Positions 1 to 64,000 of a DNA stretch of 64,000 nt are shown piece by piece (position 1 is the stretch's first letter; each line of letters opens with the position of its first letter). Source of the stretch: Eutreptiella sp. 'Long Island Sound 2002' (lineage: Eukaryota; Protista; Euglenida); assembly GCA_964036045.1 (NCBI GenBank), contig OZ038378.1, positions 181,040,001 through 181,104,000 on the forward strand, given 5' to 3'. Below the pieces are notes generated by a model. It made no database searches. It was not told the DNA's origin and was given only the letters and a program-made list of their open reading frames with translations. A program made the translations under genes and the position numbers.

Positions 1-123
1 GTGGTCCTCCAGACGCTCCTTGCTGCACTCATGAAGACTCCTCCAGCGACGAATGCTGAAGCTGATGACGTGCACCTCGCTGCGGTCCCCAGTTGGGCTG
101 TGGGTGACGCTGCTCAAGAGGAG
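1..123 (+). CDS. Gene 1 (hypothetical protein, 5'-partial), first visible exon
   Basis: Open frame 1 (VVLQTLLAALMK...AAQEE) ends at GAG|GTTTGT, a phase-0 donor compatible with the phase-0 acceptor at 2243. Confidence 0.55.
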
Positions 124-435
124 GTTTGTATGCGTCAAAATACATTCCGTTCGCGCGAGAATGCGGGAGATACTGCGCGTTGTGTTTCTATTCTGTGGAA
201 CAAAACGTTCCTCACAGCCACATGTCTTTTTTGGGGTGGCTCTAATCGTCAGGAATCTTTAATTCAACGCCGAACCCGAACCTTCAGAAAATTCTGTACC
301 TTTCAGGAATTTCGGCACCTTCAAGAATTTTTCATTCAACATCTCAGTGGAGCTGGATCCTCGACGAAGGACGTCCAGCAGGGAATCCTTTCCCTTGGAT
401 CTTGGGGAACATCTGTAGATCTGTAGAAGCATTAT

Positions 436-1653
436 CAGTCCTGTGGGTGTAACCGTACGCCAGGTGTAGACCTAACTGTACGTAGCTGTACAGGGTAACG
501 GGCCCTAAGTGTACACAACTATACACCTTCCATTTGTCCAGCCGTACGCAAACGTACACAGATTCTTTCTGGCCGGAAGCCCCTTAGGTGCCGTTTGCGT
601 CTGATGATGGTGTTTAACTGTACAACACCGGAGGGATGGGGGTGATACAAGTTCATCCACTTGGCCAACCCAGGGCGGTCTTTAAGGACTCTCACTCTCT
701 GTCTCTCTCTTTTTATTTTATTAAGGAACGCCCTTAAGGACTGCCCTTGGGGGCATTTTTCCACAGGCTGCAACCGCTGTCGGTTACCCTCCACTGCCAT
801 TGGTATCCCCGGCTTTTTCATAGCATACGCGTAACGGAACAGTTTTCTTTTTTTTTTTGTTAAGGACCGCCCTGGGCCAACCAAAGCTGCTGTACAGGAA
901 AGACCACCGGGTCAGTTGTTGCAAAATAGTGCCCTTAAACACAAATGCCACCAGCACGAATTTTACCACTCTACTTGCGTTAGGGACCCTTTTTTGCGCG
1001 GGGGGGGGGGGGGGGGGGGGGGGGGGGCTGGGTACCCTTTTTTGCGCTGGGGGGGGGGGGCAAAACTTCTTTGCGTATTGTGGCCACCGTGTGTGTTTTT
1101 GAACCTGGGTCCTGAGAACTTTTTTGTTGTATATGGACCCTATCCTATGTAAAGGATGTTTTAGACCCAATTCATGTGCTTTTCACCCTATTTGGGTGTT
1201 TGGACGGGGGCAAGGGGCTGGGACACAACCTGCTCATGCGATTTTCCACTCTCGGCAGCTCAAAAATAGAAATTTTCGAAACCGATTTTTTTGATATTCT
1301 GACCATTCATAATGATCAAATATCCTACGTAAAGCATGTTTTAGACCCTCTATATGTGTTTTTCACCCTATTTGGGTGTTGGAAGGGGGATGGGGGGCTT
1401 CTGAATGACTTCGTGACGAGCTAACTGATTGACTGACTGTGCTCCCTCCCTCTTCGAGGTGTCTTGCCAATAGGCAATATAGTTTCTCAGCATTGAGACG
1501 TTTCCTCTCTGCACATGTTGTCCCACCCCATTGTAAGTGTACATGAGCCTACATGGCTTTCATGGCTAAGCGTGCGCAACCGTACGTAGCTGGTGTGAGT
1601 ACGGTTATACACGTTATACAGGTTATACACGTACGGTTATAGCCACAGGACTG
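436..1653. mobile_element. Non-autonomous hAT-type DNA element with nested repeats
   Basis: 24-bp TIRs CAGTCCTGTGG(G/C)T(G/A)TAACCGTACG (22/24 identical); perfect 8-bp TSD AGCATTAT at 428-435 and 1654-1661. It lies in gene 1 intron 1. Confidence 0.85.
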
Positions 1654-2242
1654 AGCATTATTCTTCAGCCTGTGCTGGCCTTATGCCCACTGTGACCAAC
1701 TGATGGCTCATGGGAGCCTCAAGGGAACAACAAGTGCAGATCTTGTTTCCGATCATCAAATACACTACCACTGGGATCGGCAACAATGTAGCTATCCTAG
1801 TGGCCCAGGGATCGGATCCCACTATGGAAACTCTTGGATTGTACCCTTGAAGCACTTACCAATACTCACAAGTACATCTTGGTTTCATGGTTGATAAAAT
1901 AGTAACTGCACAGGTAGTTTCCCTGGCAGATAGTTGTTTTTTTTGGAAGGAACAGCAGAAAAGAGCAGTGCATGCCGCTCGGGTTTAGCATTGCTACTTG
2001 CTACTTGCTTCGTGGAGTGCGAGATTGGGTGGCATGGAGTGCGGGGTTACACAGGACGAGGGCCCGGCCGGGGCACTTGGCTGCTGCACCGTGCGGCATT
2101 GTTTGAGGAAGCGTAACGGGGCAGTGCAATCTTTTTCGGCCCTAAGGCCAGCTCTGATAGGGTGCCTGCCACATTGGGTTGCCCAGAGGCAGTGCATAGC
2201 CGCGCCCCCCTGCGCCCACAGAACCCTGGTCTCAATGTTCAG

Positions 2243-2497
2243 GATGACAAATCGAAGGGCGGCAAAGGGAAGCCAAAGTCTCCTGCCCCCACAGACAAGC
2301 GCATGCCCGCCTCCAAGAACCCGAGCAGGCCTATGACCGAGGAGGATCCAACAGAGTCCCGCAAGGTGTCGGAAAATCCTGAGGAGGAGTTGAAACGGCT
2401 ACGGCAGGCGACCAAGGCCGCCATGTGGCAGGCTCGGAAGCATCCGGTGCGGGGCAGCATCAAGTGTACCATGAGTGATACTGTCAGCGGATTTGAG
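2243..2497 (+). CDS. Gene 1 exon (DDKSKGGKGK...SGFE)
   Basis: TTCAG| acceptor and GAG|GTACTG donor, both phase 0; charged, codon-biased frame. Confidence 0.75.
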
Positions 2498-4091
2498 GTA
2501 CTGTGATGAGTTGGATGTACTATGCCCTTTTTACCATCGGGTCATCTGAGGGAGTACTATACGCGGTGCCCGCGCAGTGCACACGCGGTGCGCGTATTGG
2601 GGTGATTTCGTATATCTACCCATCTATTCGAAAGTGAAGTGCATGTGTTTCCAAGCTGTAAAAGGTATCACCATTGCACATACTGCACTGTGTCCCCTTA
2701 CAGTTTCACCCATGTCTCTTTCATGGCTTGCTGCGGGCATCACTGTCACCTACATCCGATCAAATGGCGATAGGGTGCCTGCCACCATCATCTCCGACTC
2801 CGGGTGTGGGCAGTAGGTGGGCATCAAGTATCCAAGGAACAAAGGAATGACCTTATCCCCATAGTTTGTTGCAACACGTTAAGCGGTGCGCGGGCGCGGT
2901 GCGCGTGCGGTGCAAGTAACCCCCCTCCGACCTCCCCCAGTGCAGGCTATCGCTTAGTGGCGCGTCGGGTGGTTGGGTCGGCAGGGAGGTTGAGGTGGAT
3001 TGACCCACAAAATTTGGCTTGCTTTAGCCAACAGCCGACCACCCCCCCCCAGGTTGGGGGTCCGCTGTTTTTTGAGTCTTGGGTCTCGGGGGCATCGGCA
3101 CAAATGCCTCAAAGATAATACAGAATTTGGGGGTGGTAGAAGGGGTCAAGTAGTTGAAATCTGAACCATGTGTCACATTCCACTTGTGAAACTCAGATAA
3201 TGGGGTTAGCTGAGTCATTCTGCACATTAGGCAACGGTTGCAGGCTTCCCAGTTCAGTCCCTGGTAAGACCTCTTTTTAGTCTTCATGGCTCTGCTGGTT
3301 TCCCCTTTTGTGCTCTTGGGGTGCGGATTGGTAGGGCAAAACATGGACCCCGGGAGGGGGGGATCCTTGGTCCGTTGACGTGGAACCCCGACCCTCCATC
3401 CCTCCATCCCTCTGTCCCTCAGTCCGTCCGTCCCTTCCCACGTCCCTCCCTCTGTCTCTACATCCCTTCCTACACCCTCCCTTCCTCCATCAAGAGCCAA
3501 ACAAATCAGTAAAGGAGTTGCATTCCCGCCTTTGTGCCTGCTCGTGCTGCTCGCGAGGCACACAGAGGGATGACGGGTGACCGTGGTGGCATGCGCAGTT
3601 GGGGCTAATTGCAGTGAAGCAAACCTGACCCATTGTGGCCCCTCACCACTCCAACGGCACAGGAGCACACTCCACTGGCGACATGGCAGCCAAAATGCCC
3701 GGATTTGCACAACACCACTGATGTGTAACACTTGGCGACATGGAACCCTCTGTCCAATTCCGCGTATCACTGCTGCAGAGCACCCTTCGCAGTCTGAACG
3801 TCAAGCCTGTCAGCGTCAGCAGGGGAGTGCATGCCACAAGGCAACGCCACAGAATGCTGCCAGGCTGGAAACGAGAGCACTGCGACAGTCATTCCACTCC
3901 CACCCAAAAGACTATCACCCCCCCCACCCGCCCAACCTTGACAAATAGGTCATACAAACGACATGGCGTTGGATACCGGTGGTGCCACATGGGAGCAACC
4001 TGCAACTCTGGCACAATGCCCCCCGCTCTCTGCAAACGGTCACTGCTGTCGTAGTCCCATTTGCGAAGGTGACACATGCATCATCTTACAG

Positions 4092-4304
4092 GTCCTTGAC
4101 GGGGTCCATCGTATCATTGTGCTAGAGGCCATCGCAGAGGGTGGTCTCAAGCGGGTGCTGGACGTGCTGATGCCCATCATCGAGGATGGCGATGGCGTGA
4201 AGGTCCTGTTGAACGCCAGCATTCCCTTTGCCAAGCGTGAGTACATTGACTGGCCCCCTCTGGTCGCGGCCCCTCCGCCGGTGGAGGAGGAGCCTGTGGA
4301 GAAG
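4092..4304 (+). CDS. Gene 1 exon (VLDGVHRIIVLE...EPVEK)
   Basis: TTACAG| acceptor and AAG|GTTCCA donor, phase 0 at both ends. Confidence 0.8.
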
Positions 4305-4903
4305 GTTCCATGCCCCTCATCTTATCATCCCTATGCTCCCCATTTCATTTCACTCTGCTTCTTCCCCCCACTCCCCCCCAAAAAACCTCCGAGGAAAAGG
4401 GGTCACACCAAAGACATGGCACTGGGTACGCTAATCCTGCAGCGCTTGTAGCGCGCCCTGCGGTGCGCCCTGCGGCGTGCAATTTGTGGAACTATCATGG
4501 AACAGGGGAAATTGTGCCCTTCGTGAACCTTCCTCTCAGTATCATCCCCATTTGCCCTCCGCCACATTTGTCCCCCCATTCATGCCACCTCTGCAGCCAC
4601 CCAGCTCGGGAGGGCCGGCAAGTACGTCCAGGTTGCAGTGTCAACCGACGGCGATCAAGCAACGGTAGTCCATGGTCAATCGACGGTGGCTGGCCGGCAA
4701 CCGAAAGCGGTTGCGCGCTCTGTTGAGGTCTGGCACACCGGAGTGCTTGGCAGGAAGGGCTGCCCAGCACCCAGCAGCAGATGATACAGAGTGGCCCATG
4801 GTGCGGGGCAGATTTCCGATAAGACTTACTTCCAATGAGTGGCACGTTTGCTCCAGTTGTGCTGCACCACGGTTTTGGGAGTATCAGAGGGTCAAGTGGC
4901 CAG

Positions 4904-4975
4904 CTTCTGATGCACCTGCGGTCAGCGTGCTTGCCGGGTGTCCAGGAACCCCAGGTTCGATTCCCGGGGAGGAGG
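4904..4975 (+). repeat. tRNA-derived (SINE-like) remnant
   Basis: B-box/T-loop GGTTCGATTCC within an imperfect T stem; degenerate A-box and acceptor stem, so not a functional tRNA. Confidence 0.3.
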
Positions 4976-5005
4976 CACGCCAATTGTCCCAATTTCTGTC
5001 TGCAG

Positions 5006-5313
5006 GTGGAAGAGGAGCTGCCTACCACACGAGGGGCCAAGGGTGGGGGCAAGAAGGGCAAGGGCGCCGACAAGGCCGGGAAGGATGCCAAGGACTCGGG
5101 GAAGACACCGATGAAAGGGGATAAGAAACGGCCGTCGGATAGTGCCCCGGGGACGGAGGAGGCGGCCCCGCCGAAGAAGCAAGAGGAAGAGGGGTCGGCA
5201 GTGGACGGGGTCGGCGGCCGCATTCGGCGGATTCGGCTGCGGTTGCCCCTCGAAACCATTAAGAGCGCGCAGACCAACTACCTCAAGCGGCGGGTGCCCA
5301 CCAGAGTGCTCAG
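5006..5313 (+). CDS. Gene 1 exon (VEEELPTTRG...PTRVL)
   Basis: TTTCTGTCTGCAG| acceptor and CAG|GTGTCA phase-2 donor, matching the phase-2 acceptor at 13943. Confidence 0.8.
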
Positions 5314-5444
5314 GTGTCATTGCTTGTATCGATGGTGCTGTTTTGTATTTGGTTGTACTTGTCTTGTATGGCGCCGTGCATTGTATTTGCATTGTGCTTG
5401 GGTTGTACTTGGATGGTCTTTGTACAGTACTATGTCGTACTTGG

Positions 5445-5945
5445 TGTCGTATTGTACTGTACTGTACTGTACTGGATTGCATTGCATTGCATTGCATTGC
5501 ATTGCATTGCATTGCATTGCAATTGTATTGCATTGCATTGCATTGCATTGCAATTGTATTGCATTGCATTGCAATTGTATTGCATTGCATTGCATTGTAT
5601 TGTATTGTATTGTATTGTATTGTATTGTATTGTATTGTATTGTATTGTATTGTATTGTATTGTATTGTATTGTATTGTATTGTATTGTATTGTATTGTAT
5701 TGTATTGTATTGTATTGTATTGTATTGTATTGTATTGTATTGTATTGTATTGTATTGTATTGTATTGTATTGTATTGTATTGTATTGTATTGTACTATGT
5801 TGTATTATGTTGTATTGTATTGTATTGTATTGTGTTGTATTGTATTGTATTGTATTGTATTGTATTGTATTGTATTGTATTGTACTGTACTATGTTGTAT
5901 TATGTTGTATTGTAGTATGTTGTATTGTATTATGTTGCATTGTAT
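5445..5945 (+). repeat. Compound pentamer microsatellite (CTGTA)/(CATTG)n/(ATTGT)n
   Basis: Directly visible 5-bp periodicity that degenerates toward the right end. Confidence 0.95.
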
Positions 5946-6094
5946 TGTGCGATTTTTGTTTGTATTTCATTGCAGTTGTATTGTATTGTGTCAGGTGTGC
6001 TATTGAATTGAGTTGCTGATGTGGCTCATGCGGTGACCTACAGCCGCCCCAACAGCTGGTATCTGGTTACCCCGAAATGATAGAATCACCGAGC

Positions 6095-9000
6095 AGGACA
6101 TGGGAATGCTCATGACCCCCCCTCATGCAGAGGTTCACGGCGGTCTTGGCTCGCAAGGGGATGGCCGTAGACTGGCAGTTCGGGGCCATGCCGGGCTCTA
6201 CGGCAGCGCCCCGGTATTCCTGGCACAGCGCAGGCTTTAGCGAGGTCAAGAAGAGAACCACGTCTTGACCCTTGATGTCTCCAAGGCTTTCGACACCACC
6301 CCGCATGGGGCTCTGGCCCTCCTCCCGCGCCACATGGGGGTCCCAAAGGAGCTCATTAAGCTCTTCCACACCCTCAGTTGTGCCTCCACAGTGCGCATTG
6401 CCACTGTGCACGGCCCCACCCCGAACATCCGCCTCCATCGAGGCTTGCGGCAGGGCAGCACGGAAAGTGCGGTGCTATATCTCCTCCTCCTGGAGCCCCC
6501 CGTGCAAAGCCTTGCCACCAAGGCCTAGGGAGATACCCGCCACGCGGTGCCGCCCCTGGTACAGGCCTATTGCGACACCTACTGCTAATAGCACACACGC
6601 TACCGCAGTTTCTGGAGTACGCAGACGCAAATTGGGCGTTACTTGGCGGACATGGGCATGTCCCTCTATGTTCGCAAATGTGCGTACGCCACCACGGCCC
6701 GCCTCTCCTCAATCATGGTGCACCTAGACCCGGACGATGCGGTTGCTCCGTGGGTCTGTCTGGTGGCCAAGAGTGACGTACCGTACCTGGGCCTCAGGCT
6801 TGACCCTACGGGGATGGCATCCATGAAGGAGAAACACGTGCTCCGCTGTGAAGTTGGTGCCCCATGAGGTGATGGCAGCGGTCGTTGGTGGCATGGTACG
6901 GTACGCGGCGCCGCACTTGTCGGACACTGTAGCAGAGATCGTGCGGTTGAATGCTGCCATCAAAATTGCGGCCTTGCAGTTTGAAAACCTGCCCAAAGAC
7001 CTGTCCAATATAGTGGTCCAGTATGGCAAAGGGCTCAAGTTGGCGGATATCCGAGTCCTGTGCCGCGATTCCGTGGTAGCGACAATAGCCCAACTCACGC
7101 ATCATCGCTCGGCGGTGGTCAAGGGTGAGCTGCAGGCCCTGCTGGACAACTTGCATGCGCAACATGGGGTGCGCGGCCAGTTTTTGGTTCCGTCGACGGC
7201 GTTTGCATCACACACAGGAGACACGTGGATTGACTGTGTACTCAGGGCAATGGGGACATTGGGCGTCGGTCTCCTCATGCTGTCCTCGGTGTACTCATGC
7301 GCACACGCCCATTTGCCACAAGTGCAGTGGGCCGGACTGCGGTGGGCAACCCGATCCTACACTTTCAACGGTCGGGACGTCTGTGTGCTTTCCGGGCCAC
7401 GCACGGAAGAGGCGGTACGATCCCTGACGGACCCGGCGAACGACCTCTTGCATGCGAGTCTTCCATGCCATGTGCCTGGGCACTGGGCCGCGCGGCTTCG
7501 GGACTGCGACGAAGACCATCTGCACCTCCCAGCTACAGGGGTCGGGCCCACCATGCTAGGCCACGTGTGGTTAACGGGCCTCCAAGCGTTATTCCAATCC
7601 CGGTTGCCCAGTCTGCCGACCCATCGTCTTCTTCACCCGGTGCGGCACAAGAAGGCCACCAAGCGCACGAGGCAGTCCGCCACGGGCGATGCGTATGTGT
7701 TAGGCGGCTACAGGGACAACAACGGGAACCCGGAATGCCCAAGGTTGTCCATGCCGTTCGCCCCTCCGGCCTCACTGATGGTCTTGCCGGGGGATGTCCT
7801 TGACGGGCATCGACGGCAAGAAGATCCGGCGTTGGTCCCCCTTCTTACTCCACATGCAGGGGGTGGCATCGAGCTTCCGCCCCTGTGGGTGGTACACGGG
7901 GTATCGGCGTTCGACAGGGCATGTGCAGCGGTATGGGGACGTGCGGAATGGGCCATCGTCTTGCTGGTGCCAGCGGCCGGCCCCTGTTGCGGATGACATC
8001 CTGGTCCCGGAAGTAGTCAGGTTGGTCAATGTGCCGCATGACCCGCATGTCGCCGTCACATCGCTGCAAGAAGGTGGAGCGGTGGAGCAGGGAACGGTGG
8101 TGGTATACCAGCCGCACGGATCGATGGCGGTGTGGGGAGCGGAGTTCGCTACAGCACTGGAGGCCATCTGGTCCACATGCGGGTGCGAAATACATTGGCG
8201 GCCGCACGGGGTGCATCGACCGAATGACATACTTTCCCCAGAGCTGACGGCGTCCAATGCGGCGTTGCTGGGGAGGGTAGTGGTCAATTCACATTCGGAC
8301 GTGGCGTGGCTAGAGCCCCACAGGTACTGCTGGGTGCCTATGGCGGCGAGGGTTACCTCGTCTGATGCCTCTCCCCAGGAGGAAGGGGCCAGTAACGTGG
8401 CGGTGGCGGGCCATGGTAGCCCCACATGGACGGGTGCCATCCATGGCACGGTCCTTGAGGCGGAGATTATTGGGGCAGCAACTTTCCTACTGCACACGTC
8501 TCCCTCCGGCCTAGCGGTGCATGTGGTTGACGTGTCTATCATTGGGGCGCATTTGCGTAGAGCCCCGGAAGCACTATACCGAGGCATCAAGGGACCGACT
8601 TCCCACTTCATCAACCAACACGCCCTGAATTGGGTAGTGGAAGGGTTGCGTCGGCTGCCATGCAGGGTTTTAGGGCCCCATCACTGGGTGGTACGGCAGA
8701 GCTCGCACTTGGCGGCCGTCTCGCTTGAGGAGCCGGATTTTGCTGCGGCTCACGCGAAGGCCCTGCCTGTACACCTCATGCTGCCCAAGGAGCACGCGAC
8801 CCTCTTGGTACCTGATGAGAATGGGTTGCTAGAGCCTCACGTACCTTCCATGCGTGCCCTCTAGCTGGTCAGAGAGGCGGCGTGGGACTCGCTGGCAGCA
8901 CACACTGGGGCCCACACGCCGTTGGCTGGTGCCTGCGAGGTTGTACCCCTGGGAATGGGGCATCATGGCCGTGCACATAGGGACATGCTGCGTGCGAGAG

Positions 9001-12000
9001 ACGGCCGTCTCCCCACCATGCAAGTCATGCGACGATGGCGGCAGAAAGTCACCCGTAGGTTGATTCCCGCACTTCCCTGCATCTTCTGTGGGGGCCCGAG
9101 GAAGACACGGGCCAGATGCGCATCAGGTGCGAATGGGATGAGGCGGTTGCGCGGTTGCTGTGTGCGAAGGTTGAGGAGTTCATGACGGATCTGCCAGTCA
9201 CCGACAGGGCCATGGGGTTCATGTCCTGGAAGGAACACGGGTGCAAGTGGACGGAGTCCCTAATGGTATGGGTGGTCCCAGGTGACCTCTGGCGGCTCTT
9301 CGCGATGGTGCGAGCTGCCTCGTCCCGGGGCCCGGCGAAGGCCAAGCCGTTCCTAGAGGACATGATCCTGCTGGGCGAAGATGGTTACGCCTGGAGAAAT
9401 CATCGACTCGCAAGGATCATGCAGCTGCCGCCAGGGGATCGGAGGAAGGAGACGTACTCATTCCTTCGAGGTGACACGCCATTCTGCCCGCTAGCTGGCA
9501 GGGTCCGGCATTTACCCCTGTGGAACCCCTTCGACGGGCTGCCGGGCGACCTTCATGCGGCCTTTCAGCGGGCACCGCTGCATGCGCTTTTGGTATCCCG
9601 GTCGTACATTGCGTACAATGAGGCTATGTCCACGTTTCCCCAGTGGATGGCGGCTGCGGCACAGGCCTTGAGTGCGTGGCTCCAGTCTTGGGTGACCGAG
9701 GACTTCGCCGCGTTCCGTGCACGGTCCACGGAGGTGTCCGCGCAGTCGTGGGCCTCCATCCGCGGCACCATGGTACGCGACTCGGATGGCCACAATGAGC
9801 CATGGCTCAAGGTGTTTGTAGGCTTTCTTGCAGTCGGGAGTGTCATGGGCTGGCCCGGAGATGTGCTGCCGGTCTTCCAACAGCCGTTGTGCTCCCTTCC
9901 GGTCCTGGCGGTGGCCACAATGTTGGACATGGGGGAATTGTGGCTGTATGATCGGCGGCTGCGGAGGGTCATCCCAGTGGCCGAGGGGCACAGGTGCATG
10001 GCGGTCCTAATAGAACCTAAGCAGCTTGTGCTGGTATAGGGAGACGACGTACCTGGTCGCGTCGCGGCAGTGCTGCTGTCACTGCCAGACGGGGATGACA
10101 ATGCGTTAGCGGAAACGTGTCTCACATCGGATCCTCTGCATCTGGAGCCGGTGGTGGAGGCCCAGTCACGTGGGCAATGGTTGGTGATCGCGTCGGCTAA
10201 GCGCCCCGCTCAAGCAGGCGTAGATGTTATCGTGGTTATGGTGCAAGACTACGGGTGGCGGCTGTTAGCGGGGGTAAATCGCATCTCCGGGTAGTGTGGT
10301 GGCCCAGACTACTTGAGTGCCTCTTGGGTGGGTCCGGCGGGCAGCCAATTCTTGCCCCGGCGGCAACGTGGGACCAGGCACCGCAGAGCCCGCTCCATAG
10401 TGCCACCGCACGTGCCTTGGTGAGTGCGCTACACCACTGCCACGAGGCCTGTAATGATGTTTGGCGGGTGGTGTGGTCTCAACGTTGTAAAGGTGCTGTG
10501 TCCCCTCCCGGTCGATACTTCCACTTGTTTGCAGCAGGTGTGGTGTTGCGGCACCAGGTACATTGGGTACATTAGTGGGCCTCTGTCCCACTGTGTGAGC
10601 CCTGTCGTGAGAGAGCTGGCAGGGGCTGGCCCAAAGCCAAATGGGCGTTGCGGCATTTGGGACAAATGTCCTCGAGCGCGTGGAAGGTGATCAGGCGTGA
10701 CCTGCAGGAAGTGCAGGTGGATGGGGTGCGCTGCCCTGATGATCCAACTGCTGTGCTCCCCCTGCTACTATGGTGGGCGGCACTGGACGGTGACTCCTGG
10801 GTCCTGTGGCTCTGGCATCACAAAGGGGACCCGGCGACATCATGAGGGGAGGACGGAGTGCATGTGCAAAGCGGTATGGCCAGAGTGAAGCGCATACTGG
10901 GCACTGTTCGAAGCGTTGTTGAAGCAACATAGATGGTGTTATGGACGTGGCCTCGTCCGGGCATATGCATGCGGCAACGGCGGGTGCGATGTGACGGCCA
11001 TCGCAACGTGGCAGGTCGTGCCGGCCGGATAGTGCGCATTACCGCCCCCGCATGCACAGCTGGGTCGAAATACAGCTGCGCCCGCCTGCCCCGGGTTGTT
11101 GCCTACAATAGTGGGGTGTCATGGGTCGTCCTGACCAGGGTAATAAGGCCCAAACCCCTGTAGGGTATTCCCATGGCACCGGGGTCTATTGGTCTTGAGG
11201 TCAGGGGACACCCTATACCCCCACAAGGTTTCTCTTGGGGCCCGTGGGCAGCCCCATTACCTCCTTGAGTTGTTCCTGGGGTCAAGGGGCACCGCCATAG
11301 CATAGCTGTACCCCAGACCCCACGTATGTACGCCCCTCCAAGCCCATAAATCTTGCATCGAGTTCACCGACCAACCTTCGCCACCCGTCACCCACCATCG
11401 GCATGTACCACCCCAAGTATCGGGGCCGCCCACGGGCCCCAGGAGAAAATCTGTGGGGGTATAGGGATGTACTGTGTCGGTGGCGGGTACAGTGTCAAAG
11501 GTGCACAGGTGGGGGTCGTACGCTGCAACAAGTAGCCAAGCGGGACGCAATGGCGGTGTGTGCGGGCGATGGGGCAAGGCGAAGGCGGTGGCAGTAGGCA
11601 CGGAGTGCCACAGGCTTGGCAGTGTAGGCGATGATGAGGTGCTGTACATGCCGGTTATGGCCGTCCGGCGCAAGTGGCAAGGCGGTCGTGTGGCGAAGCA
11701 TGGTGGGCAGGGCGGCACGACAAGCGCGGCCTGTGGTGGCCCATTGTACACAATATCTGTATGAGAGGTCCAGGGGGTGAGGCAAAGGCCAATGCTATAA
11801 GTAGGCATACCACGTCGTCAGTGGCTGCCGAACGTGCGGCCTGACCACCGCTGCGGCGGAGATGGCACAACCACGGAAGCTGGCCAATCCGTGCAGGTAA
11901 GGGTCAAGGGTAGGCGTCAGGGCATTGTATGTGGGCCAGACGAGGTGAACCTGGTTACCACGGCCCAGGGCGAACCTCTGGTGGGTACCCCTTCAGGGGG

Positions 12001-12850
12001 TTGATAACCAAGCTACGGCACCCGCCAGCCCGAATCCCAACCAGCGATATTCACGAGTTGTGCCTCTCATGCCGCGGGGTGGCCGGCATCCCCCCTGTTG
12101 ACCCTCATGTTTTAGTATATGAGAGTATGTACAGTGGCAGCAGGCCCTCAGACCACAGCCCATGGGGGTAGGGCGCTATCGCCTATATATGGGGTCCAGT
12201 GTGGGGCTTCAAGTGGTGCGGCTACTGTCCTTAAGCGGCAGTGTAAAGTTATGTTGTGCATATATGGGCTATTGTATCTTGAGCAGGGGATCCGGGGGTG
12301 GTGCCAGAGACGATGGGGGCAATGAAGGCTGAGGGCCAGGCTAGGCCGGAGCTCCCCAGAAACCCTGGCTACAAGTCCGTGGGCTATTGCATGCAAGCGC
12401 CCTTGCTTGCTGCTTGTTGCTGTGCTGCTGCATTGCCATGCCTTGCTCCCTTACCCCCGGTGATCCAACGGGCTAGTGCTCGTCGCCGTTGCTAATGCTA
12501 ATGCTTTGCGGTTGCCACTGCCCCCAAAGCCTGGTTGGCCGGTATCCCCGGTCCTCTGGGTCCTCCGTCATGCTGTGAGCCACCTCAGGCAGCCCTGAGA
12601 CCCCTGGGATCGAGCAAGGCAGGAACCACCTGTCGGTGCGAGATGCCCGGTAACTCCAGTGGACGGCATGATAAGTGGTTATGACTATGACCATTGTATT
12701 GTATTGTATTGTATTGTATTGTATTGTATTGTATTGTATTGTATTGTATTGTATTGTATTGTATTGTATTGTATTGTATTGTATTGTATTGTATTGTATT
12801 GTATTGTATTGTATTGTATTGTATTGTATTGTATTGTATTGTATTGTATT
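6095..12850 (+). mobile_element. 5'-truncated, degenerate non-LTR retrotransposon (LINE): RT, RNase H, CxxC finger, long C-terminal region, (ATTGT)n tail
   Basis: Frameshifted RT motifs QFGAMPGST, LDVSKAFD, GLRQGS, QAYCD(D)LLL and VPYLGL at about 6150-6850. RNase H-like HSDVAW...EAEIIG...VVDVS...HWVVRQSSH...EPDFAA at about 8290-8750. PCIFCGG at about 9075. Ends in a pure (ATTGT)n array. It lies in gene 1 intron 4. Confidence 0.8.
12693..12850 (+). repeat. (ATTGT)n microsatellite, the probable 3' tail of the LINE
   Basis: Uninterrupted pentamer array of about 31 units directly after the LINE 3' region. Confidence 0.95.
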
Positions 12851-13451
12851 ACCGAGCTGGGTTTACCCTGTCGAGGTTTTACACCACCTTTTGAGGTCCA
12901 AGGGTGAGCAACACGTTTTAGCAGCAACAGCAGCAAGCAGCAGCAGCAGCAGCAAGCAAGCAAGCAGGCGGTTAAAAAGTCCTTGCGACCACACCGTGGC
13001 TCAAAACCGGCATCCAAGTAGCTCAAAACGACCGGGGAGCAAAGGCGCATCACCACAATCAAGTTTCGTTGCATTTTGAGCCGTCTAGCCCGTTCTACGG
13101 CCGATTTAGTGTCCAAAAATGGCCGTTTTTGGGCTGTTTTCAGGACGATCGTCCTGAAAGTTCAGGACGATCGCCGGTGTGCCAAGTAGGTCTTTCCAAT
13201 GAGGGCCATTGTTCTTTCATAGTGATTGGGCTATCAAATGATTGCAAATCGGTGTTCAATAAGGCGTGTACCATGCCGTGGTGCCACGCGGCGGTCCATT
13301 TTGACGTGAAAATGAGCCGTTTTTGAGCCGTTTTTCAGGACGATCGTACTGACCGTGGAGGCACATCTCCAAAGCAGGCAGTGTTTCCTCCACGGTGATT
13401 TCCAATGCGTTCAGCAAGACTAGGACCCAGCTCGGTCCTAGTTCGAGTCTT

Positions 13452-13660
13452 GATTGTATTGTATTATATTGTATTATGTTGTATTATGATGTATTGTAGT
13501 ATGTTGTATTGTATTGTGCGATTTTTTTTGTATTTCATTGCAGTTGTATTGTATTGTGTCAAGCGTGCTATTGACTTGAGTTGCTGATGTGGCTCATGCG
13601 GTGACCTACAGCCGCCCCCAACAGCTGGTATCTGGTTACCCCGAAGGGATAGAATCACCG
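13452..13660 (+). repeat. Second copy of the ~200-bp unit at about 5880-6092
   Basis: Near-identical text: TATTTCATTGCAGTTGTATTG...GAGTTGCTGATGTGGCTCATGCGGTGACCTACAGCCGCCCC...GATAGAATCACCGA. Confidence 0.9.
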
Positions 13661-13719
13661 AAGTCCAGTTGCAGCCTGGTCCTGGTTTGGTTTGAGTTCC
13701 ACACCTGATTTCCAATTAA

Positions 13720-13912
13720 CTCCACTCCACTCCACTACACTCCGCTCCATTCCACTCCGCTTCATCCCACTCCATTCCACTCCACTACACTCCACTCCCC
13801 TCCACTTCACTTCACTGCACTGCACTGCACTGCACTCCACTCCATTTCACACCACACCACGCAACGCCACGCCTCGCTACTCCACTCCACTCCACTCCAC
13901 TCCACTCCACTC
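13720..13912 (+). repeat. (CACTC)n/(CACTG)n pentamer microsatellite
   Basis: Visible 5-bp periodicity ending about 30 bp before the acceptor at 13942. Confidence 0.9.
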
Positions 13913-13942
13913 CCCTTCCTCCTGCGGCGTGCGGTGTCACAG

Positions 13943-14333
13943 CTGCGTGGACCGACTCACACGGCTCGTGCGCGCGGCGTACCTGCGCGTCGCCATCGAG
14001 GAGCGCATGTTCCCCACAACGTTGGAGCTGGTCGACACCGAGCGGCTGTATGGGCAGACCCTCAGCAACTGTGACCAGAGCGGCGACCCCTTTCAGATCA
14101 TTATCGAGGGGCACCCACAGGAGCTTCAGCCGGAGGGGACCCAGGCCTCCGCCGAGAGTGAACTGATGGCCCTGAAGCGCCCCATCACGAGCACTTACAC
14201 GCGGACCGATTGGAAGGAGGCCGAGAAGCCCACGTACGGCCCCGATACCAACCTGACGGAATTGTTCGGGAAGGAGGTGCGGCTGATGGCGTGGCTGCTG
14301 CCGGAGGACCCTGACGTCCGGCCTCCTTCGAAG
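13943..14333 (+). CDS. Gene 1 exon (SCVDRLTRLV...RPPSK)
   Basis: TCACAG|C completes the AG+C (Ser) codon; AAG|GTGCCT phase-0 donor; strong GC3 bias. Confidence 0.8.
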
Positions 14334-15148
14334 GTGCCTCTGCCCTGTCCGTGCCCCAAACACCCGTTCCCTCCGTTCCAAGGCCTGTTTAGCGTGCCCT
14401 GTGCATCCTCCTGTCAGTGCCCTGTGTGCTCCTGCCGTGCGGTCTGAAGTGGCAAATTGAAGTGCAGGGGTGACGGTGTCCAAAGGCATCGATGCGCTGA
14501 CACGTGCACTGCCCTCTGTCAGGTGGTGTCGGTTGTCCAACCTTTCAAGCAGCCCGTCGCCTCCACTGCCCCATGTTGTGCGGCCCTGTGCATGGCTGCG
14601 GTGCCTGTTGCAAGCACCCGCACTAGCCGCCGTGGCGGTGAAGTCGGTACGTCGCAAACTTCCCCATTTTTCCGTCGGTGAGTGCGGTGGGCTGATTGTT
14701 TCAAAGGGAATTGTGGGGAAGATCCTCAACCCCTGGAAAAATGGGGGAAATCGGATTGTGAAAAATGGTTATTTCGTCCCATTTTGGTCCCATTTTCCTC
14801 AACCACATGCCGCCACAACCCTCAACAACTCACATTCCTGGTGCTATGCCCGCAATCCCCCCCCCCCCCCATTCCCACCCATTTTTCTTCATTTCCCCCC
14901 ATTTCCCCCCATTTTTCTCCATTTCCCCCATTTCCCCTATGTTATAGACTCCGAAATCCTAGTTGCGTGAGTTCGGTGGCGGTGAGCGCGGATGCCTGCT
15001 TTTTGCATGCTCTCTGCCTGCCCTCCGCATGCCCCCCCGCATGCATGGCCTCTGCATGCTCCGCATGTGCCATCCGCCTGCCCTCCTGCAGGCGGTGTGT
15101 CCACGCCATCCCGGCCCGAAATGTTGGATGCAAGTGCCGACCTTACAG

Positions 15149-15403
15149 AAGTGCATCTGCGTGCTCCTCGGAGAGCTACCTGCGCCAACGAAGTACGTGC
15201 GGTACATGGTCCAGGGCGAGCTGCAGGCGGGTGTCCTCAGCAACTCCTGCGGCCGCAAAGGCTACGCTCCGTTTGTGGTGGTGGAGGCGTTCACGATAGA
15301 TGAGGCCGTGAACGTGGAACACGAGCGGTTCACCACAAATCAGGACTTCAACCGCCATAAGGACGCAGTGCGGCGCCGCAAGCCGTACCCCGAGTACAAG
15401 AAG
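15149..15403 (+). CDS. Gene 1 exon (KCICVLLGE...PEYKK)
   Basis: CCTTACAG| acceptor and AAG|GTGTGC phase-0 donor, matching the next exon; strong GC3 bias. Confidence 0.78.
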
Positions 15404-15630
15404 GTGTGCGCCGTGAGGGATCTGCGGTAAGTTCAATGATGGTACGGTATCATTAACTGTGGTTACACTTTTTTCAATGTTGTACCGACAAAACGGACGT
15501 TGTGAGCACGCGTGAAATCAATTATATCGAACTGTGAGTTAAAATAATGATGATGACATCGATGGTGTACTCACGCACAGGTACAATGTTCATTTAATGA
15601 TTTTGAAAATGTTATTCATCTTGCTTACTG

Positions 15631-16140
15631 TTACAATGTTGTAACCATCAGTAAATTCGACAATATTGATCCTTTTACTAGAGCTCTTACGAGGCGGCAA
15701 CCACGAGTCATGTTGATAAATTTGGAGGCATTTTTCGGGGTTATGTTGCCACTTGGTGACTTATCCCTGCACAACCAGAAAAAACATGATTGCTGGTGAA
15801 ATTGGAGACAATGAGGGTGTGCACACAACGGACAAAAAGATCATTGCCAGTGAATTTGGAGAGAGAGGGTGACCATCGTCATCTGTCTCTGGTGAGTCCA
15901 TTTGGAGCGGAGTAGATGATGCAGAGGCTTAAGATGCCAATGCCATCCCTATGCGTCTAGTTCCTGAGCATGGCACAAGAGGCATTCGTACCGCCCTGTC
16001 TGTGCTAGTAATGACCGTACAGGTTCCGCTTGCTGCTTCCCCTCCAATAAGTACCCAATCCATGACAAAAAACAAAGGACCATAATAGTGGGTCTACCTA
16101 TGATGGAATAAGGACGCAGGTGGAGGCACCACGTTGACAC
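15631..16140 (-). mobile_element. Possible C-terminal remnant of a LINE (CCHC finger region, RandI/Dualen-like)
   Basis: Minus-strand fragments CPLCAHPHC...SC followed by (H)xxCRLVRALVKGSIL resemble the CPLC...H..SGC...HN.A.R.I.KA..KG region of algal LINEs; broken by stops and frameshifts. Confidence 0.3.
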
Positions 16141-18550
16141 CTAGCACACCCTATTCTGCGCGGTCTTTATAGATAACGAGGGTGTGCGGGTAGATGCCAT
16201 CATGCCATAAGGCACACACCCCATCCACATTGTTGCCCCTGCACGAATGGAGAACAAATCCAAACATGTTGCTGCCTCACCACATTTGCCTGAGCAACCC
16301 AAAAAGAAAAGGTACACGCCATGTGCACACGTACAAATCTTCCCATGTTCCCCTATCCTGAGGGCCTGGGTGAGCGCCCCCCCTTTACCAAAGAAAAAAT
16401 TTGGACAAAGTCTTTCACCTTCACACTATGTTCCTCAACATAATCAGCGCAATACAATAATCAGATATATTATATTATCAATCGTGTACCTGGTGAATAC
16501 ATGGAGGCAACCCAAAGTGGTGACCACAAGTAAACATGTACAAATTGACAACATGATTTATGTAGTACTTATAATATCCAACAGTGGTCGAAGATATAAC
16601 TTGTTGAATAACATTACAACTTTTGGAAAAGTGATGCACATGACCCATTGTGCTTTACAAATTCTATTGCCTTCGGCAAGGCACCTAGACGAGGGGCGAG
16701 CAGCCCCGAGACACGAACAGCATGCCCTGGGGACATATGCTACGGCTATATGGGTGACTGGAGTGCAAGTCTCCACAAATGATCACCCAAACCCATTGCA
16801 AAGCCGACTGTTTTTTTTAGAACAAAAGGTCACAGTTTTGAAAATTTTTGGGGCCCCGCCGCCTTGTGCCCCCCCCCCCCCCCAAAAAAAGCGGCACCCA
16901 GGTAGGGGGGGGGGGGGGGCTGGGGGATCAAAATCAGAAAATTCGTTGGGGGATAAGGTTGTCTCCCAAAATGATGATTCTACAAGGGGGAAAACATCCA
17001 ATATCACACATTGGGGTATGCTAAGCGAATACCCCCAAAAGGGGGTGGTACATGGCGCTCATGCCTGCGCTTGATCTAACAACCCTCTTTCAGGTGATTT
17101 TGATTTACCACGGCCTTTAAGGGTCTGCTAGGGTCCGCAATGGTGGGAGAAATGACATGGCTACTATTCCCATGGGTCCCATACGTACATACACCATAAA
17201 ATGCTTTCAAGGAGTCTTCATCAAACTCACACATGTCCCAATGGATATTCACTGTTCATGGACATCCAAGCATGCCCACACATCATGGGCCAGCAACCTA
17301 TCACCCACCCCACCTGGGCTGATCCACATGGGCATCAGGAAAGCCAGTGTTATCCCTTCCCCCCGTTATCAGGGTCAGGTCAGAGTGGCATAAGCGGTGG
17401 ATATATGCCCCCAGCATTTGAGTCTGGGACCCTCCAGGGTGCCCTGCAGGCAGGTGAGGACCCCAGCGTGGCGGTGGGGCTATGTCATAAAGGTGAAAAG
17501 GCGTACAGTGGGCACAAGTTGGTACAGCCTCGACAAGGTGCTCTCTGTAGAGTAACAACTGCAAAGAGTAGGTCCGCTGCTTCTCCTGAAGGACCTCTTC
17601 GACCCGCAGTGCTTTACTCCTTTGGAGCCATAACCGTTTGTCAACTTAGTCGCAAATATTTCACTTATTCGTTCAAAGAGCGTGCGCAAGAAAGTCCATT
17701 GCGGAATCCATTTTTGCGACCGATTTCGCATTCCTCAGCCAAAGCTGTGCACGCTTGGCACAGCGTCAACAAAATCGTACACGTGGACACAGGCGAGAGT
17801 GATAGACATGTATGGTTGGCAGATCGACAGTGTTGATGGAGCCTGTGGGAGATGTACTCTGTTGGACAGAGCTGTCCAACAGGAGCTGACTGGCGATGGT
17901 TGGTTCTGCACTTGGTTGTGTTGTGTGGCAGTGTACCTCCGGGCTGTGTGTGGTTGTGGGGGGGTGTGTGTGGGGTTGGGTACCGCTTGAGTGCCCAGAC
18001 GCGACCGGCAAGTCTACTGAGGTATCCTCAGGGGCTGAGAAAGCCCTTCCGCAACTGTGTAGTATTGGGTGTAGACTGCGTGTAGAGTGCGTAGAGGGGG
18101 CGCATACAGTGCTCATGGAATGTGTATGGAGGGTGCATAAAGCGTGCATAGTGCATATAGTACCACATAGGCGCTTAGAAAGCACACCGACGGCGCATAG
18201 AGGATGCTTTTAGTGCCGCATAGGCGGCGAATATAGTGCGCATAGAAGGCCCGCATAAGGGGTACATAAAGGGCGCAGAGAGGGCGCATGGAGATGTGCT
18301 AGAGAGATGTCGGATAGGCCAATGGTCTGTGGGTGTGTGGCAGGTTGAAGATGCGTTTGGCAAAGATTTTCGTGACAGTTGGCAACCCTTGGCACTGGCC
18401 GAGTGCCAGCCCACAGTACAATTCTTTGCCATTTACGCCACACAGATCCCCCCCGGGACGGCCGGCCCCTCCCTTACGACGTGTCAGACCGAGGGATCAT
18501 CCCCAAGCCACGCATACAGACTGAGCCACACAGACCGTCCGTGTCCCCAG

Positions 18551-19072
18551 GAGCTGCACAACCAGTGGCAGTACTACGAGAGCATCCACAAAAAGGGCCG
18601 CCAGCAGAAGCTGAAGGAACAGGGGGAGGACACCGGGTACTGCACCAGCAGCGACTCGGAGCCCGAGAAGGACTACGACGGCCACTCGGACAGTGTCGGG
18701 CTGCACGAGCCCCGCACGTTCCCCGCGGTCACCATGAACTACTGCAGCGTGAACCGCGCCAAGTTCGCCGGCTCCCCGAAGCCCGCGCGGGAGTTCCGGA
18801 CGTACACGCCGCCGCGGGTGCCGAAGCGCGACTGGGAGACAGAGCGGGGGCCGATGGAGACGCGGCGGGCGTTCAAGAATCTCACGCAGAGGACCGCGCA
18901 GGAGGACAACGCGCATCGGCTCAGGCCCTCGGAGCAGCGCATTGCGGACCTGCAGGAGCCGTGGGACCCACCCACGTGGCCCTTCGATCGCGAGGACGAC
19001 CGCACAGGCACGTTCACAGTGTACGCGAAGCCCCGGAGTTTGGAGCTGCCGCCCTCCGTCCACATCAACCAG
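18551..19072 (+). CDS. Gene 1 exon (ELHNQWQYYE...VHINQ)
   Basis: GTCCCCAG| acceptor and CAG|GTGTGA donor, phase 0; strong GC3 bias. Confidence 0.82.
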
Positions 19073-19616
19073 GTGTGACCCTGTGCGTGCCCGGGACGTG
19101 CTTTGTGCATACCCTTCCAACCCTCACAGGCTGCACGGAGGGGTTTGGCGCGCACAACGCGCGGGCGCTGGGCGCAGTTTGCGCCTTGTCTGACGAGGCG
19201 CGCGGATCCAGCGAAACACTGGCTCTGTGCATGGCATCGGCGTGCTTTGTGCATAGCACGAAACGAGCCGCCCTTTGTTGGATGGACTTGCTGGTTTGGC
19301 TGTGTGATGGTACCTTTTCCCGCAGTGGCCAGCTGTGCACTGTGACGTACACAGCGCCACCCGCTGTGGAGGTAGTGATTCGGTTGAGGTTGCAGGGGTG
19401 CTTACCTATGCTCACGGTGTGGGCAGTATAGAATGACAATTGAAGGGATGGACGATTGGCATGGATTTGGGGATGGCCAATGGTAATTGTACACTTGCGA
19501 TTGCACTGGACAGTCAGCACCTTGATGATGCACCTTGAAGAGGGTGTGGGGCGTGTGTATCCTGAAGGATGGGGCCGGCAACCCAGCAATGCAACCCCAT
19601 TGCACATCATCTGTGG

Positions 19617-20065
19617 TGTGTGTGATGTGATGTGATGTGATGTGATGTGATGTGATGTGATGTGATGTGATGTGATGTGATGTGATGTGATGTGATGTGA
19701 TGTGATGTGATGTGATGTGATGTGATGTGATGTGATGTGATGTGATGTGATGTGATGTGATGTGATGTGATGTGATGTGATGTGATGTGATGTGATGTGA
19801 TGTGATGTGATGTGATGTGATGTGATGTGATGTGATGTGATGTGATGTGATGTGATGTGATGTGATGTGATGTGATGTGATGTGATGTGACGTGATGTGA
19901 TGTGACGTGACGTGACGTGACGTGACGTGACGTGACGTGACGTGACGTGACGGGATGCGATGTGATGCGATGCGATGCGATGCGATGCGATGTGATGTGA
20001 TGCGATGCGATGCGATGCGATGCGATGTGATGTGATGCGATGCGATGCGATGCGATGCGATGTGA
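19617..20065 (+). repeat. Compound pentamer microsatellite (GATGT)n-(GACGT)n-(GATGC)n
   Basis: About 450 bp of 5-bp periodicity with block-wise variants, running up to the acceptor at 20071. Confidence 0.97.
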
Positions 20066-20071
20066 TCGCAG

Positions 20072-20452
20072 GGCGACTCGGAGCAGAAGAGGAAGGAGTA
20101 CGAAACGGCGCTGTGGCATTCCAAAGTCAAAGTCGACACGTTGGACTTCAAAGTGCGGATGGTCACGAAAGGCGTCCCGGACGTGCTGGACAAGCACCTG
20201 AAGGGGATGCTAAAGGACCCCCCGCAGAAGACTTCCCTCCGCGACGCAACCCGCTACGCCATGAGCCCGGGGTCGCTGTCTCACTCGCCGCACCCGCCCC
20301 AGAAGCGGATGCCGCGGAAGGGCCAGACAGACGTTTATGTGCTGGACCCGGCGGTGGACATCACGGCCAAGAAGCGCAAGCCGGTCAAAGTGGAGACACC
20401 GCCGGATCCGCGCGCCGGACTCTGGGGCCCTGCACTTCACATGTCTATTTGA
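20072..20452 (+). CDS. Gene 1 last exon (GDSEQKRKEY...LHMSI*)
   Basis: CGCAG|GGC acceptor, in frame with ORF 20141..20452. The eight exons total 2448 nt (815 aa plus stop) with consistent phases. No family recognised. Confidence 0.8.
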   Translation, partial: GDSEQKRKEYETALWHSKVKVDTLDFKVRMVTKGVPDVLDKHLKGMLKDPPQKTSLRDATRYAMSPGSLSHSPHPPQKRMPRKGQTDVYVLDPAVDITAKKRKPVKVETPPDPRAGLWGPALHMSI

Positions 20453-23400
20453 GGCCCGGTCATCGGGTTTAAAGGCCGTCGGCGCGCTTCCCACAGTCGA
20501 GCCCACGGCGATCTTCAAGGAGCCAATCTCCCTCCCTCCCTCCCTCCCTCCCTCCGTCCCTCCCTCACCTTTTCTTTTGTACAAGACCGCTGGCGGTTGG
20601 CGGCTAACCGACGTCGGCTGGCAGGTAACCGACGTCGGTTGGCAATTGGCCAGCGTCGGTTGGCTGTCAAGTAACACGTTTTGAAGTTTGGGTATGACAG
20701 GGTGCATAATTTTTTCCTTTCTTTCTTTTTTTTGCACCACAGGTCGCCCTACTCGAGCCATCCCGAACTGCCCGCGGGCTCCATATCTGAGCCCACTGCG
20801 CAGCGTCGCACCACATTACCAATTTTTGTGCAGGACGTGTCCTGCAAGTGGATGGGGCTGGTGCACTGCTGCCAGTTCCGGACGGGGGGGGGTTCGATTT
20901 CGGGGGTCCAGCGGACTGTTTTTGGGGTTTTGGGCACTCTGCGGGGCGCTTTACGGTGCTCGATTCCTCAGGGCGGTTGTCTCCGCTCCCCCGGGCCCGT
21001 TCGGGTCGCCGCGGTTTCGTGTTGGTCTACCGTCAGATCCTCAGGCAGTCATTGCCTGCCCATCCCTTCCATCTGACCATTGTATGTCTTCTGCCTCCTG
21101 CGCCACCCCGGGCCATTCAGTACCCCGACGGCAACGGTGTGAATCAAGTAATCAAGTAAATGTCCCAAAAAGGTTTTATGTGTATCTTGCGCTCGCACTG
21201 GTCCCATGGGCTTCCTCTGCGGCGCACCGAATCGGCTACGGCTGACTAGTGCGGGGCGGTGAGGGCGACCCTGTCCCCTGGGAGGCGGGTCCCAGCAGGG
21301 CACGGTCCCACATTTTGGTCAGCTGAACTGGGGCCCGACCCACCCGTCGAGCAGGAACCAGTTCCATCATCAGAGCTACTGACTAAGAACCAGCCCTGAG
21401 CCCCCGCACCCCCCTCTCAAACGGACCACAGGCTTGACGCCGAAGCATGGGCTGCCGCCATCACATCATCAGGCATGCCTCTTTCTGTCCCCCTTTCCTC
21501 AATCTGTGACTATCCTGACCCCCAGCCTCAAGTGTCTCTCCGAACCCAGCGATGGATGCTGGCCTTCTGGCAAAGCGATGTGCTCGCGGCTGTTTTGTTT
21601 TCCAAGGAGCATCCGTTGCGAACCCATTTCAGTTAGTGTCCAAGTAATGAATGCTGTGCTGTTGCTACCCGAACCCCTCCTTCGCACCAATGCTCCAAAC
21701 TTATCCTTGATGGAACTTGGATGTGGGCTGCCCAGACTCAGGACAGGTCCAGGCGAGCAATGGACTCGTGTGGTGCCGCTTGATTTTGCTTGCTTTGGCC
21801 CCGACCTGCTGTGCCAAGACTCTTGACATCCGCACTGGGGCATGCAGGCCCCTCCACATTTCTCTGAGCAGGGGTTGCGCCTTCCGCTTCTTTATTTTAC
21901 TGGTGAATCCGCGGTTCGTAGCACGGGCCGTCCGAAAGCACACGCACACGGGCATGGCTGTCATGGCGATGTGTCGCCTTCGGCTCCCGGGACAAAGGCT
22001 GTGTGCATGGGATCGAGCGGGGGTCTTGCCTCCGAGGCGTGCGACCAATGAGTCGCGATGTGCGCTCTGTTGCTCACAGCCCCAGCGCAGAGTTTCCGTG
22101 GAATATTCGCACACCCAACAAGCCTGGAGGGGGGGGGGCGGGGGCTCTGTACAGGACTCCTGCCCCCTGTCCTTAACACCGGACATCTCCCCTCCCCTCG
22201 CCTTCGGCCATTGGAACTTTGTGAGGGGGGCAGGGTCAGCGTCATAAAGCGAGTAGCCCCCCCCCTCCCCTCTGGACCTCAGAGCAAATGTTTATGGCGG
22301 GGACAGATGTGATTTTCCAACAGATTATTTGGCATTTTGGGGGCGTAGATTTTTGGGGCGTCATGTAAGTCACGTATTTTTTTTTTTTTGCTGGAATGGC
22401 AAGTACAAGATAATCATGTTGGCGAGTACTGCAAAAACCGGGGACTCGCCGTTATTGCAAAACCTTTTGGGTCCCAGATAGCGCCCCGCCCCAGTGGTCT
22501 CTTCAGGGGAAGCCCCGCCCCAGCCCTTCCTCAATTTGCATTGGTCTGTCCATTTACCCCTGGCCTTCGTCAGCGTGTCCTGCTCCTCCGTTCTCCATGT
22601 TGACCCCCTTGTGTATGATGAAGTCTTCGCATGTGTTGTTGATAGCCCTTCACCCAAGTCGGACCACCTCCGTCGCCAGATGCGTGTTTGACCAGCCACC
22701 CACATCATGCGTGCACACATCAACAGCATGGCATTGAACTGCCGGGCGGAATTCATGACTGTCCTTTATCCCAAGCAAACGGGTCGCGCACCGTGCGCTT
22801 TGCCCGTGCTGTGCGCGCGCTGTGCGAACGGTAGGCAATTTTGGACCACGACGGCCAAGGTGATCGCGGTAACTACTGCGTTCCTATACACAGGTACTCA
22901 GATTCTTACTCGGTCCAAAAACTCAGATAATGAGTTAAAGCAATTATGTTTCACACTGAAAATGCCAGATTGCTGTCTAAATCTGCTGGTTTTGCCCTGC
23001 GGACGTCGCTCCCCCGGGAGTGGGTGGTTTTCAGGGTGGTCACGGGAAAGCTAACTTACTATTGGGTGCTGTGCGCGCGCTGTGTAACGCCCCCAACAGC
23101 CATCCCACAATGCCACTTGGCACGGCTGCAGTGGCCTGTGGCAGGGGTGTTCACAGGCCAGGGACAAGCAACCGCGGGTAACACACGAGCCAACAAAGGA
23201 ATAGCCCGCAATCCCCCAATACCCCGTGCCATCCCTACATTCGTTTCAGCTCCTGCAGCCTGACCCTAATGTGGACTGGCCGTGAAATGCAGTACCGCGC
23301 CTCTGAGGCGGCCGTCGTTCCACCGCTGCCCCTCGGACCGAAAATCCACGTGATGCCTGCGTGCTTTGCACCACCGCACAAGTCTCTTTGCAGGCCTGAC

Positions 23401-25289
23401 CTGGGACCCCAGCCACTCAACGAAGTCTTTGGGCGCTCAGAGTTTCCATGGCAGACATGTGATCTCAGCTTCCGCATTTCCGATTTGGAGGGTGGGAGAG
23501 CCAAGAAGAAAGGGGGGTGGGTGGGCAGCATTTCAAAACAGGGCACTGTGGTCAACCATGATATTAGCCTCCGCCCTAACCGTTTCCTGACCTTTTCACT
23601 GGAGAGAACATCAGCTTCCCTGAATGTTTATGAAATGTTTAGCTGTCTTTTGCTGTGCTCTTTCTCTCTCCAGCCTGGCCCTGCTTTCTGTCGTAAATAC
23701 CACCCGGCCTTGTCTTCCCTGCCTCTTTGTGATTTGAAAGCGTGCAGGGTGTTCAGCGCCTGACATGCATCCGACAGACACCTGACACAGAACAATGCTA
23801 TCCTGTTTTTATGGCTATGGTTGGTTGAATCGCCGCGAAAGGTTGCTGTACTGCAGATTGTTTAGGTGACCCACAGACCCCGAGGCAGTGGTTGTAGAAT
23901 GCGGGCACCGTGCGTGCGCAGTGGGGGCAAACAGCAAACTCCGCAGATATCCTGCAGCAATCCAAAACAGTTGCCAATTTGCAGCAGAAAGTTGGAATTC
24001 GAAGAATTCTGTGTCAGGTCTGCGCAAAGTTGCCCACCGCAGGTTTCTACCGTGCCCCCCCCCCCCCTCCCCCGTCCCTCCTGGTACAGCTAGGACGTTC
24101 TGTTTCCTGCTGTGGGACCCGTCGCCCCCCCCCCCCCCCCCCCGCCCCTGCTGCACCACACTACTTGACTCAGCGAATCCCTTCTTGATAGGTGCGATCA
24201 GGGATGTATTAGAACGGCCAACAACCATAGGAGGTGCCCCCCCCCCCCCCCCCGGACCCTTGGAGGTTTGGCATAGAGAATAAAGATGCACTTAAGCCTT
24301 ACTGTGGAGTTACCTCTGGTTTGCATTTGTCCGTTTTTTCAATAGGTCTCCACCTACCTTGGACCCCCACCTGCCCCCCCCCCCCCCCCCTCCCCTTCTA
24401 ATGTTGTGACAATCGGTGCCGGGCAAAATGCACAAAAAATTTTCTCTGGTGCCTTCGGCGCAAATCTGGGGTAGTATTATGCATTATCTGATTGATCATC
24501 TGCATGGGTCTCATCCTGGGTCAGATCGTTGCTTAATGTGGGTCCAGCTGGAGGGTGGGAGGCCCGGGGGGGGGGGGGGTGCCTGGGGCTGCCTGTCAGC
24601 CCCAGACACAGTCCTTGTGCTCAGCAGCAGAGGAGGTTAGGAATGAATGCATGAGATGCGCTAAATACAATGGATACGATACATGACAGACTCAAGATAG
24701 AGAGATACGATGGCTGTTACGATAGATGATACGAGACAGGACTGCTGCATTTGAGTGCACCACAGACCTGCAGGTTTTTTTTTGGGGGAGGGTAGCACTA
24801 AAGCGAACCCTGAGGACTGCACACGGGACACATACCCCCCAACCCTTTTGCGTGAACCACGTCTTGTCAGAACAACAATAGGTGTCGGTTCCGCAACTTT
24901 TGGAACTTTACCGTTGTGTTCTTGCAAGGGGGTGAGGAGTACAATGTGATTGAGAAAACAGCAGGAAATTGAACCACCACCTCACTCCTCCTACCTGGAC
25001 CCCTTGACCCAAAGAACAAGGGGACACAGTTGTTGCTTTTGAAATGCTGACGGACTTACAGCCGAACGTGTCTTTGATGGGGTGGTCGTTCGTTCAATCA
25101 AACTGACCATCGCTCTCCATGGAATGCTTGGCTGTTGACTACAGAATCCTGCCCAGCTCATTGGATGCATACTGAGGGGAAATTTTAGAGGGCGAAGAAA
25201 ATCACTTGGACAAATTTGGAAGCCCTTCCTCCTACCAAACATTTCTTTCAATTTCAAGGACTGCGTGCCAAAGTGTGTGCACAGGAAAT

Positions 25290-25420
25290 AACAGTAACCA
25301 TCCAGAGCCCACCACAAAATAATAGCAACCATCCAATGCCCATACGGAAATAACAGCAACCATCCAGAGCCTGCCAGAAAATAACATCAGCCATTCAGAG
25401 CCCACTCAGCAACATCAGCA
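25290..25420 (+). repeat. ~30-bp minisatellite (AAATAACAGYAACCATCCAGAGCC...), about 4 copies
   Basis: Degenerate tandem copies; the same motif recurs at about 45455-45510. Confidence 0.75.
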
Positions 25421-26569
25421 AGGGATATTGCGCCGAAAATTTCCTTCATTTACAAGGAGGAATACCCCCCCGCCCCTTCAATTTGGGACCTCCCAAAACA
25501 AACCCCCTCAACCCCCCCCCCCCCCCGGGAACCATATCACAACCCACACCAACAAGCTTGTACTCAGGGACCCACTGACAGTGCCCGTTGATCGAGAGCT
25601 GTCGCAATGTGATCATACCCTTGCCCCCCGCATGTGTCTCCAGGGTTGAATAGGGTTGTGTATGCAGGATCCAATAAATGGAATATCAAGAAATCCAATC
25701 CACAAATACGGAGGTTGCCTTGGACTATTTAGGATATCCCCATAGGGGTTTCATGCTCACCCAAGGGGGAGCCAATAATATAGCACATACTCCAATATAC
25801 ACTATGGTACCCCTTAGGGTAGGGTTAAGGCAAGTAAGGGGGTTCAGTTTGGTCGCAGTAGGGCCGGGCTGCAATTGGGGTGTCTGAGTAACCGGATCTA
25901 TCGTAGGTAGGCCTTGGGAAGCTTCGGTTGGAGCGCACTGGGGACGAAGGCCTATTTTCTCACCCAATGGGAGCACATGGGGTGATCTTCCTGGTTGCTC
26001 CGCCTCAATGAACTCCCCCTTTTGGGGGTATTGGAGCAATTGCTCCTGCCCAGGACTCAAAGTTGGAATCCTTTTTGCATTGGGCTGCCTACAGGCCGAT
26101 CATAGGGCAAGGGCACCAAGAAATTTTGGTGACCGCCTCTGCTACCATCTAAGTGGTAGGTAGTATCGCCCTGGGGGTGAGTAATAGTAGAAGCAGAAGC
26201 AGAGTAGAGTGGGCTGGCACTGTACATATAGTGTCAATAGCTGCATGGGACCAACCTGCACAAGTGGGGAGTTCAGCACCTTAAGGGGGGGGGTGTTATC
26301 GTGTTGGGGTTTTTTTTTTGGCCCAGACACTTGCGACCCAAGTACTATCCAAGACTTCTTGGCTTTGAGGAAGTGATATGGCAGGAGTTATGCACCCATG
26401 TGAGTGCTCCCAATTTTGAGGACCTCAATATGGCAGATGTTATGAAGCCATTTCAGTTTGGTGACCCTGAGATGGCCAAAAAGTGCCGCTCTACCTTAGC
26501 AGCAGAATTGAGAGCACCATCGAGTGGCTGCATAACCATCGCTGGATTGGTATGCCCAAACGATAGGCA

Positions 26570-26635
26570 CCTATGCCCAAACGATAGGTACCTATGGCCA
26601 AACCATAGGTACCTGTTGCGCAATCGGCGGAAATT
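26570..26635 (+). repeat. 21-bp tandem repeat (TATGCCCAAACGATAGGYACC), about 3 copies
   Basis: Directly visible. Confidence 0.8.
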
Positions 26636-26822
26636 GTAGGGGCTCAGAGGCAACTTCATGCCCCAAGATATCAACAGTGCAGGGGAGAACGGCACTTCGT
26701 GTGGTGCACGCCTGCAGGCTCTTTTCATAAGGAGAGGGCAGGTCTATCTACATTGGAACAGGGATGGTCAGAAATAGTCAGGAATGTGGACAGGCTCCGC
26801 ATGACATCACTGGACCTCCAAC

Positions 26823-26890
26823 CTCCCTTCCCCAGGACTCGAACTCGGGACGTCTATGCGTTCGTCACGGACTCACCGTGGTAAGACCTG
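26823..26890 (-). repeat. tRNA-derived (SINE-like) remnant
   Basis: Minus strand reads CCCGAGTTCGAGTCCTGGGGAAGGGAGG: a B-box plus a 3' end similar to the 4904-4975 copy. Confidence 0.3.
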
Positions 26891-27429
26891 TGTTCCATGG
26901 TCCGGGATGGAACATTGGGCTCCTGAACACACAACAAGCCCACGGACTGCTGCACCACTGGGTGCCACTTCTGGGTGGGGTGGGCTGAAAGGAGAAGGAC
27001 CTGCGCGAATGCAGCCCGCGTCAGAAAATGACACGGGGTGCGAATTAAAGGGACAAAAACCACACGACAGCTCCACACACACCAGCACAAGCACCCGCAC
27101 CAACCGCCGAGCTCACTACCAAATCCGGCGTTTAGGGGTTGGAAGGAGTAGAAGGAAAGAGATGGATAAAAGCGGGGGATGTTATTCACAGGTTGCGAAA
27201 TTTTGCGAAAATTTCAGACTTTGAGGTGATTTTTGACTTTTTTGCAAAGTTTGCAGAATTTACAAAATTTGGTGCCCCCTGCAGTGGACCCTACAGTAAC
27301 GCGTTGCTGCATCTTAGGCTCCTTTCCTCTTTGGTGAGTGACTCCTCTAGAGGATTGTTGCTGAACATGATGATGATACAGCAGATGCCAGAAAAAAAAA
27401 CATCTCAAGCTGAACTATGGAATTTTACA

Positions 27430-27740
27430 CCTAGTTGAGAATTCTCTCCCTTGCCAATCGTTCCAGCATGCCTCATGACATCTCTCTAAACAATACCCTG
27501 CTCCACTTACTGGTTGCTAACCCGGAGTTCATGGTTGAGTGGCGAAAGTATTGTCGCGCAGAGGGACCAATAGTGCAAACAACCATGACCTGTATAATTT
27601 TGGGATCAGCAAACAGGTGTTTTTTTTTTGTATAGACAGCAGAATTTTGGTAAATCTCCAATTATCATCGACGGAGGTTGAGCGGCCATTTAACCTAGCA
27701 GGGTACGTGGACAACAAGTATCAGCGCCACCTCCCTTGAA
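27430..27740 (+). mobile_element. hAT transposase C-terminal (dimerisation domain) remnant
   Basis: Frameshifted LSSTEVERPFNLAGYVDNKYQRHL resembles the hAT S.A.xER.FS.AG...R..L motif. Confidence 0.55.
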
Positions 27741-28084
27741 GGGATCTCTGTGTTTCATACTGCGTAGCGAGGGTTTGCAGCATTTTTGCGATTTTTTTTT
27801 GCGAAAATCTACCAAATTTTGCGGCACAAAATCACCACCCTTGATTTGTGAATTATCCCCTCCCTGATATCAACAGCACCAGTGACGTTGTACCGTGTAA
27901 ATGTGCCACATATTTGGGGTACCCCAGCTAACCCCTCTGATGGAACTTTCTGGGCATGAAATTGGTGAAACACGCCATCAAGAAAGGAAAATGGGGGCAA
28001 TGGTGAGACGGCAACTCGAAAATGTACCACCTCCATCGTGGGGGGGTCCTTGCTCAGATAGCCGACCCCAACACCCCCCCCCCC

Positions 28085-28110
28085 CTTTCTGAGTGTCTAT
28101 TTTTTTTTCG
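28085..28110 (+). other. Genomic copy (relic) of the euglenid spliced-leader exon
   Basis: CTTTCTGAGTGTCTATTTTTTTTTCG matches the Euglena SL ACTTTCTGAGTGTCTATTTTTTTTCG except for the first base and one extra T. It is followed by CTGCTTAG rather than the GT donor of an SL-RNA gene, and the ATG is at 28124. Confidence 0.85.
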
Positions 28111-28123
28111 CTGCTTAGTTTTC

Positions 28124-29986
28124 ATGTCCGCACCCGTGCGCAGAGCGGCTCTGTGCACCCACGGCACCACAGATTTGGGGGCCGGCCTCCGCATGATGCA
28201 CTCCGCGTACATGTACTTTGTCATGGCGCTGTGCTTTGTAGCTACTGCAGTGCTCCTCCCCTATGCTGACCTAAGCCGGGGGAATGGGCCGTCACGTCGC
28301 TGCATGGCGAAGCAGGCACCTTTCAAACCCGTTACCACGCGTTCAAGCCATGGACTTGCGGCTTCGCACAAGCAGGCCACTCCCGCACAGCGTTCAAGCG
28401 CTGTGCTCGGCCATGCGGATGTTCCTACCTCAGATCAGTGGCCTCCTGTAGCCTCTTCGGTCGAGGGAACTTCGATGGCGAGCGGTGTGCACGGTGGCCT
28501 GATCTTTAGATCCGGGGCTGCTGGTGCTCTCGTGGGTTTGCTGATGCTGTTTGCGCGCGTCGTCAAGCAGCAGCACCGTACGAAGCCACGATCGGCACCA
28601 GCCATCCCAGTTCAGTTCTCTGCCTGCGCCGTCTCTGGCGCAGCTGGTGAGCCGGGCACGCCGCCGCCTATTCCTCCGCCGGCGCGCGGTGAGCCCGCCG
28701 AGGAGACAGAGGCACCGGGAGCCACAGGCGAGACGCGCACGGCAGGCGATCACGGCCATGTCCTGGAGAGCCGCCTGTATGCCCGGCTCTGCCAAGAAGC
28801 GGGCGTTGACACGAAAGTGGGCCTGACGCGGCTGCCGGGCCCGCGCGGCCGGGGCCTCTGTGCGCTGCGGGACGTCCGGGAAGGGGAGGCGCTGCTGCGT
28901 GTCCCGCTGTCGTGCTGCCTCCTGGAGCCGCTCCTGCCCGAGGGCGAGTGGCCCGCGGTCGTGACGGCGGACCCGGACTTCTGCGACACGGCCCTGCGCA
29001 TCGCCCTGCGGCTGCGGTCGCGGCAGGCGGGCCCCTTTTGGGAGCGCTACGCCCGGCTGTTCCCCGCGCCGCAGTCCATGGCCCAGCCGCTGTGCCTCCC
29101 CCCGGGCCTTCTGGCGGAGGTGCAGAACCCGGACCTCGTGGCCACGGCGCTGGAGGAGCAGCAGCGCTTCCGGCGGTACTTCCCGGGGGAGTTCCCTGCG
29201 GCCGATGCCGCCCCCGATGCGTTTCCCGGGGACCTGATGTGGCTGTGGAGGGTGGTCAGCAGCCGGACCATGGACTCGGGCATGCCCGTCCCCCACGACG
29301 CGCTGGTGCCCTTTCTGGACATGGCCAATCACGCGGCGGTCCCCAACGCCCAACCCGCGCACGCGCAGGACGCGCCTTGGGGCTACGAGTTGCGCGCCCT
29401 GCGCGACGTGCGGAAGGGCGAGGAGGTCACGATCTGCTACCTCGAAGGCGTGCCGAACTGGATGTTCCTGCTGCAGTACGGCTTCGTTCCGCGGGGGAAT
29501 CCGCACGAGCGGCTGCCGGAGCTCCCCCTTCCCAAGCGGCTTGGGATCCCGGAGAAAAGCCTCAGAGCCACGTTGCGCAGCAAAGGGGCGCGTGCGATGG
29601 AGGACTCTGCGGTGGTCGCAGCACTGCGCCTGCTCCCGCTTTCGGGTCGGGAGGAGGACTGGTGGGCGTGGGGGTGGGAGGAGGAGGAGGAGGAGAAGGG
29701 CAAGGGGGGCCCAGACCCTCCGCGGACGGTGTCGGCGGAGCTGAGGCGTACTATGCGGTTGCGCACCGCGCTGCAGGTTGCTGCAGAGCGCATGTTTTCC
29801 ACCACGCAGGAGGAGGACGAACGTGCTGTAGACCGCATGATGGCCGGGGAGCAGCCAGGGGACCCCAGGCTTCTGCCGCTGCTCATCTACCGCGTGGAAC
29901 GGAAGAGGGTTGTGTCCATGGCGATCCGCATTCTGGCCGACCATGAAGAGGCGCTGCGGAAAGGGAAGGCCCACGGTCACTATTGA
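28124..29986 (+). CDS. Plastid-targeted SET-domain lysine methyltransferase (Rubisco LSMT/SETD3-like), intronless, 620 aa
   Basis: SET motifs GRGLCALRDV..GE.LL.VP, LVPFLDMANH and EEVTICY...N..FLLQYGF; an LSMT-type C-terminal region (STTQEEDE...YRVERKRVV); an N-terminal signal peptide, S/T-rich transit segment and second hydrophobic segment followed by basic residues. Confidence 0.9.
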   Translation: MSAPVRRAALCTHGTTDLGAGLRMMHSAYMYFVMALCFVATAVLLPYADLSRGNGPSRRCMAKQAPFKPVTTRSSHGLAASHKQATPAQRSSAVLGHADVPTSDQWPPVASSVEGTSMASGVHGGLIFRSGAAGALVGLLMLFARVVKQQHRTKPRSAPAIPVQFSACAVSGAAGEPGTPPPIPPPARGEPAEETEAPGATGETRTAGDHGHVLESRLYARLCQEAGVDTKVGLTRLPGPRGRGLCALRDVREGEALLRVPLSCCLLEPLLPEGEWPAVVTADPDFCDTALRIALRLRSRQAGPFWERYARLFPAPQSMAQPLCLPPGLLAEVQNPDLVATALEEQQRFRRYFPGEFPAADAAPDAFPGDLMWLWRVVSSRTMDSGMPVPHDALVPFLDMANHAAVPNAQPAHAQDAPWGYELRALRDVRKGEEVTICYLEGVPNWMFLLQYGFVPRGNPHERLPELPLPKRLGIPEKSLRATLRSKGARAMEDSAVVAALRLLPLSGREEDWWAWGWEEEEEEKGKGGPDPPRTVSAELRRTMRLRTALQVAAERMFSTTQEEDERAVDRMMAGEQPGDPRLLPLLIYRVERKRVVSMAIRILADHEEALRKGKAHGHY

Positions 29987-31346
29987 GGGGGCCGGGGTGT
30001 GTGGGTGGGTGGGCGGGACTGGCCCGATCTGAGAGGTCACCGCTGCCTTTGCTATGGCCTGTGCGCAACACTCTCTGTCCGTATTCGTACCAGCGGTTTG
30101 CTTGTGTTAACGCAACCCCAGCCCCTTGCGCAGGCACACTCACTCGTCCGGAGCAGAACGAGACAACCGCCCTGGGAAAACAAGGCCTGGGCCCTGCATG
30201 AAGTCGTGGAGTTGTGGGAAGTGCTGAACCCCTATGGCCTTCGGTTCTTCGACGGCAAATACAGACCGCCCATTGCTGAGCCACTGGGGCCCTGGCTGAC
30301 TCGGGTTGACCCACCCGCACTTAAAAATCAGAAAAAGTTTCCTTCGGCGAAAAATGAAACTCACCAACGGGGCAGGCGCTCTGTCCTGCCCGCCCACCCA
30401 CCGAACCACGTCTGGGGTGGTGGCCAGGGTTTTGCTTTAATTTTCGTTCCGGCCGGGGGAGGCTCCCCCCTGGACCCCTCCCCCACTCCCCTAGACCCCC
30501 TCCCCCGTTCCCAGTAGAGGCCAGTCCGGTAGTGTGCCCTCAAGGCCCCCGAGACTAACGGGGCTGTAGCGCCCAACCCCGGAGCCATCCCAGGTAGGTT
30601 CCCTGGGCTAGGCAGGCGCTTGGCGTGCCCTGGGACCCCTTCAACTGCCCCGTATGCACCCCGGCCGCGGGAGTGTGGGACCCAGCCTGCAAGGCAACGC
30701 CACTTGTGCCGTTTGGCAGCCAAGGAGCGTCCCCCCCCCCCCAGTCGTGTCCGCAGTCGTGGGGCGGCCAGACAGCATGTCCCTGTGACCTGGAGGCTGC
30801 GATGTCCTGGCCCAAGACTCCCCAGCGGGCACAGAGTTGGGTCCCCAAGCCTCACTACCGGGCCTCGAGCCAGGCCACACTGGCACCCCACACGCAAGGT
30901 CCCTCCCTCCCCTCCATTGCCCACGTGCACGCACACAAACCACGGGCTCAGCCTCACTGGGGGCAAGGCTTGGCCCCGGGAACGTACAGCAGGTCAAGTG
31001 GATACCACATGAACGTGGGCGAGCGGTCTACCGGCGGTGTCAGCCAGGCATCGCTTGACCGTGTGACCTGTCATGCCACGACACCGCCTCATCGGGGAGC
31101 AGGGCTCGACAGTTCCTGCACGCACACCCAGACACAGGACGATGGTGTCTCCCGCTCACCAGCGCTCCGGTGGGGTCTGGCTGCTGTTGATAATTGGCTC
31201 GCCTTTGGACCCGGACAGTCAGGTTAATCAGCCTCGTGGTTGGGCAGGGAAGGATGCCCAGACCCGGGGGCCTGCTCCTCCTGTATGGCAGTGCAACTAT
31301 TTGGGCGTGTGGCCATACTTGAGACCCATCCTTTGTGACACTAGTT

Positions 31347-31757
31347 GGGCATGCCGGGTTTTCACTTCCGGGGGGGGGGGGGGGGGTCAACAGAGCCCCC
31401 AAAAACTGGGGTGGGGGTTCAGGAAAAGGGCTCAATTGACAGGCACCATTAATCAGCCATTATGAAATCTGGCGCCAAAGGCGCCGAAAATTTTTTTGAG
31501 CATTAAAATTGGTCAATTTTGTTTTACCCAATATATGGCAAATGATGACTTTTTTTGAACCCCCTCGATGCGCTAATTCCAAAAATCCCATTTTCTTTTT
31601 CTCCCGACTTTTGGGCCTGGGTCACCTCCGAGGCGCGGGGTCAGTTTCGGTTGGATTTTGGGGGTCCTAGCAATTGAGCCTTTTTTTGGGGGGGGGTCCG
31701 GCCGGAGTGCTCTATTGAACCCCCCCCCCCCCCCCGGAAACGAAAACCCGGCATCCC
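31347..31757. mobile_element. MITE with long poly-G/poly-C inverted ends
   Basis: ATGCCGGGTTTTCACTTCC(G)nTCAACAGAGC pairs with GCTCTATTGAA(C)nGGAAACGAAAACCCGGCAT; no clear TSD. Confidence 0.7.
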
Positions 31758-34046
31758 TTGTTGTTTGAGAGTAGGTACTTCTTCCACATTGGGGATTTTC
31801 ACCTAGTTTCACCAATTTCCACCTTTTTTCACATTTTTTTTTGCTCATCCACATCCACTCTTTGCTAGGTTGATTTCTCCCCGCCACGGGACCTCGAGAA
31901 GGCAGAGGTGATGTATCCATGTTGTTTTCCCCCCATCATGGGAACCCCGAGCAGGCACAGTTGATGTCGGACCCGAAGATCATCATCAAGGCCGAGGGAC
32001 AATCCAGCATCCTCTCCAAGTGCTGTATCACATCCAAGTACTATAATCGAAGGTGACCTCATGGGCTTGATTAACACCAAGGATCCTTCGTGCTAGCCAA
32101 GATGTACCATGCCGTCATCCCGAGACGTGCGGCAGCGGGGCTATGCCAGACGGCCATACCGAGCACCCCGAGTCTATTGTCCCTAACCCAGATGGACCAC
32201 CTCCCCATCCCCATCCCCAATGGCAGAGGTCTCCCAGGGTCTACAATGGGACATGCTCCTGAGGCAAGGGTGATATAAGGGCATTTGGAAGGGGTGTGCT
32301 TGGGGACTCTTTAGGGGAACCTGGTCTGAAAAGTAGTGCGCAGTGCGCTCGCAGTGCAAGGGCGCCCCCTATGAGGCCTTGTCCCAACCCAACCCAACCC
32401 CTCGGGCCTCCAACTAATGCATAGGTTCTGGCCATTGTTGGCTAGAGTCTTGGTGCCGAAGGCGTAGTGCCAGGCACACAACCAGGAGGAAATTTTCTTT
32501 GTTCATCACATCCCAACAGACCCAGAGTTTTGATTGTATTTGTGTGTGCAGTTTGCAATTTGAAAAAAATTTGGTCCTTGATCTTTTTGCCTTCCGCCAG
32601 CAGTGGCGGCTCAGAGATGGCCCATATCCTAGTGGTATGTGCGTTGGAGGCATACCTTGAAGGGAGAGGTTCACACCCCACTGCAGACATTTCTATGATC
32701 TGCCTCAGACTGTTGTTACGTTCACAAACAAAGCCTAGCACAACAGTAGGGACACAAATTCTCAGATGTTGTGGCTTTTGGTAGCAGTCAATACACCATC
32801 AGCACTAGCAGTAGCGGCAGCAGCAGCAGAAGCAGCACCGTTACATCCTGTGTTGCCTGCCTGGAAAGGACAAGGGGGGGGGGAGGCATGTGCACTGAAC
32901 CCCGCCCCCCCGCCGCTGTCTGCCCCCCCCCCCCTTTGCGGAGCCTCTGACCACCACAACCCTGTTGGGGTCGAGTAGTTCAACAGGCAGCCCCTCGCCC
33001 CCCGTGACCTCTATATCCAGCTTGTGGTGCCCTTTCCACAGTTCTACAAACGAATTATGCCATCCCCTCCATAGCAGAAAGCAACACAAACAATAGGAGT
33101 TGGTGTGTGCAGCAACACCCGGTTATGGACCGTCAAACACAGAAGGCAAGTCCTTTGATTTTGAGATTGGTGGGCATGCTGGAGCTATCACCCACATAAT
33201 CTGGTGGATGGTGTAACAGCAGAGCTGGTCAGCTCAATGGTGGTGGGGTTTAGCAGGATCATTGGGGTCAAACTGTTTTCCAATATTTGTGAAGTGTTCC
33301 ACATGTTTTTTTTGATGCAGGCGTGCGCATAGCGTTGCATGCTTGCAATTGATTGGAGGAGAATTTTCAGAGGCAACCAGCCGTAGTCAGTGTTTGTGCC
33401 TCCCGACTGCCCTGTTTTCCCAGATGGGAGGGGACTTTAGTCCATTCCACCTCCTGACCTGTTCTACCGAGTTCCCTGCACATTTTTTCTGTCCCATAAC
33501 GGGACATTACTGAGCTGGTGGTGGGAACCAACCTAGTTGTTCAAGGCCCACTTTCCTGCCTTGCCAGTGGTACCCAAGAAAGCAAGGGGAGGGAGTGTCT
33601 CGAGACCGCGCTTTTCAGAGTGGCAAGTAGTTTGAGGGCATGGACCGCAGTGTACATTTCTATTGTATTTGGGTGGTATTGTATGTCTGTTTTAGATTGT
33701 TGGGCAAGAATGTGCGGATGGCGCAATCTCCGTCTGCATAGATGCCACAAGCTCTGGCATACCCATTGGTCAACAGTTTGTTGACGTCGTTGCGCACCTC
33801 TCAACTTTACCCTGTATAGGCTGGCGGAGGCTCATGCAGGCGGCTTAGGGTCGTCAGCGATTGTCTAAGCCGCAGGAGGTTGGTGAAGGATTGTGAAGGG
33901 GGCGGACCGCTCTCAATGACCGGCAATGTGCAATGTCCGGCGCCCCCCCCCCCCCCCCCCGCATTGGTCATCACTGCACATGGGGTGGGGATGGATAGGG
34001 TTGGCAAGGGTTGCGCAGAAATATATGGGTTTGCCGAGGACATAGG

Positions 34047-34629
34047 CAAGCATGTGCAGCCGCAGCATGCCGCATCATGCCGCAGCACCCGTTTTTTGGA
34101 GCTGCATATCGGGGTTTGGAAGCATGCCGCAGCATGCCGCAGCATCCAATTTTTTGAGTTCATGTGTCTGGCTGCCTGTTCCTGCTCTGTTTGCACGGGA
34201 GACATTCTGCCTGCCCCATGTCTCCCCAGTTTGTTTTTATTTGTCTTGTCATGAGTCAGTCATCTGCACCAACAACATCCAGTCAACAGTTAACACCAAG
34301 CACACCATTGCTGTTTTCTTTGTCCGACGACCACGCTCTGCTTGCCATGTCGAGCGAACGTTCAGTTTGATGGGCCACATCCAGACAAAGGATTGTTTGC
34401 ATATGGGCAACAACACTTTGCGCCATTTGGCTATGATGTATGTCAACAAACCCACTACAGACAATCTGGATGGTGAAAGTGATGAATTCGGCCCAACAGT
34501 GTTGTGCATGTGGTCTCTTGTTTGTGAGTTCAATTTCCCACAGATGCGTAGGTACCCACATGTGCAGGTAGAAGCATGCCGCAGCATGCCGCAGCACAAG
34601 AAATTTTTTCAAGGGACCGCACATGCTTG
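34047..34629 (+). mobile_element. hAT internal-deletion derivative
   Basis: 11-bp TIR CAAGCATGTGC; 8-bp TSD GACATAGG (34039-34046 and 34630-34637); subterminal GCATGCCGCA repeats; internal SACHVERTFSLMGHIQTK...TLRHLAMMYVN matches the hAT dimerisation motif. Confidence 0.88.
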
Positions 34630-35240
34630 GACATAGGGGGCTTTTCCCATCACCTTCACTCCTACTACCTGGAGTGTTCTGTTTGATGGTGTTCGGGAAG
34701 TGGCAACAGTTTTCCTCCCTTGCACTCGGAGTGACATAGCACAGCAATATCTGTTGCACTGTGTTTTGTTTTGTGGATTCATCAACGTGTTTCAAACAGT
34801 TGTCATTATCCTGTTAATCGTTGCCCCATTCATTTACACACGCACACATACACACATACACACAGGTCTCTTTTGCGCATTCCTTCACGTGGTGGGACCG
34901 TCACCCCAACCAAAAATACACAACAAAGAACCCCTAGCTGCAACGCAGCGCCTGAGACGTAGCGTCGGTGCACTGCTGGCGTCTGGTTTCCACTTTATCT
35001 GGCACCTCCCCCGGGCCGCACAGAATGTCCAAGACGGCCCCCGCCACGGATTTTGCCGCCATTACAGCTACGGTGCTGGAGGCCCCAAGGAAGGACATTG
35101 CAGCCGTGGTCGCTGCAGCGCTGGAGCAGCGCCCGCGCGATGGTGCATCGACGAGGAGGAGCAGGAGCAAGAACGCGGGTGAGCAACGGCCCGCAGAGCT
35201 GCAGCCGCCTGCGGAGAGCGGCTGCACCGAGTCCCGGACG

Positions 35241-35712
35241 CAGGGTTTTGCTTAGTGTCCGTCCTACCCCAGGGGGGGGGGGGTCTGGCAGAATTTCAGG
35301 GTGGGTGGGTGTCCAACCCCCCCCCCCCCCCGGGGTGGGGTGGGACTTTGTGGGGGCCCTTGGGTCTATCGAGCCAGTGCCACTTCTTTCTTTCTTTTGT
35401 TGCAGGTTCCATGTAACATGTTTATTGGTGTGTTTACATGGTGTGTTTACATGGCATTGCATATCACGTGTGCATGCCCCACGCCCATAAAGGGGCTAGG
35501 ATGCACTGTCATTTCTGTCAAATGCGAAGGGGGCAACGCTAGAACCCCACTGACATGATGGTTGTTCACCTCTGTGGAAAACTTGGTCTTCTGTATTGCA
35601 TGTCTCAGTTGGGTACGTGGGTGGGTGGGTGGGTGGGTGGGTGCCAAAATTCTGGGTGGGTGGGTCCCTGAATTAACCCCCCCCCCCCCTAGGGTGGGTA
35701 AGCAAAACCCTG
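35241..35712. mobile_element. hAT-type MITE
   Basis: Perfect 14-bp TIR CAGGGTTTTGCTTA; perfect 8-bp TSD CCCGGACG (35233-35240 and 35713-35720). Confidence 0.92.
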
Positions 35713-36292
35713 CCCGGACGAGAAGGAGCTGCAGCGGAGCAGCGCAGCAACGACAAGGAGGTTAGCCACATCCGACTACCCGTAGCAACGCGGCAGCTAC
35801 TGGGCGAGAGGAGCGATGCGAGATGACGACGGAGAGCGCCCTGCTGGCGACCATTGCCGAGATACAGGGCACTATACGCGACCTACGGAAGGAGATAGCG
35901 GCGCTACGCAAAACCGATGCTGCGAAGGAGCAAGTGGGGCTCACGACGAAACGCCAGCAGGAGCTGCACCGGCCTGGCGACGACGATGCGCGGACATTGA
36001 CACAACGGACGCAACTGGCCCAGCCCCTGGCCAAGCATTCATATGCGGAGGCAGCGCAGACGCCTGTACGGAGGACGCAGACGCAAACTACGGTGGTCGC
36101 CAAGAGAGAGCCACGGAATGCAGGTCAACCAGTGGCAGAGAAAGGCGGCTATGGTGCAGTGCTCCCAGCCCGCCCGTACCGGGATCGGGATCTTGTCGAA
36201 ACGGGCATGACGCAGCTGGCCCCGACAACGCCGCCGACACAATGGCCCCACATACTGAAGAAAGTCCTGCTGCTAGGGAAGAGCATGGAGTG

Positions 36293-38710
36293 TGGGGTGC
36301 GTTTCGGGAAGTCCTACCGGGAAGTCCTTGGCAAAACGACATTTCCACTACTTCAAGTAGGGGTTACCAATCGGCACGAAACTTACTATTTTTCTTTTTG
36401 GGATCAATTTAAGGTAGTTGGAGGTTTTGGGTCCTCCCGGGGGGTGGATGGGACAATTTTAAATGAGGTCAGAAACCTACTTCCCGGGGACTTCCCGATG
36501 GACTTTTAGGTTTGAAACCTCGGGGGAGTTCCCAGAAAAATGACCCCGGGAAGTGACTTCGTGGTTGGACTTTAAGGTCTAAAACCCACTTACTGGTTTG
36601 GCTTACTGGGACTTTCTGGGTCCATTTTCCCATTTTTCATCTTCACCCCCATTCCCCCCTCTTCATGCCCTCTTCGCACACGAGGTTGGTTCCATCGTTT
36701 AAAAGACCCTTGCACATCCATGCTTGTCACTTTTTTCAATAAGGTTGCCACATGCCTCCCTACTTTGTCCCCGATTGGGTCAAGGCGGCTCGGAATCCGG
36801 CCGGCACCAGTGGCATCGCCGTCGGTCACTTTGACACGCTTGAGACCGCGCAGGTCCCCTCCGCCGCGAGCCGCGTCGCCTTTCGGGAAGAAACCACGAT
36901 GGGCCAGCTATCCGTGGCCCGGTGCACCCTAGGGGAGCTTGACCCGGGTGCACCTCTCCGCGCTCATCGTCACCCTCGGCCGCGTCGACACTGCCACGGT
37001 CGGCAAGGGTTTGGAGGACAACATGCCCAACATGAAGGCCAAGACGAAGAAGAGCAAGGCCGGGCCAGCGGCGGAGACGACGGATGCGGACGTCTTCGTC
37101 GCCCCAACCGACAAGGGCATCCTGTTTGCAAAGACAAAGCCTCGCGGTTCAGAGGGGCAGGGCTATGAGCCCATGGGCTACAATGTGCGCTTCTTCGACA
37201 TTCAGGATGCACATCCGTTTGCAAAGACAAAGCCTCGCGGTTCAGAGGGGCAGGGCTATGAGCCCATGGGCTACAATATGCGCTTCTTCGACATTCAGGA
37301 TGCACAGTGTGTACTGCCCGTGCACCCATTGCCCACGGCTGTGGGCCTGCGGTTTGAGGCGCCGCTCTTTGGCATCACCACCCCCGTCGCTCCCGCCCCC
37401 AACCCCATTCCGGTGCCGTTGTTGTGCCCTCTTCCGTGGGTTGGGCACTCAGTGGCCGTGGTTCCGGGTCCCAAGGTCTCGCCGGCCGTGGAGAACACGG
37501 ACCCAAAGCTGTTGCAAGCGGCATGTCATTTGGTCTTGCAAGGGGTCGTGTCGGAGGAGCGCTTGGGCCGGCTAAAGGCGGAGTACGAGGCACGGCCGTG
37601 GGATGAGTGGACACTGATCTTCAACGACACCTTCCCCTCCTCGGATCGCGGGTGATCGGCGGGTTCTCCAGGCGGCAATGGTGGCGGACGGCGACGACAT
37701 CACCACCCACGACCCCCCGGAGTTGATTTCCACAGGCGGGCTGCTATGCAAGGAGCTGGACCGGATGTACCCTTTGCAATCCCACAAGCTTGTGGTGGCC
37801 GACTACGTTGGCCTTACGGGGTACAAGCGACAACATGTCCATCGAGATATGCGACACGTACCTTTGGGCAGCCGCACAATATCTGTGTTTGGAGCCATTG
37901 AGCGGGACATCACGCACGTTGACGGATCGGAGAGCTACTTCATCGTGGAGGCCACACATGGGTTGCCACGGCCATGGCATGCAGTCCCCATTCGCCTGCA
38001 CAAGGGCAACGCTTTCGTGTTGCCGAGCAACGTCGTTCACGCTGGCGGTTGTGTCCCCTTTGGCCAGCCCAAGGACTCTCGCCGGACGATCTTCTTCTTC
38101 GGCATCTCCACCGGCGACGTCACGTACCGCTTCACCTGCGGAGTCGCCATCTCTTTTTGGGCCACACAGTCCACTAGCCCCAAGGAGCCGTCTGCTTGCA
38201 GCATGGATGGGTGTCGAGCCAAGACTGTCGCTGGGCAGTGTCTTTCTTGTGGTCAGAGTCCCCTTTGTAGCACGCATGTTGGAGACCTCTGCCCTCGGTG
38301 CGCATCCCCATCCCCTGAGGATCCCACCGCAGCCACCATCCCAGCCCCCCCGCTCCCACACCGCTGCCCTCAACAATGGCATGCTACATGCCTACCAGTA
38401 GTCCGACCTTTGTTCCGGGAAGTCAAACCAGTAAGTGGGTTTCAGACCTGAAAGTGCCACCGTAAAGTCATCGTAAAGTAGGACTTACTGGGTCCATGCG
38501 GACCGGGAAGTGACTTCCCGGTCCCATGGGACCCCCCCGCCAAAACACCATATCGGGGAGTTTGGACCCAATTCAAAAAGGTCCCACCTTCCCTCACCTA
38601 AAGCACTAAAAATCACCCCTCACTGGCCCGGGGGTCACTATGGGGGGTCCTAGGAAAATGGACCCGGGAAGTCGGGGACTTCCCGGTAGGACTTCCCGAA
38701 ACGCACCCCA
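36293..38710. mobile_element. 2.4-kb TIR element carrying a cargo gene
   Basis: Perfect 35-bp TIR TGGGGTGCGTTTCGGGAAGTCCTACCGGGAAGTCC (36293-36327 and 38676-38710); a second inner inverted pair of about 38 bp (about 36568-36606 and 38421-38459); subterminal GGGAAGT/ACTTCCC repeats; TG on both flanks. Confidence 0.88.
36752..38451 (+). pseudogene. Frameshifted 2OG-Fe(II) dioxygenase (PhyH-like DSBH) with a C-terminal Cys/His finger; cargo of the TIR element
   Basis: ORF 37678..38451 has QHVHRD (HxD), LHKGNAFVLPSNVVHAGG (distal His), RRTIFF and a C-x4-C...CxxC...CxxH...CxxC cluster. It joins upstream ORF 36939..37655 across a 10-bp near-duplication at 37644-37663. Confidence 0.65.
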
Positions 38711-41655
38711 TGAGGATGCCTGGGCAGTAGCCTCGAAGCGCTGGCAGCGCACAAAGGCATCCAGGAGGTGGCAGCGATAGTGAACCTGGGCCACCCGGAC
38801 GCGGCTCCAGCGATTGCAGGCCTGCTGAAATTGGCTGGCTGGACCGGGGAGGAACTGGCCCTCCCGGGCGCGCACCTCTCTATCATAGCGACAAGTCGGT
38901 CCAGCCAATGGGAACCTATGGAGCCGGGCCCGGTAGTATGGCCGCCGGGATACCTACTCCTACTACGGTGGTGCACCAAGGAGACTCCAGATGACAAGGT
39001 CGGTCATGGAGCTCGCCCTAGATTTCGGGTCCCATACGGGACGACCCCTGTCACCCACCCCGCAGTCGCGCTTCACGGGCTCAGAACTATCACTGCAAGA
39101 AAAGGGCCGGGTCCTCCGGTTGGCGGTCACCCTCTTGGGGAGAGCGGCAGGACGAGAATCCATCTTGCCGGCAGCAATCACTACCAGATGTCGCGCGCTG
39201 GTCCTGCTGGGAGCAGGCATGGTGGTAGGGGTGAAGGGCCGGCCGCTCTTCACCAGACCAGCTGCGGTGTGGCACCACCTGCAAAGGTTGCGCCAGTACA
39301 GTTCGGAGCGCTAGGCGCGCCAGCAACAACAGAGGGTGGCGCGGCGGCTGCACAAACAACCACGTGCGCAGGGGAAGCCAGCAGCGTCATCCGGCGACAG
39401 CTTGGGGCAGCGAGAGAGATGTCCGGGGAAAGGGGGTGCCAAGAAGACAGCCGGGGCATATGCCAGTGACTTCTACGCGGGCCCCGTCATCCCGCAGGGG
39501 GCCCGCAGAGGCCCGCAGTACCAGGTGACGGAACCAGAGGAAGACCCCATGCCAAGTGTGGGGGCAGCACTTTTCACGCCGCCACAACGCTGCGCCAAGG
39601 ACAGGCGCCCGGAGCAGCACCCCCGGCTGCCACGCCTCTGGGTTTGCCCGGCACACCGGCACAGACAGTGCGTCACATGTGCCGCGGTGGGAAGAGGGGT
39701 GCGGCATTGCTGCGCCCGTGGGCACGTTGGGCATTCCCGCCCCTCCGCGCAAGAGCGCAGCCGAGGGGCGGTACTCACCCGCAGGTCCGGTGCATGCACA
39801 CCGGGAAAGGGGGGGGGACTCCGGCGTCCAAACGACACAAGGCAGGGGTCCAGCCGGCGCTTAGGGGCCCACGAGTGCGAGCGCTAAAGAGAGTGCTGGA
39901 GGGAGGCGCCCCCCGTGCAAGCGGCCATGCCGAGGAGTGCAACGTGGCCCGCCACGGGCGCGCGGGTACGGAGGCCACCTAACCGCCCACCCCCAGAGGT
40001 TCTGACCCAGGCGAGACCCTCAATGGCAAACCTACCAGGCACCAAAAGGGCAGAGACCGTCAGGACTGCAGGCTGACCTCCATGTAACGGCACCACAGGC
40101 AGCCACGGGGATCGGTGACCCATGCGGGCCCCCCTCTTTAATGTTGTTCTACCACCATACACACGTACACACATACACACATACACACAGACACATGGAC
40201 ACACATACACACAGGGACACAGCGAGCTAGAGGTGTGTTCGTTGGCCAGGATGTGCCCAGATCGGGCATGTCTCCTGGCACATCATAGCCGAGTGGAAAA
40301 ATAGGTGAAAGAAATGTGGGGGGGGGGATGGGGGAAAATGGGGGGAAATGGGGAAGGAACGATGGGAATTCTCTTGAAGGCTGGAGGAAAATCGGGGGAA
40401 ATGGGGGAAAATAGGGAAGGAAGAATGGGATTTCACGGGGAAAATTGGGGGAAATGGGGAAAAGCGAGGGAATTGGTGGGATGGGTGTGGAAATTGCCGC
40501 GTGCTGTGTTGTCTTGCAGTCACCATGGAACACTTTGTGACATACAAGGGGATTAGGTATATTGAAATGGATAAAGGATGGTTGCTGTTGCTCTCCTCTG
40601 TTTCAATGGTGCTGTACCCATAGAGTAAATATCACTTTCACTCTTTCCAGATGGGGCAAGCAATCGAAATAATGAATGTGTAGGTTTGTTGCTATGTGCC
40701 TATGCCAAACGCCGGCAGCAAAGAGTCTCCGGTAGGATGATACCCCCTGCCGATGGTTGAGTGGATAATAGGCACCCCGGCCCCTATTCAGGCCATGCCC
40801 CGACGCCGGGACCAGTTGCACCCCCGTTTCCCCCCATTTTTCCAGTTCTACCATTTTTCCTCCCGGCACATCACACGACATCACCTGGCACACCATCATC
40901 AATCTTGCTGGGCATGTCCCAGCACTGACATTGTGTGCTGCCACTTCACTATCTCTTTTCAGGTTCAGGAAACAGCTAAAGGTATGTTGTAGTGTTGAAA
41001 GACATTCCATCCTTTCAAAATGCATCTGTACATACCCTACCAAAACACGCACCAATGATGGTTGTGCCTCCCCACTGCCCCCTGCCAATGACCAAATGAC
41101 CTCGATCGACAGAAGCAGGGGTCAACCCCAGGCATGCCACGGACACCGTTTGTATTAGAACCAGCCTTTATGGACCATCCCCTGAACTTTTGCTCCCTCG
41201 GGGGCTACCCATGCTGGTATCTGAATAAGCAGTCTGCCACTTTATGTGAAAAAGGAAGTGTGTTGTGTGTGCGGGGTGGGGCTGGGGGATTTGGTACAAC
41301 GCTTGCACCATTTTGTAGCTTGCTGCCCCAGATGCCTATATGGCAGGGCCTCTGGCAAGGCAATGGCAGCTGTATCCATATGGGTCCCTGGGTGTGCAGG
41401 GGCCCTTGGATGCTTGCTGGAATATGGCGTAACTTTGCTGTCCGCACTGTATGGACCACCACCCCTCCAACACACCTGCTCTGCCCACCACCAGATACAA
41501 CAATGGTTTGGAACTCTGTTGAAGATTACTTGCAACACCACTAGAGTCAAGCGTGTGGCAGCACACTTGACCACTTCGCTGCCAAGCCCATTTTTTGGCG
41601 CTCGTTATCGCACTGCGTGATCGTTGAAGAGAACTGTTTTGTTGATCGGACCCAA

Positions 41656-41881
41656 ATGTCGATTCACTTGCTCCTGATCCTGACAGCCTGGACCCTATTC
41701 GGGTTGGAAGTGGACGGCACAACACTCCCCAACGTCTCCTCTGCTCTCTGCCCCTCCTTTCGTCGTGTGCTTGCCGTTGCTGCCCGGAATTCTGGCAACA
41801 TCGTTGTCGTTGGCCGCCACCGCGTCGGCAATGGCCTCTCCTTCGACCACCCCGGCACTGCATTCAGTTTCTCCGTTTCAG
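41656..41881 (+). CDS. CE2-type SGNH esterase, exon 1 (signal peptide and start of the N-terminal domain)
   Basis: MSIHLLLILTAWTLFG signal peptide; VVVGRHRVGNGLSFDHPGT resembles the CE2 N-terminal GR...FDWPG motif; CAG|GTGTGG phase-1 donor. Confidence 0.75.
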
Positions 41882-42439
41882 GTGTGGTTTGGCTGTGATG
41901 CTTGTGAAATGTCGAATTGACCCGTTGCTTTGACACTTCAGGTTTCCCTGCCCATCCATTAGCCAGGCCCAAACGCACAGCCACAGCCTGGGCCATGGGG
42001 AACATGTGATGGTGTGTGTTGTGCTGCACTGGTTCCTTTCGTGCTGCAGGCCAACTCATGCGTTGCTTTACTGTTGTGAAAATGAAAAAGCCACTGCTCG
42101 CTGCCACTGCCAAGGATCTGACCGCAACGGCATTTTTGGCACACAGACTCTGCAATGGGAAAGCTATATCAACCATTTACAATGAGGCACAGAAGGCTGC
42201 TAGAGTGATTTTGAGTGCGTCATTTTTGATTTTCTGGCCGCATGGGTGTACACAGGAGGAATGGGTCAGGTCCACGCGGAGGAAAGAGTATGGGAAGTTT
42301 GCAGCTACGGAATCTCATCTGCCATATGCCACTCAGCGACAATTTTAGTGAACGGGAAGAATGGGGCCTCTTGCAGGGAAATACTCTGTGTCTGTGTCTG
42401 TGCGCGCGTGCGTGCGTGTGCTGTACGGTGTGCATGCTA

Positions 42440-42441
<2 letters not shown>

Positions 42442-42507
<66 letters not shown>
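42442..42507 (+). repeat. (GT)n dinucleotide microsatellite
   Basis: Directly visible; inside the CE2 intron. Confidence 0.97.
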
Positions 42508-42508
<1 letters not shown>

Positions 42509-43754
42509 GTGGTCTCCAGGGTTGGGAACTGGCTGAAGATGCATGCATACTGGCAGCAGGGACAGTACAGCTCGTGGATCCTGCCCGCGGACCTTGTGGT
42601 ACAGGGAGTTGGTGGCGCATGGAACAATGACTTTCAGTGCATTGAGACCATTAGGACCAGCTCCTGCACTGGTGCAGACGACTGTGCTTGTACGCAGCAG
42701 ACCAATGTGTGTGCGTAGCCCGCCGGTGATGGTGTGCTTCTTACGGAACCATTTCTGGTGGTTGACCTGCATGTTCTCCTCACCCCCCCTCCCCCCCCAC
42801 GAATTCGCAGAGAGTGCTGGGATAGGAAGCAAGCAGTAGGGCCCGAACTCCATGAGTGGTGTGAAGTGACGAGATCACACGTGGCGTAGCATAGTGCAGA
42901 AAGGGTCAGGTCCGCAGAAGCCGCCTGACCCAGCAACCTGGTTGTGACTGTCTTTGTACCTGACCCCATTCGAAGGAGCCTGACCTGCCTATGTGGCAGT
43001 GCAGTGCCTCATTCTGCCCTCCAGTTACCAGGAGCACGGACATCTGCTGGCGCCTGCTTCCTGCAGAAAGGCGCCTCTTGGCGTTGAACATGTCTTTTGT
43101 TTTGACTCCAACTGACGAGGATTCACACTCAGCCACTATTGTTGTGCTGTGTTTCGCAATCGCGCGCGCGTGTGTGTGTATGCCAAACTTCTGTTTTGGC
43201 CGTGACGAAGTGTGTGTGCCAAACAGTGTGTGCACCATGCAGTGTCGTGCATGCCATGCAGTGTATGCATGCTATACACTGTGAGTGCTATGCACTGAGC
43301 CTGTGCAGCTTCTGTGCAATGCGGTTTCTGTGTGCTATGTGCTGTGTAATGTACGGTGTACGATGCAGCGTGTGTGTTATACATAATGTGTGTGCTGCAC
43401 AGCGTGTGTGCTATAGAGTGTGTGCGTGGTATACAGTTTGTGCATGCTGTGCAGTGCGTAGGTGCTTTGCCGTGTGCTAGTGTGTGTGTGGGGGGGGGGC
43501 ATGCAAAGCACACTCTGCACAGCATGTGCCACCTGCTGCAGTCACCCCGCCACAGTACTGCGCATTCCCGCAGTGTGTGCCCCACCGTCGTCTCTGCCTC
43601 TGTATATGAGACAAATGTAAAAGGTAAAAAATTCGATATCTAGCCTTTTGTAGTCCTTGTCAAGTAGATGTGGCTGAGTCTAAAATTCGTAGGTATAGGT
43701 TCGGTTTTCTTGGGTTAGTTTTACCAAATGTTCATATTTTTCACTCTGTGCCAG

Positions 43755-44827
43755 GCACCGAAGTGGTCTCAGCGCACCTGTCTCAAGCGGGGGCCCACGG
43801 AGAGTGGTACCAGGCCAACTACTTTCTCGTTTCCGTGGACGGCCGCATCGTCCCCTCCTCTGCCTTCAACACGTCCGGCTGGCCCCCCATCCTCCGCTCG
43901 CAGCGCGTCATCACCGTCCCCCTGGCCTCGGGCCTCGACGCCTCCTCGAGCCACGTCATCCGCGTCTTTAAGTCCACCGAAGCCCAGTACAACCAGATCC
44001 ACGTCAGGCCCAACTTCGTGACCCTGCACGCCCTCGAGGGCGGCCCGGCCATGCGGCTGGCACCACCGCCCCCCCTGCCGTCGAGGAGGCTTGAGTTCTT
44101 GGGCGACAGCATCACGTGCGGATACTGCAACCTATGCCCCCCTCCCAGTGCCCTACCCCCCACTGGGGGGCCGGTGCGGGGGGCAGAGAGGGAGGGAGGG
44201 AGGGAAGGGGGTTGGCTGTCGCAACCCGACGGCCCTCAGCTGGAGTCCTTCGAGCGCTCCTGGGCGAACCTCGTCTGCGAGGGGCTCGGCGCCCAGTGCC
44301 ACACGGCGGCGTGGAGCGGGTTTGGCCTGGTTGAGAACTGCTGCGGCGGCGCGACGCTCGCGCGCGACATCTGGCGGCGCACCCTCGCGACCGTGGGCAA
44401 CGCCGACGACCCCGGCGACCCCCACGGGACGGTGCCCGGCAACGAGTGGCGCTTTGCGGCCTGGGTCCCCGACGCCGTCGTCATCAACCTCGGCACGAAC
44501 GACGGCCTGGACCGGCGGCACCGACGGCACCTGGTCCCCCGGTACAACGCCACGTTCCTCACGCTCGTGGAGGAGGCGGCCAAGCAGTACGGGGCCCGGA
44601 CCCACTTCTTCTTGGCCTGCGGCCCCATGTCCACTGCGTATTGTGATGCCGCGTTGTGGGTCATTGGCCAGGCCGCAGCCCGAGGGATACGGGCCCACTT
44701 TCTCGATCAGCGGGGGTTCTTGTCGGGCAAGTTCGGACCGGCGTGTTGTGGGCACCCCTCGGCAGAGGTGGACGCTGCAATGGCACGCAGCGCCGCAGGT
44801 TTCATTCAGAGCGTCTTGGGCTGGTAG
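43755..44827 (+). CDS. CE2-type SGNH/GDSL carbohydrate esterase, exon 2
   Basis: CTCTGTGCCAG|GC acceptor (phase 1); motifs RRLEFLGDSITCGY, AWSGFG, PDAVVINLGTND and CCGHPS (Cys in place of the SGNH Asp, typical of CE2). Confidence 0.88.
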
Positions 44828-47113
44828 ATCAATCTGGGCCCGAACCCTCGGTCCGCCGTGCCGTGGGTGTGATGGCTGGATCGGAACGCAGTGCCCATTT
44901 GATGTGGTGCGTGGGGTTTTGCCAGTGCGTCTCCTGGCATTGCCCCGGCGGCCGGTGGTTTACTTGCGGCAGGGCACGATAGCGCCGCTGTTCAGATGAG
45001 GACCTTCAGAGGATGCCATGGATACAGTGCACATGCACTGCGGACTTGTGGTGCCATGGCGACTGCTGTCAATGCCGCAAGTGGCCCTGCTGACCTCCGT
45101 TACCGGGCTCCCCACAGTCACCAGAACGTTCCGAGTGTGCTTAACTTGATCCTCCCCGGCAGCTTGAGACGGATGTAGATAATGTGCGCAGCCTTTATCC
45201 ACTGCGCATGCTCGATCAGAGGTGCTGCCCCCGGCCATGACCCCGTGTTATTGCAATCCAATTTTGACTGTGCTGGTGCTTTGCAATTGGCGACGGGGTT
45301 GTCGTTTGTTTGGTTGATATTGTTCCTCCACGTGTCACAGATGTGGTGAGGCAACGCAGACTGAACTGCAGTCACTGCTTCTTGCGACTGTAGCGGATGG
45401 TCAATGGTGCAGGCCCAGCAGGGGCTGGGCGCATGGTCAATGGTGCAGTAATGGTACAGCAACCATCCAGGACCCATCTGAAAATAACAGTAACCATCCA
45501 GAGCCTGCAGACGTACCTTTGACAGCCACCACTTTGTTGGAAGTGATGTTGCTGATGGTGCCTCCGCCGAGTTTCCCCAGCCGAGCCTCTTCCTGTGGTT
45601 TGACTCAGCCCAGGTACCCAAAGGTGGGACCATGACTGAAGTCTTGCATGTGTACATATGTCATGAGATTGGTGGGTGCCCTGCATTGCAGCCCCAGGCT
45701 TTCCATGCTTTGGTTCAGTGACTAATAATGGTTTGGACGCTCTGTCTAATGCACCCTGAAACTAAGGCCTTCGGTGTGCAATGCAAAGGAGGGTAGTGTC
45801 AGGGTTGGGTGAAGTATGGAACAGTGGTCGCGGAGTACTTCCGCTCTTTGGCCTCTTAAAAGCATTCTGAGCTGTTGTTCATGCCAATGAGGGTGAACAA
45901 GAATCCAGAACAGGGGCCCACCCACTGTTGGGCATGTTGGGTGGCAGCAGTGATGGCCCGCTGAGCTTGTACAAGGCTGCCATGATAGGTCCTCAAGGAG
46001 GTGCGGTCAGATGCAGAGGGGTTAGGTGGCCTACCCTTGGCAAGCCTCTCTGTGTGAGGCGCAAGAGGCACTTTTTTTTTTTTGGTTTGGGTTGCTAACA
46101 CTTTTTTTTTTTGGCCTTAAGTCGCATATGGGAAAAGCTGAAAATGGTGTGGGTATGCAACCTATGCCAATCAGAAATGCGCGATTTAGAGAGTACGTTA
46201 GCGCGCCGGGCAAAGTCTTCCCACGCTTTGGTGTGGCCCCTCGAGTTGGGGTTAAGGACTCCCACTCTTTGGTGTGGCCACTTGAGTGGTCCGTCACGCA
46301 CAAGAGGGGGATTCTTTGATTTTGAGGTGGGTGGCCATGATGGGGCCTACAAGGGTAGGGTGCATGTGATCATCCCATTTGTTGGGCGAAAAAGTGGGTA
46401 GTTATTTGATTGCCAACAGTCATACAACGTGCTTGTGCTTAGGGTTCGTGCGCCAGAGGAGGGAGTGATGTTTTGGGGGAAAGCATTGTGATAGATGGAC
46501 GGAACATACCCTCGCCGGGCAAACATACCCTCTTCCGCCACTAGCATTCCAACCAAAAGTAAATGCGACCTACATCCTAAAAAAAGTGCAACCCGCGTCC
46601 ATAAAAAAAGTGCATGCAACCTATGGCAGAAAACAAAATGAAAACTGCTAGCATGTCTCTACTTTTAGAGGGCTATGCTGTCCACTCTCAATCATCCCCA
46701 CCTTGGGGACGCTGAGATGGCACAGGTTTTTGTAGCTACTTGGATCTCCACCTTTTTTTGGAGGTTCACCATGGCACAAGTTATGCAACGTCTTTTGGGG
46801 TGTTGCGCAAGCAAGTACAGACTGTGGCCTAGCTGCACCATTTGGCGACCCATTGCTCCTACGAGGGGAAGATGGATGTATCAACTGGACACTCTAGTCC
46901 ATGTGCAGCTTGCACTGGCTTGTGAGAGTCCACCAAGTTGGGGGACTAGATGCGCACTGCCATGTACATCTCCACATTCATCATCCTCCATATCAAAGGG
47001 AGCTCTTCAACAGGACATTTCCTCTTTCAGCTACAAAACTGGTCACATCCAGTGCACCTTTTCAAACTTTCTTTTATTCAACCACAACACTTGGTCGCCC
47101 CCCACTATGTCCC

Positions 47114-47410
47114 AAGGCTAAGGCTATAAAGGCTACGCCGAAGGCAAAGATGCTAAGGATGAGAGGCTAAGGCTAAGGCTTAGAGGCTAAGGCCCAAGCT
47201 AAGAGGCTTAGACTAGGAGGCTAAGGCGAAGGCTAGGAGAAGCTAAAGCTAAGGCTATCAGGCCAAGGTCAAGGATCACAGGCTAAGGCTAAGGCTAAGA
47301 GGCTAAGGCTGAGATGCTAAGAGGCTAAGGCTAAGAGGTTGAGGCAAAGAGGGAAGGGTAAGCCTAAGAGGCTAAGCCTAAGGCTAAGGTGCTCAGGCCT
47401 AGAGGCTAAG
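47114..47410 (+). repeat. Degenerate (GGCTAA)n hexamer array
   Basis: Visible 6-bp periodicity. Confidence 0.85.
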
Positions 47411-48303
47411 ATTACAGCTCAAACGCTCAGGGGGCGTACCGCGCGCTTTGCAAAGTTTGTACAGGACAGGACCCAAGCTGCATAGTGGTGCCTAGTACCG
47501 GTAACAATAAGCCGTGTTATGCATCTATACGAGTTGCTTGCATGCCTTGCCCTCATTTCTAGTGTATTGGTGTGTGTTGTTTTGCATTTTCATGGTATCT
47601 ATGAAGAGTTTGGATTTGGATTGGCCCTTTTCCGATTGGGGACATGGAGAATGCCGTGCACATTTTTTGTGCATATGGACGGGTTCTATAGCCATTCCGC
47701 CAACCTTTGGACAACGTGCCTTCCGCAAGGTCTGCGGCCGATGGGCCCTTGTGTTCGGACATTCCTTTCTTTCTTCTCATCGGGCCCCTTTCCCGTTGCA
47801 TTTGGATTGGCCCCTTTCCGGGGTTGGTTTTCTCATGTGCCTTAGATGTCATCATTTGCACTTCTAAGCATTGGCAGTCTCTACAATCCCACAAAAGCGG
47901 CACGGCAAACGGACACTGTGGCACCAAGTAGTTAGCAAAACACCAAAAAAAGAGGTCCGATTCACGTGCTCATTCAAACCGCTAGTTAGAAGCAGTTCAT
48001 GAAGATTCACCAACATTGTGGGACAAACCAGCGAGGCAAGAGCATTGCCAATTGTAGTTAAAACCTCCATTTTCTCCCTATCATGCGTGGGCTGTGCGCG
48101 CGCTATGCCAGCATGCCCCCCAAGGCTAAGGCCACGATATTGCATCCGCAAATCACCCCCTCTTTACCAAACAACATCTTTAGTGCAGCTAGTGACACCG
48201 CGTGGTAAGCTACCTTGAGCACCCCCATGAGCCCCTCGGACATAATTGAGACGCGCTAGAGGGGCACTAACAAGTGGACCCACATATCCACGTCCAAGAG
48301 TAC

Positions 48304-48480
48304 CCTTAGACTTAGAGTTAGCCTTAGCCTTGGCCTTGGCCTTGGCCTTAGCTTTAGCCTTAGACTCAGGCTCAGCCTAAGCCTCAGCTTGAGCCTTACC
48401 CTTATACTTAGAGTTAGCCTTAGACTTAGACTTAGACTTAGTCTTAGCCTTAGCCTTAGCCTTAGCCTTATCCTTAGCCT
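48304..48480 (+). repeat. Degenerate (CTTAGC/CTTAGA)n hexamer array, the inverse of 47114-47410
   Basis: Visible 6-bp periodicity; reverse complement of the GCTAAG unit. Confidence 0.85.
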
Positions 48481-48812
48481 CAAAGTGGCCTTGAATCATT
48501 TGATTGAGCACCCCAAGTGGTCTAGGAACAACCTCGTAAAAAAAAAGGTTTTGGACCCTTTTTTGACCCATAGATGCTCCCCGGCTAACCCTACCCTAGC
48601 ACGTGTGTAGTGCACCACTCATGGGTGTCAATAGGGCATTGAAGTGTATTGGTGGTGCGCAAATCATTTGCAATCAATCTAATTCATCATTTTATGTAAT
48701 TTTCAGGCTCCCCAAGGCAATGCATGGCAGCCAAACACAGCAAGGAAGGTGGCAGGTATACAAGATCACCTTGGCTATTTTTGGCCCTTTCAAAGGCCTT
48801 TTGGGTGGTCTT

Positions 48813-48999
48813 GGTGTGGTGTGATCTGGTGTGGTGTGGTGTGGTGTGGTGTGGTGTGGTGTGGTGTGGTGTGGTGTGGTGTGGTGTGGTGTGGTGTGGT
48901 GTGGTGTGGTGTGGTGTGGTGTGGTGTGGTGTGGTGTGGTGTGGTGTGGTGTGGTGTGGTGTGGTGTGGTGTGGTGTGGTGTGGTGTGGTGTGGTGTGG
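48813..48999 (+). repeat. (GGTGT)n pentamer microsatellite
   Basis: Directly visible. Confidence 0.97.
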
Positions 49000-50099
49000 G
49001 CAGCCCTCACTAGGTGCACCCTTGCTAGGCCCACCTAGGTACACAGGTGGGCCATCCTCGCAGAGAGTTTGTGCCGGGCTCTTGTTTGTTGAAAATGCCA
49101 CAACTAGACATTCACAGACCATATTACACCTGATTCTGGCCCCATTTCTGGGAGTCGGTGCTATGAAGGAACTTGGCATTAGAAGCTGAGAAATATCCAA
49201 ATAATCAAGAAGTCATCAACTAAAGACCTTTTTGGGTCTAAAATTGTGGCGTGTTCATAGGTGTGGCGTTGGGGGTGATTTGAGGCATGATTCAATGACG
49301 GGGAATGGTGCTTTTCCGGTTTCGAGGTGCATTGTTGGATGAAGGAATGCGAATGTTCACAAAACTGTGATTTTTTTCGTCCTACATTGCCCTAATTTAA
49401 CTTTGGAAGGGGACATGCAGTGCTCACAATGCAAAGGTTTGTTTGACCAGTAGTACAGGGACCCTATTTCAACACAGCATGAAGAAGATACTGCAGAAAC
49501 GGTGTCCAAATATATTGTTGCATATTTCACCCCAACAAAGCTCCATCGAGCCTATGCTTTGGAGAGCCTTCTATTGCAGGGCTTCTGCTGCCACATCAAG
49601 CCTCCATGCCTCGGAGATCTCAATATCGCATGGTAGGGCATGATACAGCATGGTAAAGATTCCTAGTCGTAGCTGGGCCGGGGTGCATTATCGTGCCTGC
49701 CGTTCGTCGATTTCAAGCATTGTTACGTTATTATATGTTACACAAATACTCATCCCAAATGTCTATTGCTGGTGTGTCTCCTGCTTGCCGTGTCTCACTC
49801 TGCCCTTGGCAGAATTCAGTAGCATGGGTTACGGGCAGATGAGCATGCCTCCAAAGAAGGATGACAATGATGACTGGTGTTTTGGTTCATATTATGTGCT
49901 CTCAGGAGGTCACGGTATTCATGGGTGTACAGCATTGGTACATAAAATGGGTGTGATTGGGTGCAACCAGTGTAGTGCAGCAAGTGGAGGCCACGATGAA
50001 GAAGATGCTACGTGATGTGCATGTGGCAAGAGCGGCTGGTAGAGAACTTGGAAGAGGAGCACCTCTGCCATAGTCCCAAGTCTGTTGTGTGTAAGTCCC

Positions 50100-50129
50100 A
50101 TCATTTCCACCACTTCTGTTGATGTGTAG
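50100..50129 (+). promoter_or_regulatory. Candidate SL trans-splice acceptor for the hydroxylase gene
   Basis: Pyrimidine-rich TCATTTCCACCACTTCTGTT...TAG ends shortly before the ATG at 50146; inferred only. Confidence 0.35.
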
Positions 50130-50145
50130 TGTGTTTCTCACCTTG

Positions 50146-50290
50146 ATGATGGAGATCTTGCAAGGCGACCCAATGATGTGGACATGGCCAGAGATGGTTC
50201 CCTTCAGTCTGTTGGTTGTAGCTGGTTTGGGGGCCTTTGAGTTTATCCTGCCGTTCCTCTTTGGCTGGACCGATCGGATTGCTGAAACAG
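50146..50290 (+). CDS. Fatty acid hydroxylase/sterol desaturase family protein, exon 1
   Basis: MMEILQGDPMMWTWPEMVPFSLLVVAGLGAFEF transmembrane segment; CAG|GTGCAT phase-1 donor matches the exon 2 acceptor. Confidence 0.7.
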
Positions 50291-51850
50291 GTGCATGCTG
50301 TCCCCACTTACTATGACCTTGTCTGATCACCCAAGCCCGAGCTGATTGCAGATTGCTGGCATCATTGCTACCTGACCCCTAGTGTGGCGTACAAGTAGCT
50401 GCGCCAGCACCCAGTGTTGTTTTGTTCAAAACATGTAATTTTGCATATTTTTTTGCTTCTGGCTCAGTTGATGCCCTTGTGGAACGACCCCCTCTTCCGC
50501 CACAAGCCCCCAACCCCCAATTTGGGTGCCCTTGTCCCAACAAGTGCACTGAAATGAGAGACAGGAGCAGAGCATTGCACAGGTTCACAGAGCACATTTT
50601 CGACGCTCGGTGCCCAAGGCACAACCAGCCACCACTAGCGCTGACACGTGCCCCGGGGAGTACGTTGTTTGTCCTGAAAACTTTGGTTGACACAGCCACC
50701 AGCTTGGTGGACAGATGTGCGTCGCCCACTCGTGGAGTGTGCTCCCTGTACCATGCCCTGGAGCCTGAGTGCAGAGCTGTGCGTGAGGGGGAAGGATGCG
50801 AGGAAGGGGGTTAGTGGCAAGTATTGTCTGATTCCTTGGCTGGCCATGGTGCCCAGTTCTGGGTACCTGGGGTGACACCGGGCCAAGCTCTTAGGCGGCC
50901 CTTTCCGCAGGCATTTTGTGGTGTTCCTAACCGAAAAACTCGTGCCCCAGAAACGTTTTTGACGGGGTGTTGTACCATAGTTGCCATTGCTATTTTCACG
51001 CACATCCTTTCTCACAGGTGTGGCAGCACACTGTTTCCTCCCAACCCAAACTGTTCGACTCACTTGGAATAGGTCCAAATTGAAAAAGAACGTGTGTTAC
51101 CCCCCCCCCCCGGTTTTTTTTACACTATCAGCGTGCTGCAGAGATGGCAAGGATTACACAGCCATTTCATTTCCCCCACAACGCATTCATGTTGCCCATC
51201 TTGCTCGCCGCAACACGTTCTCCAACCAACAATTCCACGTACAGTTTGAGGTTGCAACCAGGTGCTTTTCTTGCGCAACAATTCCATGATTTCTTCCATA
51301 TCATTGACACTAACAGACCATGATTCATCGTTGACAATCATTGGAAATTGTCCAAACAACACAGACCAACCTTTCAGCGCATTTTTTCTTGGCAAGATCT
51401 TACACATGCCTTGAGGGATCATCATATCGGAAATCTACAATGCTAGTGACGACAACATTGTTGTGTTCTCCATTTATGCCGGTTATGGAGTGCGCCCTCC
51501 TAGAGGCCATTTGCGTTGGCATTGGGGTAGACATCACATGGATGCCCTGGGACACACACCATGCATTAGACAAGAATGAGAAGGCCCTTATTGCTGTGGA
51601 AGTGCCATTGCCATTTTACACATTGTTGGTTGATGACCTAGCATTGGTGGTCAATTGTGACCCGATTCAGGAGCTTGGCCAACTACGGAATGCCATCTTG
51701 GACCGCAGTATGAAGCTTCATTGGGTTCACCCTAGTGTGGAAGCATTAATCTCCGTGTCCCGCCGCGTGGGCATTACAATGAGTGAAGTGTCACGCGAGT
51801 GGGAAAAATATATTAAAAAAGTATAAAATTTTTTTGAGAGTGCCATGCCA

Positions 51851-52265
51851 TATTTACGTGTTTTTCGCCCTATTTGGGTATTAGGTCCAGGGGGGGGGTC
51901 TCCCAAGGGATGGGTACACAACCTGCTTATGCAGTTTTTCACCTTGGGCAGCTCAAAAATCGAAGTTTTCGAAACTTATTTTTTTGATACCATGATCACC
52001 TAAAATGACCATCCAAGGTATGTAAAGCATGTTTTAGGCGTGTTTACGTGTTTTTCACCCTATTTGGGCATTGGGCGCACGGGGGGGGGGGGCGGGGGGG
52101 GCTCCCAAGGGATGGGTACACAACCTGCTTATGCAGTTTTTCACCCTGGGCAGCTCAAAACTCGAAGTTTTCGAAAATTATTTTTCTGAAACCGTGATCA
52201 CCTAAAATGACCATCCAAGGTGTGTAAAGCATGTTTTAGGCCGTATTTATGTCGTTTTCCCCCTA
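51851..52265 (+). repeat. ~190-200-bp tandem repeat (2+ units), homologous to the ~180-bp repeat at about 1140-1390
   Basis: Shared text TTTTCACCCTATTTGGG...ACACAACCTGCT.ATGC...GGCAGCTCAAAA...TTTTCGAAA...TGTAAAGCATGTTTTAG. Confidence 0.85.
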
Positions 52266-53962
52266 TTTTGTGTGTGCGTTGCTTGGAGTAGATTCTCTGC
52301 GAGGTGGACTTGCCGAAGGCAATAGAATTTTTGACCCCCGACCTGACCTCCATGTCAGACATTGGCTGATGGGAGCCTGACCTTATGGGCCATTTTTTTC
52401 TGAAAAATTTTTTTGCCCCAGTTGTGTATGTTCAAAATGATCAGTGCATCATGGGGATGATTTTGAGGTATGTATGTTGGGGTACCCACTGACCCCCCTC
52501 TGGGACCCCGGCGGCTGACCGGCCGACCCACCTACCCCCCATTGAAAACCCCCCTTTCTAACTTAAACGCCGAAAAAATAGGACAAAATTTGACCAAAAC
52601 CCCCCCGTTTTTTTACCCCTCCCCCAAAATAGAGTAATTGACCCCGCGTGCCGGTTATCAGATATGCCCCCCCCTGGGATGAGGTGGAGGTTTGTGCATT
52701 GTTGTGGGGGAAGAGCCCCACCACACTTTGTGGTGAATGTAATGAATGTTTTTGTGTGGAGTGTGTTGACCTACACATTTGTGGAGGCAAAACTGTTATT
52801 AAACACAACACATGTCAGATGCGGTAAAGAAGTAGAATTCACAGATTTTATCTTATGTGTGCTCTGCAAGGGAAGGGTTTAGGGTTGATTCTAGTTTGCT
52901 TGGGGAAGCTTATCTAGGGAAGGGTAAAGCTGGGGCTAAAGATGGGATTCTTGGGAAAAAGATATTGTGCTGGGCAAACACTCCGTTTGTGCACACAAAT
53001 GGTTTACACTGCATGTAATTGGTTATGTGCATGAGCAGGTGCATGGCACCCTAATGCCAATTCGGCAACATGCAGTAGGTAAGCCAAAATCAGAAAGCAG
53101 CTTTGAGAAACCTGATTCAGCAGTAATGGTCAGTTTGGGTTTCTCCTGTTTTGCGTGTGAATTGGCTTCCATTGGTGTGTAACTGGCAGGTCCCATTTCC
53201 TATCGGTTAGTGTGTAATTGGGGTACCTGCTGTTTGGTGTGTAATCTGCTTTTTTTTTTTACCTTGGGTCTGGGCTTACACTTGAGGTGGCTCATGCTGA
53301 CCATCCCCTCCTGCCCTAGCCTTCATTCACACAAAACAGGACTCAGAGGGTTTGGGGCTGCATCGAGGCTGCAAGCACCTCTGTTGTTGTGCACAAGGAG
53401 CCAGCATGTGTGCTCTGGGGCACAAGACTGCATGCATGTGTGCTCTTGCACACTGGGCTGCACTGAGGGTGATTGCAAGCTTCAAAGACATGCAGAAAAT
53501 ACGTGACTTGCTTGGCCAGCTGCTTATGTTCTGCCTTGTCGCGGCCCTCTGGAGGCCCCGATGTAAGCTCCCCCGGCCAATGCCCTCCCCATGCCCTATC
53601 CAGAGCGTGTGTTCTGTGTTTGTTATTGCAATGAGTTGCCTGGTTCGCAATTTGTGAAGTTCGTTGGAACTGCCGAAAGCAGGCCTGTTCACCGCATTTA
53701 GAACAATGCTGGCTGTATCGCTGATACTTCGGCGCGTGGTGAATGATTCATGTACCTATACCCTCTCCAGACCCAGAATCTACAGCCCTGGGGGAAAACA
53801 GTATTTTGCCAGTGGAGTGCAGTCCAATGCTCTGATTTAAATTCAGCAACTGAGTAAACGCATGAAACATACATGACATCAAAATGGCTTCACAATACCG
53901 ATGCCAAGAGTGCAATGCGATGCTACTGTAGTTGGATTGCACCTGCGTGCTCCTTTCTGCAG

Positions 53963-54242
53963 GTGTTGTGTTGGAGAAGTTCGACTGGAAGGACCATGCC
54001 TTCACCAACTTCAGCCGCCTGAGCACAGTGGTATTCACTTACCACATGCTCTGCTATGTGTGGCACGCCGAAAAAGTCGAGTGGGCCCTGAGCAAGTTGA
54101 CCCTGCAGAATTCAATCCTTCCACTGGTGCTGTGTTACGTCATTTATGACTTCTTTTACTGCCTGTGGCACCGCGCATTGCATCACAAGGTGCTCTATCG
54201 GCACATCCACAAGCACCACCATCGGCAGCATGCACCCTCCAG
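53963..54242 (+). CDS. Fatty acid hydroxylase/sterol desaturase, exon 2
   Basis: His boxes YDFFYCLWHRALH and IHKHHH; TTTCTGCAG| acceptor and CAG|GTACCA phase-2 donor. Confidence 0.9.
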
Positions 54243-55893
54243 GTACCACCATCCACGGCCCTCAGCACCACCACAGGGATACGGTCCCGCTGTCTTGACC
54301 CAACGCTCCCCCCCTCACCCTGAGAAAAAAATCTGGCCTGAGAGAGCCCCTGAGCGACTTTGACCACTCCCTCCGTACTTTGGTACTTCTTCTTTTTGTT
54401 GGGGGGGGTTCAAAACTTGGTTGGCCTATAGCCGGCACTGCGCGGCAATCTAGACCCAGGCCCACAGCACTTTTCTTCTCCGATATGGACCCTAACCAAT
54501 GATGGGGGTCCCAGGTTGCATCCAAAATTGACCCCCCTACGGGGCCCCAGGGGTCAGAACTTAGCCGCTTTCAGGCTGGTTGAAAAATTGCGGTTTTTAT
54601 GTGACCTCCGATAACCCTCAGGGACCCTTGGGCTGGTATTGGGTGATCATTTGGTGACAATGGGAGTACGGATAAACACATGGGGAGGCATATAGCACCC
54701 AGTTAGGCCCTCCTAGTGGTGCTTGTTGGCCCCTGAAAGCGCCGTTTTAAGCCTGTAAGTTGGTCGGCCTACAGTGTATGCCTTCCCCACAGCGGTTTCT
54801 GCCTCGATATCACTCATCTCTCTTCGAGGTGCCTTGTGGAGGGCAACACGGAATTTCCTCCCCAATGATACCTAGTTCAAATGATCAGTGTGCTGTGGGA
54901 ATCAGTATGAGGAAAACATGTTGGGGCCACCCATACCCCCTCCCTTACCCCCCATCTTGGGCCTGTCTTGGGTTTCGGTCACAGGAGCCCATTTGGACGT
55001 GGTGGGGGTCTAGAAATGGCGCTTGAATCCCTCCCAGCCCCCACAAACTGCCAGCCTTTCTGGGGCCCCTTTGTGGAAATGAATGTTCTGCACTTGTGGA
55101 TATTTTACTGTTGTTTGCAGACAGGGTGGGGCTGTAGAACACTGCATGTGGCAGGACAATAAAATAGCTACCACGGCAGACGTGCCAAGTACCCTGAGAA
55201 TAGCCCGCTTGGAGTCGCTTTGGTTGCACCTGGAGTGGGAGCAGGTCTGCACCCGTGTGGAGATGGAGGTTGTGGTTTGGGAGCTGGTTATTGGTCGGAG
55301 TTGAATAGGCATGGTAAAGTTTAGATTTCTGGTTAGGGGTCTGGTTGATGGTGATTTTGCACAAAACTGTGGCCGGCAGTGGGGTTTAAACCGGCGCAAA
55401 AAGTTGAGTTCAGTTGACATGACAGAGGGGTTGAGGATGTAACCCCCCCCCCCCCTAATAACCCCCCCCCCCCTAACAATTCCGGCCCCCCTTAATAATT
55501 CCCCCATTTTAGTGATGATTTCAAATGGCCGAATAATTCCCCCCCTTTGTGCATAGGCAATTGCTGCAAGGCATCCTCATCCTCATCTGAAATTTATGTT
55601 TCATCACTCTCATACACAAAGTCTTCCAACCCTCGAATTTTGAGTCGGGACATGTCTTGTCCTACGTACCCAAGGTTTGCAGCACATTCAGGCAAGTTCA
55701 GTCGATCTAGAGCACACCAGTGATGACAATGTTTTTGGACCTATCTCTGGTGCACAGCAAAAGAGCCAAATAATCCCCCCCTTTGGCCAGCCAGCCAACC
55801 CTGATGTATTTATGGGGGGTTATGTTTGTGTCGGCGATGTCCAGAGCATATGCAGTTGGGGGAAGGGCACCTGTTCGGCCCTGCACACATCAG

Positions 55894-56075
55894 GGGCAAC
55901 TCCGATGCCATCAATGTGCACCCTGTCGAGTTCTTGACAGGGGAGTATCTGCACCTCGGCGCCATCGTCCTGGTTCCCATGTCCATCCACGTGACCGCCA
56001 TTGCAACGTTCATTGTCCTTGGGGGTCTGCTCGCCTCATTGAACCACACCCGCTTTAATTTCAAGGTGCCCCCAG
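55894..56075 (+). CDS. Fatty acid hydroxylase/sterol desaturase, exon 3
   Basis: DAINVHPVEF and LNHT motifs; phase-2 acceptor and phase-1 donor CAG|GTACGC. Confidence 0.88.
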
Positions 56076-56547
56076 GTACGCCTTTTTTGCTATTGGATGT
56101 TTGCGGAACCCTTGGAATTTGTTTTCCATTTTTTTTCCGCACTTTTTGAATTTTTTTTGCAGGTGATTTCTTTTCTTCTCAGTAATTCTCGGGATGTGGA
56201 CAGGAGCTCCTGAAGTGTCAATTCGAGGGGTGGTGGGAATGCCCCTGCGCGGGCCTCTCAAGAGGTGCGGACTTCATGCACCCGATTTTAAGCAACTGGG
56301 GATGGCCTGCAGGTGACCACGCCCCAAAATTTCAAAGAAGGTGTAACCGGCATTTTTTTGTCCCGCAGCGCGAGGAAGGGGTCTCCACCATCGTTTGTCT
56401 TGGATTCGGTACTTTTTCAAGAAACAACGTTTTCACCCCCAAGAATGTCGTTCTGGGCACAATTTCAGAGCCACAGCTAATAATAGCTTGCCATCCTGCA
56501 TGCCCCAAGTACATGTACCTGCCCGACGATACGAGGCACTCCTTCTA

Positions 56548-57810
56548 ATGCCATGCAAGACCCACAAACCCCTGTGATGCCATGCCACATTCTAATGCCA
56601 TGCCATACCAACAGCCCTTCTGATGCCATGCCATATTTTGATGCCGAAAGATTCGAACCGCCCCCCCCCCCCTTTTTTAGATGCCATGCAATATCAACGG
56701 CTCTTCTGATGCAATACCATCATTGTTCCCATGCCATACCAACAGCCCTTCGAACGCCACGCCACACCAACAGCATTTCTGATGCCACACCATACACACA
56801 GCCCCTCTGATGCCATGCCACACCAACACCCCGTCTGATGCCAGGCAAAATCGGCAGCCCTTCTAATGCCGATGTCATGCAGTGTTCTGATGTCATACTA
56901 CACCAACAGCCCTTCGACAGTCTTTCTGATGCCATGCCGTGCCAACATTCGAATGCCATGCTACCAACAGCCTTTCTGATGCCGCGCCATACCAACATTT
57001 CTTCCCATGCCATGCCAACCCAACGGCTTTGCTGATGCCATGCTATTATCTGATGCCATCCCACACGAACAGTCTTTCTGATTCAATGCTATGGCAACAC
57101 CCCTTCTAATGCACATTCTGCACCAACAGTGTTTCTAATGTCATGTCACATTCTGAGGCCATTCTGTACCAATGCTCCTTCTAACGCCATACTCCAACGG
57201 TCCCTCTTATGCCATGCTACATCTGCACTCCTTCTAATGCGGTGTTATCCCAACGCCTTCTGATGCCATGCCATCCCAACAGTCCTTCTAGTGCCATGCC
57301 ATACGAGCAGCCCTTCTAATGCCTGGTGCCATGCCTACCCACAGCACGTCTGATGCCATGCGATACCAACAGCCCTTCTGATGCCATGCCATGCCAACAG
57401 CCCTTCTGATGCCAGGCTGTATGGACAGCCCTTCTGATGCCAGGCTGTATCGACAGCCCTTCTGATGCCAGGCTGTATCGCTGTATTGCTTCTAACGCAA
57501 TGCTACACCAACACCCTTCCAATGCCATGCCTTACCAACAGTGCTTGTGATGCCATGCCATATCTGCAGCCCTTCTCATGCCATGGCATACCAAAAGCAC
57601 TTAGGCTGCCATGCTGTACATCATCAGCCCTTCTAATGCAATGCCATACCAACAGCCCTGCCACATCAGCAGTCCTTTTCATGCCATGCCATGCCTGCAA
57701 CCCTTCTGCCGTATCATCTCAATTAGCCCTTCCAATACCATGCCATACCAACAGTGTTTCTGATGCCATGCTGTACCAATACTCCTGCTGCTGCCATGTC
57801 ATACCACCAT
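56548..57810 (+). repeat. Degenerate ~28-bp minisatellite (TGATGCCATGCCATACCAACAGCCCTTC)
   Basis: Dozens of variably spaced copies fill most of hydroxylase intron 3. Confidence 0.9.
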
Positions 57811-57866
57811 GGTTCTACACAATTATCCAGATCAGTCTGTGATGCTGCATATTTTCTACCTCGCAG

Positions 57867-58018
57867 GAGTATTCTCGGTTGCGGACCACGATCTGCACCA
57901 CTACCACATCACCGCCAACTTCGGCCAGTATCTTATGCTTTGGGACCGCCTTCTGGGGACCTACAAGTCTCCCAGCAGCTTGACCAAGCCGAAGCCTAAG
58001 GCTAAGAAGGCCGCATGA
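57867..58018 (+). CDS. Fatty acid hydroxylase/sterol desaturase, last exon
   Basis: HDLHH...NFGQYLMLWDRLLGTY motif and C-terminal KKAA (KKXX ER-retrieval motif). The four exons total 759 nt (252 aa plus stop). Confidence 0.9.
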
Positions 58019-59699
58019 GCACGTCATCTGTAGGCCGCTGTTTCCACTTGGGCACGGCTCACTCTGCCCCGGTGGATTGTATGCTTTGTGAAGACGTCGA
58101 GAAGTGGCTTTGGGGCGCGCGGAACCCTGTGTCTGTATGGGCCAGCCCTATCGCTGCAGCCAGTAGATCACGCGGTTCAGCTGTCAAAGCACACGACGCC
58201 TGGCCATGAGATACCGAAATCGAAATAAGTGGTGACGTTAAGCTGTCCGAGGGACGAGGGTGTTTTTGGTGACCCTGCGAGCCGCAAGGGACTTCAACGG
58301 CCCCGGTGTTCCATCTTTACCTCATTCCTCGTCATGCTCCCACCGTAAACAGATTGTAGTGCCCCATCCCACCATTCAAGCTCCTGTGGTGCCTGTGTCT
58401 CACAAGCGCCATGGTTTGCGTCCTAACCGAACACCGCCAATGGAGATCCCGTCAATGCAGATGCCTGCTGTGCGTCTGGAAACCAATGGCCTCTGAGCAG
58501 AGAGAGCCGGTGCCTCCATGCGGCCCTACGAATGCAGAGGGACTTCAAGAGCTTTGCGCCATCTCATTGCACCTTTCGGCATGTTGAAGGCAGAGGCAGA
58601 GGCAGAGGCAGAGGCGAGTAAGTAGCACCCACCCTCCCCCACCCTTGCGCGAGCACGGACTTGGTAAGCACGGCAAGTCTGTCTACTTGTTGTTTTTCTG
58701 ACGACCGTCGAGAATGCAAGATGGCATATTTGTGAGCGGGTTGCAGTGGGAATGAGGGGCTGGTTCATGCGCTGTGAAGAGCTGCTGCTGCTCATACGCA
58801 TGTTGTTAGCCTTGTCTAAGTATAGGATCCCTGTCTGACCGTCATTTCCGCTCACTGCGGCTCTGCGTGCACAAGGGGTGGTGAGGAAGCAGAGGATGTT
58901 GCTGTCCCACCGGCATATGGCTACTGGTGGACCCCTGTGTTCCATGGAACACTAGTCATGGTCAAAGGGCTGTGAGGTTGCAGAAGGTGACGCGGTTTCT
59001 GTCATACTGCGGATGGGACAAGCGGGTGTTTGATTTTTTTTTGTGGTGCAGAAGCGGATGTCCTCCCTTCCTCCCTTCCCTGATTCTCTCCTCTTTGACC
59101 ACTGCCCTGCTCCTGGGCTTGTCCTCGGCCAGCAGCATTAACGTCGGAATTGAGTGTTTTCATGTGTTACAATTGTTGCCTGGAAGCTAAAGGTGACAGG
59201 TATTTAAGGAATGTGGAGGAAGAACGCTGCGTGGGTTCCGCTGTCACTGTTTGATTTTGGGGCAGCTGTCATGGTCCCGCCGCCTCTGCCATAGGGGACG
59301 CGGTGGATTTTACAGAATCCCAAGTGTTTGTGCCAGGATCATGATTGTGTGCGACTGAACACAATGTGATGAAATTTTAATGTTAGATCATTGACAGTCC
59401 ACAACCGCAATACTTTGAAGAGTGGGCTGTAATGTGCATGCATTTTCACTTTGCTGTGCTGTGCTGTATGGTGCTGTCCGGTGTATGCTGTGCTTCTCTT
59501 GAATGTGGTGTGTTTTCGCCTCCGTCGTGCAGGACTTTCATTAAGGACTCCACACTTTGTTTTTTTCTTTTTGATGAGGAGTACGGGCGGCCAGTTGTCG
59601 GCGGTTATAGGCCAACCGCTGTTGTCGAACCACCAACCGCTGGCGGTTAGAGGCCAAATTTCATTGGTTGCCTGCCGGCCCGGCCCTGTTTTAAGTCCC

Positions 59700-61950
59700 C
59701 GACTCGGACGCCAAGAAATTTTTCTTTTTTTTCCTGCTAAGAAACGTCCTGCCGTCGTTTGTCCATTGTCATGCTTTGTTTGCATGGTAGTCAGAGGTAA
59801 TTGAGCTATAAGCTCTGGGGCTGATGGGTTCCAAGCACAGGCCAGCATGCTTTTCAGTGTGACCTCTGTGCTGTGCTGTATTCCTCAGGGCAAGGTATCC
59901 CAAGCATTGAAGCGCATTGTCACTGAGTGCAAGGCATGCTAAAAGGTGGTAAGGCGATGCCCATTTGCTCATTCAGTCCTAAAATGTTTCCACTGCACAG
60001 GCGTCTCCAAGAACAGCTTTTAACAGAAATGGAAAATGAGTGCACTGGGAAGCGTGCTCAAAGCGTCCAGTATGACCGTGGCGACCTCCATTCTGGTATC
60101 TTCGAATCAAATTCTGGGGTCCAATCGCATGGAACCAAACATGGGCGTCGAAGGGCAACCGTTGGCATTTGGGGGTGACTGAACGTAGTTCGAGGGTCAC
60201 AAATGGCATTTGGGGACCCAGAGGGCCCTTGCACGGCTCACTAGCGCACGACTGATGGAAGCCAATCGGGGCATGAAGCAGTAGTACGTGTGCTTCTTTT
60301 CCAGCTGACGACATCATTTCTGAACCCCTTCCTGTGTCCGTCTGAATCCGTCATTCTCAGGTCCTGCTCACCAGAGTTTCACTCAGCACCATCCAAAGTG
60401 AAGGAAGCTGTTCCCTGCGCCTCACCAAAACTGTCACGTGGCACAGTCGCCAACTGACGGCGCCGTGTGGACTCACGGGAGGGGTAGTTGGCGTTCAAAC
60501 CCGAGGAGTCGCCCCCCACCCACCCCAGCACAGGCGCCCCCATGAGTGTGTGGTGTAAAATGGCGTGTTCTGTTGCCTGCACAAAGTATTGATTTTGTAC
60601 GGGAGTGGTTGTGCATGGGTGCAAGTGTACAAACAGAAGTGATGCACGCATTATATATGCACAGACACGTGCCGGGAACGTAGGTTGCTCCATGGTGCGT
60701 TCCACAGGGGAAAACAATAAGAATAACAGCTTGCCTGATACGCGCAGTGCCAAAATCCTTTTGTATCCGGTCTACAATCTATTTTCCCCCACTCTACCGG
60801 GCTTCGGTGGTCAGGGCCAGCATTTCTGTCTCGATTTTCATGATGATGGTGACTGCATAACGCCCCTGACACATGTCAAAAAAATTTCAGGCACAGTTGA
60901 CATAGCCTGCATCAGCAGGTGCCCCAAGAGCGCCCAGAGAGTTCAGAAACTCTTGCTTAACGGCCGAATTTAACAATGCGCGCCGCATCGGGTGCACACC
61001 CTGTATTCCGTATGGACATAGTTGGGTACCACGGCGAGGTTTCACACATTCGTGGCGAACCATGGCCAAGTCAAACACCACCGTATGCCGCCTGCCTCTA
61101 TTTCATGCTTCCAGATGGCGTTCTGGCCACATGCGATGGCAATCTGCAGTTCAAGCCCTGGCATTCTCAGTGCTGCTTTTGGGATTGGGGGTCGCCGTGC
61201 TCTTTTATCCAGACTTATTGGGAAATAGTGAGGGTTCGAAGCCAAGTCTACAAGGTCTGTGTTCCAGCGAGGCTTTGGCTCCTTTGTGTGTCTGTGTTGT
61301 TCTGTATGAGGTAGGATGGGACAGCCGGTAAATATTTGCCAATATGCAGCGGAAAATACCCGCCGCAACAAGCATCTCGTCGCAAGCCCCTCTCTGCAGT
61401 CTGGTTCTCGACCTGCGCAGCTCGTGCACACACGAAGTTGTGCCCCGCCATGCATTCTCGGCAGCACATGTGGCACAGTGCCGGCAGCGGCAACAGCAGC
61501 AGCGGCAGCACCAGCAGCAGCACCAGGGGCACCAGCAGCACCAGCACCAGCACCATCAGCACCAGCATCTGAGCACTAACACCTCCACCAGCACCACCAC
61601 TAGCACCAGCAGCACCACCGGCAGCACCACCAGCACCAGCATCAGCACCACCATCACCACCACCACCACCACCACCACCACCAGTGTCGGCGGCGGCGGC
61701 GGCAGCCGCAGCACCACCACCAGCCCCACCAGCAGCACCACGAGCAGACACAGCGAACCTGTGCAGCATTGGTAGGGTGCGTGTGAAAACCTCCTGCAAC
61801 GAGGAATCAAGTCTGTTTGATATCTGACCACTTAAATCATGCAATGCAATTCGGTTCAATTTGAGTTTCGACAGGCCGCTGCCCCATGCAAAGTCCCAGG
61901 CCCCTACCCCTACACTCTTGCAGTATGTAGCACACAAACTTAAACCCTCA
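59700..61950 (-). mobile_element. Highly decayed hAT (ZMYM1/P52rIPK-like) transposase remnant
   Basis: Minus-strand fragments ECRGRG (cf. CRGQGYDG), CETSPW (cf. LCETRW) and ALLNSAVKQEFLNSL occur in the expected order; many stops and insertions. Confidence 0.3.
61490..61745 (+). repeat. (CAG)/(CAC)/(GGC) trinucleotide low-complexity array
   Basis: Directly visible. Confidence 0.9.
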
Positions 61951-63736
61951 GTCTGACTGCACCATGGCCTCCATCATGCATTCTGCACTTTAGGACGGCG
62001 CCTCCAGCCCTCAGTAAAGCGGCCCAATGTCGTTGCCAGTGCCCGCGTTGGGACTGGCCTTCGCCATAGCCCTGCGCGGCCCAACAAGACGTTGAATGTC
62101 AACACCAGTGCCACTGCGATTGTTGTTGCTGTGCAGTCAGCCGACGCTACCAAAGAGGCTGCCACACACTCATACATCGCTGCCACAGAGGATCCGCTGC
62201 GGTCTGTCGCTGCGAAGGCGCCTGCACAGCCACTTGACCCCCCGGCAAGCGCCACTTCAAAGCAGAATAGCGATACACCAAGTTCCAACACGGATGTTGC
62301 TGCGTCGTCTTACGCACAGTGCCCCTGGTCGAAGCCGGCGAATTTCAAGTATCCTGCAGACTCCACGTCGCGCAGGTACGCGGGATCTTCGCTTGTGGAT
62401 GCCTTTTGTCGTGCAAGGGGGACATGCAAGGCACCAAGCCTCCTTTTCACAGTGTGCAGCAATGCTCAGCATCTCAATTCTACTGCCTTGGGCCTTGGGC
62501 CCGCTCTACTCGTGTTGCGTAGATACATCGTTAGATAGATTAGAACTAGACGTCACTGTGTTCCCTCTCAATTTTGTTCGTGCTTCCAGTGCAGTAATGA
62601 ACGTCCAGTGGACCACAAGCAGCCACTACTTTCATGTGTTTTGGCCAATGCACCCTATTTTCAAGCCCTTCTGGGGGCGTATTTTGTGCTGTGCGCACGC
62701 TGTGCACAAAGTTTGTACCGGAACATACCTAAACTCGATAATGCTGCCTAGTACCCCTACCTGTGACCCTTTTGCTGCATTTATATGAGTTGCTACACCA
62801 AGAGCTGCTGGTAGGATACTATTACGATTGAAGGACCCTATTGAAGGACCCCATTGACTTACAAAATCAGGATGTTACAAAGGGACCGCAACACCATAAC
62901 CCCCCCCCCCCCGAAAATGGCAGTAATCCACAAGAGCATAAGGCTCAGCCATTAAACTGACAGTGGTACAACCACAAGCTCCATTGTCAAGTCAGGACAG
63001 ATAGGTCTGGCTAGCAGACAAATGGGGTGGCCCCCTCCAAGGCGCCTTCACTCAAGTTTGTGGGGGCTGCAAGCATTCCCCACACCCAGAGCACAGCATG
63101 GCGGTGAGCTACCGTGCATACTGGAGAACGAGAGGAAAGAGGTGGGGGAAACAGCCAACTAGCCATGTGTTGGTAAAGATCCACAAAAGGGCGATATGCT
63201 GCCGTTGCCACAGTGCACTGTTGCCGCAAATGCGCTTGTGAACGCACTCTGAGGAGTACTGCAGGGTAAAGAGAGACACTCTGTGCGTAAACAAAGCGGA
63301 GAGAAGGAACTTGGCTGCATAAGTTATTCTCATAAGTTACAAACACAACATTCCAGGCCCCGATTGGCTCAAGTGGTTTCAAATGGTGTTGAAAGGGGAC
63401 GTTCGTGCACAGCGCGTGCACAGCGTGCACACAGCGCGCAGTTTCTGGGGCAAAATTGGAGAATTTCAGAATAATTAGCAATATTCTTGCCTATTCAGAC
63501 AATACTACCCCCACACAATGTTACACAACCCCATGTTTCAACTCCCCACATCCAAGCCACCCAAGCCCCTAAGTTGCACCTTGACACCACCTCACAACAC
63601 ATTTTGTATGACGGCCTCTTGAGATGGGTCGCTTTTGTCAATTGTGGTGTTTGGTGCAGCAGGTGCAAACGAAGAAGGATCTCTAACAATTTCATCTTCG
63701 CACTTGATACTAGCAACTATAGCAACCATACTCCTT

Positions 63737-63754
63737 CTCCTCCTCCTCCTCCTC

Positions 63755-63810
<56 letters not shown>

Positions 63811-63820
63811 ATTACTACTA
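63737..63820 (+). repeat. Compound (CCT)n(GCT)n(ACT)n trinucleotide microsatellite
   Basis: Directly visible. Confidence 0.95.
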
Positions 63821-64000
63821 GATACTACTACCAGATACTAGCAACACTGGCAACTCGTGTGCATGTGCATAAATGTTATCATCCTCCTCATATTGTTGGT
63901 CGTCATCAAGGTCATGCACAAAATGGACATCACGAGATTTCCATCGATGTGGGCATGAGGGTCTGAGAGATGGCGCAGCAGTGGAGACCCTGGAATCACG

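Follow-up and report, generated by a model that had tools for sequence, protein, structure and literature searches.

How did a spliced-leader (SL) sequence come to stand in the chromosomal DNA of a euglenid, a few nucleotides ahead of the start codon of an uninterrupted SET-domain gene? The initial annotation of this locus, made on a 64-kb stretch of DNA (the window), read it as a mature trans-spliced mRNA that had been copied from an intron-bearing parent gene and written back into the genome by a LINE, and placed a LINE with a reverse transcriptase (RT) in the same window. Our analysis supports the core of that reading and leaves the parental copy and the LINE without support.

Results

The SL string, read directly from the sequence, is TTTCTGAGTGTCTA-T9-CG, 25 nt on the forward strand, with nine T residues where the canonical leader has eight. 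It is the sole leader match in the 64-kb window, and shuffled sequences gave none in 100 trials. Except for the additional T and a missing first A, it equals the published E. gracilis leader ACTTTCTGAGTGTCTATTTTTTTTCG, and it also agrees with the exons of SL-RNA genes of the same genome. Its 3' edge coincides with the 3' boundary of the SL exon (CG), where CTGCTTAG follows in place of a GT donor, and the 13 nt CTGCTTAGTTTTC separate it from the ATG at 28124. The leader is therefore encoded in DNA, stops where the SL exon stops and leads into a 5' UTR and a CDS, not into an SL-RNA intron, and the two observations on which the initial annotation had built, an SL 13 nt upstream of the ATG and the lack of a GT donor behind it, hold as described. 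On its 5' side the SL abuts a homopolymer of 12 C residues (C12), which together with the adjoining TTTCT makes a 17-nt pyrimidine run ahead of an AG inside the leader (Table 1). The C at 28085 plus the SL string make up the 26 nt originally reported as leader, and this final C may represent the second base of the SL itself.

Table 1. Features of the SET-domain locus, in window coordinates
Feature	Coordinates	Strand	Evidence
C12 homopolymer at the 5' junction	28074..28085	+	sequence; many other contigs with C-run and SL, loose unitig ends at 28074
Relict SL, full length minus first A	28086..28110	+	leader match; SL-RNA gene exons
SL-internal AG, candidate acceptor for renewed trans-splicing	28092..28093	+	75 genome sites with relicts starting after the same AG
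13-nt 5' UTR of the copied mRNA	28111..28123	+	sequence; no GT donor after the SL
Second candidate acceptor AG, behind the SL's T-run	28117..28118	+	inside the 13-nt 5' UTR
CDS, 620 aa plus stop	28124..29986	+	ORF read-out; Pfam; hydropathy
SET domain, aa 242-439	28847..29440	+	Pfam PF00856
Single-copy 3' flank, presumably 3' UTR of the copied mRNA	29987..30413	+	no other genome copy
Unrelated repeats bounding the single-copy stretch	30414..31279	+	~100 bp piece at 30414-30512; ~770 bp element at 30510-31279

The ORF runs uninterrupted from this ATG to a stop at 29984-29986 (1,863 nt, 620 aa), in agreement with the 1.86-kb SET CDS proposed initially. Its GC content is 68%, rising to 79% at third codon positions, against 46-55% in the flanks, and the antisense strand holds an ORF of 536 aa. 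The Pfam SET domain scores clearly above its cut-off (33.4 bits vs 22.4, E 6.5e-8), and the nearest solved relatives are PAP7/pTAC14 (8w9z_J, E 7e-14) and Rubisco LSMT (2h21_A, E 2e-6). With a domain above the cut-off and similarity to solved members, the product is a predicted SET-domain methyltransferase, and in the explanation that we favour it is a SET-domain protein of the plastid type, akin to PAP7/pTAC14 and Rubisco LSMT. In a Kyte-Doolittle analysis, peaks at aa ~28-47 and ~126-148, within the N-terminal ~190 aa, give the protein two hydrophobic domains, as in the euglenid class I plastid presequence with its signal peptide and stop-transfer anchor. The spacing of the two domains in class I presequences follows a 60 +/- 8 rule (PMC6242988), which the ~80-87 aa found here exceed, so that plastid targeting is plausible only. 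The database protein for this gene is longer, 654 aa, since it begins upstream and reads through the C-run and the SL, and this should serve as a warning for annotation. Its 90% protein cluster contains a genome-derived member only, a word-based homologue search, dominated by low-complexity words, returned the protein itself and nothing else, and no orthologue of more than 42% identity was present in a full library search.

Both the 2.3 kb from 28086 to ~30413 and the flank upstream, to 27600 or beyond, occur only once in the genome. The initial annotation had named a high-copy MITE carrying an SL-like string as the finding that would speak against a retrogene; the SL locus and its flank are single-copy, so the retrogene reading stands. 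The parent gene from which the copy was thought to have been duplicated was found neither in the assembly nor in short-read contigs at 90% likeness or more, and the best non-self match at the protein level, 41-42% identical, offers no intron-bearing parent elsewhere in the genome. Because there is no closer copy, the nearest paralogue being 41% identical, the SET-domain copy is probably the only working copy of the gene. Two more distant paralogues are interrupted by gaps of 34 kb and 57 kb within the region that is continuous here. The contrast with this intronless CDS is only partial, as the nearest paralogue (L032) has aa 195-613 in a single exon with no SL within 1.5 kb upstream, and a long exon alone is thus not proof of a retro-origin.

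At the 3' end, no A-run of six or more lies between the stop and 31500; A5 runs occur only at 30323-30354, and the A-rich patch at 30320-30365 is the sole, weak candidate for a tail. The best direct repeat that could represent a target-site duplication (TSD) is 8 nt, no better than in shuffled controls. The two marks of a LINE-type processed retrocopy, a poly(A) tail and a flanking TSD, are therefore both missing, as had been noted from the start. The pair of C12 runs starting at 28074 and 30731 was considered as a TSD and rejected, since the second run lies inside the ~770 bp repeat (30731-30742) and is found at the same place in other copies of that element. A search of 26000-32000 against Rfam gave nothing relevant. 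Neither Pfam on 29 ORFs, nor tblastn with 10 RT-locus proteins, nor a scan for the YxDD motif detected an RT in the window, and the LINE with RT that had been placed there is thus not confirmed. With no poly(A), TSD or RT in the window, retroposition driven by a LINE finds no support.

Short-read DNA unitigs from three runs with the same organism label cover the upstream flank, SL, CDS and 3' flank at even depth (~10, 24 and 38). In one run (X1), a unitig of 26987-28102 joins the single-copy flank to C12 and 17 nt of the SL, and another of 28079-30550 joins the C-run and SL to the CDS and the 3' flank. The other two runs (X2 and X3) cover the same span with unitigs broken at the SL, as is expected of a sequence that is repeated in the genome. 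A run with a different organism label (X4) holds identical pieces of the flank and the 3' region. All three DNA runs belong to a single study, possibly on the assembly's own sample, so they represent a second data type and not an independent culture. Contamination of the assembly with cDNA, which the initial annotation had raised as an objection, is argued against by unitigs that cross both junctions at single-copy depth, and a depth that stays flat over non-coding flank and CDS is the behaviour of DNA, not of RNA.

It had also been proposed that SL hits throughout the genome be sorted by whether a GT follows. With up to two mismatches allowed, the SL 24-mer matches 7,483 sites in the 2.28-Gb genome, while the reversed control matches none. 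At about 976 of these sites, which are clustered in a few arrays, the SL runs on into GT and the conserved intron start of SL-RNA genes, and both SL-RNA genes checked for a neighbour (2/2) lie beside a 5S rRNA gene. A sample of 91 sites on contig 1 contains 8 SL-RNA genes, one of them a variant with GA for the GT donor; at the other sites (83/91) the SL is joined to other sequence, mostly with the leader's own AC in front. Several of these fusions are repeat families whose mutual similarity starts exactly at the SL. One SL-led family of ~190 nt ends in (AAAAAATTCC)n A16, and in a pair of 97% identical C-type lectin ORF copies the similarity sets in only at the SL. Taken together, these findings show that trans-spliced RNAs have often been copied back into this genome.

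Some of these copies appear to have passed through the process more than once. At 75 genome sites a full SL is directly followed by TGTCTATTTTTTTTCG, a relict leader that begins immediately behind the internal AG; an untruncated relict behind a fresh SL is found at 3 sites only. One gene carries a single SL at one locus (L065) and three at another (L011). Since at the 75 sites a fresh SL precedes a relict cut at the internal AG, they point to repeated recycling, in which copies would be transcribed, trans-spliced again at this AG and copied once more. RT frames are abundant in the genome (61,141 first-look candidates, with many open frames of 1,658 aa), and the ORFs of SL-led families had no match to RT-locus proteins in the parts compared.

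Classical C-tailing of a cDNA would show as G residues on the sense strand. C12 itself had been interpreted as a possible non-templated addition at the cap, and this interpretation was not sustained: about 30 C or G runs of 10 nt or longer occur in the 64-kb window, and the excess of C-runs before SLs in the 83-site sample is due to one repeat family. Outside that family a C-run precedes the SL in 2/76 sites vs a background of 0.8% (p = 0.12), an enrichment too weak for the C-run to be kept as a general mark of SL junctions. Genome-wide, C8 directly before TTTCTGAG occurs at 17 exact sites where a rough estimate expects ~2, and an association of C-runs with SL junctions is suggestive.

Discussion

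The SL at the exon boundary, the 13-nt UTR and the intronless CDS, in a genome where SL fusions are abundant, uphold the central claim of the initial annotation, and in our judgement the gene very probably descends from a mature trans-spliced mRNA that was written back into DNA. In the course of events that we propose, a mature, SL-trans-spliced and fully spliced mRNA would have been reverse transcribed and integrated into a chromosome, which would have fixed the 25-nt SL at the 5' end and removed all introns, with the RT presumably drawn from the many intact RT frames that lie outside the window. The parent would have been lost, whether the copy outlived it or replaced it in place, and a course in which the copy was inserted at a new site before the parent disappeared would fit the many dispersed SL-led copies. 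The absence of a poly(A) tail and TSD is compatible with capture at a break, with 3' truncation and with later erosion. That the SL is nearly perfect although no parent is left points either to a recent event, in which the parent disappeared quickly, or to selection on the relict.

Present expression of the gene is predicted to depend on renewed trans-splicing. The likely acceptor would be the internal AG at 28092-28093, behind C12 and TTTCT, and the alternative would be the AG at 28117-28118, which follows the T-run of the SL; the relicts found across the genome favour the internal AG as the predicted site. Splicing at the downstream AG would go unrecorded in the genome and may occur as well.

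The introns might also have been erased at the parental locus itself, by recombination of the gene's own cDNA with it (RT-mediated intron loss), the SL being brought in at the 5' end by non-homologous joining. Such in-place replacement is a sub-variant of the retro-origin in which the parent is this same locus; it accounts jointly for the missing parent, poly(A) tail and TSD and fits the single-copy flanks on either side. However, the other SL-led copies are insertions scattered over the genome, with homology beginning at the SL, at least one SL-led family has an A-rich tail, and an illegitimate event is still needed for the 5' join because the SL has no homology at the parental locus, so we hold this variant to be rather unlikely. 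Less credit still can be given to a dead processed pseudogene whose frame is still open, which we regard as improbable. No RNA run or transcript contig is on record for the product, its protein cluster has no member from outside the genome, and GC-rich DNA holds frames open by chance, as the antisense ORF illustrates; yet no other copy could supply the function, and the SET domain, the C-terminal region and the two-domain presequence are intact over 620 aa.

Two explanations dispense with a retrocopy altogether. If the SL and the gene were unrelated neighbours, an SL-RNA-derived or SL-led fragment would have landed by chance just in front of a gene intronless from the outset. The long single exon of L032, which has no SL, and a 3' end devoid of retroposition hallmarks would agree with this, as would the density of SL copies, which at about one per 300 kb is high. 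Even so, from ~7,500 SLs in 2.28 Gb the chance that an SL on the right strand ends within 30 nt of a given ATG is, as a rough figure, ~1 in 10,000; moreover, the SL stops exactly at the exon end with no more element sequence, the 13-nt UTR is what is expected of a trans-spliced mRNA, and the sequence after the SL is single-copy. We therefore consider a chance landing very unlikely. That the assembly took in a read of cDNA or transcript origin is hardly conceivable: the SL-CDS junction does have the exact look of a cDNA and the DNA runs that contain it all belong to one study, but the two X1 unitigs lie at the depth of the flank with flat coverage, and identical flank and 3' pieces occur under a second organism label in X4.

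Returning to the descent from a trans-spliced mRNA, a wider reading can be offered tentatively, and we give it somewhat less than an even chance: mRNA recycling of the dinoflagellate style may operate on a large scale in this euglenid, each retrocopy may carry its own signal, and here such a copy may have fully taken the place of the intron-bearing parent gene for a plastid SET-domain methyltransferase. As part of that reading, the relict SL would supply an AG acceptor, in this case behind the 17-nt pyrimidine run, so that new copies could be trans-spliced at once. If true, this would offer a possible explanation of how new copies are expressed where promoters matter little and trans-splicing is dominant. 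Retroposition of trans-spliced mRNAs would then not be peculiar to dinoflagellates and would shape a second, very distant lineage, the euglenozoan one. The Euglena genome is noted for huge conventional and non-conventional introns, and the SL could serve as a built-in label by which retrogenes are found, rounds of recycling dated and intron loss studied. Searches of full-text literature outside subscription journals, together with E. gracilis genome papers and the Diplonema genome paper, brought up no euglenid case of an SL relict in genomic DNA or of an SL-tagged retrogene, and the pattern, which we found published for dinoflagellates only, seems to be unpublished in euglenids.

Comparison with known systems helps to define what kind of locus this is. 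It shares with the SL-RNA genes of Euglena the same 24-26 nt exon sequence, but lacks what else characterises them: no GT donor or conserved intron follows the SL, and neither the conserved upstream block nor a 5S rRNA neighbour is present. Like the retrogenes and pseudogenes that LINEs produce in animals by target-primed reverse transcription, it is an intronless copy of a mature mRNA in a chromosome; unlike them, it has no poly(A) tail, TSD or nearby LINE or RT, and its 5' end is complete instead of truncated. In the model of Fink, RT-mediated intron loss proceeds by recombination of a cDNA at the parental locus, which would account for the loss of introns with no second copy, tail or TSD, and normally brings no 5' leader. 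Dinoflagellate retrogenes with relict SLs, and the recycling of mRNA that they imply, were reportedly described by Slamovits and Keeling in 2008. Paulinella likewise belongs to a lineage with SL trans-splicing, and SL-bearing retrocopies, as candidates for mRNA recycling, are reportedly discussed for it (PMC9311404, PMC6053224).

It is the dinoflagellate retrogenes that bear the closest comparison. The present case differs from them in its lineage, Euglenozoa, and in its 26-nt leader, and the SET locus has one SL and no parent and is known from genomic DNA alone. Truncated relicts have been reported in dinoflagellates as well, with TG suggested as a non-canonical acceptor (PMC12014239), whereas here the relict is cut after the SL-internal AG at the 75 sites described above. 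In both, nevertheless, an SL encoded in DNA stands at the 5' end of intron-poor genes, fresh SLs before truncated relicts reflect what appear to be repeated cycles, and the phenomenon extends genome-wide (PMC12014239).

Spliced leaders in the genome

The same 5' untranslated region and open reading frame start were found at two places in the genome outside the window, at L065 behind one spliced leader (SL) and at L011 behind three leaders in tandem. This points to two or more additional rounds of recycling. Genuine SL-RNA genes, in which the SL exon is followed by GT and a conserved intron, number about 976 in the genome by pattern and are grouped into a few arrays (see table); in both of the SL-RNA genes checked, a 5S rRNA gene lies ~0.5 kb away on the same strand.

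For the SET-domain gene of the window, the database protein P0001 is 654 aa long; its first codon is an ATG farther upstream, in a frame that passes through the C-run and the SL. This upstream start is likely to be an over-extension by the gene caller.

Location of repeats, open frames and SL-RNA gene arrays
Feature	Location	Remark
Long G/C run	window 31355-31386
Long G/C run	window 31720-31752
Long G/C run	window 1000-1060
Long G/C run	window 16869-16919
Long G/C run	window 35272-35331
Repeat	window 6093-11190	~5.1 kb
Short tandem array	window 26551-26615	unit ~21 nt, TATGCCCAAACGATAGGTACC-like
P0001 frame	window 28022-29986	654 aa
Open frame	window 43670-44827	385 aa
SL-led element with A-tail	L008:1-3024; L058:1-824	~190 nt
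SL-RNA gene array	C1, 0-0.46 Mb
SL-RNA gene array	C2, 193 Mb
SL-RNA gene array	C3, 164.0-164.7 Mb
SL-RNA gene array	C4, 178.5-179.4 Mb

Repeats and possible mobile elements

Runs of 12-28 G or C are very common in the window and often stand beside shared short motifs in inverted orientation. In one example, CCGGGTTTTC..TTCC-G17 has a counterpart ~330 bp away in which its complement comes after C16, and this pair resembles terminal inverted repeats. The short tandem array is a very high-copy satellite, its summed depth in short-read contigs of the three DNA runs (X1-X3) being extremely high, at about 18,000-59,000. The ~5.1-kb repeat has numerous copies genome-wide at 71-88% identity, and its long open frames had no match in Pfam. 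A separate open frame of the window, the 385-aa one, matched GDSL-lipase in Pfam (PF00657; score 27 bits, cut-off 23.6).

Very many of the reverse transcriptase-bearing open frames across the genome are exactly 1,658 aa long, and a second set measures 1,585 aa; these look like young, possibly active retroelement families. On contig 1 of the genome, large repeat families have their exact start at the SL (L018, L020, L027, L028, L029, L021 and L024). Their long open frames (417-499 aa) extend past the locus ends and had no match in Pfam, and protein-level identity among three of the families is 23-29%. These SL-led families may be trans-spliced mobile elements. A ~190-nt SL-led element, present at L008 and L058, terminates in (AAAAAATTCC)n followed by A16, an ending that resembles the tail of non-LTR elements.
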